Source: Candidatus Thorarchaeota archaeon (GTDB taxonomy: Archaea > Asgardarchaeota > Thorarchaeia > Thorarchaeales > Thorarchaeaceae). Taken from it: a DNA stretch of 64,000 nt. Shown here one piece after another: positions 1-64,000 of the stretch; positions within the stretch are counted from its first letter, which is position 1, and each line of letters opens with the position of its first letter. The position numbers and the translations under genes are program-made. The notes under the pieces were generated by a model. That model did no database searches and was not told the DNA's origin. It saw nothing but the letters and a program-made list of their open reading frames with translations. The DNA lies in contig JAWOEX010000028.1 of assembly GCA_046482545.1 (NCBI GenBank), positions 295,778-359,777 on the forward strand, written 5' to 3'.

Positions 1-7
1 GCTGGAC

Positions 8-985
8 ATGAACCTAGAGGATGTTGATCTCCGGTACGGGTATCATCTCGGATGCCCGGAATTGCGGGAACTAATAGCCGAGCAATACCAAGGCATCTCG
101 ATGGAAAATGTGGCAGTAACAACCGGAGCTAGTGAAGCCAACTTCGCAATTATCTCGCATCTTGTAGGCAAAGAGGATAATGTGGTGGTTGAGCACCCCA
201 CCTATCCCTCGCTGTATCAGGTTCCTCGATCACTGGAACGTGATTTGAGTCTCTTTCACCTGAAACGAGAAAATGAATTCAAGCCAGATTTGGGCGAGCT
301 TGAAAAACTTGTCAAGCCTGAAACAACCCTTATTTCTCTAACACATCCGAACAATCCAACAGGTTCAATGATCAGCGAAAATGAAATCAAAAAGGCAATA
401 GAAGTAGCCGAGAATGTTGATGCATACCTTCTGATGGATGAAACCTATCGGGATCTTACTTTCAAAGAGGCACCACCACAAGCAGCCACGCTGAGTTCTA
501 AAGCTATCAGCATAACGAGCATGTCCAAGGTATATGGTTTACCAGGAATTCGAATCGGCTGGGCGATTGCAGAGAAGCCAGTCATCCAAGCAATACGAGC
601 AGTCCGCGAGCAAATCACCATATGCAATTCTGCCCTTGGTGAAGCGATTGCAATTGAGGTGTTGAAGAGAAGATATGCCATAATCAACGATATGAAGGAT
701 ATGCTTTCTGATAACTATACTATCCTTAAGGAATGGATGGAAGGTCAAGACTGGCTTGAATGGATTGAACCGGAAGGTGGTATGGTGTGTGCGCCGTGGC
801 TCGCGAATGGAAAATCAACTAAGAATCTATGTCGGTTGCTTGCTGAGAAGTACCGCACATTCACAGTACCGGGCTATGGCCTTGAGATGGATAACCATCT
901 GAGAATTGGCTTTGGGGGCGAAAAGGAAGAGCTCATTGAAGGACTTGACCGCCTAGAAAGAGCACTGAAAAATCTCTATGAGTAG
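8..985 (+). CDS. Class I/II PLP-dependent aminotransferase (probably 5'-truncated by the window edge)
   Basis: Motifs PNNPTG, DETY and SMSKVYGLPGIRIGW (PLP lysine); the frame stays open back to position 2. Confidence 0.9.
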   Translation: MNLEDVDLRYGYHLGCPELRELIAEQYQGISMENVAVTTGASEANFAIISHLVGKEDNVVVEHPTYPSLYQVPRSLERDLSLFHLKRENEFKPDLGELEKLVKPETTLISLTHPNNPTGSMISENEIKKAIEVAENVDAYLLMDETYRDLTFKEAPPQAATLSSKAISITSMSKVYGLPGIRIGWAIAEKPVIQAIRAVREQITICNSALGEAIAIEVLKRRYAIINDMKDMLSDNYTILKEWMEGQDWLEWIEPEGGMVCAPWLANGKSTKNLCRLLAEKYRTFTVPGYGLEMDNHLRIGFGGEKEELIEGLDRLERALKNLYE

Positions 986-1082
986 ACTAGAGAAAAATGA
1001 CATTCATTCCTCTGCTTAGGGAAGCGGCTATATTTGTGGCGCTTATTATGCGGAGTACGGGATAAGCCTTGGATGGCATGAC

Positions 1083-1568
1083 TTGGAAGTCTCCAGTAGT
1101 CTACCGAATTGCAGCATGAAAGACTTGACCTCAATAGATCAACTCCAACCCCATTCTCGTAATGTCAATGTTCTTTTCCGCGTGTTGAAAATTCTCCCCA
1201 AAAGGAAGATTATCTCTACTCGGACTAGACGCTACCATCACCCTACCGAGATCATCATTGGGGATCCAACTGCTAAGATTCTGTTTGTTCTATGGGATCC
1301 TGTACAAGATTTGGGATGCGGAGGTGTCTTTCTTCTTCATGATGCAAGAATTCGTATGTACGATTGCTCAATGAGACTTCTTGAAACTATGAAGAGCACA
1401 TTGAGGAAATGCCCAGAGATGAATATCCGTGTTGACACTAATCGGGACATGAGCAAGCCATTTGCCTGGAAGCAGAGGAAAGAACAAGGAATAGAATCTA
1501 TAGCTCGCTCATTTTCAGGTAAAGAATCTCCGGAAGACAAAGGGTACTGTTCGTGGAAAGAATTCTGA
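1083..1568 (+). CDS. OB-fold, SSB/RPA-like nucleic-acid-binding protein
   Basis: Pattern I.QL.P...NVNV.F.VL...IIGDPTAKI.FVLWD resembles archaeal SSB OB folds. Confidence 0.6.
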   Translation: MEVSSSLPNCSMKDLTSIDQLQPHSRNVNVLFRVLKILPKRKIISTRTRRYHHPTEIIIGDPTAKILFVLWDPVQDLGCGGVFLLHDARIRMYDCSMRLLETMKSTLRKCPEMNIRVDTNRDMSKPFAWKQRKEQGIESIARSFSGKESPEDKGYCSWKEF

Positions 1569-1605
1569 AGATAAGCGTCTCAATTAGAATGCCTTTTGAG
1601 GATGT

Positions 1606-2544
1606 ATGAATACGATAATCAGGGTGGAAATACTGAGAATCAAAATCAAGGGTAAACCTACTCTCTATCCAGAAGCCGCAATTAGAGGAAGATTGAGACT
1701 TAGTGGATTGGATCATAAGGCAACCGAACAAGTGCTGACGCAGATTCTCAGAAAGCTTCCCGAAGAAAAGCATCTCACTGAACAGAGACTTTTCGAAATT
1801 CTTCGGGACAAGCTTGCAGGTGAAGCCAAGAAACGCTTCGATACAGTAACCAAGTACTACAGTATCAGACGGAATGAGCCTCAGGTACCACCCCTGTTCG
1901 TGGCTGTCGAGGGGGCATCTGCGACAGGGAAATCAATGCTGGCATTAGAACTCGCTTCAATCTTGGTTACTACAAGGATTATTGGTACCGATACTATTCG
2001 GCTGTTGATGCGACAGCAGACTGACGAAAAGAAACATCCTGAGTTGTTCTGTCATACATATCAAGCGCATGCGTACAAACGGGCAGGTCCAGACTCGCTC
2101 GATAGAATCGTACGGGGATATTTGGGTCAATGCAATTTGATGAAACCGGTAATCTTCGGGTTGACACAGCGAATCATCAAAGAAGGAGCCTCGGGTCTGA
2201 TTGAGGGGGTTCATATCATACCTGGCCAGTTAGAAAAGCTGTCCGATAGTATCATCGAGGTTGTCATCAATCCTCAAATCAAAGTGCATAAGCAGATGTT
2301 CTTCAGCAAAGGCATTACAGAGAAGATTACCACCGTAGATACAGACACCAGCAAGCGCGAACGTGAATTCCACGCTACCAGAAAGATACAGGAATTCATG
2401 CTAGAACGAGCAAAGCAAAACGGTGTATCCATTATTGGCCTAAAGAATTTCGAAGACGCTACTGAAAACCTCATTGATCTTCTCTATGATAGAGTAGAGA
2501 ACATAATCGGGAAATACGGTACAGCAGGACCTAGAACAGGATAG
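1606..2544 (+). CDS. 2-phosphoglycerate kinase-like P-loop protein with an N-terminal ATP-cone-like region
   Basis: Walker A GASATGKS, IGTDTIR and IEGVHIIP, typical of the archaeal 2PG kinase family. Confidence 0.75.
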   Translation: MNTIIRVEILRIKIKGKPTLYPEAAIRGRLRLSGLDHKATEQVLTQILRKLPEEKHLTEQRLFEILRDKLAGEAKKRFDTVTKYYSIRRNEPQVPPLFVAVEGASATGKSMLALELASILVTTRIIGTDTIRLLMRQQTDEKKHPELFCHTYQAHAYKRAGPDSLDRIVRGYLGQCNLMKPVIFGLTQRIIKEGASGLIEGVHIIPGQLEKLSDSIIEVVINPQIKVHKQMFFSKGITEKITTVDTDTSKREREFHATRKIQEFMLERAKQNGVSIIGLKNFEDATENLIDLLYDRVENIIGKYGTAGPRTG

Positions 2545-2589
2545 AGCGGCTCAGGTTGGAGCTCCCTGCTGGAGATTTCCCGAGCCGCT
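2545..2589 (-). terminator. GC-rich stem-loop between convergent genes (ferredoxin 3' side)
   Basis: Minus strand AGCGGCUCGGG...CCUGAGCCGCU forms 11 bp with one G-U pair; inner CUCC/GGAG helix. Confidence 0.5.
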
Positions 2590-2631
2590 TGCTTGCGTGG
2601 TTTTTGTACTTTGAATAGCGATTCGTGCTTT

Positions 2632-2844
2632 CTAGCACGAACTATGTGTTATCGCCATTTCTGGGCAATTTTCAACACAGGCACAGCACTCAATGCATTC
2701 ATCTACAAGTGGTGCAGTTGCCTTTTCATCAACGAGCTCAAAGACTGCTGTGGGACATACGTCAACACAGACAGCTGCCCCCACGCACTTGTCATGATCG
2801 ATTTCGATTTCTATACCAAGTTCTTCTGATTCATAGACCGGCAT
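2632..2844 (-). CDS. Ferredoxin, 70 aa, probably [3Fe-4S][4Fe-4S]
   Basis: CxxAxxCxxxCP and CxxCxxCxxxCP motifs; start taken at ATG 2844 (MPVYE...), not the longer ORF-track start. Confidence 0.9.
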   Translation of the reverse strand: MPVYESEELGIEIEIDHDKCVGAAVCVDVCPTAVFELVDEKATAPLVDECIECCACVENCPEMAITHSSC

Positions 2845-2981
2845 TTTTTTACACATCCGAGTCATTTTTTGAGTTTCAGGGTATCTTATAAGCATGGAGT
2901 ATCCGGCTACTATTGCGAAGACGCCAAGAGAGTGAATGGATGACGCATTAACCAAGATGAGTTGCAAAGAGGTAACTACAC

Positions 2982-4373
2982 TTGAGCTGGAAGAAAGCAT
3001 CAATTCATAAGCTTTTCAATCCCGAAAGCATCGCTGTGATTGGAGCCTCACCAAGGCCTGAAAGCCTAGGTGCTTTGACCTTCACAGCTTTGACCAAGTA
3101 TAGCGGCAAGAAGTATCTCGTAAACCCACGGTATCAGCAGATTGGTGATATGAGATGCTATAAGTCAGTTCTTGATGTGCCAGACGAAATTGACCTTGCC
3201 ATTCTGGCACTTGGGGCGTCTCATGTTCTAGATGTGGTGAGAGAATGTGCTGAGAAGCAAGCTCAATCAGCAATCATTTTTGCTGCTGGTTTCAAAGAAC
3301 TGGGTGGAAGGGGCAAAAAACTACAGACGGAACTCAAAAGGGTTGCCAATGATGGAGAGATAGCAGTCATAGGACCCAATTGCCTTGGTGCGGGCAATGT
3401 CCGCTTGGACCTCAACGCTACATTCTTTCCACATCCGGCCCCACTCGAAAACGGTAGCGTGTCTGTCATAAGCCAGTCAGGAGGTGTTTCTGGTTTGATG
3501 CTGTACAGGGCATCCGAAGCAGGCGTGGGCATTTCCAAGTTTGCAAGTATTGGGAACAGAGTGAATGTCGATTTCAATGACCTTCTTAGATACTTCAGAA
3601 CTGACCCCGAGACAAAAGTTGTCTGCCTGTTTGTTGAAGGTACTGGCGATGCCCGACTCATGTATGAAGAAATGCGGAAGACAACCAATGAGAAAGACGT
3701 AGTTGTTTACAAAGTTGGCAAAACTCCTGCATCCAAGAAAGCTGCATTGAGTCACACGGGTAGCCTTGCTGGAAACGCTACGCTCTATTCCGCGGCTTTC
3801 AGACAGGCTCGCGCCGTTGAAGTTGACAGCATACAAGAGATGATGGATTCAGCAAAGGTTTTGTCTGTACAAATGGCCAGTGAAAGAGGAAAGAAAGTAG
3901 CAGTCATAACCCATAGCCTAGGTATTGCACTGATAGCAGCACAGAAGCTTGAACAACATGGTATGCATCTTCCCGAACCTTCACCAGGAACAGTAACTGC
4001 AATCAGAAATCTTCTGGACATGAATGTCGAGATTCCGGTGTCCAATCCGGTGGACTTGCTGGCTAAAGGATGGGCAGAGCCAGATGTGTTCGCAAAAGCA
4101 TTCGATGTCGTTCTCAATGACAATACCTATGATGCGATACTAACTGTATTCAGCCCCAACTTCCAAGAGGGAATTGGAGGGGGGATGCCCGCCCAAGCAG
4201 TAGTTGATGCAAAGAGGGGCAGCAACAAGCCTGTGGTCAGCGTCCTCAATGCTCCACGGAGTCATGTTCCACATGGAAAAAATGTACTCGAAGATGGCGG
4301 TATTCCCACCTTTGCAAGCCCTGAGAGGGCGGCAATTGCTCTATCAACACTCCTTGCAGGAAAGACCAGATAG
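2982..4373 (+). CDS. Acyl/acetate-CoA ligase (ADP-forming) alpha subunit
   Basis: FNPESIAVIGAS CoA-binding start, IGPNCLG, SQSGG and the phospho-His motif SHTGSLAG. Confidence 0.9.
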   Translation: MSWKKASIHKLFNPESIAVIGASPRPESLGALTFTALTKYSGKKYLVNPRYQQIGDMRCYKSVLDVPDEIDLAILALGASHVLDVVRECAEKQAQSAIIFAAGFKELGGRGKKLQTELKRVANDGEIAVIGPNCLGAGNVRLDLNATFFPHPAPLENGSVSVISQSGGVSGLMLYRASEAGVGISKFASIGNRVNVDFNDLLRYFRTDPETKVVCLFVEGTGDARLMYEEMRKTTNEKDVVVYKVGKTPASKKAALSHTGSLAGNATLYSAAFRQARAVEVDSIQEMMDSAKVLSVQMASERGKKVAVITHSLGIALIAAQKLEQHGMHLPEPSPGTVTAIRNLLDMNVEIPVSNPVDLLAKGWAEPDVFAKAFDVVLNDNTYDAILTVFSPNFQEGIGGGMPAQAVVDAKRGSNKPVVSVLNAPRSHVPHGKNVLEDGGIPTFASPERAAIALSTLLAGKTR

Positions 4374-4405
4374 TGTGCGCATTGTATTCAAAACAAAAGA
4401 ATATG

Positions 4406-4786
4406 TCACCACTCATTGGAGAAGAATACAAGCCAAGCTACAACGGCTTCGAGGACATCCGTGGGGGCTCTATCAAGCCTGAATATGGTCGATCCCGATG
4501 GAGTCATAATGGAAGAGCTGCTTAGCCGGAATTTTGTAGACCCAGAAGAAGTCATGACGGTTGAATCATCGTATCTGGCTAAGGTACTACCAGATGAATC
4601 GAGAATGCTTCCGCCTTGAATGCTTCCCAGAGTCCTCCCTGCATCATCAAGAACACAATCTGAGAGAAATTCGCATAGAATACGTCGTGAGGAATCACGG
4701 ACCTCCTCATCTTCAATGTATGCAAGAGTTGAACCGCTGATGTTCCGAAGAATCATAGACCCATCACAAGGTTTCATCAGACGCAT
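4406..4786 (-). CDS. Small protein made of ~15-aa beta-hairpin repeats (beta-flower-like)
   Basis: Repeating units such as ILDSSGSTLARY, VMTSSGSTKFRL, IMTPSGSTIFRL, followed by a hydrophobic C-terminal helix. Confidence 0.6.
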   Translation of the reverse strand: MRLMKPCDGSMILRNISGSTLAYIEDEEVRDSSRRILCEFLSDCVLDDAGRTLGSIQGGSILDSSGSTLARYDDSTVMTSSGSTKFRLSSSSIMTPSGSTIFRLDRAPTDVLEAVVAWLVFFSNEW

Positions 4787-4881
4787 ACAATTTTAGTGTA
4801 TTCTTAGAAAAACCTTCATGACGCGACAATGGGAAGATACTAAATGGGGAAGGTCATGGTGAAGTTGAATGGGGATGACGA

Positions 4882-5550
4882 TTGTCGGACTCTGAAAATG
4901 AAGGAAAAAGGGATATTGACCTCATATCTAATGATAGTGATACCACATTTTTTGAGAGTATTATGCATCAGCTAGAAATAACTGGGGGTACCCAAATTGC
5001 TAGGCGATACCTGGCTATGAACGCTTTTGACGGGATTTTACCCGTGGTTGGAATCATTATGGGCGGTTTCATATCGCTCGCAAATCAAAATTCTCAACTC
5101 GTTTTCGAGACAATTTTGCTGAGCTCAATAGGAACAGCCATAGCGATGTTCGTATCAGGTATAACGAGCTCGTACTTGACTGAGCAAGCTGAAAGGAAAC
5201 GAGATGTGAAGGAACTCGAAAAATCTATGCTCTCAGACATGGGTCATACTGTCTATGCAAAGGCCAGCAGGACAACAACTATCGTAGTCTCAATCATTAA
5301 CGGTATATCGCCTACCTTTGCAGCTCTCGGAACTATCACACCTATGTTCATCGCGCTTACAGGCCTCCTAGACTATGTAGTTTCAATGTATGCCTCAATT
5401 GTCGCTGGACTGATTCTTCTTTACGCGTTGGGCATGTTTTTGGGAAAAATATCCAAGGTGAATCTTTGGATTGCAGGTCTCAAGACTCTGGCTGCCGGAT
5501 TCCTGACAGTAATCCTCATGATAATAATCTCCATACTTACTTCCACTTGA
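4882..5550 (+). CDS. VIT1/CCC1 family (archaeal TIGR00267-like) Fe/Mn transporter
   Basis: ARRYLAMNAFDGIL and SSYLTEQAER motifs; several TM helices. Confidence 0.8.
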   Translation: MSDSENEGKRDIDLISNDSDTTFFESIMHQLEITGGTQIARRYLAMNAFDGILPVVGIIMGGFISLANQNSQLVFETILLSSIGTAIAMFVSGITSSYLTEQAERKRDVKELEKSMLSDMGHTVYAKASRTTTIVVSIINGISPTFAALGTITPMFIALTGLLDYVVSMYASIVAGLILLYALGMFLGKISKVNLWIAGLKTLAAGFLTVILMIIISILTST

Positions 5551-5565
5551 AGTGCCTGCCATGTG

Positions 5566-6110
5566 ATGATATTGTGAGAAAAGAAGCCCCGCTGTTTCGG
5601 TTGTGACGATGGTAAGAGCAACTTCACTGAACGAATCGACGATGAGCTTGAGCTAACCAGTTGGATTGAAGTACCATGAAGACATGTCGCCCTTGAGGTA
5701 TTTGAAGGTGTATTGCCTATACTGGAACTGAGTACGGCAAGCGTCATATCATTATATGTTGAGCCTGAATTTTTCGGCTTCGAGCCGATTCTTTTGGCGT
5801 CACTTGATACAAGTGTGATAACGTTCCTCGCAGGTTTCAGTACATTGTATCTCACCGAAGAGGCAAAATGAAAAATCATACTGGTGGAACTCGAATTTTT
5901 TAGATAAGGAGAACACAACCACAGCACCCTAATGAATAGGAAAGGACACTGGTCGTTTCCCCGCATTGATGGACTAACATCTTAATGCAATACCCATCTT
6001 CATAACCCCGCTTTTCTTCGTTTTCTCCCGCTGGTTGCAACCATTACACATTTTCTATCGCTCGTTCATTATGCGACTCATTCTGTTGATTATATACATC
6101 ATCTCTACGG
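5566..6110 (+). pseudogene. Degraded tandem paralog of the VIT1/CCC1 gene (3' end approximate)
   Basis: Frame 1 reads ELELTSWIEVP*RHVALEVFEGVLPI...LYLTEEAK*KIILVELE, aligning with QLEITGGTQIARRYLAMNAFDGILPV...SYLTEQAERKRDVKELE; stops at 5575, 5677, 5869 and 5905. Confidence 0.8.
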
Positions 6111-6184
6111 CGACTGATGCTCCGCAACACTGAACCCAAAACCTATTTCTTGCAAACCACGAACCCCAGAGGTGGAGACCTATC

Positions 6185-8782
6185 TTGAATAAACTCACTC
6201 CGATGCAAAGCCAATATTTAGAGCTCAAAAGGCAGCACCAAGACTGCCTTCTGTTATTCAGGCTAGGTGATTTCTATGAGCTCTTCAATGAAGATGCAGA
6301 GATAGCGTCCCAAATTTTGGATATCGTCCTCACTTCTCGGGGCGAAGGGGTGGATAGCTGGCCGATGTGCGGTGTGCCCTATCATTCAGTAGAACAGTAT
6401 ATAGCAGAATTGCTTGAGGCTGGACATACTGTTGCTTTGGCGGACCAAGTAGAAGATTCGTCAGAAGCAAAGGGGCTTGTTCGAAGAGAAGTCGTACGTG
6501 TAATCACTCCAGGCACTGTATTAGAGAGTTCCATGCTCGAAAGCAGCGCCAACAATTACTTAACAGCCATGGTTGTCCATGAAGAGATGGTGGGGCTTGC
6601 TGCTGTTGACATATCCACAGGCGAATTCATAGCAACCCAATTCAAAGCCCTCCCTGAAAGCGAGGTATTGATGAGTGAGCTTGCAAGATTAAATCCATCC
6701 GAGCTCCTCCTTCCCGAGTCTATGGCCGGGAAAAAAGTGGTCAAAGAGTTGCGGGAAGGAGTGAAAAAGGTTGACTTTAGAAAGGATCTTGATTTTTCAT
6801 CTAAGACAGCCGAAAGAACAGTCAAGGAGCAGTTTGGTGTGACCACACTGGATGGCTATGGTCTCGCCGACAAACCTGTTGCCTTGGGTGCAGTGGGTGC
6901 AGTTCTGGCCTATCTCTCTGAAGTGCACAGAGGACAGAAAGCCGCTTTGACAGGAATAAGAACCTATTCGATTAAGGATCATATGACGATTGATGCCATT
7001 ACTCAGCGTAATCTGGAACTTGTAAAAAATGCAAGAGATGGTTCTACCCGCGGCACATTGCTTTCAGTTCTGTCTGAGACTAGTACGCCCATGGGTCGAA
7101 GAAAACTCAAACAGTGGATGCTTCAGCCTCTCATGGACACGGAGAAAATCAACAATCGACTTGACGCTGTTGAAGAAATGGCGAGGTCAGCCATCGCCAG
7201 AAAGAACATTTCGGACAAGCTTGACAAAATCGGTGATTTTGAACGTCTCGTCAGTAGGATTGCCTTCGGTACAGCAAATGGACGGGACCTAGTTTCTCTC
7301 AGAGCCATTCTTGCCAGAATCCCTGACATTGAAGAAACCCTTCAGGGCTGTGATTGTTCGCTTTTTGAGTCAGCAGCTGATTCCATAGAATCGCTAGATG
7401 ATTTGAGAACCACACTTGTACAAGCAATTGTTGATGACCCGCCAGCAACTGTGAAGGAAGGAGGGATAATCAAAGAGGGGTATGACGACCAGCTGGACTC
7501 CATGAAAGCTGAGATAGCAGCTGACAAAGAATGGATCAGAGACCTACAGGGTAAAGAGAGAAAACGAACAGGCATAAAGTCGCTGAAAGTTGGCTATAAC
7601 AAGGTCTTTGGCTACTACTTGGAAGTAACCAACGCCAATACTGACAAGGTTCCACCGGAGTATGAACGGAAGCAAACGTTAACCAATTCCGAGAGATACA
7701 TTACGCCGGAGCTAAAGGAAAAAGAAGCAACTGTTCTCGCCGGGGAGGAGAAAATCAACCAGCTCGAGTACGAATTATATGAACAGCTGCGGTCAAACGT
7801 GAAGGAAAGGGTCAAGCCATTGCGAAGGAATTCTCAAGCTATCGCCTTGGCGGATGTAATTGTGTCCTTAGCAGAAGTAGCGGTGAAGAGAGGATACAAC
7901 CGGCCAAAGGTAGTAGAAGATAAGATCATCCGTGTGGTAGAAGGACGGCATCCTGCAATGGAAGTGGCTCTGGGCAGAAATGAGTTCGTGCCAAACAGCC
8001 TGAGTATGGGAGAAGACGGTACCACATTACTGATTCTAACTGGCCCAAACATGGGCGGCAAAAGCACCTATATGCGCCAAAACGCATTGATTGTTCTACT
8101 TGCTCAGATGGGGTCGTTTGTACCTGCTAAGAAAGCAACCATCGGCTTGTGCGACCGTATTTTCACGCGTGTTGGTGCCTTTGATGATTTGACTGCCAGT
8201 CAATCAACCTTCATGGTTGAGATGATTGAGACTGCCAATATCCTGAACAACGCTACTGAACGAAGTTTGGTCATACTTGACGAAGTTGGTAGAGGAACAA
8301 GTACCTATGATGGTATGGCTCTGGCATGGGCAGTAGCGGAAGAGATTGCCAAAATGAAGACACGGACCCTCTTCGCCACGCATTATCACCATTTAACAGA
8401 AATGGCCGAAGATTACCACGGGGTCAAAAACGTCCATACTCTGGCGAAAGAAGCAGGTGATGATATCGTATTTCTCTACAAAGTTGTCGCCGGTGCCACC
8501 GATGAAAGCTATGGTGTTCATGTGGCATCATTGGCCGGGGTACCAGACCCAGTAGTGACCAGAGCTGCGGAAATGCTAAGGAAATTCGAAAACGAGAAAC
8601 CAGCGGCAGCCAATCTTGATACAAGTGAAGAAGCTGTTGTCCAGCAGATGAGTTTGGAACCGCTGACAGTGGAAGATCCTATTCTCGAAGAAATCAAGAA
8701 TATGGACTTGGACAGAACAACACCGATAGACTCTCTTCTTGCATTGAGAGAGTTCCAAGAACGGATTCGTGATAGGGAATAG
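6185..8782 (+). CDS. mutS: DNA mismatch repair protein MutS1
   Basis: TPM..QY, FRLGDFYELF, TGPNMGGKSTYMRQ, STFMVEM, DEVGRGTST, FATHYH. Confidence 0.98.
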   Translation: MNKLTPMQSQYLELKRQHQDCLLLFRLGDFYELFNEDAEIASQILDIVLTSRGEGVDSWPMCGVPYHSVEQYIAELLEAGHTVALADQVEDSSEAKGLVRREVVRVITPGTVLESSMLESSANNYLTAMVVHEEMVGLAAVDISTGEFIATQFKALPESEVLMSELARLNPSELLLPESMAGKKVVKELREGVKKVDFRKDLDFSSKTAERTVKEQFGVTTLDGYGLADKPVALGAVGAVLAYLSEVHRGQKAALTGIRTYSIKDHMTIDAITQRNLELVKNARDGSTRGTLLSVLSETSTPMGRRKLKQWMLQPLMDTEKINNRLDAVEEMARSAIARKNISDKLDKIGDFERLVSRIAFGTANGRDLVSLRAILARIPDIEETLQGCDCSLFESAADSIESLDDLRTTLVQAIVDDPPATVKEGGIIKEGYDDQLDSMKAEIAADKEWIRDLQGKERKRTGIKSLKVGYNKVFGYYLEVTNANTDKVPPEYERKQTLTNSERYITPELKEKEATVLAGEEKINQLEYELYEQLRSNVKERVKPLRRNSQAIALADVIVSLAEVAVKRGYNRPKVVEDKIIRVVEGRHPAMEVALGRNEFVPNSLSMGEDGTTLLILTGPNMGGKSTYMRQNALIVLLAQMGSFVPAKKATIGLCDRIFTRVGAFDDLTASQSTFMVEMIETANILNNATERSLVILDEVGRGTSTYDGMALAWAVAEEIAKMKTRTLFATHYHHLTEMAEDYHGVKNVHTLAKEAGDDIVFLYKVVAGATDESYGVHVASLAGVPDPVVTRAAEMLRKFENEKPAAANLDTSEEAVVQQMSLEPLTVEDPILEEIKNMDLDRTTPIDSLLALREFQERIRDRE

Positions 8783-8889
8783 TGCCACATAACTGAATTC
8801 CGCATGGACGATGAGCCAAGGCTTTAATCACCGCCGAATCATATATACGGGGGAATCCTGTAGTCTCACATAGAGAGGTTTGAAAAACA

Positions 8890-9552
8890 TTGGATGTTCT
8901 CATTTCTCCATCGATACTCTCAGCTGATTTCGCCCGGCTTCAAGAAGACATTCGAAAAGCCGAAGCAGGAAATCCAGACTATTTTCACCTTGATATTATG
9001 GACGGCCATTTCGTGCCGAATATCTCGTACGGTCCGATTATGGCCGAGACAATGAAGAGAATAACAGACAAACCGCTCGACGCACATCTAATGATAACCA
9101 ATCCTGACAAGTACATCCCCGACTTTGTGGACGCGGGTGTCGAAATCATCTACCCGCAAATTGAAGCAACCTACGACATATTCAGGACTGTTCAGTTGAT
9201 ACGAGACCTTGGAGCCACGGCAGGAATCACTTTGAATCCTGGAACTCCAGTAGATCAGGTAATTCCTTTGCTTGAGTTGGTGGACTACATCATGATCATG
9301 AGCGTCTGCCCGGGCTTTGGAGGGCAAGAGTTCATTGAATTGTCGATACCCCGCATCACAAAACTCAGAGGTATTCTTGATGAATACAAACCGGAAATCA
9401 AGATAGCAGTTGATGGAGGAATTGGAGTCTCAAACATTGGTCGGCTTCACGAGGCGGGGGCAGAATTTTTCATCGCTGGTTCAGCCATATTCAAAGCGGG
9501 AGACATAGGACAGGCAGTTGAGGATTTGAGGAACACAGCTAAGAATCATTGA
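8890..9552 (+). CDS. rpe: Ribulose-phosphate 3-epimerase
   Basis: [31 protein letters not shown]. Confidence 0.97.
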
Positions 9553-9661
9553 GTATGGTCATATCATACCAGGAACCAAAACGAATATCATCAAGCTTTG
9601 TGTTTGGAGAAGACAAGAAGATATAACCGACAACCTGAAGCGTAATCAAGAGCTGATAAAG

Positions 9662-10306
9662 ATGAAATTCTTCATAGATACCGCTAACGTAGAAGCAATC
9701 AGGAAGGCCCATGAACGAGGCATGGTTGATGGAGTCACAACGAACCCAACGCTCGTATCAAGGGAGGGTAGAGACTTCAGAGAACTCGTTGACGAAATAG
9801 CCTCTTTTGTAGACGGGCCAATAAGCTTGGAAGTCATCAGTGAAGATGCTGAAGGGATGATTGAAGAAGCACGTGACCTTAACACATGGATTGATAATGC
9901 TGCAATCAAGATACCCATGACGTGGGAAGGCTTGAAGGCCGTTAGAGTCCTCTCTAGGGAAGGAATTGCTACTAACGTGACATTGTGCTTCAGTCCAAAT
10001 CAAGCACTTCTCGCTGCCAAGGCAGGTGCATCATTCGTTTCACCGTTTATAGGACGGTTGGACGATGTTGGCCACACAGGGATGCAGATTGTTGTCGATA
10101 TCAAGGAAATCTATGATAATTTCGATTTTGATACCGAGATTATCGTAGCGAGTATTAGGCATCCACTTCATGTCTATGAATCTGCTGTCGTTGGCGCTGA
10201 CATAGCCACTATCCCTCCAGCAGTCCTTGACAAAATGGTGAATCACCCGCTCACAGATGTCGGAATCGAACGCTTCCTTGATGACTGGAAGAGCATGAAG
10301 GAATAA
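9662..10306 (+). CDS. Transaldolase / fructose-6-phosphate aldolase (short TalC/FSA type)
   Basis: [37 protein letters not shown]. Confidence 0.95.
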
Positions 10307-10324
10307 TCCCAAGCTGTGGTTAAG

Positions 10325-11878
10325 ATGGAAATCAAAGCAGACCTTGTTGCCTTCAATGGCAATATCATTACTATGAACCCTGAACAACCGACTGCAACAT
10401 CTGTGGCAGTCAAGAGTTACAAGGTTCTGGCTGTAGGAAGCGATGATATGGTCATGGATCTGAGTTCTACGGCTAACAGGGTCATAGACCTTGGGGGTAA
10501 GACTGTTATCCCGGGTTTCGTTGATGCCCATTGCCATCTCACATCCAAAGGCATCCGGTCATCCTATGTCCATCTACAGGATACCACTTCACCCCAAGAG
10601 GTCATGAAGCGGTTGAAGGCGGAGATTCCCAATTACGACAAGGGTGAGTGGATAAGAGGCTACGGCTGGGATGAAAGCAATTGGGATGAAAAGCGTTATC
10701 TCACCAGAAAAGACTTGGATGAGGTCAGCAAAGAAAATCCCATAGCAATAGACCGTGTTGATTTACATCTTGCATCAGTGAATAGCATGGCCCTCGAAGA
10801 ACTAGGAATCAACCTCAACCAAGAAGGTGTAGAGAAGAACAAGAAAGGCAAACCTACTGGTGTGCTTAAAGACATAGAAGGGCTTTATGATAATATCAGA
10901 CCTAGCGATGATGATATCTACGAGGGGGTTATTGCCGGCAATAGACTAGCAAATGAAGTGGGTATAACTACTGCAATTGATAACGCTCCCGCAGGATACC
11001 TTCGAGAACTGCGTAGAGCAGAAAGAGCCAACAAACTCACTGCAAGAATGATTGTGAATCCTCCAGTAGCCCAGATAGATCATCTTACTGAGCTGGGTAT
11101 AACATCAGGAATGGGAGGTGGCATGGTTCGGATTGGTGGCGTCAAAATCTTCACCGACGGTTCGATTGGTGCCCGAACAGCAGCAGTTTCCGAGCCATAT
11201 GCTGATGACAAAGGCAACACCGGTAAACTGTTCATGGAAAAAGAGGAATTCTCAAGCATCATCGAAAAAGCTATGGAGAACGATGTTCAGACAGTTACAC
11301 ATGCAATTGGTGATCGTGCTATCGAGATGGTGATTTCCGCCTTTGAAAATTCAAGTTATCCTGACAGAATACGGAATCAACGCCATAGGATTGAACATGT
11401 CGAGATGATAAGCCTAGAACAGATCCGACGTGCCGCTAGTCTGGGACTGATACTTTCAATGCAACCCAACTTCGTCGGCAGGTGGCAGCAGAAGGCGGGG
11501 TTGTATATGGATAGACTAGGTGAAGATAGGGTTGCTACCATGAATATGTTCAAGGCAGCTATAGACAATAGTGCGCGGGTATGCTTTGGGTCAGACGGAA
11601 TGCCCCTAGGTCCAATATACGGAATATGGTCTGCAATATCCCACTACAACCCCAAAGTAAGGCTTGATGTTGAGGAGGCCCTTCGGTGCTATACCATGGA
11701 AGGGGCATATTCATCATTTGCCGAGAACATTGTTGGCAGCCTGAAAGAAGGAAAAAGAGCCGATTTTGTGATCCTCTCTGACAATATTCTTGAAGTACCG
11801 CCCGAAGACGTGCGTGATATTGAAGTGGAAATGACCATCGTCGGCGGCAATGTGGAATATACTGCAACGCAAACTTGA
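10325..11878 (+). CDS. Amidohydrolase 3 family (YtcJ-like) metal-dependent hydrolase
   Basis: PGFVDAHCH, KIFTDGS.GARTA, HAIGD, RIEH, GSD, GKRADFVIL. Confidence 0.9.
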   Translation: MEIKADLVAFNGNIITMNPEQPTATSVAVKSYKVLAVGSDDMVMDLSSTANRVIDLGGKTVIPGFVDAHCHLTSKGIRSSYVHLQDTTSPQEVMKRLKAEIPNYDKGEWIRGYGWDESNWDEKRYLTRKDLDEVSKENPIAIDRVDLHLASVNSMALEELGINLNQEGVEKNKKGKPTGVLKDIEGLYDNIRPSDDDIYEGVIAGNRLANEVGITTAIDNAPAGYLRELRRAERANKLTARMIVNPPVAQIDHLTELGITSGMGGGMVRIGGVKIFTDGSIGARTAAVSEPYADDKGNTGKLFMEKEEFSSIIEKAMENDVQTVTHAIGDRAIEMVISAFENSSYPDRIRNQRHRIEHVEMISLEQIRRAASLGLILSMQPNFVGRWQQKAGLYMDRLGEDRVATMNMFKAAIDNSARVCFGSDGMPLGPIYGIWSAISHYNPKVRLDVEEALRCYTMEGAYSSFAENIVGSLKEGKRADFVILSDNILEVPPEDVRDIEVEMTIVGGNVEYTATQT

Positions 11879-11892
11879 AGGAAGGAATTGAA

Positions 11893-13701
11893 ATGGGGGA
11901 AGTCCAGGTCCTAAGCTCGGACACGGTATCTCTCATTTCTGCAGGCGAGGTTATCGAGAGTCCTGCTTCAGTGGTAAAGGAGCTTATCGAAAATTCCCTT
12001 GACGCACAAGCTGACAGGATAACAGTACAAATAGATAGCGGCGGAATCAATCGCATCAGTGTTTCTGACAATGGCGTAGGTATTCTTAGAGATGATTTGC
12101 ACTGCTGTCTTGAACGATATTCTACCAGTAAAATTCGAGATAAAGAAGACTTGCAGTCGATATCCACATACGGATTTCGTGGAGAGGCACTCTCAAGTAT
12201 CGTTGCTGTTGCGGATGTGAGAATCAAGACAAGACGTGCTGGAGAAGACCTCGCCTATGAGATTGCAGCTAGTGATAATGACATCTCACAAGTACGAACA
12301 ACAAGTAGACCTACAGGGACAACGGTAACTGTTACCGATATTTTTCAAAGAGTGCCGGCGAGAAGAAAACACCTTGACGGAATCCGTGCTGAAAGTCGTA
12401 AGGTAACTGATGTAGTAAGGCAACATGCCATCATAAGAAATGACGTGGGATTCAAACTAGTCAGAGACAATAGCGTCGTTATGGATTGTCCGAAGGGTCA
12501 AAGCACAATAGATCGGGTATTGTGTGTTCTTGGATCAGAAATAGCAGCTGCAAGCACCACGATTGATTATACAGAGAATGGCATCGAAGTTACTGGCTTT
12601 GTAGCCCATCCCCTGCACTCAAGAGGAAATAGGGGCAGGGAATACATATCCGTAAGACGTAGACCAATATATAGCCAGAAGCTTGCCACTGCTATCGAAG
12701 CAGCCTATGGAACCCAGCTCATGAAAGGCCAATATCCCATTTGCTGCATAAATATAGAATTGGACCCACAGCAAGTTGACGAGAATGTTCATCCAAACAA
12801 ACGGGAAGTGAAGATTTGGAACGTAGCAGAAGTTCTCAAGACCGTTCGACTGGCTGTCGAGATTGCTCTCGACAAAAGAGAAACGGCTACTGTTCCAACA
12901 GCACAGGACAGGATAAAGATTCCACAATCAGGCCAAACAGAGATTGAATCCTCTGTTGAAACTGCCGAAGGAAGCAGCAGACAGGAGGAGCTTGCCCAGG
13001 GAGCGCCGCTACTTGAACAGGTATCGCTTCAGCCTCTTGGCGATTCCACGATGGAACCTGAAGAAGTGGTATCCGGCCTGTTCAGAGTACTCGGTCAAAT
13101 CCACAAACTCTACATCCTTCTTGAGGTTGAAGAGGGGCTGCTCATTGTTGATCAACATGCTGCTCATGAACGAATTCTATACGAACAATTACGAGAAGAA
13201 GTAGATATGGGACCTAGTTCGGTCCAAGAACTCCTTGAGCCTATCGTCCTGAATATGAACAAGGAAGATATCGAGGAAATAATGAAACGAAAAGACGCCC
13301 TTCAGACCTTGGGTTATTCCTTAGAACGCTTCGGGGATAGAGAGATTCTTGTTTCTACGATTCCCGACGTGCTTGGTAATAGGGGATCAAAGGATGAACT
13401 GGTTTCCCTGATTGATAGAATCCTTGATATCAACGAGAAATACGGAACAGAGAAATTCGAAGACGCATTGCTCAAGGTGACGACGTGTCACTCAGCAATT
13501 CGTGCGGGAGAATACCTCAGTAAGAAGGAATCCAAGGAATTGGTGCTAAATCTTCTCCACACAAAGAACAGATTCAATTGCTGTCACGGAAGGCCTTCTA
13601 TGATGCTTCTTTCAAAGGATACGCTTGACAAGGCAATTGGGAGAAAAGGCCCTAAAGCAATTTTGCGATACATGGCACGACATCGAGTAGAGCCTGAATA
13701 G
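11893..13701 (+). CDS. mutL: DNA mismatch repair endonuclease MutL
   Basis: AGEVIE.PASVVKELIENSLDA, GFRGEAL, D.NVHP.K.EV; endonuclease motifs DQHAAHERILYE and CCHGRP. Confidence 0.97.
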   Translation: MGEVQVLSSDTVSLISAGEVIESPASVVKELIENSLDAQADRITVQIDSGGINRISVSDNGVGILRDDLHCCLERYSTSKIRDKEDLQSISTYGFRGEALSSIVAVADVRIKTRRAGEDLAYEIAASDNDISQVRTTSRPTGTTVTVTDIFQRVPARRKHLDGIRAESRKVTDVVRQHAIIRNDVGFKLVRDNSVVMDCPKGQSTIDRVLCVLGSEIAAASTTIDYTENGIEVTGFVAHPLHSRGNRGREYISVRRRPIYSQKLATAIEAAYGTQLMKGQYPICCINIELDPQQVDENVHPNKREVKIWNVAEVLKTVRLAVEIALDKRETATVPTAQDRIKIPQSGQTEIESSVETAEGSSRQEELAQGAPLLEQVSLQPLGDSTMEPEEVVSGLFRVLGQIHKLYILLEVEEGLLIVDQHAAHERILYEQLREEVDMGPSSVQELLEPIVLNMNKEDIEEIMKRKDALQTLGYSLERFGDREILVSTIPDVLGNRGSKDELVSLIDRILDINEKYGTEKFEDALLKVTTCHSAIRAGEYLSKKESKELVLNLLHTKNRFNCCHGRPSMMLLSKDTLDKAIGRKGPKAILRYMARHRVEPE

Positions 13702-13838
13702 AATCAGTCCTTTATCAAGATTCCCAAAAAAAAGCGAAGATTTTTACTAGATAAAGTAGTATATTTTTACCAGAATACTCGTGGCTGAACTACAAGTTTC
13801 TTGTGTGACATGTATCAGGCCAGCGGGGACGGAATAAT

Positions 13839-14246
13839 ATGGCTGGCACGACCTGGTGGATAGCTAAAGAGTATCTTAAGAGGTTGGAAATCAACTTTGA
13901 GGAACACGGGAAAAAGACATTCAGCCTGTTTCCAACTACTCGCACGAAAACAGAAGAAATAGAGGTCTTTCCCGGCAAACAGTGGATAACGTTGACAACT
14001 AGATTGGCTGACCTTTCATCTCTTCAAGAGAGCAATCGACTTGAGTTCTATGAGCGCATTCTGAAAGCAAATGCCAAACTAGCAGAAGTCAATTTTGGGG
14101 TCGATAAGAGGGGTTATCTCATAATACGCAATGTTATACCCGTTACAGGCATAAGTTTCGATTCATTCAACTCCATTTACAAGGCGCATTTGGTGGGAGC
14201 AGAATTTTTCAAAGAAAAGCTTCTGCCGGAGATTGAAACACAGTAG
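13839..14246 (+). CDS. YbjN/T3SS-chaperone-like domain protein
   Basis: 135 aa with the pattern LL.AN...VNFGVD..G.LII typical of the YbjN/CesT fold. Confidence 0.55.
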   Translation: MAGTTWWIAKEYLKRLEINFEEHGKKTFSLFPTTRTKTEEIEVFPGKQWITLTTRLADLSSLQESNRLEFYERILKANAKLAEVNFGVDKRGYLIIRNVIPVTGISFDSFNSIYKAHLVGAEFFKEKLLPEIETQ

Positions 14247-14249
14247 ATT

Positions 14250-14279
14250 AAAAAAAGAGAAGAGGGGGAAACCCCCCTA
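14250..14279 (-). terminator. Hairpin plus U-rich tract after the giant surface protein gene
   Basis: Minus strand GGGGG-UUU-CCCCC followed by UCUUCUCUUUUUUU, just after the stop at 14288. Confidence 0.6.
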
Positions 14280-14287
14280 CGTTTATT

Positions 14288-17200
14288 CTATCCCTGTCGG
14301 CGCTTGATAAGCACAACGATTACTATTACCGCAAGTGCACCTCCAGCAATCAAGACCAAGACATCAGGTCCGAGTCCGCCACCAGGTCCAGTAGGTTGAG
14401 AAGTCGTGGTTGTAGTCGTTACTAATCCTTGTCCAACGATATACGATAGGACAGCAGATGTTGCTTCTCCTGCAGAGGTGTAGACGACAATCTGGAAAAA
14501 GACCTCTGTGTCTTCGGGATAGCCCTGAATGTCACCCACATAATGATTGGTAGCGTCGCACCACATGCCGGAAACTGAGCTCAAATCATCTGAGCTCGTG
14601 CCATAATGGATTTCGACATTATCTATCTGCTCCTCACTGTAGATGTCCACACCAACCGATACAGGTTCATTTGGTTGTGGTACTTGAGGATCTATCGTCA
14701 AAGATCCAAATTGGACACCACCCGGCTGAGCAGACGTTCCAGAATTGGATACATAGCTGACGAAAACAGGGTCTTGGTAGACACTGTATCCCTGCCACTC
14801 AGGGAATCCGATGGTCACATAGTACATGTTCGAGCTGAATGTCCAAGCCGTGGCTGAACGACCCGAGCTCGATTCGTATGCCGATCGGAATGTTCCAAGC
14901 GGAGTGGTATGACTGACTACGTCATACGGAGCACTTGTGTTCTTGCTCCAATCATAGGTGACCCCGCCCATAATCATTTCCGCAAAGCGGGCACCCGAAG
15001 TCTCAAACTCGAAGGTTTCAGAGCTCACTGTCTGCTCGTTGTCGGACAGGGTTCCGTTTGCCTTGAATGCGAAATCGGACATCGATACTTCGGCGAAGTA
15101 GTTCAAACCAAGAGACTTGTTCTCTAGATTGTCCCGACCGCCTATCATGTCGACTGACCAGTCACCAACAGTATTGTCAACTTTGAGATCTGCCCAGTTG
15201 TTGGTAGCATCGGCTGTCTCGTTGACGTGACCTTGGAAGTGAACCAAGAAGGACAGTTCATCGACGGTCACCTTGGTTGGTCTCTCATCGAAGGTTCTAT
15301 AATCTGAACCCTCCTGGACACCGTCGTACCAGCCCCAGTACCCTTCCATCGTGCAAGGATAGACCGTTCCGTTGATGTCCTCGAAGGTCACACCCCATGT
15401 CACCTCATCGGTAAGGTTCACACGAATGTCACCAGAGTCATCAGTGTTGCCGAATCTCTCACCAGGCTTCACAAAGGATACGTTGGCAACGGACTTGGGC
15501 ATCAAATAGTGGCTCAATTCACCACTCCCTGGATTTGTAAGGTCGACATCCATCTCACTGTTGTTGTTCATGTCCTCCCATATTAGGAGACCACTGTATT
15601 CGTAGTGCATGCCGATATTGAGGTAATGCTCCACATCGTCCTCGACTGTCGAGACTCCGTAGTCTTGACCAACTCCAAAGGATAGCCAAGTCCATGTTTG
15701 TTCGTTTGACGTAATCCAATCATAGCCCTTCTCTTCGGCTTCAGCAACGATATCAGTCCAGGTAACGTTCTTTGCCATCCAAGCAATGTCCCAGTATCCA
15801 GGCTCGGGCTTACCTTCTTCGGTTCGAACTGTGCTGTTAATCTCGCTCCACTCAGTCTGATTGACGAGTTCCATTGTTTGAGCATCATACCAATAGAAGG
15901 TTTGGTTCCACTCGTAACTCCAAGTGAAGGTATCCAAACCCATCCACGATTGTAGATGCATCTCGTCACCGTATAGGGTGCCATTGGGATCCCAGTCAAC
16001 ACCAACCCACATCTTCTCCCACTCATGAGTCCATGAGTCAGTGGAAGAATACGCCTCTCGGATGTAGTATTGGTCATCGGTGGTGTCAAGATTTCCGTCG
16101 AGGTCAAGAGCGCCATTCTCCGGATTTGTGGTCCATTTCTTGACTCCCCACATACCCCACTCAGGAGTGCCCAGGACAATGTCGTAGACATTCCTATACA
16201 CAGCGCTTTGGATTGGCTGAGGACCGTACACTAAGTCGTAACCCCAGCGTTCCCGCATCCTGTATATGTTCTCCTTGGAGGCATAAGCAGTCACATTCGA
16301 ACCCTCATACGAGAAGCTGTAAATCTCGTGTGACTCCTGAATATCCACAAATAGGTCTCCACTGTATGTAGCATTGTGGACATACCAAGTATCTTTCCAA
16401 TAACCTTCCCACTCCCACAGGTACGTCTCAGCCATGAAATCAAAATAGTTCATGCCTGTGGTCTCATTGTAATAGACCATAACACTGTGAGTATCAAGTA
16501 CTGGTAGATCCTGATAGCCAGTCATGTTGATCATTGTACCATTCAATGCTTCATAGTAGTGGAAACTCTCATTATCACTGTCAAACCATAAAGGCCACTC
16601 ATTCAGAGAGTAGAACACGTCTCCAGAGTACTCGTACTCGTAGAGGCGAAGCAGCTGAGTAGAATTGACTATCCAAGTAGTCCCATTTGTGAGGGTGATG
16701 TAGTCATAGGCCCCATCAGGACCACTGCCCTCACTAGGCCAAGAGTCACCATATTCGGTCGTATAATTGACCAAACCGATTTGAGTAAACAAAAGGCTAT
16801 CATCGTAAGTACCCATTGGAGCACTCCACCCAGCGCTAGTCGGATTCCAGATGTGAGTGCCGTTCGCTGTAGTATGCAGTGGAAGTGGATCCAGCAGAAT
16901 CAATGAGTATGTCTCTCCACCTATGTCTGTGAAATAGTCGTAAGACAAATTGTAAACAGGATACCAGGTTCCATTGACGGAGACTGATTTGGTTGTAGGT
17001 ACCAATCCACCTTCGTTCTGCTTGTTGTTCAAATCGGAATGCCAATCTGCATTAGCACCAGGATAAGGCATCTCGTGTTTGACACCATTGATTTCGGTGA
17101 ACCAGAACTTGTGTGTTTCCCAAGTGAAAAGCTTGACAGTTGAACTGTCATATTCGGCTTCAAAGTAGTGCTTGGGCCATGACACTCGATACCAGTGTCC

Positions 17201-19597
17201 GTCTATAGTTGTATAGTACCACCCGTCAGTTTCGTTATATTGTAGGTTATACAAGTTGCCATCAATGTCAGTCATGTAGTAAGAACTTGTTCTGCTATCC
17301 CATCTCCAATCCTCAGCCAGCTCGAGCGTATTGCTTTCGCCGTATCGAACGATCCACCCTTCATTTTGCCAGCCAAAATCAACATTGTCGTAGTACTCGA
17401 TGTTGACGTTGCTGCTGTAATCTGCATAATCATCCCAACTCGTTCCTTGGTGTAGTACTCCGTCAAGGTCTAACCAGCTGTAGTAGGACTCGCCCCCGTA
17501 GTTCCAATGATGATGGTATTTCATTGCAGTAAGGAAGGATTCACCAGTGCCAAGTGTGACATTGTAGATATGGACTGTTTCTTCAAAGGTCACATAGACC
17601 ATAGTTCCGTTGACAAGCTCGTATGTATAGACATCGGTGTCTGTTTCAGGGTCGTAGTGGTCATACATGAGCATGTTCTCATACGTCTCTCCGTTCCATG
17701 AATCATAGGTCTCGTGGACCTCGATTGGTAGATTCTCACCGTCAATCTCGATGTATGGTGAGCTTCTCCCAAGCAGGATTTCATCACCAGTTTGAGCACA
17801 CAGAACATCATTCTTGAAAGCTAGTTGAGGCTGAGCTGTTTCCATGAATACCTCCTTACCTTCGTGTTCAAACGAGTAAATCCACTCACGATCCCAGCTC
17901 TTGACTTCGTGTTGACCATAATCACTGGAGTAATCCTCGTACCATGTATCATTCATGAATGCGAAGTTCCACCAGTAATTGGTTTCAGGAACAACTTCAG
18001 ACATGTTCACCAACCATGAGACATAGAGATCGCCCCCATTTGTCCATGTGGAGAAGTTCGAAGTCGTGCAGAAAGTTGAGTTCACCTTTGTGTACGCACT
18101 TCGGCGGTTAATCCACTCTTCTTGCCACTGTTCGGTCTTTTGGTTATAGAACCACGAGGCCCAGTGCCATCCCTCAACTTCTTTCCACTGCCATTCAGTG
18201 TAGTTACCATACACCCAGTCCCATGTGTCGGTTGTCGTGTTGTAGACATAGTGCCATCCTGTGACATTCACCTTGACATAATCGTGGTAACTGCCGTATG
18301 TGTAATTCTGCTTCTCAGTGAAATTGAAAGCGCTAAATGTCGGAGTACCATTAATATCATAGTCGACGGTATAAATCAGCTGTGACCAGCGCGACTCGTT
18401 TTCAGTCCAGTAGCCATCGCTTGTCTCTAGACTGAATTGTGCACCATCAATGTCATCTGCAATGGCGCCACCTCCCTGAAGTCGGCCCTTAACCATGAAA
18501 TCTTCACTCTTCTCTACCGCAAACATCCAGCTGTCAGGTGATTGACCGTCGGCGGTGAGAATCTTAGCAAGTGTCACTGGGCTCTCAATGGTAATCTCCT
18601 TGGCCATCTGATATTCCTGATCGGTTTGACGAGCAGTCTCACCATAGGTATCAGCCCAATAACGATTGTTTTCAGGTCCCATAACCAAGTCTTTGAATCG
18701 GAAACCTGAGTATTGGTCCGTCTTAGGCATCTCTTCAGTGAAGTGACCAACGAAATCCACACTAAATGCAGTATCGGTTTCCCGTGTGGTGCAAAGCGGC
18801 TCATTCAGTTCGTAGAAATTCGGTAGATCTTCTGGGAGAGGTTCATAGACGGTTATCTCTCGGTTCCATTCATCCTCAACGAGGTGATCGTATGGATAAC
18901 CCCAGTAGGTGTAACCATAATATCTATCCCAAGTACCACCAGCAGTTACGTTGTAAACATAGAACAGCTGTCTATCTACCCATCGAGTCTCATTGACGAC
19001 TTCCTTAGTCCAAGTTCCAGTATCTTCGTCCCATGTCTCGTTAAGCCAGTATATGTCTACTTCGTCTGAAGTGCCAAGATCAACCCACTTCCTTTGCTGG
19101 TGCTCACCATACACTTCATCCATGTAGGTGACTTCTAGGCTCTCATTCCAGATATATGTGTCTAATGAGTCATCATATGTCCAGCCACCATAGTCTGTAA
19201 TGTCTTCTGTGTGCCAGCCAGTAGTATTTACCCATGTCTCAATACCATCAGGCATATTGAATCCAAGTTGAACATAGCTGGGAGTATCGCCTGTGATATT
19301 GTATCGCATAATGAAGTCTGTTCCTCGACTCACAGAATATAGTGAATCGCCCTCCAAATCGACTTTCTCGAGGGTATAGGAACCACCTTTAGACCAGCTC
19401 CAAGCTTCCGAAGGCGACATGCCAACAGAAACTCCTTGGAATTCGTAGCCCGAAGCATATCCATAAGAACTGATACTATTGTAATCAGTATCCATGACGT
19501 CCATGTGCAATTCATAAAGACCCAAAGGTGCATCAGTAGTGAACTTCACAGCGAAATTCACGTAAAAGGCGCTTGAGTCACTGTGATTCGAACAATC
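14288..19597 (-). pseudogene. C-terminal 1769 aa of an IS-interrupted giant acidic Tyr/Trp-rich cell-surface protein
   Basis: Open frame ending in an Ig-like domain, Thr-rich linker, TM helix and KRRQG; joins in frame to 20593-21171 once the IS and one TSD copy are removed. Confidence 0.92.
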
Positions 19598-19606
19598 ATC
19601 AACAAC
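19598..19606. repeat. 9-bp target-site duplication ATCAACAAC (second copy at 20593-20601)
   Basis: Identical 9-mer directly flanks both TIRs. Confidence 0.97.
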
Positions 19607-20592
19607 GGCTCTGTAAAATAATTCATCGTGCAGCACACTCCAGGAAATTCACCTGTTGGATGTTGTGGAGGAGGACTTTGATCAACAGCTCTCGTCGCCG
19701 CTCTTTGTACCCCCTCGAGCTCAGACTTCCACCGAATCGTACCTTCAGCATGCTGAACACTGTTTCTGCAAGGCTTCGCTGGCCGTACTCATGTGTCCGT
19801 TTCCACTCATCCGGGTTCGCTTTATACTCCCGCAGCAACCGCCCGTATCCTCTGTGACCCCGGGATCGAGCTCGTAGGTTCTGTTTGGGTTCGATAGCCG
19901 GGTAGGCACCCAGCTCGGTTACGAACTGAGCGTTCTTTCTGGAGATGTAGGCCTTGTCACCGTAGACCGTTGCAAGATGGCTAGCTGGCACCCGTCGCAA
20001 CAGGGAAACCAGGTGCTTGGCATCTCCTCCGGGTCGAACTCGAACCCGGGCGGCATGAACCAGTAAGCTATCAGTGTCCACGGCCGCGTGAAGGGCATGG
20101 AACCGTCGTCTCCGCGTCGTGTTGAACCGCACAGACGACCACTCACCACCAGTCCCATGGGAGAAGCCAGTGGCGTCCACGGCGACCCGTCTGGGTGGAG
20201 GGCGCCTCCTGGCAACAATCTCGTACAGCCGGTGAAGGCGCCGGGTATCCAGTCGTTTGAGAGCTCCGTTGAGGAGGGTGTGGCTGGGTGGACGTTGAAG
20301 ACCCAGTCGATTGAGGAGCTCTGGCTGGAGGGCAAGCCAGGCTACGAAATCACGGTACCCCAGGCCTGCATCGAATTTGAGGCCGAGGAGAACAAACAGC
20401 ACCGGGAGCGGGAACTCCACCGGTCGGCCACAGTGAGACCGGACATCCGGGATGGTATTGCAAAGGCTCATAAGCTCTTGAAGGAGATAGTGAAAACGGC
20501 GAGCTTTGGCCGCGTTGTATGACCTATCGTAAGCCATAAATCATACGCCGTGGGCGACTCGCCTCTTAATCCTTGTATTATTTTACAGAGCC
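19607..20592 (-). mobile_element. IS5-family insertion sequence, IS903-like, 986 bp
   Basis: Perfect 16-bp TIR GGCTCTGTAAAATAAT (19607-19622; reverse complement at 20577-20592), 9-bp TSD, single DDE transposase, visibly higher GC than the flanks. Confidence 0.96.
19623..20537 (-). CDS. IS5-family DDE transposase (304 aa)
   Basis: AVDATGF (D), YGDKAY (D), YGQRSLAETVFSMLK (YREK-type motif with E). Confidence 0.95.
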   Translation of the reverse strand: MAYDRSYNAAKARRFHYLLQELMSLCNTIPDVRSHCGRPVEFPLPVLFVLLGLKFDAGLGYRDFVAWLALQPELLNRLGLQRPPSHTLLNGALKRLDTRRLHRLYEIVARRRPPPRRVAVDATGFSHGTGGEWSSVRFNTTRRRRFHALHAAVDTDSLLVHAARVRVRPGGDAKHLVSLLRRVPASHLATVYGDKAYISRKNAQFVTELGAYPAIEPKQNLRARSRGHRGYGRLLREYKANPDEWKRTHEYGQRSLAETVFSMLKVRFGGSLSSRGYKERRRELLIKVLLHNIQQVNFLECAAR

Positions 20593-21171
20593 ATCAACAA
20601 CCAAATCAATAAATGAAGGCAGCATTTCACCTTCTTCTTCACTTTCATTCCACTGGCTGCTATATGCAGACCAAACGTCTCCCCAGCCTTCAGACCGAAA
20701 AGTCATACCAAAGTCCGCTGAGAAGTTCCAATCTGGGGTCATATACCAACCATTGATTCTTACTTCGCTGAGGCTCGCATCTTCTGTGAAGATGCTCTTG
20801 GGAATAGTTGTTTGAAAAGTGAGAATCTCCCCTATCTCAGCATAGCTGTCATCAGCAACTTCGCTTCCGTTCTCGTGAAAAATTTTGAACTCCGGACTTG
20901 GTCCGAAAAGCCAGTTCTGATGCTCCCAGGTCCATTCGTCGCTTGTGCTATTCTTGTCTGAATCCCAGTGGACGTAAGTACCATTCTGTGGCTCTTCCGA
21001 ATAAGTCTCATTTTCGCCAGGATCCTCCTGAGAAAATGTGTACATTATCGGAGTATCTTGCTGACCAGATGAAATTCTAGCCATGTTAGAACCGGCATAA
21101 GCAAATGATACCATGAACAAGAGAATAGCGATTGTAGAAAATAGTATGTGTTGTCTATCTGTGTGTCGCAT
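20593..21171 (-). pseudogene. N-terminal 193 aa (with signal peptide) of the IS-interrupted giant surface protein
   Basis: Hydrophobic signal ILFSTIAILLFMVSFAYA; reads ...SFIDLVVD and then enters the TIR, where TAA at 20578-20580 ends the frame. Confidence 0.92.
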
Positions 21172-21436
21172 GTTAATCTAAATCCCCTACGCTTTCCCAG
21201 CAGCATTCAATCTTTCTGAGCTTGCATACGTTCAAGCATAAGGTAGCAAAAGCATAGATTGATGCATGGGGAGCGCGGCATTAATCATACTATGAAGGGC
21301 TTCTTTACGATGAGATATAAAATAAGCTTGCATGAATTGAAACAAACTAATTCCACGTAAGGGAACCGAGTTCTTGCCAACTCTGGGGCACCAAACACAT
21401 CCTAAGTTTCGGGCACCAATCTATTTGCTAATAGAT

Positions 21437-24094
21437 TCAGGCCGCTCTAGCCATTAGCTGTATGATGGGAGTGACATAGGCTTCAATGACAGATGCTAAC
21501 AACAAGAAGAAGATAATCAAAGCATAGCTGCGCCACGTCCGCATATCGGCCAGCAATTCACGAGTTTTCGAAGGAAACTCAGCCCAATTCTCCTGCATAA
21601 TGAGAGGAGACAGGTTCCTAGCAATGCGAATAGAAATGGCTGCAGAGAGTAAGAAAGCAGGAATCTCTATTATGGCATGAGGAAGGGTACCAGCTAGAAA
21701 TACAATCAAACCACCATCTGGAGCATTGAGATAAATCGCGCTCAGACCACCTAAGATAAGTGCTGTTGAGAGTACCTCGGAAATGGCCAAGGACATCAAG
21801 CTAAATCGAATATAGTTCAAAAGTGGGTCACCAGAATCCTTGGTGACGAGTGAATATCCAGCGGTCAGTATCAGTGGGAGAACAATGAGGGCGATAAGGA
21901 CAAATTGATCATCGTAGATAAAATACTCCATCGCAATCAACGTGGCAGCAACCGGTACCCACCATATCTTACCTTTAACTCCATAGACTCCTTTGATGAA
22001 GAAAACAACCAAGTATATCGCCAGAAGAACACTATAGATTATAGCAGCTCTCAAACCAAGTTGCGCTGCAAAACCCCATGGCCAAGCGTTGGGTTGGAAG
22101 AATCCTAGGGTCATATCTCTAAAAGTCCATAGATAGGCTGCAATCGCTCCGGCAAAGATGCCAACTATACTGACGATTCCAATCTTTCGTTCATTCGATT
22201 CTTTCTCAAGAGCTAGAAGCCATAGAATGGCCGACCAGAAGACTGGCCCGAGTAATAGCATGAGCAAAGTCCGAATCACGTTGTGTTCAGCTATAATTGG
22301 AAATATGCTGCCACCGCTGCGTAATACAAATGCTTCTAGAACAGCCTCCAATCCGTCAGGAGCCCCAATCTCGTTGAACAACGTGATAATGTACCCCTCG
22401 AGCAATCCGGGATCTAGTACTACCCCAGCCAAATACACACCAAACAACGAAGCACATACACCACCCAAGAACATGAGCACAGTATCTATCACATCTTTCT
22501 GATGAACGCTCAAAAGGGGACCGGTTTCTTCACCTTGTGAAATTCGCCACTTCTCACGAAAATCGAAGAAGTACAGGATAAAAAGCACAGTGACAATATA
22601 AATTGGAACAAATACAATGAACTGAAATGCTACTCTCAGTAAGTAGTCGGCTCGTATGGGGGGAGTAACTATTGGACGTAATCGATAGAAGATATATGGC
22701 CCAAGCGCTGTGGGGGTTGGTTTTACCGTTAATAGGAAATCCATCCCCGGTAGCAAGAACCATACAGCAACTGCAACAGTTAAAGCAGAAAAGAAAGCAA
22801 AGCCTTCCTTACCGCATTGAGTCCGTCGCAATACATAGTGTCCTAGAACACCAAGAAGAATCATACTTGCAAACGGAATCAGCAACATCATTAGGGCCCA
22901 AATCGTGGGCGCGATGAGTATTCCGTTGTTACGTGCGTTATTGAGCAGAGTAACCACTACTCTGTCGACCATACTGGGAAGGAGAGCGAACTCACCCATC
23001 TGAGTGAAGGAGAAATGGAGACAAACCATCATGACAGCCCCCACAAACGCCCCCGTCACCAAGACCCCACTGGCAAGAGCAGATAGAAAATTCGTAGCTG
23101 CATCGCTCCAGTCAAACGACTCTGCCTTTTCGCGAAATTTTCTTATTGAATCGAAAATGCGTTTGTAGAGAAAAACGGAAAAATCTTCTACTAAGGGGAA
23201 TATTAGAATGACAAACAGAATGGGTGGAAAGGCGAAAGCTAATCCCATGCCATAATAACCAATTAGAGTACCGAGCGTACCGGTCTGGATTCCATGAACA
23301 ATATGAATTCCAATACTAAATAGTGACCATAAGAGGTTAAGCCTGAAGAACCACCCGAGCACACCTTGCATCATCTCATCGCCTAGGTCTCTTTCACCAA
23401 GCTTCAAACCGGCTCCTTTGGCAATGCGATTAGAGCCAGGGTATCCAAATCTGTAAATCCACGTTAGGAAGATGAGTACTCCTTGGACATAGGGGCCAAT
23501 TGCTGTACTCATGTATATAGGGATGGATGGTAGAATTGTAACAAGTCCAATGATGAGATAGTCTTTCCATGATTCGCTCCAAGCTTTTTCCTGTACTTTC
23601 GGGTCCAGAGGCTGAGGCTCAACATTTTCAAAACGAATGTGGTCAAGCCTGTCGCCAAGCCCAGAGTATTCATCTGTCTCTGGTTCGTTTCCTGTTAGTC
23701 TTTTGATAAGATTACTAAACTTGCGCTTCATGGGATCCTGTAGTGTAAGCTTGACTATCAACACGAGCTGCCCAAAAAGCACAGCTACAAATGATACCAT
23801 GATCCATGTGAGATAATCCTGCAGCGCGTAAGTAAACTGAAAAACAAAGTCAGTGATTATCACCCAATATAGGTCCCCAGAACTCACAGTGGGATCAAAG
23901 AAGGATGGAAGTCCAGAATTAGGAGCAAACCATATATTGAGAAGGAAGAAGGTAGCTACCTTTACCGCCATCATTATGATAAATGCTTCAATTAGTCTGT
24001 TTCGTCTTTCTCTGAAAAAAATCAGATAGAAGAGGGCAACTACAAGCGCGGGAATGAATTCAACTAGAATAGTCAAAGGGGTGATACTTACCAT
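21437..24094 (-). CDS. Large polytopic membrane protein with a C-terminal SpoIIM-like domain
   Basis: 885 aa with many TM helices; C-terminal LPHAIIEIPAFLLSAA and LLLASVIEAYVTP are SpoIIM-type motifs. Confidence 0.75.
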   Translation of the reverse strand: MVSITPLTILVEFIPALVVALFYLIFFRERRNRLIEAFIIMMAVKVATFFLLNIWFAPNSGLPSFFDPTVSSGDLYWVIITDFVFQFTYALQDYLTWIMVSFVAVLFGQLVLIVKLTLQDPMKRKFSNLIKRLTGNEPETDEYSGLGDRLDHIRFENVEPQPLDPKVQEKAWSESWKDYLIIGLVTILPSIPIYMSTAIGPYVQGVLIFLTWIYRFGYPGSNRIAKGAGLKLGERDLGDEMMQGVLGWFFRLNLLWSLFSIGIHIVHGIQTGTLGTLIGYYGMGLAFAFPPILFVILIFPLVEDFSVFLYKRIFDSIRKFREKAESFDWSDAATNFLSALASGVLVTGAFVGAVMMVCLHFSFTQMGEFALLPSMVDRVVVTLLNNARNNGILIAPTIWALMMLLIPFASMILLGVLGHYVLRRTQCGKEGFAFFSALTVAVAVWFLLPGMDFLLTVKPTPTALGPYIFYRLRPIVTPPIRADYLLRVAFQFIVFVPIYIVTVLFILYFFDFREKWRISQGEETGPLLSVHQKDVIDTVLMFLGGVCASLFGVYLAGVVLDPGLLEGYIITLFNEIGAPDGLEAVLEAFVLRSGGSIFPIIAEHNVIRTLLMLLLGPVFWSAILWLLALEKESNERKIGIVSIVGIFAGAIAAYLWTFRDMTLGFFQPNAWPWGFAAQLGLRAAIIYSVLLAIYLVVFFIKGVYGVKGKIWWVPVAATLIAMEYFIYDDQFVLIALIVLPLILTAGYSLVTKDSGDPLLNYIRFSLMSLAISEVLSTALILGGLSAIYLNAPDGGLIVFLAGTLPHAIIEIPAFLLSAAISIRIARNLSPLIMQENWAEFPSKTRELLADMRTWRSYALIIFFLLLASVIEAYVTPIIQLMARAA

Positions 24095-24274
24095 TGGCAG
24101 ATAACTCCATTCACTACTAGGACACTATTTTAAGAGCATCTTAGTGATAAAGGTTAGTTGGACAGACTCAGAAATATGGAGATCTGGGATATTTCATCAA
24201 GTCGGATTATAGCTATACCAAAACCCTTTAGAAGGGGATTAATTATTGTTAATTCAAACACAATTGGTGATGTT

Positions 24275-24769
24275 ATGGAAATTAGCCAAAAACTAACAGA
24301 TGCGCTAAATGGTCAAATCAACTATGAACTCTACAGTGGTTACATCTACTTGTCAATGGCAACGTGGATGGAAGAACAAAATCTCAATGGTATGGCCCAT
24401 TGGCTCAAGGTTCAGGCTGAGGAAGAATATGAACACGCTATGAAATTCTGGAATCATGTGGCAGACCGAGGAGGCAAAGTCACGCTCTCAGCCATCGAGA
24501 AACCAAAGACAGAGTGGGTGTCCGCCCTCGAGGTTTTCCAAGATGCATACGAACACGAGATGAAAGTGACAAAGCGAATCTTCAATATCGGAAAGATAGC
24601 AGATGAGCTAGGCGATCGAAGTATTGAGCCTCTACTGGCTTGGTTCTATGATGAGCAGGTAGAAGAAGAAGAGCAGACCATGCGAATCAGAGATCTCCTT
24701 GAGATGATTGGTGATTCGACAAACGCACTCTTCATGCTGGACCAGAAGCTTGGAGCCAGAGAGGACTAG
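24275..24769 (+). CDS. ftnA: Non-heme ferritin
   Basis: LN.QIN.ELYS.YIYLSM, EEYEHA.K, EQVEEE; GGTGAT SD-like site before ATG 24275. Confidence 0.95.
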   Translation: MEISQKLTDALNGQINYELYSGYIYLSMATWMEEQNLNGMAHWLKVQAEEEYEHAMKFWNHVADRGGKVTLSAIEKPKTEWVSALEVFQDAYEHEMKVTKRIFNIGKIADELGDRSIEPLLAWFYDEQVEEEEQTMRIRDLLEMIGDSTNALFMLDQKLGARED

Positions 24770-24801
24770 CAAACCGAATATACCAGAGCAGCAAGTATTT
24801 T

Positions 24802-24824
24802 GGGGTGCCAGTTTTTGGCACCTC
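24802..24824 (+). terminator. Stem-loop after ferritin
   Basis: GGGGUGCCA/UGGCACCUC stem followed by T-rich sequence. Confidence 0.55.
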
Positions 24825-24928
24825 TAACCTACTTTTTCGTACCTTTTGTTCACTAGCAACAATGAAAAGGGGGCATTTCACGCAATATGATGTACTAGAT
24901 TTGGTTCACATCTGGCCGGAGGTCTTTA

Positions 24929-25723
24929 ATGAAAGTCCCGAATGGTTTGTTCCTACCCGATTTGGATGATGCAAAAAAGGACATCTGTAATTTCATCAGT
25001 CAATACTTGCAAGAAGCAGGTCTAGAAGGTGTTGTTCTGGGCTTGTCCGGGGGTATCGATTCTGCTCTCACAGCAGCTCTAGCATGCGAAGCGCTGGGTT
25101 CTGAATCAGTAAAAACCTTCATGATGCCAGTATCTGCAGAAAAGGATCAACGGAATATCAACGACGCAAAATCAGTTGCAGAAAATATTGGTATTACTAC
25201 TCAGCTCTTCGAAATTGGACCAGCTGTTGATTTCTACAAATCCAAGATGTCTCTAGATAGGCTTTCTGAAGCCAATCTCACGGCACGACTGCGCATGGTA
25301 GTACTGTACGCCGAAGCGAATCAGAATGACCTACTCGTCTTGGGAACAGGCAACAAATCCGAAATCATGGCCGGTTACTTCACAAAATACGGTGATGGGG
25401 CAGCAGATATCTTGCCCATCGGCGATTTGTACAAAACGAATATATTCAATTTAACAGAATTCATGAGACTCCCCAAATTCTTGCTCACCAAGGCTCCATC
25501 GGCAGGTTTGTGGCCAGGACAGACGGATGAAGGTGAACTCGGTGTCACATTTGATGTCTTAGATACAGTACTGTTCATGTTGTATGAGCAAAATGCAGAG
25601 GAAAAAGAGATACTGGAATACGGTGTTTCAGAACAAGACCTCAACCGTGTTAAACAGTTGGTACGCCAATCAGAACACAAAAGAGCGAGGGTACCACTCA
25701 AAAATATCAAAAGAAGCAAATAG
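24929..25723 (+). CDS. nadE: NH3-dependent NAD+ synthetase
   Basis: GLSGGIDSA, N..ARLRM, GTGNKSE, YFTKYGDG, PSAGLW.GQTDE. Confidence 0.97.
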   Translation: MKVPNGLFLPDLDDAKKDICNFISQYLQEAGLEGVVLGLSGGIDSALTAALACEALGSESVKTFMMPVSAEKDQRNINDAKSVAENIGITTQLFEIGPAVDFYKSKMSLDRLSEANLTARLRMVVLYAEANQNDLLVLGTGNKSEIMAGYFTKYGDGAADILPIGDLYKTNIFNLTEFMRLPKFLLTKAPSAGLWPGQTDEGELGVTFDVLDTVLFMLYEQNAEEKEILEYGVSEQDLNRVKQLVRQSEHKRARVPLKNIKRSK

Positions 25724-25757
25724 CAGTAGAGCTATTTGTTGAATTGCGATCAACTGG

Positions 25758-27764
25758 ATGGTCAGATTGATGTTACCGAAAGAAGTTGTAAGGGAAGTAA
25801 GGGAAACCGTTTCCGGTTTTAGCGCTAAGGACTTTGTTACTGGAATTTCGCAGTTCCATAGAATTCAGGCGAGCCCTGGATTTGATGATGCTGTTGATTA
25901 TCTAATAAAGCAAATAAATCACGCTTCTGATGCTAAGGTTGAGGTCTTCGATTATCTAGCGAATGGTAGAGGGAAAATCGGGACTTGGGAAACACCATAT
26001 GGGTGGTCAGCTGAATCAGCAACACTGGAGATGATAGAACCTGAGAAGAAAGTGCTCGCGGATTTCCAGGCAGAGCCTATTTCTCTAGTAGCACACTCCA
26101 CCTCAGCTGATGGCGCATTTGAAGTAGTCTTTGTTGGTGAAGGATTGGAGGCGTCTGACTATGAGGGAAAAGATATCGAGGGTAAGCTTGTTCTTACAAC
26201 AAGCAAGGCATCCCGGGTACACAGAATCGCATGTATAGAAAGGAATGCAGCAGGGGTCCTTACGTTTGTTCCCCCCGAGGGAAAAAATGAGATAGCTAGT
26301 ATGAGAAGGTATGAAGCAGCTTGGCCTGCGCCCGGAGAAGACAAGAAGACCAAATTCGGGTTTTCACTAACACAGGCAGACGGACTCAAGCTAAAGAATT
26401 TACTTGAAGATGGCAAAGACGTACTCGTTCAAGCTAGTATTGAAGCTGAGATTGAAGATAGAAACCTAGAGGTTGTTTCTGCACTCCTTGAGGGGGAAGA
26501 AGCAGACAAAGAGGTTTGGTTCATATCACATATCTGTCATCCCCATCCTGGGGCCAACGACAATGCATCAGGTAGCGGAGCCCTTCTTGAAACATTGAGG
26601 TCCATCCACAGGCTAATTGAAAGAGAAGATATCAAGCAACCAAGCTATTCAATAAGATTTGTCTGGGTACCTGAATGGCACGGGACCATCAAGTTCCTAG
26701 ATAACAATAAGGATCTTCTTGAGAGAATCACGAGTGTAATAAACGCAGACATGGTGGGCTCTGATCCATGTGAATCTGGTGCAGTCACCAACCTTTTCAG
26801 AACACCGTATTCTCTCCCGACAACACTCAACAATGTAGTGAGGTATTGGTTAGAGGAGGAAGCCGAAGTAGATAGAAAACCGGAGCATGGTGGAACCGAA
26901 GCTCCGTTTCGATTCAATTATAGTACCTACTCGGCCGGCAGCGACCATTTCATGTTCACTGATTCCAATATTGCAATTCCCGCAGTGATGATAAACCAGT
27001 ACCCTGACAAATCCTATCACACAAGCACTGACACTATCGACAAGATTGACCCAGCACAAATGGCTTTTGTAACAAGAGCTCTAGTGCTTTCAGCGATTTC
27101 ATTAGCGCATCCCAACTATGTCTCTAAGGAAACCTTGCTGACTCTCTGTCGAAACGAGTGCATAGAAATCATGCAGAGAATCACAAACAGGGGAGTGAAC
27201 GAACTCGCAAGATGCCTTGGGGATCCCGAAGACATCTATCCTCGAATTCTCAGATGGCTCGATTATGCAAAGGAGTTAGGAATGGCTACATTAGATGAAG
27301 CCGAAAAAGAGTGGCATCTGATAAGAGAACAGGAAGCGGTCAGAAAATCTCTGAAGGCAAGTATACAAATGACATATACAACGGAGATGATGATTGCAAG
27401 AAAGGCCTACGAAGGCGCTTGTGTTGAGATTGGGATGGAGGCCAAGGATGAGGATCATCTTGAGATAGACCTAGAGCAGTTCGATGAAGAGGTTAGAAGA
27501 AAGACCGAATACGCGCTCTACCCAGCTTATATTGCTAGACATCTAAAGGAGAAGCGGGTCAAGTATTTCCGGATTCGAGAAGAAGACAAGCAGTTCTACA
27601 ATAGAATCGATGAATTGCTGAATCTCGCTCACGGGGGGATAAGCCTGAACGAAGCATATGACAGGCTCTCTTTCCAGTTTGGTGAGTGGGAGTCGAGTGA
27701 GATTTGGTCGCTTGTCAAGGATCTTGAGAAGTTAGGTCTGGTCGAAATCAGCGATGCTCAGTAG
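25758..27764 (+). CDS. M28-type aminopeptidase-like protein (DUF4910-like) with PA domain
   Basis: HRIQASPG, SHICHP.PGANDNASG, PEWHG, ADMVG, GSDH, YHTS.D. Confidence 0.8.
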   Translation: MVRLMLPKEVVREVRETVSGFSAKDFVTGISQFHRIQASPGFDDAVDYLIKQINHASDAKVEVFDYLANGRGKIGTWETPYGWSAESATLEMIEPEKKVLADFQAEPISLVAHSTSADGAFEVVFVGEGLEASDYEGKDIEGKLVLTTSKASRVHRIACIERNAAGVLTFVPPEGKNEIASMRRYEAAWPAPGEDKKTKFGFSLTQADGLKLKNLLEDGKDVLVQASIEAEIEDRNLEVVSALLEGEEADKEVWFISHICHPHPGANDNASGSGALLETLRSIHRLIEREDIKQPSYSIRFVWVPEWHGTIKFLDNNKDLLERITSVINADMVGSDPCESGAVTNLFRTPYSLPTTLNNVVRYWLEEEAEVDRKPEHGGTEAPFRFNYSTYSAGSDHFMFTDSNIAIPAVMINQYPDKSYHTSTDTIDKIDPAQMAFVTRALVLSAISLAHPNYVSKETLLTLCRNECIEIMQRITNRGVNELARCLGDPEDIYPRILRWLDYAKELGMATLDEAEKEWHLIREQEAVRKSLKASIQMTYTTEMMIARKAYEGACVEIGMEAKDEDHLEIDLEQFDEEVRRKTEYALYPAYIARHLKEKRVKYFRIREEDKQFYNRIDELLNLAHGGISLNEAYDRLSFQFGEWESSEIWSLVKDLEKLGLVEISDAQ

Positions 27765-27776
27765 GACGCGAACAGC

Positions 27777-28253
27777 ATGCCTCCATTCAAGAAAGTAGTT
27801 TACGCTGGTACCTTCGATAGGCTCCATGAAGGACACAAGAGGCTTATTCGGAAGGCATTTGAACTCGGGGACCATGTCGGCCTCGGACTCAGTAGTGATG
27901 AGATGGCTACGAGGACCAGAGCTGGGGAGAATATTCTTCCTTTCGAAACAAGAAAGCAAGCTCTGATGGACTTCATCAGAGAAGAAGGGGAACCAGATAG
28001 ATGTCAAATCTTCAAAATTGAAACTGTTGTCGGGGGTGGAGATAGAATGGAGGATCTCGAAGCACTACTAGTTAGTGACGAAATCAAGGTAGTCGAGAAT
28101 GCATTCCGAATTAATAGAATGCGAATTAAGAACGGACTCAAGAGATTCGCAATTGTCATTATACCAAGAGTTTTGACCAAAGACAAGGAACCAGTCTCAT
28201 CTTCAAGAAAACGTCTCGGTGAAAGCTTCGCTGATAAAGAGCTCATTTATTGA
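27777..28253 (+). CDS. coaD: Phosphopantetheine adenylyltransferase (archaeal/eukaryotic type)
   Basis: GTFDRLHEGHK, LLVS.E, IN..R...GL, PVSSSR. Confidence 0.85.
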   Translation: MPPFKKVVYAGTFDRLHEGHKRLIRKAFELGDHVGLGLSSDEMATRTRAGENILPFETRKQALMDFIREEGEPDRCQIFKIETVVGGGDRMEDLEALLVSDEIKVVENAFRINRMRIKNGLKRFAIVIIPRVLTKDKEPVSSSRKRLGESFADKELIY

Positions 28254-29217
28254 AGGGATGTGTATTCGTTTGGCAAAGGGTGATGAATTACCTTCCGCTT
28301 ATGGAGGCAAAGGTTGGTCGCAAAGAGAGAAGACACATAGAGAAGAAATAGGTGAGATTTGGACACTATGTGGTGTTAACACTGAATGGAGAAAGCTGAA
28401 AAGCGTTTTACTTCATAAACCAGGAAAAGAACTGCAGGTGGATAAGCCGGAATCAGCCCAGATGCTTGAACAAGTTGATTTTCATCAAGCTCAGCAGGAA
28501 TATCAAAACCTTATTGACGCTTACGAAGAAGAGGGTATTGAAGTTCACCTAGTCAAACCTCAAACCACTCCACCACCGAATCTAGTGTTCATGGCGGACT
28601 TGTTCTTTATGACTCCAGAGGGGGCAATACTTGCACGACCCGCAAGCACCGTTAGGGCCGGAGAGGAGCGTATAGTACTGCGAGAACTGGCAAATATTGG
28701 AATTCCTATGCTTGGACAAATCCGGGCCAACGGAACCTTTGAAGCAGCGGACGCAACATGGTTGGAAAAGAATTCAGCTCTTGTGGCCGATGGCCTTCGA
28801 ACCAACGTGAGCGGTGCTCAACAGCTGAAGGGAATCCTCGAAGAAATAGGAGTAGAAGTCATCAGAGTAGGTCTCCCCATTGGTTCCATGCATCTGATGG
28901 GAGTATTACGTTTTCTGAGTAAGGAGAAGGCAATCGTCTGGCCCGGCCGAACACCCTATCGTGCTGTTGAAGCGTTGAAAAACTCAGGATATGATGTATT
29001 ATTTGCACCTGATTTGCGAGAGGCAAAGAACGGAATGGCACTCAATTTCGTTACACTTGATTCTAACAAGATTTTGATGCCTAAGGGGAACCCTGTAACT
29101 AAGAAGTTCCTCGAGGATATAGGAGTTGATTGCCTTACGGTTAGTATAACCGAACTCAGCAAGGCCGCTGGAGGAATCGGTTGTATGACAGGCATCCTTG
29201 AACGAGAATTAAAATAA
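28219..29217 (+). CDS. Amidinotransferase / arginine deiminase / DDAH-family protein (true start probably ~28258-28270)
   Basis: E...LKSVLLH.PG, F..D, RAGEE, FE..D, RTN, MHL, KAAGGIGCMT with the catalytic Cys. Confidence 0.85.
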   Translation: MKASLIKSSFIEGMCIRLAKGDELPSAYGGKGWSQREKTHREEIGEIWTLCGVNTEWRKLKSVLLHKPGKELQVDKPESAQMLEQVDFHQAQQEYQNLIDAYEEEGIEVHLVKPQTTPPPNLVFMADLFFMTPEGAILARPASTVRAGEERIVLRELANIGIPMLGQIRANGTFEAADATWLEKNSALVADGLRTNVSGAQQLKGILEEIGVEVIRVGLPIGSMHLMGVLRFLSKEKAIVWPGRTPYRAVEALKNSGYDVLFAPDLREAKNGMALNFVTLDSNKILMPKGNPVTKKFLEDIGVDCLTVSITELSKAAGGIGCMTGILERELK

Positions 29218-29220
29218 TCA

Positions 29221-29307
29221 GCGGAGGGGCATCGTCATCCTTGAAAACTCGCGTTGAGATATCATTGGGGTCTTTTCAGGGAAGAATGATCCGATGACTT
29301 CCTCCGC
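29221..29307. other. Long imperfect hairpin (87 nt)
   Basis: Stacked helices GCGGAGG/CCTCCGC, CATCG/CGATG, TCAT/ATGA, CCTTGAAAA/TTTTCAGGG. Confidence 0.6.
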
Positions 29308-29949
29308 CATGTTATCATGAATTAGATGAATTAAATAGTGGTGTATCACCCACAGAATGTACGAAATAGATTTTTACAATTTCTTGTCCTGCACTATCTT
29401 TAATCCCAACAGAATTGAAGACTCATGCGGTACAACTTGCATGTAAAGCGCTAGTCTCCGTAAGGCAAAGTTTCACCCATAACCTAGTATGTTGGCATAA
29501 GATTATGTCTTCTTAACGTAGATTCTCCTTACTAAGTGGTAATGACTCAATATCTTTTGGAAAAAGAGATAGAATCGGAAGGAGGTGTCTCAGATGTTGT
29601 TTTCACTAGTTTCGCAATCTACCATGGTGGGTCAGTCAGCCTGTGCGGAATCATCATCCTTCACCTTCAACCTACTCCCATGATTTTGTATCATCGGAAG
29701 TCTATCAAATTCTGCATCTCTTGACGTGAAGGGAATATGAGCCTAAGTCTTCAAAAGGAAGCTAGTGAAGAGTCTGAGTAATGTAATCATAGGCCCGAAA
29801 ATTGTATTGTGCAATGAAGAATTGCACTGTCTACTTGTTTGCAGGAAAGGCGAAATATCACGATGGGCAGGACGTTTCTTCAATATTGTGTGCATTGCTT
29901 ACCGTTTCTGTTTTCGTCTATCCCTTCCACCATAAATCACCTATCGGGA

Positions 29950-30648
29950 TTATCCCTGCTTGTGTTGAACGCCAACTGATGTTTTTCCAAACCAAGGATT
30001 CGTCAGTGCAGTGGTAGCAACCAGAGTTGCACCAACATTGAGCCCGTCGGATATGAACCCCATACCGAGGTCCAACAATGGAAGTCTGAGTAATTGGCTT
30101 ATCAGGGCCAGTAATATGGAGAAAAGTAAGAGGTCGCTTCGAACTTCCTTCAACCTCTTTGTTCTCCAAGTAATGAAGAATGTAGCAGCCAGACCAATCA
30201 TTAAGACGATAAGAATAGGGATAAGCAATACCATGATCATGTTCTGTGATGGAGCAAAAAGGGTTATAGCTGCCCAGTATGCCACAAGGATACCCATGAT
30301 TTTAACATGATGCTGTTTGAATTTTGAGAGCCAGATATTGAGTAATGCACCCAGAAGAGGGAATGCTGTGGCACATATAATCAGGGCCCGAATACGAAAT
30401 AATGTCATGGTGGATGTCATGAAACCAGAAAGAGAAAGGCCTTGGATAAGAGTATTCAAAGATTGACCCAAAAATGTAAATCCAAACATGAGAGGTAGGT
30501 CGGTATACAGCCTGCCGGGTTGATCATACCAGACCTTGAAAAGATATGTGGAGAGAAGAATAGAAATCACCGCGGCAATAATACTTGAGACCGATACCAA
30601 ATCAAAAGGAATTTGCATTCTAGCATACACCAACCATACCATCGTCAA
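29950..30648 (-). CDS. Hypothetical membrane protein, ~7 TM
   Basis: Seven hydrophobic segments, no soluble domain. Confidence 0.7.
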   Translation of the reverse strand: MTMVWLVYARMQIPFDLVSVSSIIAAVISILLSTYLFKVWYDQPGRLYTDLPLMFGFTFLGQSLNTLIQGLSLSGFMTSTMTLFRIRALIICATAFPLLGALLNIWLSKFKQHHVKIMGILVAYWAAITLFAPSQNMIMVLLIPILIVLMIGLAATFFITWRTKRLKEVRSDLLLFSILLALISQLLRLPLLDLGMGFISDGLNVGATLVATTALTNPWFGKTSVGVQHKQG

Positions 30649-30813
30649 TGAGGATATCTAGACGGCAACTTATAACCTCGTAAATAATTGCAGGAAGATG
30701 ACTGAATGGGTAGAGTAGCTCAGATTTTTAAACTCACAAATGCTCTCTTTGAATTCAAATTGGCAATATAGTTTGGCTGAAAGGGCCAGAGGATGAGGTC
30801 CTAGCCCTATTCA

Positions 30814-31378
30814 TCTACATATGACCTGTTTCTTACAGTTGTAGCAACTGCATGAAACTTCTGTGTTCCACCCTTCCCCTGCCAGCGTCGCCGCCCCCAA
30901 GGTTACCCAGTGGCTCCGTGAGTCAGCAGGGGCTTTGTCCGCGTTCACTGGAACAGGGTTCCTCCCGCGGTCTTGGCTTCTGTCTCCTGTCGTTGTCCCG
31001 GGTCATCACTCCCGGCAACAGCGAGGTCTTCCACAGTTCTTCCCACGGCGTGGTCATGATCACCCACCTCAGCTTTGTCGCCGTAGCTGAGAAGGTCCAT
31101 TACAGACAAGGTGAACAGCCGCGGACTCTCCGGAACCTGATGGAGTTCCTTTAGTGGAGAGTGGGGACTTCTGTTTAGAAGAGCCTGTCTTCCTTGCAGC
31201 TTTCGGCCGCGTGCGTCGTGTTACACCACTAGCCCACTTGCCTAGTCCTACTGGACCGGGATCCCGTACCAGGCCTAAAAAACTCCTCCCGCCTCGCGTC
31301 ACAATAGTGTTTGCAGGAAATTTTATAGTTATCTTACACTTTTCCACCCGGATCTTTGAGGTTTTTGTAAGATTTCTA
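30814..31378 (-). repeat. Dispersed non-coding element, copy A (longest; GC-rich foldable core)
   Basis: Shares the identical 22-mer CATATGACCTGTTTCTTACAGT and flanking similarity with 48055-48209; 31232-31378 aligns as reverse complement with 63821-63968. Confidence 0.85.
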
Positions 31379-32305
31379 TCCCTCCAGAAATACCGCTTTT
31401 ATGATGTCAATATCGAGTTTCTTGATTATGAGAAACAGGAGTGAGAAAATACCCGCGAACATCAGCATCGTGATTATCATAAGATTGGGATCAACAAAGG
31501 AAAAATCCGGACCTTGAGTCTCAGGTTCTAGGCCAAGCTTGAACCCTTCATTCACGAAATTGAGTATTGTGTGTGCAGAGATTGTCCCCAAGAGTGTTCT
31601 TCCCTTGGAAAACTTGTGGTAATAGAGCCCGAAGAAACCACCAATAACAGCGGAAAACAGCACAAGCTTTACTATCTCGATTATCAAAACTAATCCTTCT
31701 AGCCCATTTGCAAACGGCCAGCAGGCATGCCACACCCCGAAAATCAGAGACGAGAGCAAAATCGCCCGCCCGGGAGAAAGTATCTCCATGAAAGAATTCT
31801 GTAATAAGCCCCTGAAAAGGACCTCTTCAAAGACAGCATTAACGGAGAAGAACAAAACCGAATACATGAGTAATGGATAAGGAGCAATGTGAATGTTGAG
31901 GGGATACGTAGGATTGAGGAATACGGCATACAAAACAACACTCAACATGTCTATACCAAGAACAATAACAAGACCTATGATGGTTCCAGTGAGTAATTGA
32001 ATTTTCCAATCATGCCTTGAAATCCCCAGAACTGAACTTAAATCGGATTTCCTATAGAACCAGAAATAGCCTAGAATAATGATGAGTGGCCCAAGCTTTG
32101 ATGGCATCACATTGAACGTACTGCCACCAAGACCAAACACGAAAATATCCGCCAGTCTCCATATTGTGCCTATAGCTAGCATCATCCCAGCTACTCGGAC
32201 AAGACCAGGGTTAAGATGATCAGCTGGAGTGGTGTTTTCAACTGGACTGTTTCCGATAGTATTTGATTTCATTATTTCAACAACCTTGCACTCAGTTCTG
32301 TACAT
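31376..32305 (-). CDS. CPBP (CAAX/Abi) family intramembrane protease
   Basis: FEEVLFRG, FGVWH, AHTILN motifs. Confidence 0.9.
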   Translation of the reverse strand: MYRTECKVVEIMKSNTIGNSPVENTTPADHLNPGLVRVAGMMLAIGTIWRLADIFVFGLGGSTFNVMPSKLGPLIIILGYFWFYRKSDLSSVLGISRHDWKIQLLTGTIIGLVIVLGIDMLSVVLYAVFLNPTYPLNIHIAPYPLLMYSVLFFSVNAVFEEVLFRGLLQNSFMEILSPGRAILLSSLIFGVWHACWPFANGLEGLVLIIEIVKLVLFSAVIGGFFGLYYHKFSKGRTLLGTISAHTILNFVNEGFKLGLEPETQGPDFSFVDPNLMIITMLMFAGIFSLLFLIIKKLDIDIIKAVFLEG

Positions 32306-32542
32306 TCTGAGATTCTAAAGATGCAATTTAAACCGCTACATAGTAAGAAATGGGCTGATGCGTGCATAGACGATTGCCAATTTCATCATTATTAGCACAG
32401 GTAGTTTGATTTCGAATGATAGGTTGAGACGGCCTCTTGCACCTAATCAGTGCAGTGACTAACTGTTTTTCCTACGAGTTCCGGTGGATTACGTGAAACG
32501 CTTCAAATCTAGGAACAATTCTGGCCAACAAGTTACGAATAG

Positions 32543-33391
32543 ATGAGAAAGAACCATATTGGACACAATCTTAGAGAACAACAGTGTGGATTAGCATTGT
32601 CAGAATACGAGTTGAGCATTACGAGAGGGACTTTAACGAAGGAATTGAGCATCATTCAACGGGCTGAACAGGTAAGAGCCATCATATTCGACCTTCATCA
32701 TACCATAACTAAGACTCGAGAAAGCCCATCAGAACTCCTTCGGAGAATACTGTCCAAATTCGGCATAGAACCTTTTTCAATTTCAGACAGTGACCTGTAT
32801 GAAGCTCTCAAGTATATGGATAGATGGATGGTTCAATACCAAATCAATGAGAATGTAGATCCATACTGGGGCGGCAAAGCCAAGGACTGGCTTCAAGCAG
32901 ATAGGATTATGCTCCAGAGACTTGGATATGATTTTGGGAAAGAAAAGATTCTCCAAATAGAGCAAGAGTGGAAAAAGGAAACCAAGAGTACCGATTTCGA
33001 ATGGGTGATAGATGAAGCAGTTGATACTATCCGCGAGCTTCATTCGAGGGGGTATATCTTGGCGGTTGCTACTCGAAGACATGATAACCCAACAGCGAAG
33101 ATAGAACACGCGGGAATTGCTGATTACATATCCTGTATCGAGTGGAGTGGAGTCTCTGGCTATGCGAAACCTAATCCGTTCACTCTTCTTTCGGTGTCAA
33201 GGCAAATAGAAGTCAATCCTCGGCTCTGCGCGTATGTTGGCAACTGTGTTGACCTTGATGTTATCGCAGCTAAGCGAGCTGATATGGTGCCAATCCTGAC
33301 CATCTGGAAAAATCCAAAAGAAAAAGCTAAAGCCCCGGAGAAAACGATAGTCGTTGATTCAATAGGAGAGCTTACGGATCTATTTGAGTGA
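32543..33391 (+). CDS. HAD-superfamily hydrolase (start uncertain)
   Basis: IIFDLHHTI, AVAT, KP.P, YVGN...DV.AA. Confidence 0.8.
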   Translation: MRKNHIGHNLREQQCGLALSEYELSITRGTLTKELSIIQRAEQVRAIIFDLHHTITKTRESPSELLRRILSKFGIEPFSISDSDLYEALKYMDRWMVQYQINENVDPYWGGKAKDWLQADRIMLQRLGYDFGKEKILQIEQEWKKETKSTDFEWVIDEAVDTIRELHSRGYILAVATRRHDNPTAKIEHAGIADYISCIEWSGVSGYAKPNPFTLLSVSRQIEVNPRLCAYVGNCVDLDVIAAKRADMVPILTIWKNPKEKAKAPEKTIVVDSIGELTDLFE

Positions 33392-34696
33392 TGGTGATTC
33401 CTTTTCATCATCGTGTTGAGTATCATCGTTTGTTGGGGTCTTTACTTTTTGACGTATACCCCGAAAAACACCGAGAAGACTCTCTTTGAACGAACTTAGC
33501 AAACGTGTTGGCAGGACAATCAAGCCGAAGAGATTCCGTAGAATCTTATCCTTCATCGTTGCTCTTTCCGGATAAGCAATATACGCAAGAGTGTGTTCTT
33601 TCAGTATATCTTCAAGAGCTACAGCAAAAGCTTGTTTAGCGAGATTCGATAGATCCAATCCCTGGAAGATTCCCGAACGAGCAAACTCCTTTTTGTCGAT
33701 AACGCTTTTCCACTTGAGATACTCAGCCTTCTCGATAAGATCATTAAGTGCTGCTTGAAGTTCCTCTACGTATGGTAGAAGGGCCTTTTCCAGAGCGGTC
33801 GGAGTTGGTTCAGTCTTGAGATCTTCATAGACGAACCTTATGGCTCTCCGTTGGCGCCAAGGAGGGGTGAACCACAGCTCGTGCAAAAGCCCTTCAACTC
33901 TTCTCAGTGTCTCTTCATTGCGCCGCTCTATATGATCTGGAATGCGGTCCATAATAGCCTCCTGTGCAACACCTGCCACACCAGTATTGAGTCCCTTCCA
34001 TTTCCGCTCCAACTGAATAACCGCAGCTGCGTATCTGTTGAAATCGAAATCAAGAATTTGCTCAAGGTCTTCCATAGTGAGTAAATCAAATTCCTTCAGT
34101 CTGTACGTCTTGTGTCCTCCAGCTAGCCGCCATATGAACTGAACTAAAGCTAAAACGTCATCATCTGCTGATGGTAGCTCAAGACGTAATGCGTGATCAC
34201 CGGGTTGAGCTACTAGATAGCACGACTCGAGAATCTCTCTTATACTGTTATAGCCACCCAAATCAGTAGGGAATAGGTCCACCATACCATGTCCTGTTGT
34301 AGACCAGACCTTGAGATGGTTAGTCTCTACATCTCTCTCGATGATTACTCTCTCCTTGTCTCCCAGATGGTCAAACTGCTCCGTCAAACCCTTGCTATAT
34401 GCCATGACTGCATACACTACATAGCGTTCTTTTCCTTCCTCAATACCCGGAAGACGCAAAACCAAACCTATGGTGTCTAAAGGTTCCCCACTTGAGAGCC
34501 ACTCACCTGTAGCCTGATCCCATTCCCACCTATCCCCTAGCTCATAGAAAACCTCCCGCAGCCGTGAAAGATCCTCAGCGGCTTTTGCCTTCTCGAGTGT
34601 GCGAGTCGCCCATGTCTCATAGTCCCGCTTCATCTTCTCCATGCTGCTTTGTTCCACAGATAGCCACTTTTGCTCTATTTTGAGCTTGACTTTCAT
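33380..34696 (-). CDS. Hypothetical protein (438 aa)
   Basis: Long ORF with an AGAGGTG SD-like site upstream; no motif recognised. Confidence 0.75.
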   Translation of the reverse strand: MKVKLKIEQKWLSVEQSSMEKMKRDYETWATRTLEKAKAAEDLSRLREVFYELGDRWEWDQATGEWLSSGEPLDTIGLVLRLPGIEEGKERYVVYAVMAYSKGLTEQFDHLGDKERVIIERDVETNHLKVWSTTGHGMVDLFPTDLGGYNSIREILESCYLVAQPGDHALRLELPSADDDVLALVQFIWRLAGGHKTYRLKEFDLLTMEDLEQILDFDFNRYAAAVIQLERKWKGLNTGVAGVAQEAIMDRIPDHIERRNEETLRRVEGLLHELWFTPPWRQRRAIRFVYEDLKTEPTPTALEKALLPYVEELQAALNDLIEKAEYLKWKSVIDKKEFARSGIFQGLDLSNLAKQAFAVALEDILKEHTLAYIAYPERATMKDKILRNLFGLIVLPTRLLSSFKESLLGVFRGIRQKVKTPTNDDTQHDDEKESPSLK

Positions 34697-34829
34697 TTTG
34701 GCACCTCTAGCTATTGAGCCATAAACAGTAGTGTTAGCCTTTTTTGGATTTTGGGTATCTTTTGAATAGCTTACGTTATGTGTCCATTATATCTCCTATG
34801 TTGCGGAAGGCATGATTTGATGAACAGGA

Positions 34830-35885
34830 TTAGGCAGATTTGTACCTCGATAGGAGTTCGCCAAGTGTATGTTTAAGTAGCAACCGGTCATTATGAATTC
34901 TCTCTGGATCCACAGTGATTCTCCAAGAGTGTTTAATGCTAAAATCGCTCACTTCTCGGTGCAAATAAACCAAATCACATTCATCCGAATCAGAAATTTC
35001 GAGCCTCCACCCTTCATGGCGCATTCTGCTTGAAAGGTCATAATTGGCCAAACCAGAAGCATCTTCACATTGAAGCTCAAATGCTTCATCGGAATCTGTA
35101 GAGACGCCGAAATGATACATCCCTAGCAGCGAGTCACAGGGCTGTTGCTCAAAAACGTATCCAAAATCGTATATTAACCAATCATTGTTTTGCTGTATCC
35201 ACGTCAGGATGGGAGAGCCGTTTAGAGAGAGTTCCATGTCTTCTAGATGTTCTATCGTAGCAGATACATAGTACTCCAGAGCAACCAAACCTTCTATCAG
35301 TTTAATACGAGGATGAGTAAGATAGCTCTTAGCATAGACCATTGCAAAAACTAAACCAAACACAAAGGGAGTCATAGCTATAACCCAATATCCAGCCCCG
35401 AATACAGAATCAATAATTAAAGACGAAACTGAGTACGTTATCACCACGAACCAAGCTACGTCTCTGTAATCATCTCTTTGGACAGAAGCCAGCGAGGCAA
35501 CATGGTGATTAGCTTCTTCGAAAATCGTATGAATATCATTTAGAGTAGATTTCTCCATCTTCAATTGGGCACCAGTACTTCTTGGCCTTGGATCGACAAA
35601 GTGAAGGCTCTCACTACCTGTTTCACCCGCTAGGTGGTACGCTCTTGCCCCTATCAGACCAAATAGCAAATTGCAGGTCACGAGAATTATCAGCTCGAGC
35701 GAATTCTGCAATATAGATTGAATCCATGAGAGAATAAGGGTGTATATTGCCAAGACGAAAACTGTGATGATGGCAACTCGCAGATGATACTTACGTACAT
35801 CCCGGAAATCAACTTGGATAGCTCCGCGGTATTCAAACTTAGGCTTCTCAACCCATTTCACATGAAGTTCTGCCACTCTTGCCAT
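34830..35885 (-). CDS. Hypothetical membrane protein (4 TM plus soluble C-terminus)
   Basis: Long ORF with two pairs of hydrophobic helices. Confidence 0.7.
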   Translation of the reverse strand: MARVAELHVKWVEKPKFEYRGAIQVDFRDVRKYHLRVAIITVFVLAIYTLILSWIQSILQNSLELIILVTCNLLFGLIGARAYHLAGETGSESLHFVDPRPRSTGAQLKMEKSTLNDIHTIFEEANHHVASLASVQRDDYRDVAWFVVITYSVSSLIIDSVFGAGYWVIAMTPFVFGLVFAMVYAKSYLTHPRIKLIEGLVALEYYVSATIEHLEDMELSLNGSPILTWIQQNNDWLIYDFGYVFEQQPCDSLLGMYHFGVSTDSDEAFELQCEDASGLANYDLSSRMRHEGWRLEISDSDECDLVYLHREVSDFSIKHSWRITVDPERIHNDRLLLKHTLGELLSRYKSA

Positions 35886-36434
35886 CTCCGGGAGCGATTA
35901 GATTCAAGTAAGATTCAAAATGATTCAAGCATATCAAGTTGTTCCAGCAGATATAATTCATATTGTTTAACTCCATTATTTTGGTAAGTTTCGGTTGGAT
36001 TAAGCCTTGTATGAGAATGCCATCTTCCTTGAAGTTGCGGAACTTGTCATTGGGATATACTCCAAAGCAAAAACCAGTTCATCGAGAAGGCAAGGACCCT
36101 TGGCTATTGCGGTCTGTTCGTTTCTGATGGCAGGAAGAAGAGTGCTATACCCTTCACTTCAAGCCCATGACGAAAGATCCATACTGCATTGCAAACGGTT
36201 GACTACCTAGCTATTGCTGTAATCATACGGTAGGATATGAAGATGGTTCGTCCAAGTGTTGAAGCCCGTATTGAAATGGTGAAATCGGGGGTGTTGAAGC
36301 TTACCTATGCTCTTCCGTTTGTCTTACTTATGGGGAAGTCTCCTCGTCTTTCTTGCTGCTATGCGAATTTAGATGACAAATCTTCGCTGCACTGGGTACG
36401 AAGACAGCGAGTCAAGCGTCTAGCTGGATGAGTA

Positions 36435-36833
36435 TTAGTCCAAGAAGAAAACTTCTGCGAGGCCCTCCCTTGCCACCACACGAATCCCCATGCCATTCTC
36501 CAGCACTTCGGTAGCGTCATCTACCTTCACCACAGCAATCGCTCCACGTGCATATCCACAGGCAGCGAATTCGCTTATTGGGCTTCCAAATTCTGCTAGA
36601 ACTGCACCAACCCGAGAGAAGAGGCGATCAACGTCACCAGGACAATTTCTAAAATGAGTAGAAAGATCTAATGCAAGGACCGCTATTTCGTTGGATCCCC
36701 ATTGTCTCCCCAGCTGATCCGGTTTTGTGGCGATTACTACCTGACCTGTCGTCATCCCATTCCTTCCGACGTTGGTTCCCTTGAGGATTGGAAACAATGC
36801 TTCTTTACCGTCACTGCTCTTCTTGGTGGGCAA
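36435..36833 (-). CDS. Stand-alone PEP-utilising enzyme mobile (swivel) domain lacking the phospho-His
   Basis: GAVLAEFGSPISEFAACGYARGAIAVVKVDDATEVLENG aligns without gaps to the GGxTSHAAIxxRELGIPAVVG...ATEVLKDG consensus. Confidence 0.75.
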   Translation of the reverse strand: MPTKKSSDGKEALFPILKGTNVGRNGMTTGQVVIATKPDQLGRQWGSNEIAVLALDLSTHFRNCPGDVDRLFSRVGAVLAEFGSPISEFAACGYARGAIAVVKVDDATEVLENGMGIRVVAREGLAEVFFLD

Positions 36834-36966
36834 TATGTTGTCTCCTCAGAACTGTACAGTGTTTTGTATGTCAATATACCGGATGCCCTATAAGATTTGT
36901 TCGTTGAAGGACCAACCTGCAAGCTAATAACGAAGAGTCAATCTAAGAAATAGAGAGGCAATTGAT

Positions 36967-37491
36967 TTGGCAATCTACCAGTTTGAGGACAGGAAACCCA
37001 AAATCGGAGAGAGTACTTACGTCAGCAAATCTGCATCAGTCATAGGCAAGGTGACACTTGGTGCACAATGCTACGTTGCTCCGGGAGCGATTGTTAAAGG
37101 CGATTATGGTGAAGTGGTAATCGGTTCAGGAACAAGTGTTCAGGACAACGTAGTAATTCATGCTAGACCGAATGAAGTGACTACAGTAGGTTCTCGCGTA
37201 ACGCTGGGGCACAGCTGCATCATTCACAATGCAACAGTGGAAGATGAAGCAGTTATTGGGATGGGAGCTATAGTATCAGACTATGCTACAATTGGTCGTT
37301 GGGCAGTTGTGGCGGAGGGAGCAGTAGTGAAGGCGCGAGATAACGTACCAGCAGAAAAAGTTGTAGGTGGAATCCCAGCGAAAGTCATAGCTCACTTAAG
37401 GGAAAATCACAAGGAGGAACTCGATCACTTTAAGGACAAGTACATTGAGATGGCCAAGAGATATCATTCTGGGCTCACACTAATTGATTAA
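36967..37491 (+). CDS. Gamma carbonic anhydrase family protein
   Basis: Hexapeptide repeats, VQDNVVIH, TLGHSCIIH. Confidence 0.93.
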   Translation: MAIYQFEDRKPKIGESTYVSKSASVIGKVTLGAQCYVAPGAIVKGDYGEVVIGSGTSVQDNVVIHARPNEVTTVGSRVTLGHSCIIHNATVEDEAVIGMGAIVSDYATIGRWAVVAEGAVVKARDNVPAEKVVGGIPAKVIAHLRENHKEELDHFKDKYIEMAKRYHSGLTLID

Positions 37492-37503
37492 ACCAGCAGT
37501 GGG

Positions 37504-38259
37504 TCATTGGGATATCATCTTATCCCGGTTGAATCTTCCAAGGGCCAAGAGCCAGCCAACCAGTAAGATAGCTACTGCCACCAGCAGCGTGATAATGTTA
37601 ACCAACCATACGAATGCAGGTTGTGGAATTCCCTCGGTCAGGGTCGCCATTGGCAGCATCATTGGTAGCATGAAGAATAGAATGAGCGCAGATGACACTT
37701 GGTAAGCTTCATAGACCCGAGACACTCTCCCACTCACTATAATCATCACAGCAATCACTGCAAAAATCATCACCACACCAGAGGTTCCGATGAGAAAAAG
37801 GCCAGGTAAATCAGGAATAAATAGCAATGATTTACCAGCAATAAGCAATAGGATGTTCGGAACGGCAAGCGTAATTATGGTGGAACCAGCTAAGATGACC
37901 AGGCTAGGTACAGCCGAAGCAAGTATCTTGCCCCATAGCAGTTCCATATCCGTAAGGGGTGTACATAGAAGAGGTTCGAGTGTGTTTTGCTCACGTTCCC
38001 CAACAAGAGAATTTGCTGATATCAGAGTCGCAGGTACAATCGCAAAAAGGGCTAGAAAGGACGAAATGAAAGGAGACAACATAGCACTAACAAAAGGCAC
38101 TTCTGATGCAGGGATTGCGAAGGCTAATCCTAGAATAGATGCTATGGTTATGATAGGACCAAATGCTGCACTCATTATGAGACCATATTTCACCATACCA
38201 ACATTCATAGCCATCTTTAAATCAGTCGAAGCTATAATTAGTGGCTTGCTCCAGTTCAT
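37504..38259 (-). CDS. ABC-2 type transporter permease
   Basis: SLVGEREQNTLEPLLCTP...LLWGK motif. Confidence 0.9.
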   Translation of the reverse strand: MNWSKPLIIASTDLKMAMNVGMVKYGLIMSAAFGPIITIASILGLAFAIPASEVPFVSAMLSPFISSFLALFAIVPATLISANSLVGEREQNTLEPLLCTPLTDMELLWGKILASAVPSLVILAGSTIITLAVPNILLLIAGKSLLFIPDLPGLFLIGTSGVVMIFAVIAVMIIVSGRVSRVYEAYQVSSALILFFMLPMMLPMATLTEGIPQPAFVWLVNIITLLVAVAILLVGWLLALGRFNRDKMISQ

Positions 38260-39224
38260 TGTGCCGAATCCTCCTTGAGAACACTGAGATATAGGTCTTC
38301 AAGCGTGGTTTCTTCTTCCGCTAGTTCAACCACTTCAATTCCCTCGTCCAAAAGAAAACGTAACAGAACGGGATTATTCTTTTGAGGAGTATCTATTTCT
38401 ACTACAACGGAATTGCCTTGTTGTTCCACAGAATGAACGAAATCAAGCCGCCGCACAAGCTCATCTATACGCTGTGTTCCAGCAGCTACTATGCGGTATT
38501 TCTGTGTCCGTTGCAATCGCTTTCTAAGTTCCTTTGTCTTACCTGAGACCAGTATCTTACCTTCATCAATTATCGCAATATAATCACAAATCCTCTCAAC
38601 TTCAGCAAGATTGTGCGAGTTTATGAGAAACGTTTGCCCATATTCGTTAGATAGATTTAGGATGAGTTTTCGAACACGCCTTGCTGCTATTGGGTCGAGA
38701 GAAGATGTCGGTTCATCGAGTAGGAGAACATCGGGCTCGTGTACAAGAGCCCGGCACAGGGCCAATCGCTGCCGATTTCCGGTACTCAATTTTCCAGCCG
38801 AGTCATCTTTTCGTTCCCAAAGCTCCATGAATTGAAGGAGCTCCTTTATCCGGTCATTAGCCTCATCCTCTTCAATTCCGTAGAGGCGAGCAAAATACAT
38901 CAAATTGTCATATGCGGAAAGTGTTTCGTAATGTGTATGATTCGCTTCCTCGGGCAGTACACCGGTGATTTGACGCACATGTACCGGTTCTGATATGATA
39001 TCATGGCCACATACGGAAGCAGAACCATTGTCGGGCTTCAACAATGTGCAGAGAAGTCGAACCGTTGTACTCTTTCCTGCACCATTGGGACCAAGCAGGC
39101 CAAACACACTCCCCTGTGGAATCTCGATGTTTACCGCATTGACAGCAACCAAGGCGCCAAATGTCTTTGTGAGGTCATCGGTTACGATATCATTCTCTTC
39201 AGGCATAGCAAAATCCCCCTTCAC
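38256..39224 (-). CDS. ABC transporter ATP-binding protein
   Basis: GPNGAGKST, LSTG, LLLDEPT, SH. Confidence 0.95.
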   Translation of the reverse strand: MKGDFAMPEENDIVTDDLTKTFGALVAVNAVNIEIPQGSVFGLLGPNGAGKSTTVRLLCTLLKPDNGSASVCGHDIISEPVHVRQITGVLPEEANHTHYETLSAYDNLMYFARLYGIEEDEANDRIKELLQFMELWERKDDSAGKLSTGNRQRLALCRALVHEPDVLLLDEPTSSLDPIAARRVRKLILNLSNEYGQTFLINSHNLAEVERICDYIAIIDEGKILVSGKTKELRKRLQRTQKYRIVAAGTQRIDELVRRLDFVHSVEQQGNSVVVEIDTPQKNNPVLLRFLLDEGIEVVELAEEETTLEDLYLSVLKEDSAQ

Positions 39225-39245
39225 TTTTCTTGCGTTTATTCGGCC

Positions 39246-39500
39246 TTAATCCTTAGATATGACTTTCTCCACGACAGAAGTTGTAGTCTCTTTTATTCCG
39301 GGTATCTGAGCAATCTTGTGTACTGTAATCTCGTACAGCTCCTCCAAATCCTTTACATCCAACAGTAGCACAATGTCATATTCACCAGTTGTAACTGAAA
39401 TGCGTCTTGCTTGATCTATTTCTCTAAGCTTCTCTACTACTTCATCAGTTTCACCGATTTCGATATCCATCAGGACGTATGCGCCAATTCCTTTCATCAT
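39246..39500 (-). CDS. Stand-alone Lrp/AsnC ligand-binding (RAM) domain protein
   Basis: AYVLM...TTGEYDIVL...IPGIKETTT; no HTH. Confidence 0.9.
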   Translation of the reverse strand: MMKGIGAYVLMDIEIGETDEVVEKLREIDQARRISVTTGEYDIVLLLDVKDLEELYEITVHKIAQIPGIKETTTSVVEKVISKD

Positions 39501-39541
39501 GACTAAGCTCTCCTATTCACTTCTATTTAAACCCTAAAATC

Positions 39542-40810
39542 TCACTGGCGGGTGAATTCTTTGAATACAACCAGCGTTTCAGTATCCTGTATTCCTGGAA
39601 TGCTCTGCACCCGTTTCAGTATTTTTGTCCTAGTTTTGCCAAGATTTCGAGTCCTGACGGCCAGCAGGTAATCATGTTTTCCCGCTAATGCAGAGACAGA
39701 TTCCACACCGTTGATAGCCCACAATAACTCGATTATATCACCTGTTTGTGGTTTGACTTTCACCACTACAAGCGACCGAACATCAGAAGTCTCAAGAACG
39801 ATGACACCGGAGATTACTAGCAGAACTCCAAACATCTTCAATATCCAGAATAAGCTTTCTTCTGCGATAGCACCAAATGAGCCCGGCAGAATCAGGTTTC
39901 CAATCAGGGTTATTGGAATTCCCAAAACTACGGAGATAGCACTCAATGAGTTTACAACAGCCATGCGACCCATCCCTAGCGCTCTCACATACATCACGAC
40001 TGACAAAAAGATAGTTGCTGATGAACCAATTATGACATAAATCAGAGAATCTACAGTATTCATAACAGACTCCCAGTCGGTTTGCATCAGGAATGGAGTC
40101 ATAGCGGTACTCAGTGATAAATTGAGAAATAGGAGTGTCCAAAGCCTCAGGTTCAACGAATCGAATCTTCTCCCCCGCTCCAATTTATATCGTTTGGCGT
40201 TTCGCATGCAATATGTATACCCAGCAGAAGTGAGATTCATTGGCCCCAATACTATCAACAAAGCAGGCAAATTGAAGCCGGTCGATTGAACACCTACAAG
40301 AATCGCACCTAACAGAACTGAAATAATGCACTGTATTTCGATGGCTGTTGGAGTGTCTTTCTCTGCAAGTAGATCGCCCATGAGCAGATAGAGGATTGTG
40401 AGCTGGCCATAGGGAAGTATAGCTGATGCATCCATACTGGATACCAGAACATAATAGAAAAATGATGAAACGCCAGCCAAGATACCACCAAGCGCAATAT
40501 ACTTTGTTGGTTCTCTTGGTGGAAGAGAGATTCCACTGAAATCTGGATCAAGTTTCGAGCCAATGGATCTCTTTCTGCCTTTCGACTTAATACGTATGCT
40601 TAGAATAGCTACAAGGATGATTGTGATGAGCCCGCTAATCCACTGTGACAGAAATCCATAAGCGATTGCATCAGAAATGAGGTTATTTATGGCAAAAACA
40701 TCAAACGACACTGAGAAAGCGCGCATGACCCCTGAACCGATGGCCAGCACATAGAGTAATGTGATTGCAGAGCGACGACCAATATTCCTGTGCAGGGCAG
40801 GTCGCTTCAA
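39542..40810 (-). CDS. EamA/DMT-like transporter fused to a C-terminal Lrp/AsnC (RAM) domain
   Basis: ~10 TM with DMT-like segments (ASAILPYGQL, MAVVNSLSAISVV), then VKVKP...GVESVSALAGKHDYLLAV...IPGIQDTETLVV. Confidence 0.75.
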   Translation of the reverse strand: MKRPALHRNIGRRSAITLLYVLAIGSGVMRAFSVSFDVFAINNLISDAIAYGFLSQWISGLITIILVAILSIRIKSKGRKRSIGSKLDPDFSGISLPPREPTKYIALGGILAGVSSFFYYVLVSSMDASAILPYGQLTILYLLMGDLLAEKDTPTAIEIQCIISVLLGAILVGVQSTGFNLPALLIVLGPMNLTSAGYTYCMRNAKRYKLERGRRFDSLNLRLWTLLFLNLSLSTAMTPFLMQTDWESVMNTVDSLIYVIIGSSATIFLSVVMYVRALGMGRMAVVNSLSAISVVLGIPITLIGNLILPGSFGAIAEESLFWILKMFGVLLVISGVIVLETSDVRSLVVVKVKPQTGDIIELLWAINGVESVSALAGKHDYLLAVRTRNLGKTRTKILKRVQSIPGIQDTETLVVFKEFTRQ

Positions 40811-40843
40811 GCATCCACCCCAAAGGCATTTCAGACACGCATA

Positions 40844-41758
40844 CTAATCGTTGTCTTGTTTGTCCTTCTTTCGTTGGGCAAGGATAAACTCATCAAAAGT
40901 CATTCGCTCGCCGTCCTCCATCTTTTTCACAGCAGCGTCAACTCGCTCTTTCCGTCGTTCACGGCGCCTACTCTTACGCTCGTGAGCACGTATTTCACGC
41001 GATTCGGATTCCTGCTTTCTGAGCTTTTTGTATATATCATCAATCTCGGAGCGAATCTTCTTGAGCTTTTTCTCACCAGCTTTAACCTTTTTCAGCCATT
41101 CAACAAAATTTTGATGGGCCTTGTCCGCCTCATCTTTTTCCTCTTCAAGTTCGGGTCGAATCCGAACAACCTCTTTATGGTGAATCTGAGATTTCTCGGA
41201 TAACTCGAGGACATGCTCATGCGCTTCGCCAGCATCTTCTTTGAGTTTTCGAGCTCGACGCCGCAATTCGCTTATCCGGTCCTGCTTCTCCTTTTCCTGG
41301 TTTATCTTGACCAGTTTTGCTTCAAGGCGGGCTATCTCTTCCACAATTTCACGTTCTTCTTCCATCGTCAGCTGTTCAGTCTGTTGACGCCATTCAAGCT
41401 CTTCAACACGACGCATCAATCTCCGCTGATCAGTTGATGGACTACCAACAAGATTGCTTCTGAGTTCCCGAATTTCATCATATACGCTTCTGAGCTGTTT
41501 ATGGAGAGCGGTCCTCTTTTCCTTCCACTCAGCTATCTCAGCATTGATACGGTCTCGTTCTTCTCGCTCAGATTTGACTGATTCTATGAGTTTCCGAACT
41601 TCGGTGTTGTGTTCGTCTCTAATCTTCTTATACTCGCGCATCTTATCGCGGTTTCGTCTGAGCTTCTCGAGATACTCTCTTGCTTCTGTTTTGAGCTCTC
41701 TTAGTCTGGCTCTTAGATAGTCCACATCTTCATGCGCAGTTTCGGCGGCTTCTGTCAA
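40844..41758 (-). CDS. Archaeal conserved coiled-coil protein (COG1340-like)
   Basis: Heptad-rich E/K/R sequence with ELEWRQQT.QL..EEE motif and C-terminal GERMTFDE. Confidence 0.75.
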   Translation of the reverse strand: MTEAAETAHEDVDYLRARLRELKTEAREYLEKLRRNRDKMREYKKIRDEHNTEVRKLIESVKSEREERDRINAEIAEWKEKRTALHKQLRSVYDEIRELRSNLVGSPSTDQRRLMRRVEELEWRQQTEQLTMEEEREIVEEIARLEAKLVKINQEKEKQDRISELRRRARKLKEDAGEAHEHVLELSEKSQIHHKEVVRIRPELEEEKDEADKAHQNFVEWLKKVKAGEKKLKKIRSEIDDIYKKLRKQESESREIRAHERKSRRRERRKERVDAAVKKMEDGERMTFDEFILAQRKKDKQDND

Positions 41759-41896
41759 AATTGGGTTACCTCAAAACTTCGTTTTGCGGTCCTGGATTCT
41801 CAGGACGGATTTCATCGGATTAGATAATTGTGAATGCTGTTTACCAGCGATTCGACCGAACGGCACCTTGTAAATCTTAAAAGTCTTCGCCTTTGT

Positions 41897-42796
41897 TCAG
41901 GCTTTTCGAACGAAGGTTTCTGCGATTCTTTCCGATATGCTTGTGTCTGTCACACTCTGCAGTCCTGCCCAGCCAGGGGTGGCATTGGCTTCAAGGACAA
42001 AACACTCCCCATCTTCGTCAGGAATGATATCAACACCAACAAGACGCCCCTTGACTGCTTTAGCTACTCTCTTTGAAAGATTTTCAATGTTCACTTCGTT
42101 GGGTCTCGCCCGGCCTCCAGCATGAATATTTGTAACTATTCCGTCCGTGCTCACACGCGCCATATCAGCAACAAATTCGTTATCAAGAACGAGAGCTCTG
42201 ATATCGTAGCCTGGACTTTGTATGTATTCTTGTAGAAGGAAAGCCCCCTTGCCAAATTTCTGGCTGTGAAATTTCAGAATGTCTAGGACATTTTGGATAT
42301 CGAACTCTTTTTTGATTAACCTAACACCAGTCCCACCGAAACCGAGAAGCGGCTTTAAGACACAAGGATGATTGGTTCGAACAAAATTAGCCGCATCACA
42401 TATTGATTCTGTAATCAGCGTTCTAGGTATCGGAAGGTCATGGTGGACAAGGGCCCTAAGCATTTCGGCTTTATTCCGCATAATCCGTATGGATTCAATT
42501 GAGTTGATCAGATTTGTTCCACAATTGGCAAGAGCTGATAACAATTCCATCCGACTAAGATAACTACCAATATCAGATGCCCCTATATCTAGGACAATTA
42601 CCGTATCTAAGCTCATCAAATCGTGCCCATCTTGAATTAGTCTATATTCTCCTTCTTGTGCTATCCGTCTGACTTTCCAAGGCAGAATATGAACTACTTC
42701 CACATTCAGTTCTGTCAAAGCAGTTTTCAACTCACAAACCCTACGAGAAAAGGGGTCTGATGATAACAATCCAAATCTTGATGTTCTTCCTGGCAA
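41897..42796 (-). CDS. RimK-family ATP-grasp alpha-L-glutamate ligase
   Basis: IPRT, VLKPLLGFGG.GV, LQEYI, DIR, TNIHAGG, GVDI, LEAN.TPGW. Confidence 0.88.
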   Translation of the reverse strand: MPGRTSRFGLLSSDPFSRRVCELKTALTELNVEVVHILPWKVRRIAQEGEYRLIQDGHDLMSLDTVIVLDIGASDIGSYLSRMELLSALANCGTNLINSIESIRIMRNKAEMLRALVHHDLPIPRTLITESICDAANFVRTNHPCVLKPLLGFGGTGVRLIKKEFDIQNVLDILKFHSQKFGKGAFLLQEYIQSPGYDIRALVLDNEFVADMARVSTDGIVTNIHAGGRARPNEVNIENLSKRVAKAVKGRLVGVDIIPDEDGECFVLEANATPGWAGLQSVTDTSISERIAETFVRKA

Positions 42797-42863
42797 TGTA
42801 TGTCGCCTCTTCGAGTGCCAAGCTGACTATAACGTGTAGCTTTTAACCATACAGCATGTACAT

Positions 42864-43262
42864 GTGTTTTTGAAGCCTATGAATCTGTTTTCGGAAGACC
42901 AAACCCGAATAATCAGGGAGAAACTGGAACAGAAGAAGGAGAATATTCTCATCACGTTCAGGAATCCTTACGGCCCTACTCGACTGAAAAGGCTCTGGGA
43001 GAGATTCCTTGCAGAGTTGGGGTATGACAATGAATGTATCAGTTGGTGGTCTAGTTCAGGAATCATCGGGCTTTTGGAATGCGAAACAGAGAATGGGAGA
43101 ACAATCTATGGTCAATGGGCACTAGGTGATGAAGTTGAGCTCTACCAAGTACATGGTGTCAGCAACGAGGATATTGTTACTATCAAGGACGGATTAGGAG
43201 AAGGAAACATTGCATCTTCAGCAATGAGATCCATGAGAATAGGTGAGACTGGTGAGGGTTAG
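42864..43262 (+). CDS. Hypothetical protein
   Basis: Only ORF in the gap; TTTTAA box upstream; no motif recognised. Confidence 0.6.
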   Translation: MFLKPMNLFSEDQTRIIREKLEQKKENILITFRNPYGPTRLKRLWERFLAELGYDNECISWWSSSGIIGLLECETENGRTIYGQWALGDEVELYQVHGVSNEDIVTIKDGLGEGNIASSAMRSMRIGETGEG

Positions 43263-43378
43263 TAGCCGAAATTAGTTCAGACGGCTTAGAGAGTTCACAG
43301 CACATTCCACCCATAAAGCGAATAGCAAGCAGCGAGTTCTAAGGCTGCTCAGGGATAATCAGGGGACGAATTCGTTTT

Positions 43379-45211
43379 TCAAGAGACAGTGAGAGTCTTA
43401 CTAAGATTCCGTGGCTTGTCAGGATTGATACCCTTGTCCACTGAAACGAAATAGCTCAATAATTGAAGCGGGATTACATCTAGAATTGGATTGAGAAGAA
43501 TGTTGGACTCTGGAACAGCAAGATAGTCAGCTTCGTTTTCAACATACGGAGCGAGTTTTTCCTCTGTTTCACCAACTATGATGGTTCTGCCGCCTCGACA
43601 AGAAACCTCGTTAATATGATTGATTACCATCCAACTATCCTCGGTGGTCGTGACAAAAATCACAGGATAACCATCGGTAACAATACTGAGTGGGCCATGC
43701 TTGAACTCACTACTGTACATCCCCTCGCAGTGGTTGTAGCAGATTTCCTTAATCTTGAGAGCTCCTTCCCGTGCAACACCATCAGTAAGCCCATAGCCTA
43801 GGCAGTATAAATCTGGAACATCAAGCATGGTCCTAGCCAGATTTTTGGTAAGGATTCCTGTGCGATCGATAGTCACCTGAGTTAGGTGAGGTAAATCGTT
43901 TTTGAGATTCTTGATGATGGTCTCGCCTTCAGACTGATCCAGAGCTCCGTTCCTCATTCCCAAGCGAGTAGCGAGGTAGGCGAAGATAATCGTTTGAGAG
44001 AAGTAGGTCTTCGTTGCGGGCACACTTACTTCGTAGCCGCATGCCATTGGGATGTAATCATCAGCACCAAACATTAGACTACTGCCGATAACATTCAGTA
44101 CGCCAAGAGTGCTTCCGCGTCCTTTCTGCTCCACCAAATCAAGGACATCCATGATGTCCTTCGTTTCTCCGCTTTGTGAGACCAGCATACACAACGTATC
44201 TTCGTCAATCGTATTGCTGTACATCGGTTTGAACTGACCACCGATTACAGGAATAACTGAAATCCCAGCAAGGCGGTTGAAATAGTATGTCCCGACAAGT
44301 CCTGCATTGAAGGACGAACCACACGCAACAAGATAATGCTGCGATGTTTCCTCTATCATCCTCAGCCAGCTTTCTGCCTTCTCGCCTTCAAGAACTCCAA
44401 GAACATTCCGAGCTATCTCAGGCTGTTCATTGATTTCTTTCAACATGAAATGGGGGTATCCTCCTTTCTCGGCAGCATGGGGACTTACATCAGATTTCTG
44501 AGGTTTTCGCTTCAATTGTTTCCCGTCTTCAATCCTATACACATCAATCGAACCCGGGCTAAGCTCGACCATTTCGCCGTCAGTAACGTAGACGACTTTA
44601 TCAGTTAATGGCAAGACAGAAGGAAGATCGCTGGATACTATTGCCTCAGTGTTTGTTACACCTGCTACGAGAGAAGAGCCCATCTTGACAGCGTAAATCT
44701 GTTTTTCATCTGCTCGTCCCACAGCAAATGCATATGCACCCTCCAAGTCCTGAGTGGACAACCGTACAGCTTCACGCATATCTCCTGTTTCTTCATAGTA
44801 CTTATCGACAGCATGAACACAGAGCTCTCCGTCATTGTCGGATCTAACCTTATGACCCGATTCGATTAGCTCTTGCTTGTATTCATGATAATTGTGCAGA
44901 TTTCCATTGTGTGCACCGTAGAAAGACTTGGTGCACCCAAAATGGGGCTGAGCATTCGTTTTTGTCGGGGCCCCGTAAGTAGCCCATCGAAGCTGAGCGA
45001 TTCCCCTATCGCCTTGCATCTCAGAAAGGTGAAGTCTCTTGTTGACATCTTCGATTGTGCCAACGTCCTTGCGAAGGTCTACCTGGTCATTTTTTACAGT
45101 GGCCACGCCAACCGAATCGTAGCCACGGTATGTCAGTTTCTTGCTGCACCTTACGAGGAGCTGACCGATGTTGTTTCTATCTTGGCTGACAATACCAGTT
45201 ATACCGCACAA
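43379..45211 (-). CDS. glmS: Glutamine-fructose-6-phosphate aminotransferase
   Basis: N-terminal (M)CGI, YRGYDS, RWAT, HNG, SQSGET, EGALK.KE, KHGP, PRNLSKTLTV. Confidence 0.97.
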   Translation of the reverse strand: MCGITGIVSQDRNNIGQLLVRCSKKLTYRGYDSVGVATVKNDQVDLRKDVGTIEDVNKRLHLSEMQGDRGIAQLRWATYGAPTKTNAQPHFGCTKSFYGAHNGNLHNYHEYKQELIESGHKVRSDNDGELCVHAVDKYYEETGDMREAVRLSTQDLEGAYAFAVGRADEKQIYAVKMGSSLVAGVTNTEAIVSSDLPSVLPLTDKVVYVTDGEMVELSPGSIDVYRIEDGKQLKRKPQKSDVSPHAAEKGGYPHFMLKEINEQPEIARNVLGVLEGEKAESWLRMIEETSQHYLVACGSSFNAGLVGTYYFNRLAGISVIPVIGGQFKPMYSNTIDEDTLCMLVSQSGETKDIMDVLDLVEQKGRGSTLGVLNVIGSSLMFGADDYIPMACGYEVSVPATKTYFSQTIIFAYLATRLGMRNGALDQSEGETIIKNLKNDLPHLTQVTIDRTGILTKNLARTMLDVPDLYCLGYGLTDGVAREGALKIKEICYNHCEGMYSSEFKHGPLSIVTDGYPVIFVTTTEDSWMVINHINEVSCRGGRTIIVGETEEKLAPYVENEADYLAVPESNILLNPILDVIPLQLLSYFVSVDKGINPDKPRNLSKTLTVS

Positions 45212-45293
45212 AGCACTCCCTCGTTATTTCACTCTAATTTGCCTTCTTCAGGTTTACAGGAGCTTACTGCGAGACATTCCGTAAAAAAGGCTT

Positions 45294-46094
45294 GTGGCAG
45301 TTGAAGGATTCGATTTGTCATATCATGACGAGTACGAAGACCTTTTATCATCTACCCGCCTGTTAGAAGATACAGTTGGTCGGGATAGAGATATGGGTGG
45401 TCACAAGAGACTTGCACTGTTACTTCATCCGCTAAGAAGAGACCTCTATGAAGTACTCTGTGAAAACCCGGGCACCTATCTCTTGGAACTTGTAAATATT
45501 CTGGAATCACCACTCGGCACCCTGAGCTGGCATCTTCGAGTACTTGAGAGGGAAGGTCTAATCAAGTCTATGAAGTTTGCCGGAAAACGGATATACTATC
45601 CAAAGATGTTGAGATCAACAGACGCTGAGAAGGCATATCTTACGCTGCGCAGTGATACAGCTCAAGAGATATTCGCACATATTGTAAACAAACCAGGTTG
45701 CTATCAAAAAGAGATGGCAGAAGCAATAGGCGTTCATCACGACACAATACGCTGGCATGTAGCAAGAATGCAAGAAGTGGGTTTAGTCAGAGTAGAAAAG
45801 AAAGGAAGGAGAAAGAATCACTATCTAGACGATTTGGGAAATGCGTTGCTAAGAGGTAGTCTCAATACCATAACTAAGGCCTTTGTTGTGTTCCTGATGG
45901 AAAAACTAGAAGACGGGTGTTTGAATCCAGAGGTTAGGGAATCATCCAAAGATCGCGTTACGATAAGGATAGACTGTCCGGACGAAGGAAAAGACTGTTT
46001 CTTGAGTATAGATTTGAACGAGTGGAATCTGGATCTCCTCGATGAGATACCTGAAGTGTATCACAAGCATACTGCTGAAGCGAAGGGTATGTGA
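45294..46094 (+). CDS. Double winged-HTH transcriptional regulator (COG3398-like)
   Basis: Two ArsR-like wHTH units (NPG...GTLSWHLRVLEREGLI; KPG...DTIRWHVARMQEVGLV) plus a C-terminal domain. Confidence 0.82.
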   Translation: MAVEGFDLSYHDEYEDLLSSTRLLEDTVGRDRDMGGHKRLALLLHPLRRDLYEVLCENPGTYLLELVNILESPLGTLSWHLRVLEREGLIKSMKFAGKRIYYPKMLRSTDAEKAYLTLRSDTAQEIFAHIVNKPGCYQKEMAEAIGVHHDTIRWHVARMQEVGLVRVEKKGRRKNHYLDDLGNALLRGSLNTITKAFVVFLMEKLEDGCLNPEVRESSKDRVTIRIDCPDEGKDCFLSIDLNEWNLDLLDEIPEVYHKHTAEAKGM

Positions 46095-46214
46095 ATGGGA
46101 ATTCCTGGGTAAACCAACCATTACCTGCTGAATATCAATGAAGTCTATTTTCTCTGAGCAATAGGTTTTTAATCAGCAGAGGGTTTTGACCTCAAGGACC
46201 CCGGAGGAAGAATC

Positions 46215-47306
46215 TTGAGCTCAAGGTCAGGAATAATCACAAGTGGAATAATCGTTGCGCTGGTATTCGCCTCTATTGGCGGGTTCCTGTACATGACCGA
46301 TCCCTACGCACCTCGAACTGTTGCGGTTGTGGTCATGGAACCCGGGTTTGGTGACCTCAGCATGGCGGATCATCTGCAACAGGGACTTGAAAATCTTAGA
46401 CGAGATATACCTGTAGAATATGTCATACCCGAGAATCTCCCCGCTACTCAAACGGAAGCACGAGAGATTTTGGCATCTCTTGCACAAAGCGAAGACCATT
46501 CACTGATTATTGCATCAGGTGAACGTCTTGAAAGCGCACTCGCGTCTGTTGCAGCAGACTATCCGTCTCAAAAATTCGCTATGATTGGTGGTGTTGTCAA
46601 TGCAGATAATGTCGTCTCGGCTACTTTTGCCACAGAAGAAGCAGCATTCTTGGCTGGTGTTCTTGCCGCTTTCGTTGCTTCAGAACAAAGTTATACCGAT
46701 GTAATCGGAATCCTTGCAGCTTCTGACGATGATGCGGTTATTACAAGAATGATAAATGGATTCATTCAGGGCGTAGAAAACGCAAACTCAACATACAACT
46801 TTAACATCGACTTGTTGGAGCCCGAATATTTGAATGGCTATAATGAAACTGCTCTCGCTGAATCAAAAACCCAGAGTATGTTCACCCAACAGAATGCATC
46901 TATAATATTTGCGCCGGTCCGTGCTGCCATTAAAGGCGTCAGGCAAGGAATGGACAATGTAAATGCAACATTGCGTCTCCAAGGGAGAAAGCCATTGGTA
47001 ATAGGAGCTGAAGCAGACCAGGATTACTACGGTTGTGCCAATCCAGAGATTCCTCAGTCTCCGAGCTCAATAGCCACAAGCGTTGTACCTCGAACCGGAG
47101 AGGCGGTATATGATATCATCAACGCTACTATGTGGAAGGAGTTCCCAGGAGGAGAGAATTTCCACTACAATCTCTCAAATGGTGGTGTCAATATAACTGA
47201 ATTCCAGTACAGCGCCACTTATCTTGATCCAATTGATGGATTGATGGACGCCTTACGAGACTATAGAGTCCAAATAATCAATGGAACTCTAGAAGTCAAT
47301 CCATAG
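46215..47306 (+). CDS. BMP/PnrA family substrate-binding membrane protein
   Basis: GFGDLS, A.DYP.QKF, F...EAAFLAG.LAA, VIG.EADQ; N-terminal TM anchor. Confidence 0.87.
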   Translation: MSSRSGIITSGIIVALVFASIGGFLYMTDPYAPRTVAVVVMEPGFGDLSMADHLQQGLENLRRDIPVEYVIPENLPATQTEAREILASLAQSEDHSLIIASGERLESALASVAADYPSQKFAMIGGVVNADNVVSATFATEEAAFLAGVLAAFVASEQSYTDVIGILAASDDDAVITRMINGFIQGVENANSTYNFNIDLLEPEYLNGYNETALAESKTQSMFTQQNASIIFAPVRAAIKGVRQGMDNVNATLRLQGRKPLVIGAEADQDYYGCANPEIPQSPSSIATSVVPRTGEAVYDIINATMWKEFPGGENFHYNLSNGGVNITEFQYSATYLDPIDGLMDALRDYRVQIINGTLEVNP

Positions 47307-47312
47307 AAACAG

Positions 47313-47978
47313 ATGGGAAACTCTCCCATCTTACTTCCTCCTTGGAGGGTTTTTCACATGCATTCCAAGGAAATCATGAACCTGCTTTTGAAACTCAACA
47401 ATCTCAAGAATCTTAGTCGTTCAGGATGGTCTCTTGCGGGCATACAGAATCAGACAGCTGAGAGCGTAGCTGACCATTCGTGGGGTACTGCTGTGATTGC
47501 TCTACTCTTAGCTCTTTTGGAAAATGGGACAGGTAGTAATCTGAATATTTCAAGGATTCTTACCATGGCCATAATCCACGATTCACCAGAATCCATCTTA
47601 TCTGATATCCCATCTTCAACAGTACTGAGGGAACATGAACAATTCCAACAGGTCAAATTGGATTTAGAAAACAGAGGCTTTGAGATTCTCTTTTCTGACT
47701 TGAGCGAAGAAAAGATTCAACAAAAACTTGCAATCTCATGGCAAGAGTACACCTCAGGGAAAACAAAAGAAGCCAAAATTGTGAAATCGGCCGATATACT
47801 TGACATGCTGATACAAGCTCGATCATTCGAGAACTCGGGAACACCTCCATATCTTTTGGACTCGTTTTTCACCACCAGCCAAGATATTTTGAGGGTTCTT
47901 GGAAGTGATTTTGCAATGGACATATTTGATGAATTGCTCAAGGATCATGAAACTATGATGAACAAGACCACCAGCTAG
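47313..47978 (+). CDS. HD-domain hydrolase (5'-deoxynucleotidase-like)
   Basis: LK.L.RSGW, ESVADHS, IIHD..E...SDIP, EAKIVKSAD.LD. Confidence 0.9.
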   Translation: MGNSPILLPPWRVFHMHSKEIMNLLLKLNNLKNLSRSGWSLAGIQNQTAESVADHSWGTAVIALLLALLENGTGSNLNISRILTMAIIHDSPESILSDIPSSTVLREHEQFQQVKLDLENRGFEILFSDLSEEKIQQKLAISWQEYTSGKTKEAKIVKSADILDMLIQARSFENSGTPPYLLDSFFTTSQDILRVLGSDFAMDIFDELLKDHETMMNKTTS

Positions 47979-48054
47979 ATGTCAACCGTATTCATCTAGA
48001 AAATGACAGCACATCATACACTTCAATAGCCGAACTAATTTTGGAGAACATGTG

Positions 48055-48209
48055 TCTGCATATGACCTGTTTCTTACAGTCGAGGTAACAGAGGAGATTT
48101 CTGTGTTCTACCCTTTCCTGCCAGCGTTGCCGCCCTCAAGGGGCCCTTAGCCCTTTGTGAAATCTTACACTTCAGCACCCAGATTATTTAGAAATCTGTA
48201 TGATTCCCA
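48055..48209 (-). repeat. Dispersed non-coding element, copy B (internally deleted, both ends only)
   Basis: 48055-~48160 aligns with 30814-~30921; ATCTTACACTT...CACCC.GAT...TGTA.GATT aligns with 31331-31375. Confidence 0.82.
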
Positions 48210-48225
48210 TTAACTCTTGATGTAA

Positions 48226-48819
48226 CTAGATGTCATCAAGCTTATTCCTAAGCACTCCGGCAATCAGTCTAGCAACACGTATTGGTTCAGGAATTTTTCC
48301 TTCCAGTGTGAAAGTATTCAGAATATGCTTGCATTTCGACATATTCATACCCATAGTATTCACGAAGACTATATGCTCATTTCTAAGGATAATCTTCTTG
48401 CGTTCACCGGCTTTGTTTGCTAGCTCCATTCTACGCTCATGAGTTTCAGGAAAATACTCTTGTATATATTCCTCAATTCCTTCTGATTCTTCATAAGTTA
48501 CACTGACAACAGGTAATTTAATCGCATCATAGACAGCCTCTAGGTCAATAATATTGAACCAAGATATGATGCTACCACCAAGCAATACAGCACGGATATC
48601 TGGGCGATTTAGTTCCTTATACATGGCTATTATCTCCGAAGTCGAGTCGAGGCCGCCCACGGTCGGGTGACAGAGTCCAAATCCATCAATACGCAAGTCC
48701 CCCCGCATAATTATCCCAACCACCGTGCTCCTTGGGTCGTCTCTGAAAAAACTCTCTGCAATTCCCAAAACTCGAGCTCCTAGCTTCCATGTACTACTTT
48801 TTTCTTCTCCCGCACCCAT
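48226..48819 (-). CDS. DUF99 / endonuclease V-like protein
   Basis: RVLGIAESF, GLDST, WFNIID, G.IPEPIRVARLIA. Confidence 0.85.
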   Translation of the reverse strand: MGAGEEKSSTWKLGARVLGIAESFFRDDPRSTVVGIIMRGDLRIDGFGLCHPTVGGLDSTSEIIAMYKELNRPDIRAVLLGGSIISWFNIIDLEAVYDAIKLPVVSVTYEESEGIEEYIQEYFPETHERRMELANKAGERKKIILRNEHIVFVNTMGMNMSKCKHILNTFTLEGKIPEPIRVARLIAGVLRNKLDDI

Positions 48820-48980
48820 TATGAGCTTCCCTGTGCTATCTTTCAGAAGGATTCACCCGTTTTGAATTTACATGCTTCATCGAAAAAGGTATCGAAGATC
48901 GTTTCGGTCAGCGTACATTTATTAATGCGCAATTCCCAGAGCAGACAAAGTACCCTAAACGAAACTGGAGACGAGCCACC

Positions 48981-49364
48981 ATGTTCGACCTAGATTTCGA
49001 ACAATTGCAAGGAAAAATCAAAGAAATAATTGAAGAGTCCTTGGAGCTCGCTGCAGGTGTGAGAGCAGCTATGCTCTTGTCAAAAGAGGGTTTACCCATT
49101 GCTTCCGCAATCCCTACAGGTTTGGAGGAAGCGGAAATAGCGGCTATGGCCGCATCTATTCTAGGTGTTGCAGACATGGCGGCTGAGCGTATGGATCAAG
49201 GAGAACTGGAACAAGTTCTGTTAACCAACGAAGAGGGCTATATCATAATCAAGAGCGCTGGCGAAAAGGCGATTCTTGTTCTTGCTGCAGCTAAATCATT
49301 GAGGACGGGGCTTCTCGTATACGTGGCCAAAACAGCTTCCGAGAAAATTGCACCGTTACTGTAG
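48981..49364 (+). CDS. Roadblock/LC7 domain protein
   Basis: AAMLLSKEGLPIAS, IAAMAASIL, GELEQVLL...GYIII, LVYV pattern. Confidence 0.92.
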   Translation: MFDLDFEQLQGKIKEIIEESLELAAGVRAAMLLSKEGLPIASAIPTGLEEAEIAAMAASILGVADMAAERMDQGELEQVLLTNEEGYIIIKSAGEKAILVLAAAKSLRTGLLVYVAKTASEKIAPLL

Positions 49365-51365
49365 CTAAGAAAGCCCGGTAAGCCAATACACTATTCTGTA
49401 GGCCAGTCTTTCATTGTCAGAAGACTTGTACATATCGTTTATCGCGTAATTGTCAATGAAGAAATTGCTGCCAACTACAATCATTCTGGCTCCATTGCTG
49501 CCCTCCAGACCCACCATCAGTGTTTTGTTCTCTCGATAGATACCACCCTGTTCATTCACCCTAGAAACCTCAGTGTATGCAATCTCGAAGGCACCGCCGC
49601 TGTAGGTCAATGAGCATCCAACATAGTCGAATTCGCCTATCCCCTCGGTAATGAAATGCTGATGAAGACCTGTAATGAGACGAGTTGATGGAATTCCATC
49701 AACCACTATTGTAGTTTCAGGAATGCGGTCGTACTTGAATGTAATATTGAACATTGATAAGAGCTCATTCGCAGCGCGAACATCGATACTAGAATTGCTC
49801 AAACCTACAACAAACAGGCTTCCACCGCTTTCCCAGTACTGTTTGTATATATCTAGCTCCTCTTCTGAGTAAGATAGGCTCGCGGTGGTTGGAATAAAGT
49901 CTGAATAGGACTGGTACCAAGCACAGGGATCCATGATAGCTATAGCATCCAAGCGTTTCAATCTGGGATAGGTTAACTCGCTTGAGTCTCGAATTTCTTC
50001 GACTGCAACACCCCGATCGCCAAGCGTTGCATAGAAGCTTCGAAACTGGCCATATATCGAGTCAATGGACCATGCTGTGTGTGTTAAATCAAAGCCAACT
50101 ATGGCATGGGGAAGGGATGCATCAAAGTTGATTCTCACACGCATCGTAAGATAGTCGTGCGATGATATGCTAAGCAAAACCTCTAGATTCTCATGCACCT
50201 TAGAGCTTATTAAACGAATGCTGAATGAGAATTCTCCGCTCTGATTTATATGGACCATATCAAGCCCCCTCACCGAAGAAGCCGCAGACCCTGTGTAGGC
50301 AAGGTGGAAGGTTGCATTGGCGGTTGCAAAGATGGAGCATTTGATTGTAGAGGTTGCGTTCACAAACAGCCTTTCGAAATTGTAAGGAACCTCACTGGGC
50401 ATTACATGTGCGACCATAGGGAACGAATTAATTTTGGGAACATTCTCCACATAAGCTATTGCGGTCTCCACATTCACCCGGCCAGATCCCACTTCCCATG
50501 ATTCAGCTTCAAGATGGCTTGCGCTTGCAAGCAGTGTTGCTTTTATCATGCCAGGAGTCCATTTCCACCTGTTGGTATCACAGACAGTAATCAATGCCGC
50601 TGCTGCGGCAGAGACTCTCGGGGCGGCAAAACTTGTACCGAAGGCAACTTCTGTGCCGCTGGCATCACGGTACGATCCTAAGGCGGCAATGTCCGGTTTA
50701 ATGATTCTGTTTCTCAGGGGACCACGGCCTGAGAAAGGATACGGCGCACCAGACCTATCGATAGCTGCTACAGCAATAACCTCTTGGAAAACAGCAGGTG
50801 ATTCAATTGAAGTCCCTCTAAGCCCGTTCTGTCCTCCATTGCCAGCCGCTGCAACCACAACAACACCCTGAGCAAATGCCCACTCTATTACTTCCTCAAG
50901 CGGATCTCCATTTGGCGGCATCCTTCCTAAACTGAGATTAATAATTTTGGCATCGGTCTCATTCACCGTCCATACGATGGCCTGAGCAATGCCCTGGAAG
51001 GTGGCATCGTTCTCACCTGTGATGACCTTTGCATTCACGATTCGTATGTTAGGATTATTTCTGACTGTAATCTTGGCAACATAGCTGCCATGGGGAATGC
51101 CGTTAGGCTCGCTATCAGTCGTATCTTCATCAGTCATAGAGTAGCCATAAGAGACATTGATGAAGCTTCGTTCAGCCACAATACGACTGGAAAGACCCTT
51201 AGAAGGTGTTATGCCAGAATCAATGATTGCTATACAAGGAGCTGAAGAAACAGGAAAAAATCCCTCTGGTAAGAGATTTGAGATGGCAAATCCAGTAGCT
51301 ATGAGGATGGTTGCTATCAGAATGGCTTTGCCTCTTCGAGGGACAAGGTCACCATCTGGCTGCAT
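49365..51365 (-). CDS. S8 subtilisin-like serine protease with site-1-protease-like C-terminal domains (GIFT/DUF4350-like)
   Basis: IIDSG, PHGS, AAGN, KPDI, GTSFAAP; C-terminal FDLTH...YSEEE...GGSLFVVG...NELL...HFITEGI. Confidence 0.88.
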   Translation of the reverse strand: MQPDGDLVPRRGKAILIATILIATGFAISNLLPEGFFPVSSAPCIAIIDSGITPSKGLSSRIVAERSFINVSYGYSMTDEDTTDSEPNGIPHGSYVAKITVRNNPNIRIVNAKVITGENDATFQGIAQAIVWTVNETDAKIINLSLGRMPPNGDPLEEVIEWAFAQGVVVVAAAGNGGQNGLRGTSIESPAVFQEVIAVAAIDRSGAPYPFSGRGPLRNRIIKPDIAALGSYRDASGTEVAFGTSFAAPRVSAAAAALITVCDTNRWKWTPGMIKATLLASASHLEAESWEVGSGRVNVETAIAYVENVPKINSFPMVAHVMPSEVPYNFERLFVNATSTIKCSIFATANATFHLAYTGSAASSVRGLDMVHINQSGEFSFSIRLISSKVHENLEVLLSISSHDYLTMRVRINFDASLPHAIVGFDLTHTAWSIDSIYGQFRSFYATLGDRGVAVEEIRDSSELTYPRLKRLDAIAIMDPCAWYQSYSDFIPTTASLSYSEEELDIYKQYWESGGSLFVVGLSNSSIDVRAANELLSMFNITFKYDRIPETTIVVDGIPSTRLITGLHQHFITEGIGEFDYVGCSLTYSGGAFEIAYTEVSRVNEQGGIYRENKTLMVGLEGSNGARMIVVGSNFFIDNYAINDMYKSSDNERLAYRIVYWLTGLS

Positions 51366-51503
51366 TATGTATTCTGCTCCATCCTGAATATCTGTGATTT
51401 GCCCATAAATGCTAAGCGATTGGCGTATTCAATCCGTCCGTCAAATTCCAACAACCAAATCCTTATCTCAGTCGAGAATAGCATTTCTATCAGGTGCCAA
51501 GCC

Positions 51504-52307
51504 ATGGTCATGGAAGATCCGGACTATTATGCGATGCAAGAAACTCAAACAATTGGGATCTTCGAACCAGGAAAAAATATTGAGAGGGCTGTGGACTGGG
51601 ACAGACTTTTCCATGTGTTGGTGCTAACCGGTGCAGCTTTCGCCTTTACCATCGCGTTGAGCCTGATTATGATAATTCCTCTTTTTCTTGTCGGTGCGAT
51701 ATCCATTAATATTGTTACTCTAGAAATCGAGATGGCGCCCTGGGCATTCTTAGTGATAACGCTTTCTGAACTTGGATTCATAATTCCTCCACTTAGATAT
51801 ATCAGGAAGCAAGACTTCGGCCTTGATGCCATTGGTCTCAAGGTCGAGTCTCCCGGCAGAGAAGTACTCTTTGGTTTAGGAATCGGAGCTATCATGCTGG
51901 CTTCTAATATAGCAATTACCTATATTGTGTATGAGCTGGTAGGCTATTCGGGCGAACAGACAGATATAATCTATGCACAAACAATTCCAGAGCTCATGAC
52001 TTGGATTATTGTCATGTTCGTAGTTGTTGGGCTATCAGAGGAGCTACTCTTCAGAGGCTTCCTTCAACGAAGAATGGATATCTACTTCCGAGACAGGAAG
52101 AAACACTACAAACTTATTTCGCTCATGTTGACCTCATTCATCTTCGCTGCTATACATCTGGAACTCTATGGTATGCCTGCCCGTTTTGTACTTGGCATTT
52201 TCCTCGGCTGGCTTGCACAGAAGAGAGATTACTCGATAGTTGGTCCCACAGTAGCTCATGGAGTAAATAACTCAGTGGTTGTAATTCTTACATTTCTGGG
52301 AATTTGA
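51504..52307 (+). CDS. CPBP (CAAX/Abi) family intramembrane protease
   Basis: SEELLFRG, FAAIH, AHGVNN; start taken at ATG 51504. Confidence 0.9.
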   Translation: MVMEDPDYYAMQETQTIGIFEPGKNIERAVDWDRLFHVLVLTGAAFAFTIALSLIMIIPLFLVGAISINIVTLEIEMAPWAFLVITLSELGFIIPPLRYIRKQDFGLDAIGLKVESPGREVLFGLGIGAIMLASNIAITYIVYELVGYSGEQTDIIYAQTIPELMTWIIVMFVVVGLSEELLFRGFLQRRMDIYFRDRKKHYKLISLMLTSFIFAAIHLELYGMPARFVLGIFLGWLAQKRDYSIVGPTVAHGVNNSVVVILTFLGI

Positions 52308-52325
52308 CACGAGTAGAAAAAAGAT

Positions 52326-52352
52326 AAGGGAGGTTGATCGCAACCCCTCCTT
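52326..52352 (-). terminator. Stem-loop with U-tract after the dodecin gene
   Basis: Minus strand AAGGAGGGGUUG-CGAU-CAACCUCCCUU followed by a U-rich tract. Confidence 0.6.
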
Positions 52353-52377
52353 AGTTTAGCAAGCTGTATCTACTTTA

Positions 52378-52584
52378 TTAGCCCTCATATTCGAATGCAA
52401 TCTTCACATTCGCACGATAACCAACGATTTTGCCGCCTTCCACCTTGGCAGTAAAATGGTCAACATCTAGACCAACGATGTTTCGAACCGTCTCGTCAGC
52501 CTTCTTTAAGGCATTCTCTGCGGCTTTTTCCCAAGACTCCTCAGATTCTCCGATTAGCTCTATTACTTTTACTACTGTATTCAT
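52378..52584 (-). CDS. Dodecin family protein (68 aa)
   Basis: KVIELIG.S.ESWE.AA.NA...A..TVRNI...YR.NVKIAF. Confidence 0.9.
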   Translation of the reverse strand: MNTVVKVIELIGESEESWEKAAENALKKADETVRNIVGLDVDHFTAKVEGGKIVGYRANVKIAFEYEG

Positions 52585-52666
52585 TCGTATCTCTCCTTCA
52601 ATGGGTAACATAATAGTGTAAAGATGACCTTAAGACTGTTACCCATAACCTATCACTAGATTCTCT

Positions 52667-53830
52667 CTATGCTAGTGTCTGCCTTTTCGAGAAAACAATA
52701 TACCCCAGCAATAGCATAGTGAATGAAAAAATGAAAGCCCTTACTATCTCGGGAGTGAAATGTACAAGAGGTAATCCTTTGAAGGCGGTATCGAATAGCA
52801 TCACTCGACCTAGATTTAGTGGATAGTACTCATCGATAATCCCAACATCCATGAAGCCGGTTCCAACTATGAATGATGAGAATAGAAGTAGTAAAAAGGA
52901 TTGATTCGCCTGCAAACGCGTGTTGCATAAGGTAGAAATGAAAACACCCAATGCAGACCCCGAGAAAGCCATAAGGCCCAAAATAAAATTAAGAGTCAAG
53001 TAATCTGTATTCGGAACAATACCAAACAGGCCAATCCATAGAATCAAGAGAAATTGCGCCTGAATCAGACCCACTGTGAAATACGCAAAAGTTTTCGAAA
53101 GTATCGCTTCCATTTTCGTTGCAGGGGTAAGAAGCATCCTACTGAGTGGAACGTCACCAACAATTGCCTGAGCAGCTGTAGCTGCGGTTGCAATAAAGGA
53201 AGCAAAAACAAGGAGGAAAACACCAAAGGTAGCTGCAGCGTAATTTCCTTGAGGTTCAAATTCTCTGACATTCTTAATCCTTACTTCGCCCTTTATCCAA
53301 CCATGATCGGACCGGAACGATACAACGGCTGAGCTGAAAGCTGAGAAGATGGCTGATTGTTTATCGAAATTGGTAGAGCTGATATGAATTTGTACAAACG
53401 CTGGAATATCCCCTGATATGTTCCCTTCAAACCCATATGGTATGACAGCATAGGCATCCACGGTGTCTTTGTAGAGAGCATCCAAAGCGTCTTCTTCAGT
53501 TTCATACATTATTACTATCAGACTGGAGCTCTCTTGCAGGTACCAAGTGAAATTCTCGGATAGGTCCTGTCCCGGATAGGTGTTGGTTGGGTCTGCGTCT
53601 ACAACCCCCACCACCAGCGCATCACTCGAAGATTCATCAGACGTATCTCCCGTTCCTTGAATTGCTTCTCCTTGCTCGATGGCAAAATACATTGTACCCA
53701 TGATCATGCCGGGCAGTACAAAAACGAGTAGCAGTGCATATTTATCGTTTTTAATCAGATTTAGTTCCTTAAGGAACATCGATCGAATCCGCCAAACCTT
53801 CGAGTTACTCCGTTCTGAAGACAAATACAC
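52667..53830 (-). CDS. ABC-2 family (YhgE/YbhR-like) permease
   Basis: N-terminal TM, extracellular domain (VGVVD.D, AYAVIP.GF), RMLLTP...ILSK, six TM. Confidence 0.85.
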   Translation of the reverse strand: MYLSSERSNSKVWRIRSMFLKELNLIKNDKYALLLVFVLPGMIMGTMYFAIEQGEAIQGTGDTSDESSSDALVVGVVDADPTNTYPGQDLSENFTWYLQESSSLIVIMYETEEDALDALYKDTVDAYAVIPYGFEGNISGDIPAFVQIHISSTNFDKQSAIFSAFSSAVVSFRSDHGWIKGEVRIKNVREFEPQGNYAAATFGVFLLVFASFIATAATAAQAIVGDVPLSRMLLTPATKMEAILSKTFAYFTVGLIQAQFLLILWIGLFGIVPNTDYLTLNFILGLMAFSGSALGVFISTLCNTRLQANQSFLLLLFSSFIVGTGFMDVGIIDEYYPLNLGRVMLFDTAFKGLPLVHFTPEIVRAFIFSFTMLLLGYIVFSKRQTLA

Positions 53831-53863
53831 CCACTTTCCGCATCACACCAGCCTCACTACCAT

Positions 53864-54817
53864 TTATGGCTTTTTGGAACGTTCACTGCATTCCACAAGG
53901 CCCAACACATCAGCACACATCAAAAGATACAGCACAAGCGGGGCGGGTGAGCCCCACCGTGATATGAATTCCTCAACATCTCTTGTTTTCATTGGAGCAT
54001 CCTCAGTATATAGTCTGCCAAGAAGGTTTCTTATACCTAAATCACCATAAGGAAAAACAGAGAAATCATGGAGCGATGAAATTGCAAATGCCTTGATGGT
54101 CCAATCGCCGATCCCACGGATAGAATGGAGACGCTCTACTACTTGGTTATGTTGCGCGTTCTTCAGTTCTTCTAGGTTCAATTCGCCTGACACAACAAGC
54201 GACGAAACCCCAAGAAGATAGTCTGTCTTGTAGCCCACACCTAATCTCCTGAGACCCTCCGAGCCAAGAGCGAGGATATCATGAGGAGCTGGAAAGCCAT
54301 AGTAAGCAGTTCCCCATGCTTGAAGCGGTGAACAAGTTTCAAGTACGACACGTCGCGTTATCACGTTTGCAGCACGAAAAGAAATCTGCTGCTGAAGGAT
54401 GGATTTTGCCAAGCCTTCGAACGGCGTATCAGCCGTATAGGGTCTTAGAGAGGCCATTTCTTCGGCAAGATAGCATATGTGATTGTCCTCCCTAATCCTC
54501 TCAATTGCATTGTTGGTATCAACATCAAAACCGAGTGTGAATCTTACCTTTTGTTGGATTTTCTGAGTATCTATATTGGTAGGAAATTGAATCTCTACAT
54601 GAGAACCCGATTTAGCTTGAGAAATGGTCACGGGAACATTTATGCCATTCAAAGTCAAAATTCTGTGCAGTTTTCTATTCTCCGTCGCTTCAGGGACTGG
54701 CTGCACATCCGGGTATATCCAAGCGTGGATGGATTTCACAAGGTCATAGTGAGGAGGAGTATCTAAGATGAGTTTAGCATATTTTTCGTCCGGTTTCTCA
54801 TTCTGAACCATTTTCAT
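53864..54817 (-). CDS. DNA-3-methyladenine glycosylase (AlkA/HhH-GPD family)
   Basis: PFE.L..SILQQQIS..AA, FP.P, IRGIGDWT, FPYGDLGIR. Confidence 0.9.
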   Translation of the reverse strand: MKMVQNEKPDEKYAKLILDTPPHYDLVKSIHAWIYPDVQPVPEATENRKLHRILTLNGINVPVTISQAKSGSHVEIQFPTNIDTQKIQQKVRFTLGFDVDTNNAIERIREDNHICYLAEEMASLRPYTADTPFEGLAKSILQQQISFRAANVITRRVVLETCSPLQAWGTAYYGFPAPHDILALGSEGLRRLGVGYKTDYLLGVSSLVVSGELNLEELKNAQHNQVVERLHSIRGIGDWTIKAFAISSLHDFSVFPYGDLGIRNLLGRLYTEDAPMKTRDVEEFISRWGSPAPLVLYLLMCADVLGLVECSERSKKP

Positions 54818-54953
54818 TCCATGAACAGCCTGTACTGTTAAGTGTTAGCAAATTGTGCCGTCACGCTTTCTCAGTCGTGATATCTACATGCTCGTGCGGT
54901 GAAGCGCAGATTACAGCAATGTTAAATCGCTCTTTGTAGGCAAGAGAGACACA

Positions 54954-55346
54954 ATGGAAAACGGAAGCCTTGTCGACTCGATAGGAAGAGAAGATTCCAT
55001 CGCAATTGTAGCAGTTGCTCTTGCGAATGTCGGTCTGTACTTCATTGCCTATGTTTTCACACCGATTCTAACTGGGACTCTTTCTGCCTATATGATTAGA
55101 ATTAAGAGAAGATCTGCTTTTGTGGCATTCATCGGGTCCGCTATCGCGTATGTTCCCCTAGAGCTGATTGCTGCTCCACAAATAGCAGAGTATCTCGTTG
55201 AAACCGGGATGTTCACTAATAGCGAGTTGCAGTCCGCTATTGGCATGTTCTATCTGATTCTTGTTACAGCAGCCCTGCTACTATCATTCATAGCGGCAGC
55301 AGCTTCATTCATTGTTTTAACTGTTCTCAGGCGGACTTCAAGATAA
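54954..55346 (+). CDS. Hypothetical membrane protein
   Basis: 130 aa, 3-4 TM. Confidence 0.7.
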   Translation: MENGSLVDSIGREDSIAIVAVALANVGLYFIAYVFTPILTGTLSAYMIRIKRRSAFVAFIGSAIAYVPLELIAAPQIAEYLVETGMFTNSELQSAIGMFYLILVTAALLLSFIAAAASFIVLTVLRRTSR

Positions 55347-55395
55347 TGAAACAGGTTAGAATTTAATAGTCCCTCAAGGCGCCTCGACATGTTCC

Positions 55396-56112
55396 ATGGT
55401 AAGCATAATCAACCTTATGAAGCCAACAGGAACCAGATATATACCGGAGCAATATAGTTTGCTAGAAGAAAACCTTGAGGTTGTAGCACTGGATTTGGAT
55501 GGTGTTCTCTTTGATGGTGCTAGTGCAACACTCCCCATAGCCGAACGTGTAGGAATAGGTCATAAATTGAAGGAAGTATTGAAGAAATCGGCAGTAGGGA
55601 ATCTATCACTTGAGGAATCAATAATCGAAGGAGCAAAGGTCTGGAAGAATGTCTCAACAGATACTCTTCAGCACCTTGTTCATGACCTTCCCCTTATGGA
55701 GGGCGCAGAAGAAACAGTAACCAAACTGAAAAGAGAAGGGTATCAAGTCGGTTGCGTATCAAGCGGAGTCAGTCAGTGGTTCATGGCACCCTTCTCGGAT
55801 AGACTCAATCTAGATTTCGCATATTCTAATGTTCTTAGTGAGCATAATGGAAAGCATGATGGCAGAATCGAATACATCATGGGAGCTGAACAAAAGGCAG
55901 AACGGATTCTTGAATATCTTGTCTCAAACGGATTCAATCAGGACGATTTAGTGAGTGTAGGGAATGGCGAGAATGATATCGATATGTTCAGCATATCTGC
56001 TCTCAGTATTGCTTTTAACCCTGTTAGCGAGAAGGTCGCCAAGTCTGCAGATTACCGAATTGAATCAAGAGATCTACGTGACATATTGCCCTATATTCTT
56101 CCTTCTGACTAG
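55396..56112 (+). CDS. HAD-IB phosphatase (phosphoserine phosphatase-like)
   Basis: DLDGVL, VSSG, K, VGNGENDIDM, AFNP. Confidence 0.85.
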   Translation: MVSIINLMKPTGTRYIPEQYSLLEENLEVVALDLDGVLFDGASATLPIAERVGIGHKLKEVLKKSAVGNLSLEESIIEGAKVWKNVSTDTLQHLVHDLPLMEGAEETVTKLKREGYQVGCVSSGVSQWFMAPFSDRLNLDFAYSNVLSEHNGKHDGRIEYIMGAEQKAERILEYLVSNGFNQDDLVSVGNGENDIDMFSISALSIAFNPVSEKVAKSADYRIESRDLRDILPYILPSD

Positions 56113-57275
56113 GCAAGAATACTTTCAATAACTTCTCCAACGTGTTCGATGTCTGCTTTCTTGACACCCGGATGAATGGGTACCTCGAAATGGTCGTTAC
56201 CTACCCCAACTGAATGAGGTAGATTAAAAGATTCATAGTCGGGGTAATCTACATACTCAGCCCAGCGCCAGTTATCTATTCTCCGATAGGTTCTTTGCAG
56301 ATGACAGGGTAGTCCGTAAACAGACCTTGAAGCCACTCCTGCATTTTTTAGTTCAGTAATCATCTCATCCCGCGTCAGCTTCTCTGATTCAAGACATGGT
56401 GCATACACGTGATAAGCGGATTCAAAATTGTCTGGCTCTTTCTGGGGTGTAATTTCGTCGAATCCGGAGAAAACCTTGTGATACAGTTCTGCATTCTTTC
56501 GTCTTGACTTGAATATTCCAGGCAATCGTTTGAGTTGTTCTCTACCTATCGCAGATACTAAATCCATCATTCTGTGATTGTATCCAACTCTATAGTGACT
56601 GTAGCCACCCTCTTTTCCTCTGCCATGATTCTTTATCATGAGAACTCGGTCCATTAGGTCTTCGTTATCAGTCACAATCATGCCGCCCTCTCCAGTCATC
56701 ATATTTTTCGTCGCATAAAAGCTGAATGCTGCTATATCTCCAAAGGCTCCTACCCGTTTACTGTCAATCGTAGCACCATGCGCCTGGCAAGCATCTTCAA
56801 TGACCATCAAATCATAGTCCTCAGCGATAGCCAAGATTCTCTTCATATCACAAGGCATACCGAAAATATGGACAGGCATGATGGCCTTGGTTCTTTCAGT
56901 AATTGCATCTTCAATTAAGTCAGGGTCAAGGTTGTAGGTCGTTGGATCAATATCGACAAAGACAGGCACACCTCCAACTAGTGCAATAGAATTAGCAGAC
57001 GCAATGAACGTAAAGGGTGTAGTTATCACTTCATCTCCAGGTTGTATGTCCATTGCTTCAAGTGCCGTTATCAGTGCTGCAGTACCATTTGTTGCAACAG
57101 ATGCATGTTTCACGCCAATGTAGGAAGAAAACTCTTGCTCCAGCTTCCTAGATACATCACCTTCTGCTAGCATTCCAGATTCGAGCACCTCTCGAACCGC
57201 TTCGATTTCTTCTGTTCCCACAATCGGTTTAGCAATAGGAATCACAAGAGTACACCAAGTTGGGGAGAATACCAA
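56109..57275 (-). CDS. DegT/DnrJ/EryC1/StrS aminotransferase (start probably 57245)
   Basis: NGTAAL, GDEVITTPFTFIAS, EDACQAHG, FSFYATKN..TGEGG. Confidence 0.95.
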   Translation of the reverse strand: MVFSPTWCTLVIPIAKPIVGTEEIEAVREVLESGMLAEGDVSRKLEQEFSSYIGVKHASVATNGTAALITALEAMDIQPGDEVITTPFTFIASANSIALVGGVPVFVDIDPTTYNLDPDLIEDAITERTKAIMPVHIFGMPCDMKRILAIAEDYDLMVIEDACQAHGATIDSKRVGAFGDIAAFSFYATKNMMTGEGGMIVTDNEDLMDRVLMIKNHGRGKEGGYSHYRVGYNHRMMDLVSAIGREQLKRLPGIFKSRRKNAELYHKVFSGFDEITPQKEPDNFESAYHVYAPCLESEKLTRDEMITELKNAGVASRSVYGLPCHLQRTYRRIDNWRWAEYVDYPDYESFNLPHSVGVGNDHFEVPIHPGVKKADIEHVGEVIESILA

Positions 57276-57287
57276 CCGCTTAAAATG

Positions 57288-57803
57288 CTAATGATTCGCC
57301 TTTCTCCTGTTCTCTACAATAGATACCCCGGCAATAGTAAGGCTCATCATAACCAAGGCAAAAATCATGTAGAAGAAATTGCCCAAATGAAATATGATGG
57401 AGAGACCAGTGCCACTGATAAAACCAGATACGGCACGGACGTCATTGGTCGTCTTCCTATAGGTCAGGCGTTGTGTCACCCAGTCAGTGACAGTGGCCAT
57501 TCCTAAGCCAACAGCCAAAAGAAACCAAAACCATGGAGGAATCAATACGATAGGCATAAGGAACAAGAAGACAATACCGATTAGGAGGCCGCCGTATATA
57601 CCCGAACATCTAGCACACAAGTAAAGAGAATGACCAAACAAGGACAAGCGCAGACAATGACTGTATAGTGAGGGAGGATGATGCGACAACATGATATGAA
57701 CGCTTTGCTTGATTTCATCAATTCTGCTTGGTTTGGGCGCCTGTAATGATTTAGATCCTGTCTGAGTAATTTCGTTGCTATCCTCACTATCCAAGGGTAC
57801 CAC
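57288..57803 (-). CDS. DUF2085 family membrane protein
   Basis: SHH...LCARCSGIY.G, D..TQ, N.VR..SG motifs. Confidence 0.8.
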   Translation of the reverse strand: MVPLDSEDSNEITQTGSKSLQAPKPSRIDEIKQSVHIMLSHHPPSLYSHCLRLSLFGHSLYLCARCSGIYGGLLIGIVFLFLMPIVLIPPWFWFLLAVGLGMATVTDWVTQRLTYRKTTNDVRAVSGFISGTGLSIIFHLGNFFYMIFALVMMSLTIAGVSIVENRRKANH

Positions 57804-58053
57804 AAGGGCTCATTGGAAGCCTCTCTTATCTCTGTTGCCTTTAGGTATCATAGCTGGCCCGCGGTAAACTGAGGTTTTCCGGGTATAAAACTTCGTGTCA
57901 CATAGCTCTATTTCGACCATACTCCTAATTTCTTCACCTTTTCCACTCTGTCGTATTCTAGCTATTACTTTGGAATCTGTCGTATATCAACTGGGTGGTA
58001 GGAAAACAATTTAATCCTATCTTGAACGCGCCTCGATAGTCTGGTGACTAATC

Positions 58054-58380
58054 ATGAATGACAATCTTCTAAATCTCATGCGAGAAAGAATTGCCGACGG
58101 ACTAGAACGTAAAGAAACTAAAGAGGCAATTGACGGATGGAACCGAACCGCTCTTCTGAAACTCAAAGATGGTGGGACCTATCATTTCGTTGTCGCTGAT
58201 AATAACATCGAAGTCCATGATGGTCAAGTGGAGGAGCCTGATATGAAAATCGAGAGCGACAAGGAGACTATTCGGAAGCTCTTCTTGGAGGAGATGAGCG
58301 CCGCTTCTGCACTCCTCAGACGAAAACTAAAAGTCAAGGGATCAGCTCGCGACCTAATGAAAATACGGCATATTTTCTAG
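58054..58380 (+). CDS. SCP2 sterol/lipid-carrier domain protein
   Basis: PD..I..D...LF..E.SA..A....KLKVKGS..DL.K. Confidence 0.85.
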   Translation: MNDNLLNLMRERIADGLERKETKEAIDGWNRTALLKLKDGGTYHFVVADNNIEVHDGQVEEPDMKIESDKETIRKLFLEEMSAASALLRRKLKVKGSARDLMKIRHIF

Positions 58381-58392
58381 AGGGTTTGATGG

Positions 58393-59799
58393 TTGGACGA
58401 GAGCACTATTGAGAGAATCTCTCGGGTGGTCGGGAAGGACTACATTTCAACAAGAGAAGACGTACTTCTAAGTTACTCAGCCTCAGCATCTACAGGGTAC
58501 GATTCTGTGAAACCAGGGGCAGTGGTTAGGCCTAGCTCAACAGAAGAGGTTTCAGAAATAGTGAAGATAGCCAATGAGGAAAGCATCAAGGTAACTCCTC
58601 GTTGTGGAGGTTCAAGTCTCCAGGGTGAAGTCATACCCTCGGAAGGGGGCTTGGTGATTGAGCTCATGCGACTGGATAGCTTCAAGCTGCATGAAGAGCT
58701 AAGGTCTGCTACTGTTGGTGCAGGTATCACCTTTGGCAAGCTTGACAAACTCCTGAAGCCCCATGGCCTCTGGCTGCCTGTATACCCAGAATCCTCCCTC
58801 GTTGCTACAGTTGCTGGAAATGTTGCAGTCAATGGAGCAGGACCTGGATCCACAGTTTATGGCTGTATCGCAGAGATGGTGTTAGGATTGGAAATTGTAC
58901 TGCCTAACGGCCGAATAATCCAAACCGGCTCAGAAGGCAATCCAAACGCACCGGGTCCGTTTTTGAGATATGCGTTTGGGCCCGACCTGACCGGACTTTT
59001 CATTGGTTCGTTAGGAAGTCTCGGAATCATCACCAAGGTTTCTGTTAAGCTTTTCAAACGCATGGAAAAGTTTCACTACGAGACTTATGGATTTGAAGAA
59101 GCAGATCAGGCTGAGAGATTTGTGGTAGGCTTGAATGATAACAATGTGAATGCCGTTTTCTCATCAATTTACGAAGGGCGGATTCTCGATTTCTTCATGG
59201 ACATGCTCGGCGAGGAATACGGTATACCTGATTATGACTGGCCACCATACACTGTATCTGTTACAATGGGTCGTTTACGAAAAGACCAGCTTGAGAGCGA
59301 TGTGAATCATGCAGCTGAGATTTGCAGGAGCCTAGGTGGGCACGTCGTCGGTATATCTGAACTGCCACGCGGGGAGTGGGATGATCGTATGCGGACTTTT
59401 GCGAGATCATCATATGCTCACGGATGGCACTGGCGCATTCTCTATCATCATCAGACGGTATCTAACTGGCACAAATCAGTCGAAGCTATCTGGAATGTGA
59501 TGGATGAATATGCTCTACTCGGACACACAGCGGGTTTTGCTACTGGTCACAGCAGTTACAACTTCTACCCGCACCTATACTATTTCCCAGAGGACGAGGA
59601 CGAACAAAAGAGAGTAAGAGAAGCTCATATCGACCTTTCTAAGAGGCTCTTCGAGACTGGTGCAGTTCCCTTCAAGCTTGCGCCGTATTGGGTTGAGGGC
59701 GTTGATGAGATGGAAGACTACATGAATCTTTTGAAGAGTATTAAGGATGTAATAGATCCGAAGGGTATCATGCATCCCGGTGTCCTAGGAGGGCTTTGA
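58393..59799 (+). CDS. FAD-binding oxidoreductase (GlcD/VAO-PCMH family)
   Basis: P.AVVRP.S.EEV, RCGGSSLQG, LGLEIVLP.G, GS.GSLGIIT, DP.GIMHPG. Confidence 0.9.
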   Translation: MDESTIERISRVVGKDYISTREDVLLSYSASASTGYDSVKPGAVVRPSSTEEVSEIVKIANEESIKVTPRCGGSSLQGEVIPSEGGLVIELMRLDSFKLHEELRSATVGAGITFGKLDKLLKPHGLWLPVYPESSLVATVAGNVAVNGAGPGSTVYGCIAEMVLGLEIVLPNGRIIQTGSEGNPNAPGPFLRYAFGPDLTGLFIGSLGSLGIITKVSVKLFKRMEKFHYETYGFEEADQAERFVVGLNDNNVNAVFSSIYEGRILDFFMDMLGEEYGIPDYDWPPYTVSVTMGRLRKDQLESDVNHAAEICRSLGGHVVGISELPRGEWDDRMRTFARSSYAHGWHWRILYHHQTVSNWHKSVEAIWNVMDEYALLGHTAGFATGHSSYNFYPHLYYFPEDEDEQKRVREAHIDLSKRLFETGAVPFKLAPYWVEGVDEMEDYMNLLKSIKDVIDPKGIMHPGVLGGL

Positions 59800-60965
59800 T
59801 TTCAATGGAGGTTAATATGGACGACCTCATGGATGCGTTGTCTCAGTGCAGGAGGTGCGGCATCTGCAGAAATGCGGTATATGACGCAAGGGGTTTCGAT
59901 GGGGTATGTCCAGTATATGAGAACTCTACAGGTTTTGAGACATCATTCATGCGTGGCAAAATAATGGTAGCACTTGCTCTCCTGAAGGGTGAACTTGAAA
60001 GGACAACTCAAAATAGCGAGTCTCTGTTCGATTGTACTTTGTGTGGTAATTGTACCCAAATCTGCCCCTCAGAATTCGAGCCTGCCCATACGCTTGAATC
60101 TGTTCGTAGCGTTTTGGGTGAGATACCTAACCCAGTTCGAGAAGACATAGCTGCGAAAATAATTTCAAACAACAATCCATATGAAGGAGACAATTCTCAG
60201 AAAAGAGAATGGGTTTCTGAACTCGATTTTGATGTTTCTACCAAGGCGGACACATTATATTTTGTAGGCTGTACGACGGGAATGCGAATACCAGAAGTAG
60301 CGAAGAACACCGCCAAGGTGCTTGATGCTGCGGGCGAAGATTTTGCGGTACTGGAAGAGGAACCCTGTTGTGGCTCGGTGCTTTTGCGAACAGGAAAAGC
60401 AGACGAAGCCATTGAAACAGCCAGAAGATTATCCGAAGCAATCGAGAAATCAGAGGCAAAAAGGATAGTGGTTTCATGTGCAGGTTGTCTCAAGACTCTG
60501 AGAGAAGACTTTCCAGCGAAGTTCGGTACCGAACTGCCAGAAGTGTTGCACGTCCTACAACTCGTGGACGAACTGATTGCCAAGGGGGACTTGAAACTAA
60601 AGCCACGGCCAGGAAAGAATACCGTCACGTACCATGATCCTTGTCATATGGGTCGGGAGCTCGGAGTCTACGAGATTCCAAGACGGACCATCCAAGCTAT
60701 TCCAAACGTCAATCTTGTAGAAATGGAAACAAATCGTGCTACTGCTATGTGTTGTGGAGCTGGTGGGGGCCTACGCTCGTATGATTCGGATTTGGCCAAG
60801 GAGATAGCATCTAAAAGGGTAGAGGATGCTGTCGAAACAGGAGCGAACATTTTGACCACCGCCTGCCCATTCTGTGAGCTCAATCTTCAATCTGGAGCGA
60901 AAATTCTCAGTAAGGATATGCCCGTTAGAGATGTCATCAGCCTGCTTGCAGAAAGTCTGGAATAG
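59796..60965 (+). CDS. Fe-S oxidoreductase with CCG domains (GlcF/GlpC/HdrD-like)
   Basis: CRRCGIC...CP, CTLCGNCTQICP, CCG twice, YHDPCH.GR, TACP.C. Confidence 0.9.
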   Translation: MISMEVNMDDLMDALSQCRRCGICRNAVYDARGFDGVCPVYENSTGFETSFMRGKIMVALALLKGELERTTQNSESLFDCTLCGNCTQICPSEFEPAHTLESVRSVLGEIPNPVREDIAAKIISNNNPYEGDNSQKREWVSELDFDVSTKADTLYFVGCTTGMRIPEVAKNTAKVLDAAGEDFAVLEEEPCCGSVLLRTGKADEAIETARRLSEAIEKSEAKRIVVSCAGCLKTLREDFPAKFGTELPEVLHVLQLVDELIAKGDLKLKPRPGKNTVTYHDPCHMGRELGVYEIPRRTIQAIPNVNLVEMETNRATAMCCGAGGGLRSYDSDLAKEIASKRVEDAVETGANILTTACPFCELNLQSGAKILSKDMPVRDVISLLAESLE

Positions 60966-61302
60966 GAAAGAGGTGGACATCGGCTCGAGCACCTATTTCT
61001 AGGGCTTTTTGGGATCCACCCCTTGTAATCATGAAGGGGGCTCCATTTTTGTGCGGAATTAGCCTCTCTTTGAACCGAAGGGTAAGAGCCGGAAGCCTCT
61101 GTTGCGAGGATTCCTCTCAGCATTTCCTGCACTACCAAGCTAGGCATTCTGATAGCTTGTGGAGCTGATGCTCCAGTATCGATGTCCGCTAGAATTATAG
61201 CACATTTCTTCTCATAAGCATTGGGATACTATTCTATGGTCATAAAACTTTATAAGAAAGTCTAGAGGGGTATATCAAGATGGCCCGGAGGAAACAAGAA
61301 GA

Positions 61303-62373
61303 ATGGATAGCAGCATTAAGGTAGCTCTGATCGGAATCGGTAACTGTGCATCAGCTCTCATCCAAGGTCTTGAGTACTACAAGGATGCGGGTTTCAATGG
61401 AGAACACATCGGTTTGGACCACTTGGATTTCGGAGGCTATCATGTTTCCGATATCGAGATTGTTGCAGCTTTCGACGTAACCGAAAGTAAAGTTGGAAAG
61501 GATCTTTCCGAGGCCATACTTGCGGAACCGAATAATGTCATGCGGTTTGCTGACGTAGACAATCTCAACGTCAATGTTCACATGGGCAAACCTCTAGATG
61601 GTGTAGATGAGAATCTCAAGAAGCTTGTTACGATATCTGATGAGAAGGAAGCAGACATAGTAGAAGTACTAAAGGACTCAGGAGCAGAAATCGTCCTAAA
61701 CCTGTTGCCTGGTTCAGCCGAAGAAGCTACCGAGTTTTACGCCGAAGCAGCATTGGACGCAGGATGCGCTTTCATCAACGGTACGCCAATTCCTATAGCT
61801 TCTAATGAAGTATGGAGCAAGAAATTTGAAGCAGCGAAAATTCCGCTCGTCGGTGATGATATTCAGGATCAACTTGGTTCCACTATCTTGCATCGCAACA
61901 TACTGCAACTTCTTGTAGCTCGTGGCGTCAAAGTGGACGAGAGCTATCAATTAGATGTTGGTGGTGGAGCAGAGTCTCTGGACTCGCATTATAGGGGAAG
62001 ACTACGGAAAAGAAAGGTCAAAAGCTCAGCCGTGGGTCAAGATCTTCCTTACGACGCACCATTGGTTGCGGGTTCAAGTGACTATGTCCCGTTCATGGAC
62101 AATAGCCGAGATTCATACTTCTATATCCATGGCAGGCAATTCGGTGGCGCACCTATCAAGGTGGATATCCGCATGGAAGTCACAGATGGACCTAATGCTG
62201 GCCCAATACTTCTCGATGCTATCAGGTGCACAAAACTTGCACTCAAGCGAGGGATAGGTGGGTCTCTGGAATCAATATCAGCGTATGGCTTCAAGTTACC
62301 ACCCAAGCCAACCAAGATGTATAAAGCTGAACGCTGGGTTGAGGAGTTTTTGCTGGGAAAGCGTAAGCGTTAG
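61303..62373 (+). CDS. ino1: myo-inositol-1-phosphate synthase
   Basis: IGIGNCASAL.QG, AFD...KVGKDLSEAI, FIN..P, GDD...Q.G.T..HR, D.PN.G....DAIRC.K.A. Confidence 0.9.
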   Translation: MDSSIKVALIGIGNCASALIQGLEYYKDAGFNGEHIGLDHLDFGGYHVSDIEIVAAFDVTESKVGKDLSEAILAEPNNVMRFADVDNLNVNVHMGKPLDGVDENLKKLVTISDEKEADIVEVLKDSGAEIVLNLLPGSAEEATEFYAEAALDAGCAFINGTPIPIASNEVWSKKFEAAKIPLVGDDIQDQLGSTILHRNILQLLVARGVKVDESYQLDVGGGAESLDSHYRGRLRKRKVKSSAVGQDLPYDAPLVAGSSDYVPFMDNSRDSYFYIHGRQFGGAPIKVDIRMEVTDGPNAGPILLDAIRCTKLALKRGIGGSLESISAYGFKLPPKPTKMYKAERWVEEFLLGKRKR

Positions 62374-62438
62374 CAAGACATAGTAATCAGGCGTTCAGTA
62401 AAATAGAAGATAGCTGGGCTCTAATCAGCCTAATCTTC

Positions 62439-63107
62439 TCATTTCTTCGGTTCATTTAAGGATTCATTATCTCCCTCAAGGACTGATTCGTCATCATAAG
62501 GGGCTTTCCTTGGATTCTGCTTTCGTTCTTCAAGAACCTCTTCCAAAACAGTGGGTTGCTTCGCTTTTTCTCTAGCAAGGAGATACAGCGTAATTATAAT
62601 CGTAAGGCCAACAGACGCGATAGCCATGGGTATCGAAGAGAAGAACCCACCAACCGTATATCCTATGTACGCCCCCGCTAAGGTGACTAAGACCTTGCCT
62701 GTGAAGTAGCTAATGATAAACTTTGGAGCACTATATTCTGTAAACCCCACATACACGATTACTGGGTCATCGGGCATGGGAGAAGCAGCAGCCAAAAACA
62801 ATGCAAACGCGCCCCATTTTTCCACGCGCTGTTTTTCTGCTTCCAACTGTTGAAGCCGCCTTTCAGATAGGACGATTCGTGAGCTTCGTATAAGCCAGTA
62901 ATGAATACTCTTCGCAGTAGTCGACGCCGCTGCTACAATGAAACCGATTGAGATCCAATCAATCATAGGCAAAAGAACAGAAGCCACGCCAGCTACTACC
63001 ATGTTGGAAGGAGCCACTGGGGAAAGATTCAGTAATAAGGAAGCCAGAAATAAACCTAGATGCCCTTGGACGATAAGGTCAATAATGAATTGCGTGACGT
63101 CCTGCAT
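62439..63107 (-). CDS. VTT/DedA-like (SNARE-associated) membrane protein
   Basis: FLAAASPMPDD....G...Y....F......GK motif. Confidence 0.8.
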   Translation of the reverse strand: MQDVTQFIIDLIVQGHLGLFLASLLLNLSPVAPSNMVVAGVASVLLPMIDWISIGFIVAAASTTAKSIHYWLIRSSRIVLSERRLQQLEAEKQRVEKWGAFALFLAAASPMPDDPVIVYVGFTEYSAPKFIISYFTGKVLVTLAGAYIGYTVGGFFSSIPMAIASVGLTIIITLYLLAREKAKQPTVLEEVLEERKQNPRKAPYDDESVLEGDNESLNEPKK

Positions 63108-63226
63108 GGCCTAGCTTCCTCCGTACACCTTGATTCTACTGTCAATAACATCCTCTAATACACATTGTTGTGACGACTTCAGTATACATCCCCCCAATTC
63201 TCGAGACAAAAATGCTCAGGACGATA

Positions 63227-63619
63227 TCAACCGAAAAGATCAAGATAGGCCTCAAGCAGTTGCCTGAGCTCACCTAGGTTAGAAATGATTCGGAAATCTA
63301 CTTCCTTGCCTACTTCGGATAGTATCTCGTTATACTCGATTATATTGTTGTAACTTGATTTCAGTGATTCACGAAAATCACCGCTCTCTGCGCCCTTATC
63401 AAAAAGGACTATGCGGTTTTGCGGTTCGAAGTTGATAACGATACTACGGTCCAAGTCCATTTCCACCCCGCAACGAGGGCATTTTACACGATTCGCTGTA
63501 CCACTGCGAATACTCCGAATCAGATGCTTGTCTTCTGATAAGTCAACATGGTCAATGACTTCCGCCTCAAACTCATGGCCGCATTTTTTGCAAGTTACTT
63601 CTGCCTTTTGCGTCATCAT
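63227..63619 (-). CDS. CpXC domain zinc-ribbon protein
   Basis: VTCKKCGHEF...VKCPRCG. Confidence 0.78.
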   Translation of the reverse strand: MMTQKAEVTCKKCGHEFEAEVIDHVDLSEDKHLIRSIRSGTANRVKCPRCGVEMDLDRSIVINFEPQNRIVLFDKGAESGDFRESLKSSYNNIIEYNEILSEVGKEVDFRIISNLGELRQLLEAYLDLFG

Positions 63620-63693
63620 TTCACCTGAACCGGATATGTTTTCAAGCGATACCGCATGGTGGCATACTTAAGACTTATGACATTACAAAGAAG

Positions 63694-63813
63694 GCAAGTT
63701 TTACAAAAATCCTAACAAATTCTGGTATGAAAGGCTAGGATTCCTGGAAGATTTCCTGCAACTCCTCTCCTGACCACAGATGAAGGGAGTTTGTTAGGCT
63801 CAGTACGGGATCC
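63694..63813 (+). repeat. Dispersed element, degenerate left-end copy C1 (tandem with C2, 128-bp period)
   Basis: TTACAAAA.CCT...ATTTCCTGCAA...GGAGTTTGTTAGGC.CAGTACGGGATCC matches the copy A end and C2. Confidence 0.72.
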
Positions 63814-63820
63814 AGAGAGT

Positions 63821-64000
63821 TAGAAATCTTACAAAATCCTAAATAAATCGGCACATAGAAGTGTAAAATATCTGTAAGATTTCCTGTATGCCTTCTTATG
63901 ACCAAGGGCGAGGGGAGTTTATTAGGCCTAGTAAGAAATCCGAGTCTAGTAGGACTAGGGCGGTGGGCCACTCCCAGCGGGGTACGAGCCCAGCCCCGAA
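63821..64000 (+). repeat. Dispersed element, copy C2 (inverted relative to A and B; probably continues past the window end)
   Basis: TAGAAATCTTACAAAA start shared with A; 82/111 ungapped identity by hand count from AAGTGT to TGGGC. Confidence 0.85.

Follow-up and report, generated by a model that had tools for sequence, protein, structure and literature searches.

High-copy miniature elements in a Thorarchaeota genome as probable derivatives of aCas1-TnpB transposons

A stretch of 64,000 nucleotides from a Candidatus Thorarchaeota genome (hereafter the window; G000:C9:295778-359777, with G000 denoting this genome, G001 and G002 two relatives from the same genus, and C-numbers their contigs), whose end coincides with the end of its contig, contains four pieces of a dispersed repeat. 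What kind of element is this? An earlier note on the same DNA had considered a non-autonomous mobile element or a multicopy structured RNA that it was unable to place in a known family. It had located all four pieces correctly, and only small boundary corrections were required. The 22-mer that it reported for copies A and B is present in both of them, and the inverted match between one end of copy A (31232-31341) and a segment near the end of the window (63859-63968) extends over 110 nt with 75% identity.

The repeat is not confined to the window. A genome-wide search, as the earlier note had proposed with BLAST, uncovered far more copies than expected by chance; a family HMM that we built from 23 full copies recovered 105 pieces in this Thorarchaeota genome, with BLAST E-values down to 0. 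Full-length copies spanning both ends number 33 and are each 555-600 bp in size, and the family (pairwise identity among copies, 60-95%) occupies 1.1% of the 3.05-Mb genome. Several contigs break within identical copies whose flanks differ; hence, some of the insertions must be recent. A second, unrelated repeat family of about 100-150 bp (32 BLAST pieces) is clustered on a few small contigs (G000 contigs C13, C17, C18, C19, C32, C45, C2, and C31; e.g., C19:2361-2510), and some of the miniatures in the relatives are inserted beside it.

Copy A reads on the minus strand, and its body (30820-31382) is framed by two hexamers. Its left-flank hexamer, TCTGGA (31383..31388), conforms to a TCNNGA core and is followed by a left end (31290..31382) that comprises a variable spacer of 9-10 nt, a subterminal TCTTACA box (31366-31372) and more TGTAARA boxes. 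A TATA-like box (TTTTTTA, 31276..31282; family consensus TTTATTA) is positioned 33-34 nt upstream of the anchor of an omegaRNA/reRNA scaffold, which lies over a frameshifted tnpB 3' tail (30822..31252; TnpB aa 461-543). The right end (30820..30860) contains a terminal hairpin with a short loop, from which the anti-repeat loop has been lost, a TGTAAGA box (30831-30837) and GGTCA plus an extra TA; the right-flank hexamer TGTAGA (30814..30819) is decayed. This order of left end, TATA-like box, tnpB tail/omegaRNA and right end is the anatomy of full copies in general. Copy B (48055..48220, minus strand; body 48061-48214, with hexamer positions 48055-48060 and 48215-48220; hexamers TCAAGA / TGCAGA) retains the left end and, fused to it, the terminal ~95 nt of the right end; its interpretation in the earlier note as an internal-deletion derivative, evidently an old one, is correct. 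The two remaining pieces, both on the plus strand, represent a nested insertion and not a duplication: the left part of an older copy (copy C1, 63684..63810; hexamer TACAAA) is interrupted by a recent one (copy C2, 63811..64000; hexamer TCCAGA), which is itself cut by the contig end. Over about 190 nt, copy C2 matches the terminus of contig C40 exactly, but the flanks differ. The stop codon of a CAAX-protease-like gene (31376-32305) now lies inside the left end of copy A, so that the insertion changed the C-terminus of the encoded protein.

We delimited the boundaries of the element by aligning copies together with their flanks. The left end begins with TCNNGA, a variable 9-10-nt spacer and a TYTTACA box, behind which further TGTAARA boxes are found, and the right end is composed of a TGTAAGA box, AACRGGTTA, sometimes an extra TA, and TCNNGA. 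In agreement with the earlier note, which had recognized TCTTACA/TGTAAGA near both ends and no long TIR, the inverted repetition is limited to a 7-bp subterminal box 9-10 nt inside either end; terminal inverted repeats, as they characterize MITEs sensu stricto and casposons, are absent from the aligned copies. In 5/37 copies, among them copy A, and also in copy B, GGTTA is separated from the hexamer by an additional TA, a 2-nt imprecision. The statement that there is no TSD proved wrong at the level of the family: a terminal direct repeat, TCNNGA, borders the elements, although in copy A it has decayed (TCTGGA on the left, TGTAGA on the right). Of 37 elements, 20 carry the same hexamer on either side, against 3.6 after shuffling, and 27 (5.8 after shuffling) agree in the central NN.

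That the miniatures move is seen at their empty sites, and the earlier proposal of a non-autonomous mobile element is thereby upheld. Copy A is missing at the orthologous position in both same-genus genomes, where one TCCAGT (plus strand) is present. The flanks of one G002 copy are 96% identical to a site on G000 contig C6 that carries a single TCAGGA, an empty site resolved to the base; three further G002 copies have colinear, gap-free empty sites in G000; and removal of an 8.2-kb relative of the miniatures on contig C20 together with one hexamer restores a GNAT reading frame. Since the empty sites carry a single hexamer, insertion turns one hexamer into two. The target consensus is V-N-W-TCNNGA, with an asymmetric preference, as T at position -3 was found in 0/72 sites (21 expected).

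Several further features of the junctions were inspected. Duplications of 8 and 12 bp are real at the sites of two large elements described below, and three junctions match for 4-5 nt past the hexamer (p ~0.02); TSDs longer than 6 bp were nevertheless rejected as a family rule, because matching past 6 bp is at chance on average. An RNA-guided choice of the target by the downstream flank of the donor was likewise rejected, as sibling copies share nothing past the hexamer. Which of the two ends carries a deviant hexamer showed no significant bias (6 vs. 2). Right-end/left-end circle junctions were absent from this genome, the fetched loci, and the metagenome and genome contigs, a result that speaks neither for nor against a circle. 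Two head-to-head pairs of miniatures share one hexamer (G000 C20:181887/181892 and C41:25278/25280). Several insertion targets (on C12 and C18) resemble the left end of the element, which thus favors its own ends as targets.

The interior had been regarded as probably non-coding. It is, instead, a frameshifted 3' tail of tnpB (tblastn; amino acid identity 67% over 48 aa and 94% over 33 aa). The suggestion of a multicopy structured RNA was also borne out, since covarying base pairs are present in this interior: positions 136-560 form a multi-helix structure in which 93% of the cells are paired and 31 pairs exhibit double changes, a count that is not corrected for relatedness. The folding energy amounts to -187 in the tnpB sense, compared with -158 for the antisense strand and -123 for column shuffles. 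We conclude that the interior is the omegaRNA of a TnpB protein; it overlaps the 3' end of tnpB and reaches the right end, an arrangement by which IS200/IS605 elements are recognized. The Rfam search that had been recommended gave no match at the gathering threshold. A decayed protein-coding gene at the ends, had it been found, was to remove the novelty of the family; this came true in part, for the interior, and as the latter is tnpB tail and omegaRNA, the repeat is less novel than a family without assignment would be and represents a variant of one already predicted.

A TTTATTA box at a fixed distance (33-34 nt) before the RNA anchor is present in the miniatures, also in those of another genus, and is absent from the large elements. 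With the usual archaeal promoter geometry, this box would place the start at a conserved YAGTA just before the scaffold; a miniature transcribed from its own TATA box would yield an RNA that begins about 4 nt ahead of GGACTAGG. Each miniature would constitute a mobile omegaRNA expression cassette with a putative promoter, and its omegaRNA could load TnpB in trans.

Those HMM pieces that start at model position 140 are the 3' ends of tnpB genes, and a longer copy enclosing TnpB, which the earlier note had advised looking for, does exist. We delimited two complete parents, on contigs C20 (8232 bp) and C28 (8302 bp), both of whose ends are held in common with the miniatures; copy A is 83% identical to the left end of the C28 parent over 63 nt and 86% identical to its right end over 405 nt. 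The genome has two additional aCas1-tnpB pairs, as well as several derivatives with deletions. In the parents, tnpB (PF07282 match of its product) is directed toward the right end, an aCas1 ORF of 1410-1655 aa is arranged divergently (head-to-head) to it, and the only other gene is an ORF of 206-224 aa without a Pfam match. Between tnpB and the 224-aa ORF of the C28 parent (L002:2700-3370), the divergent control region contains a short series of imperfect ~40-bp repeats, about four in number, with CGGGTGTACA. A whole copy of the C20 parent, 88% identical, resides at another site in G001 (L055, contig C64), while the neighboring host genes are ~73% identical; judged from these sequences, it may reflect recent transfer or movement.

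Searches of Pfam with the giant ORF (whole, in parts, and with 48 N-domain members) yielded nothing significant, the best Cas1 match having an E-value of 0.12; two aCas1 profiles matched none of the PDB sequences, and no canonical Cas1 family was found in the genome. Its predicted structure is more telling. The first 255 residues fold with a pLDDT of 94; in VIA, the top 12 matches of this N-domain are all Cas1 proteins or casposases (Z 9.0-13.1; next 6.6), the best match having an rmsd of 3.6 over 179 aa, and in Foldseek the top 14 are all Cas1. An earlier model of 620 aa (pLDDT 61) was informative for the Cas4-like domain only, and it was the N-domain folded alone that gave Cas1. As modeled, the first domain of the giant ORF is thus a Cas1 catalytic domain fold. 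Residues E79, H174, D181, D184, and R187 (E, H, DxxDxxR) are invariant in 48 aCas1 homologues. The second domain is a Cas4-like PD-(D/E)XK nuclease (Z 7.5), and the N-terminal beta dimerization domain of Cas1 is lacking, the aligned range beginning at Cas1 residue 82-114; like the absence of Pfam and PDB sequence matches, this counts against the explanation favored here. Four divergent aCas1 genes with 25-32% identity are present in this genome.

The aCas1 gene keeps close company with tnpB (within ~1.5 kb in 23/33 loci) and with the omegaRNA. The aCas1 ORF was detected in 26/36 genomes of the same family and in 0/24 others, and its database homologues are named Thorarchaeota. Among genomes searched for both, 22 possess aCas1 and omegaRNA and 8 neither, and all of those with at least two omegaRNA matches encode aCas1. 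Divergent Cas1 genes associated with TnpB in Asgard archaea (aCas1-TnpB loci; Cas1H-Asgard-1/-2) have been described as a likely distinct transposon family (PMC10691335, citing Makarova et al., 2020, doi 10.1089/crispr.2020.0012). The parents can be assigned to these loci, and the family is consequently no longer without a known relative, as the earlier note had left it. We put the probability that the miniatures are non-autonomous derivatives of Thorarchaeota aCas1-TnpB elements at roughly 0.8.

The leader of tnpB was inspected at 26 loci, 21 of which (the G000 leaders L013, L002, L057, and L056, and 17 loci in relatives) contain a crRNA-like unit: a copy of the right-end sequence that ends in GGTYAG, and then a spacer with an exact match of 11-17 nt to a TATA-containing site ~95 bp upstream, with TTVAT in front of the match in every case. 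In cross-element controls, the match extended over 5 nt, and the repeat-spacer unit covaries across divergent elements. The leader repeat is predicted to form a duplex with the loop of the terminal hairpin of the parent omegaRNA (-30 kcal/mol) but only a poor one with copy A (-15), and this anti-repeat loop is lost in 25/33 miniatures. TTVAT belongs to a canonical type of TnpB TAM (cf. TTGAT of ISDra2). Homing would require TTVA before the hexamer at the empty site, and this was found at 0/72 sites, the position of the invariant T never being T; a right-end guide in the register of the leader would be CNNGA plus flank. With the predicted TAM never present at insertion sites, homing of the IS605 type is unlikely, and from the sequences autorepression of TnpB through a short trans guide appears to be the better reading. 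In the RuvC domain of TnpB, D243 and D438 are present, the RuvC-II glutamate is replaced by G346, and E404 is a candidate alternative; an E-to-G rearrangement in RuvC-II has been described for such TnpB proteins (PMC10691335).

Does the hexamer derive from the target alone, or does the element bring it along? The nearest neighbor by left-end sequence has the same NN in 15/32 copies, compared with 4-5.4 expected in a test that is inflated by kin (e.g., one clade of four TCAAGA copies), and shuffle p-values overstate the case because related copies are not independent. By right-end sequence, the NN is not shared beyond expectation. In the three genomes, left spacer classes go along with particular hexamers (RWAGGY, 17/23 TCAAGA; NCTTTGT, 5/5 TCAAGA; AAGGRT, 3/3 TCTTGA; GWRTTAG, 5/6 TCCAGA), TCAAGA making up 11% of the TCNNGA sites in the genome; the link between left end and NN was seen again in G001 and G002. 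The copies are mosaic (left/right identity correlation, 0.32). In one case, TCCAGA stands at the junction of the nested copy C2, whereas TCCCAG occupies this point in a close sister of copy C1, as if the element had brought some of the hexamer along. That the NN tracks the left-end lineage, unlike in a plain target duplication, suggests core-matched insertion. We therefore lean toward a core-matched strand exchange in which the target hexamer is preferably equal to that of the donor; a plain staggered-cut duplication with a sub-family-specific preference is possible, although we doubt it. An inherited core would, if true, be new chemistry for a Cas1.

These elements of the argument can be assembled into a working model. 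aCas1, acting in trans, would bind the TYTTACA/TGTAARA boxes at both ends and excise or copy the unit, the two ends meeting at the hexamer core; the unit would then insert at a V-N-W-TCNNGA target whose hexamer preferably matches its own. The TnpB of the parent would be steered by the crRNA-like leader RNA to its own promoter region, resulting in autorepression. The combined proposal, which is tentative and rather unlikely to hold in all its parts, envisages aCas1 as a recombinase-like transposase that, in contrast to casposases and CRISPR adaptation, inserts by way of a 6-bp core which the donor brings along and which corresponds to the target; TnpB as diverted from homing to autorepression, for which a crRNA-like leader RNA acting in trans would employ the omegaRNA as a tracrRNA; and the miniatures as promoter-bearing omegaRNA cassettes. 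As most of these (25/33) are without the anti-repeat loop, they could titrate TnpB, weaken the repression, and so make more of the mobilizing enzyme available.

How do other explanations compare? The same parent and the same enzyme might instead act by a staggered cut, casposase/DDE-like, that leaves a true 6-bp TSD, each diverged aCas1 variant serving its own left-end variant with a preferred hexamer. Target duplications are an established product of Cas1 and casposases, this genome encodes four divergent aCas1 proteins, and the empty site displays a clean change from one hexamer to two. At least 10 NN types, however, occur among the copies, near-identical left-end bodies carry different NN (mostly single steps from TCAAGA), and the single nested junction of copy C2 and the three junctions that match beyond the hexamer do not fit easily; we consider this scenario doubtful. 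That an unrelated enzyme (a DDE transposase, an undetected serine or tyrosine recombinase, or IS110) mobilizes the miniatures in trans, with aCas1 as a passenger, is improbable. A symmetric core with inverted boxes at a fixed distance does recall att sites and the subterminal repeats of IS1111, and the genome has DDE insertion sequences, which were not excluded one by one. Yet this genome, which is 98.9% complete, has no match to serine (PF00239) or tyrosine recombinases (PF00589; found in all 14 control genomes), genes of this kind are absent from the parents, and the miniatures co-occur with aCas1 across the family. The IS110 type suggested in the earlier note finds no support either, as PF02371 has no match in the genome or in the parents. 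In the window itself, an unrelated IS with a DDE transposase gene (PF01609; 19623-20537) seems to interrupt a large gene at 14288-21171.

An ordinary non-autonomous IS200/IS605 element (PATE or orphan omegaRNA), moved by a Y1 HUH TnpA, with TnpB homing and the giant ORF as cargo, would account for a TnpB whose 3'-overlapping omegaRNA ends at the right end, for asymmetric ends with hairpins, and for the one Y1 match in the genome. This match, however, represents a truncated piece of tnpA, short and AT-rich, that has become part of unrelated DNA (L012:1478-1800), and no Y1 TnpA lies inside the parents. Y1 elements insert without target duplication, and the 6-bp direct repeat at the empty sites largely refutes this reading and, with it, the IS200/605-type mechanism of the earlier note; TTVAT is not the target motif; and the aCas1 catalytic residues are invariant in a gene tightly linked to tnpB. 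We regard it as very unlikely. A family of host genes for a structured RNA (ribozyme, intron, SRP/RNase P-like) that is not mobile can hardly be entertained: in its favor are a strongly conserved structure with compensatory changes and the TATA-like box, but the insertions are polymorphic, nested and interrupt genes, the empty sites refute it, and the direct homology to tnpB 3' ends, together with the lack of an Rfam match, point elsewhere.

It has been proposed that aCas1 is a transposase, in a second transposon family that, like the casposons, relies on Cas1. About 100 miniatures per genome, with their empty sites and recent identical copies, provide the best evidence so far that aCas1-TnpB elements move. 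With a donor of 560 bp, a target (VNW-TCNNGA) and catalytic residues now defined, a simple in vitro assay could answer whether aCas1 is a transposase. From the leader unit, TTVAT is predicted to be the TAM, and a TnpB would possess a natural split guide; the unit offers a plausible model for the origin of tracrRNA/crRNA pairs from an omegaRNA. On the practical side, the family fragments Thorarchaeota assemblies and yields false "novel RNA" calls.

Among known systems, the published aCas1-TnpB loci are closest, as they have a divergent Cas1 homologue beside TnpB in Thorarchaeota, repeats flanking the locus, and a GTTCACTCA motif near tnpB (PMC10691335), which here occurs in every parent and in 8/33 miniatures, in each case at the right end. 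The "hypervariable region" beside GTTCACTCA could correspond to this leader unit. The main text of that paper contains no gene-less high-copy miniatures, exact ends, TCNNGA core or its inheritance, empty sites, or promoter-matching leader unit behind a TAM (PMC10691335); in the literature searched, the miniatures, ends, core and TAM are apparently unreported, although Makarova et al. (2020) and the supplement of PMC10691335 may cover part of this. Aloposons (PMC8813620) were considered and set aside, with their different gene set, integration at tRNAs and no mention of Cas1 or TnpB. With casposons (PMC4046053, PMC5137440) the family shares a Cas1-fold integrase (casposase 6opm, Z 10.7) and a direct repeat at the insertion site. 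Unlike them, the parents have TnpB but neither a family B polymerase nor true terminal inverted repeats, and their Cas1 catalytic domain is fused to a Cas4-like nuclease in a protein of 1400-1900 aa. Casposons have a fixed insertion site with a longer duplication, whereas the target here is a dispersed 6-bp sequence.

IS200/IS605 and IS607 TnpB elements (ISDra2; archaeal sotRNAs) likewise have an omegaRNA that extends over the tnpB 3' end to the right end, and they share, along with orphan omegaRNAs and PATEs, a TTGAT-type TAM and gene-less derivatives. The present family differs from them in having no Y1 or serine TnpA, in its 6-bp direct repeat, in a TAM that is not the insertion motif, and in the second, trans-acting repeat-spacer unit of the parent leaders; in comparison with IS607, there is no PF00239 match, and the core has a variable NN, not a fixed GG. 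In Tn916 (coupling sequences), IS607/serine and IS110 systems, a short core carried by the element is matched or tolerated at the target; none of their enzymes is present here, and the candidate enzyme is Cas1-derived. The leader unit resembles tracr-L, scaRNA, and CreR (PMC8730458; bioRxiv 10.1101/2023.03.03.530964), which consist of a stand-alone repeat and a short spacer with an 11-17-nt partial match to the effector promoter by the PAM/TAM; unlike in these CRISPR repeat-like RNAs, the effector is a transposon TnpB without a CRISPR array, and it is the terminal hairpin of the omegaRNA whose loop provides the anti-repeat. Being short, multicopy and gene-less, with both ends in common with an autonomous element and with polymorphic insertions, the miniatures are MITEs sensu lato. 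Collectively, the family is not a member of the casposons, IS200/IS605, IS607 or IS110; it is derived from the aCas1-TnpB family and works like the MITE of a Cas1-integrase transposon.
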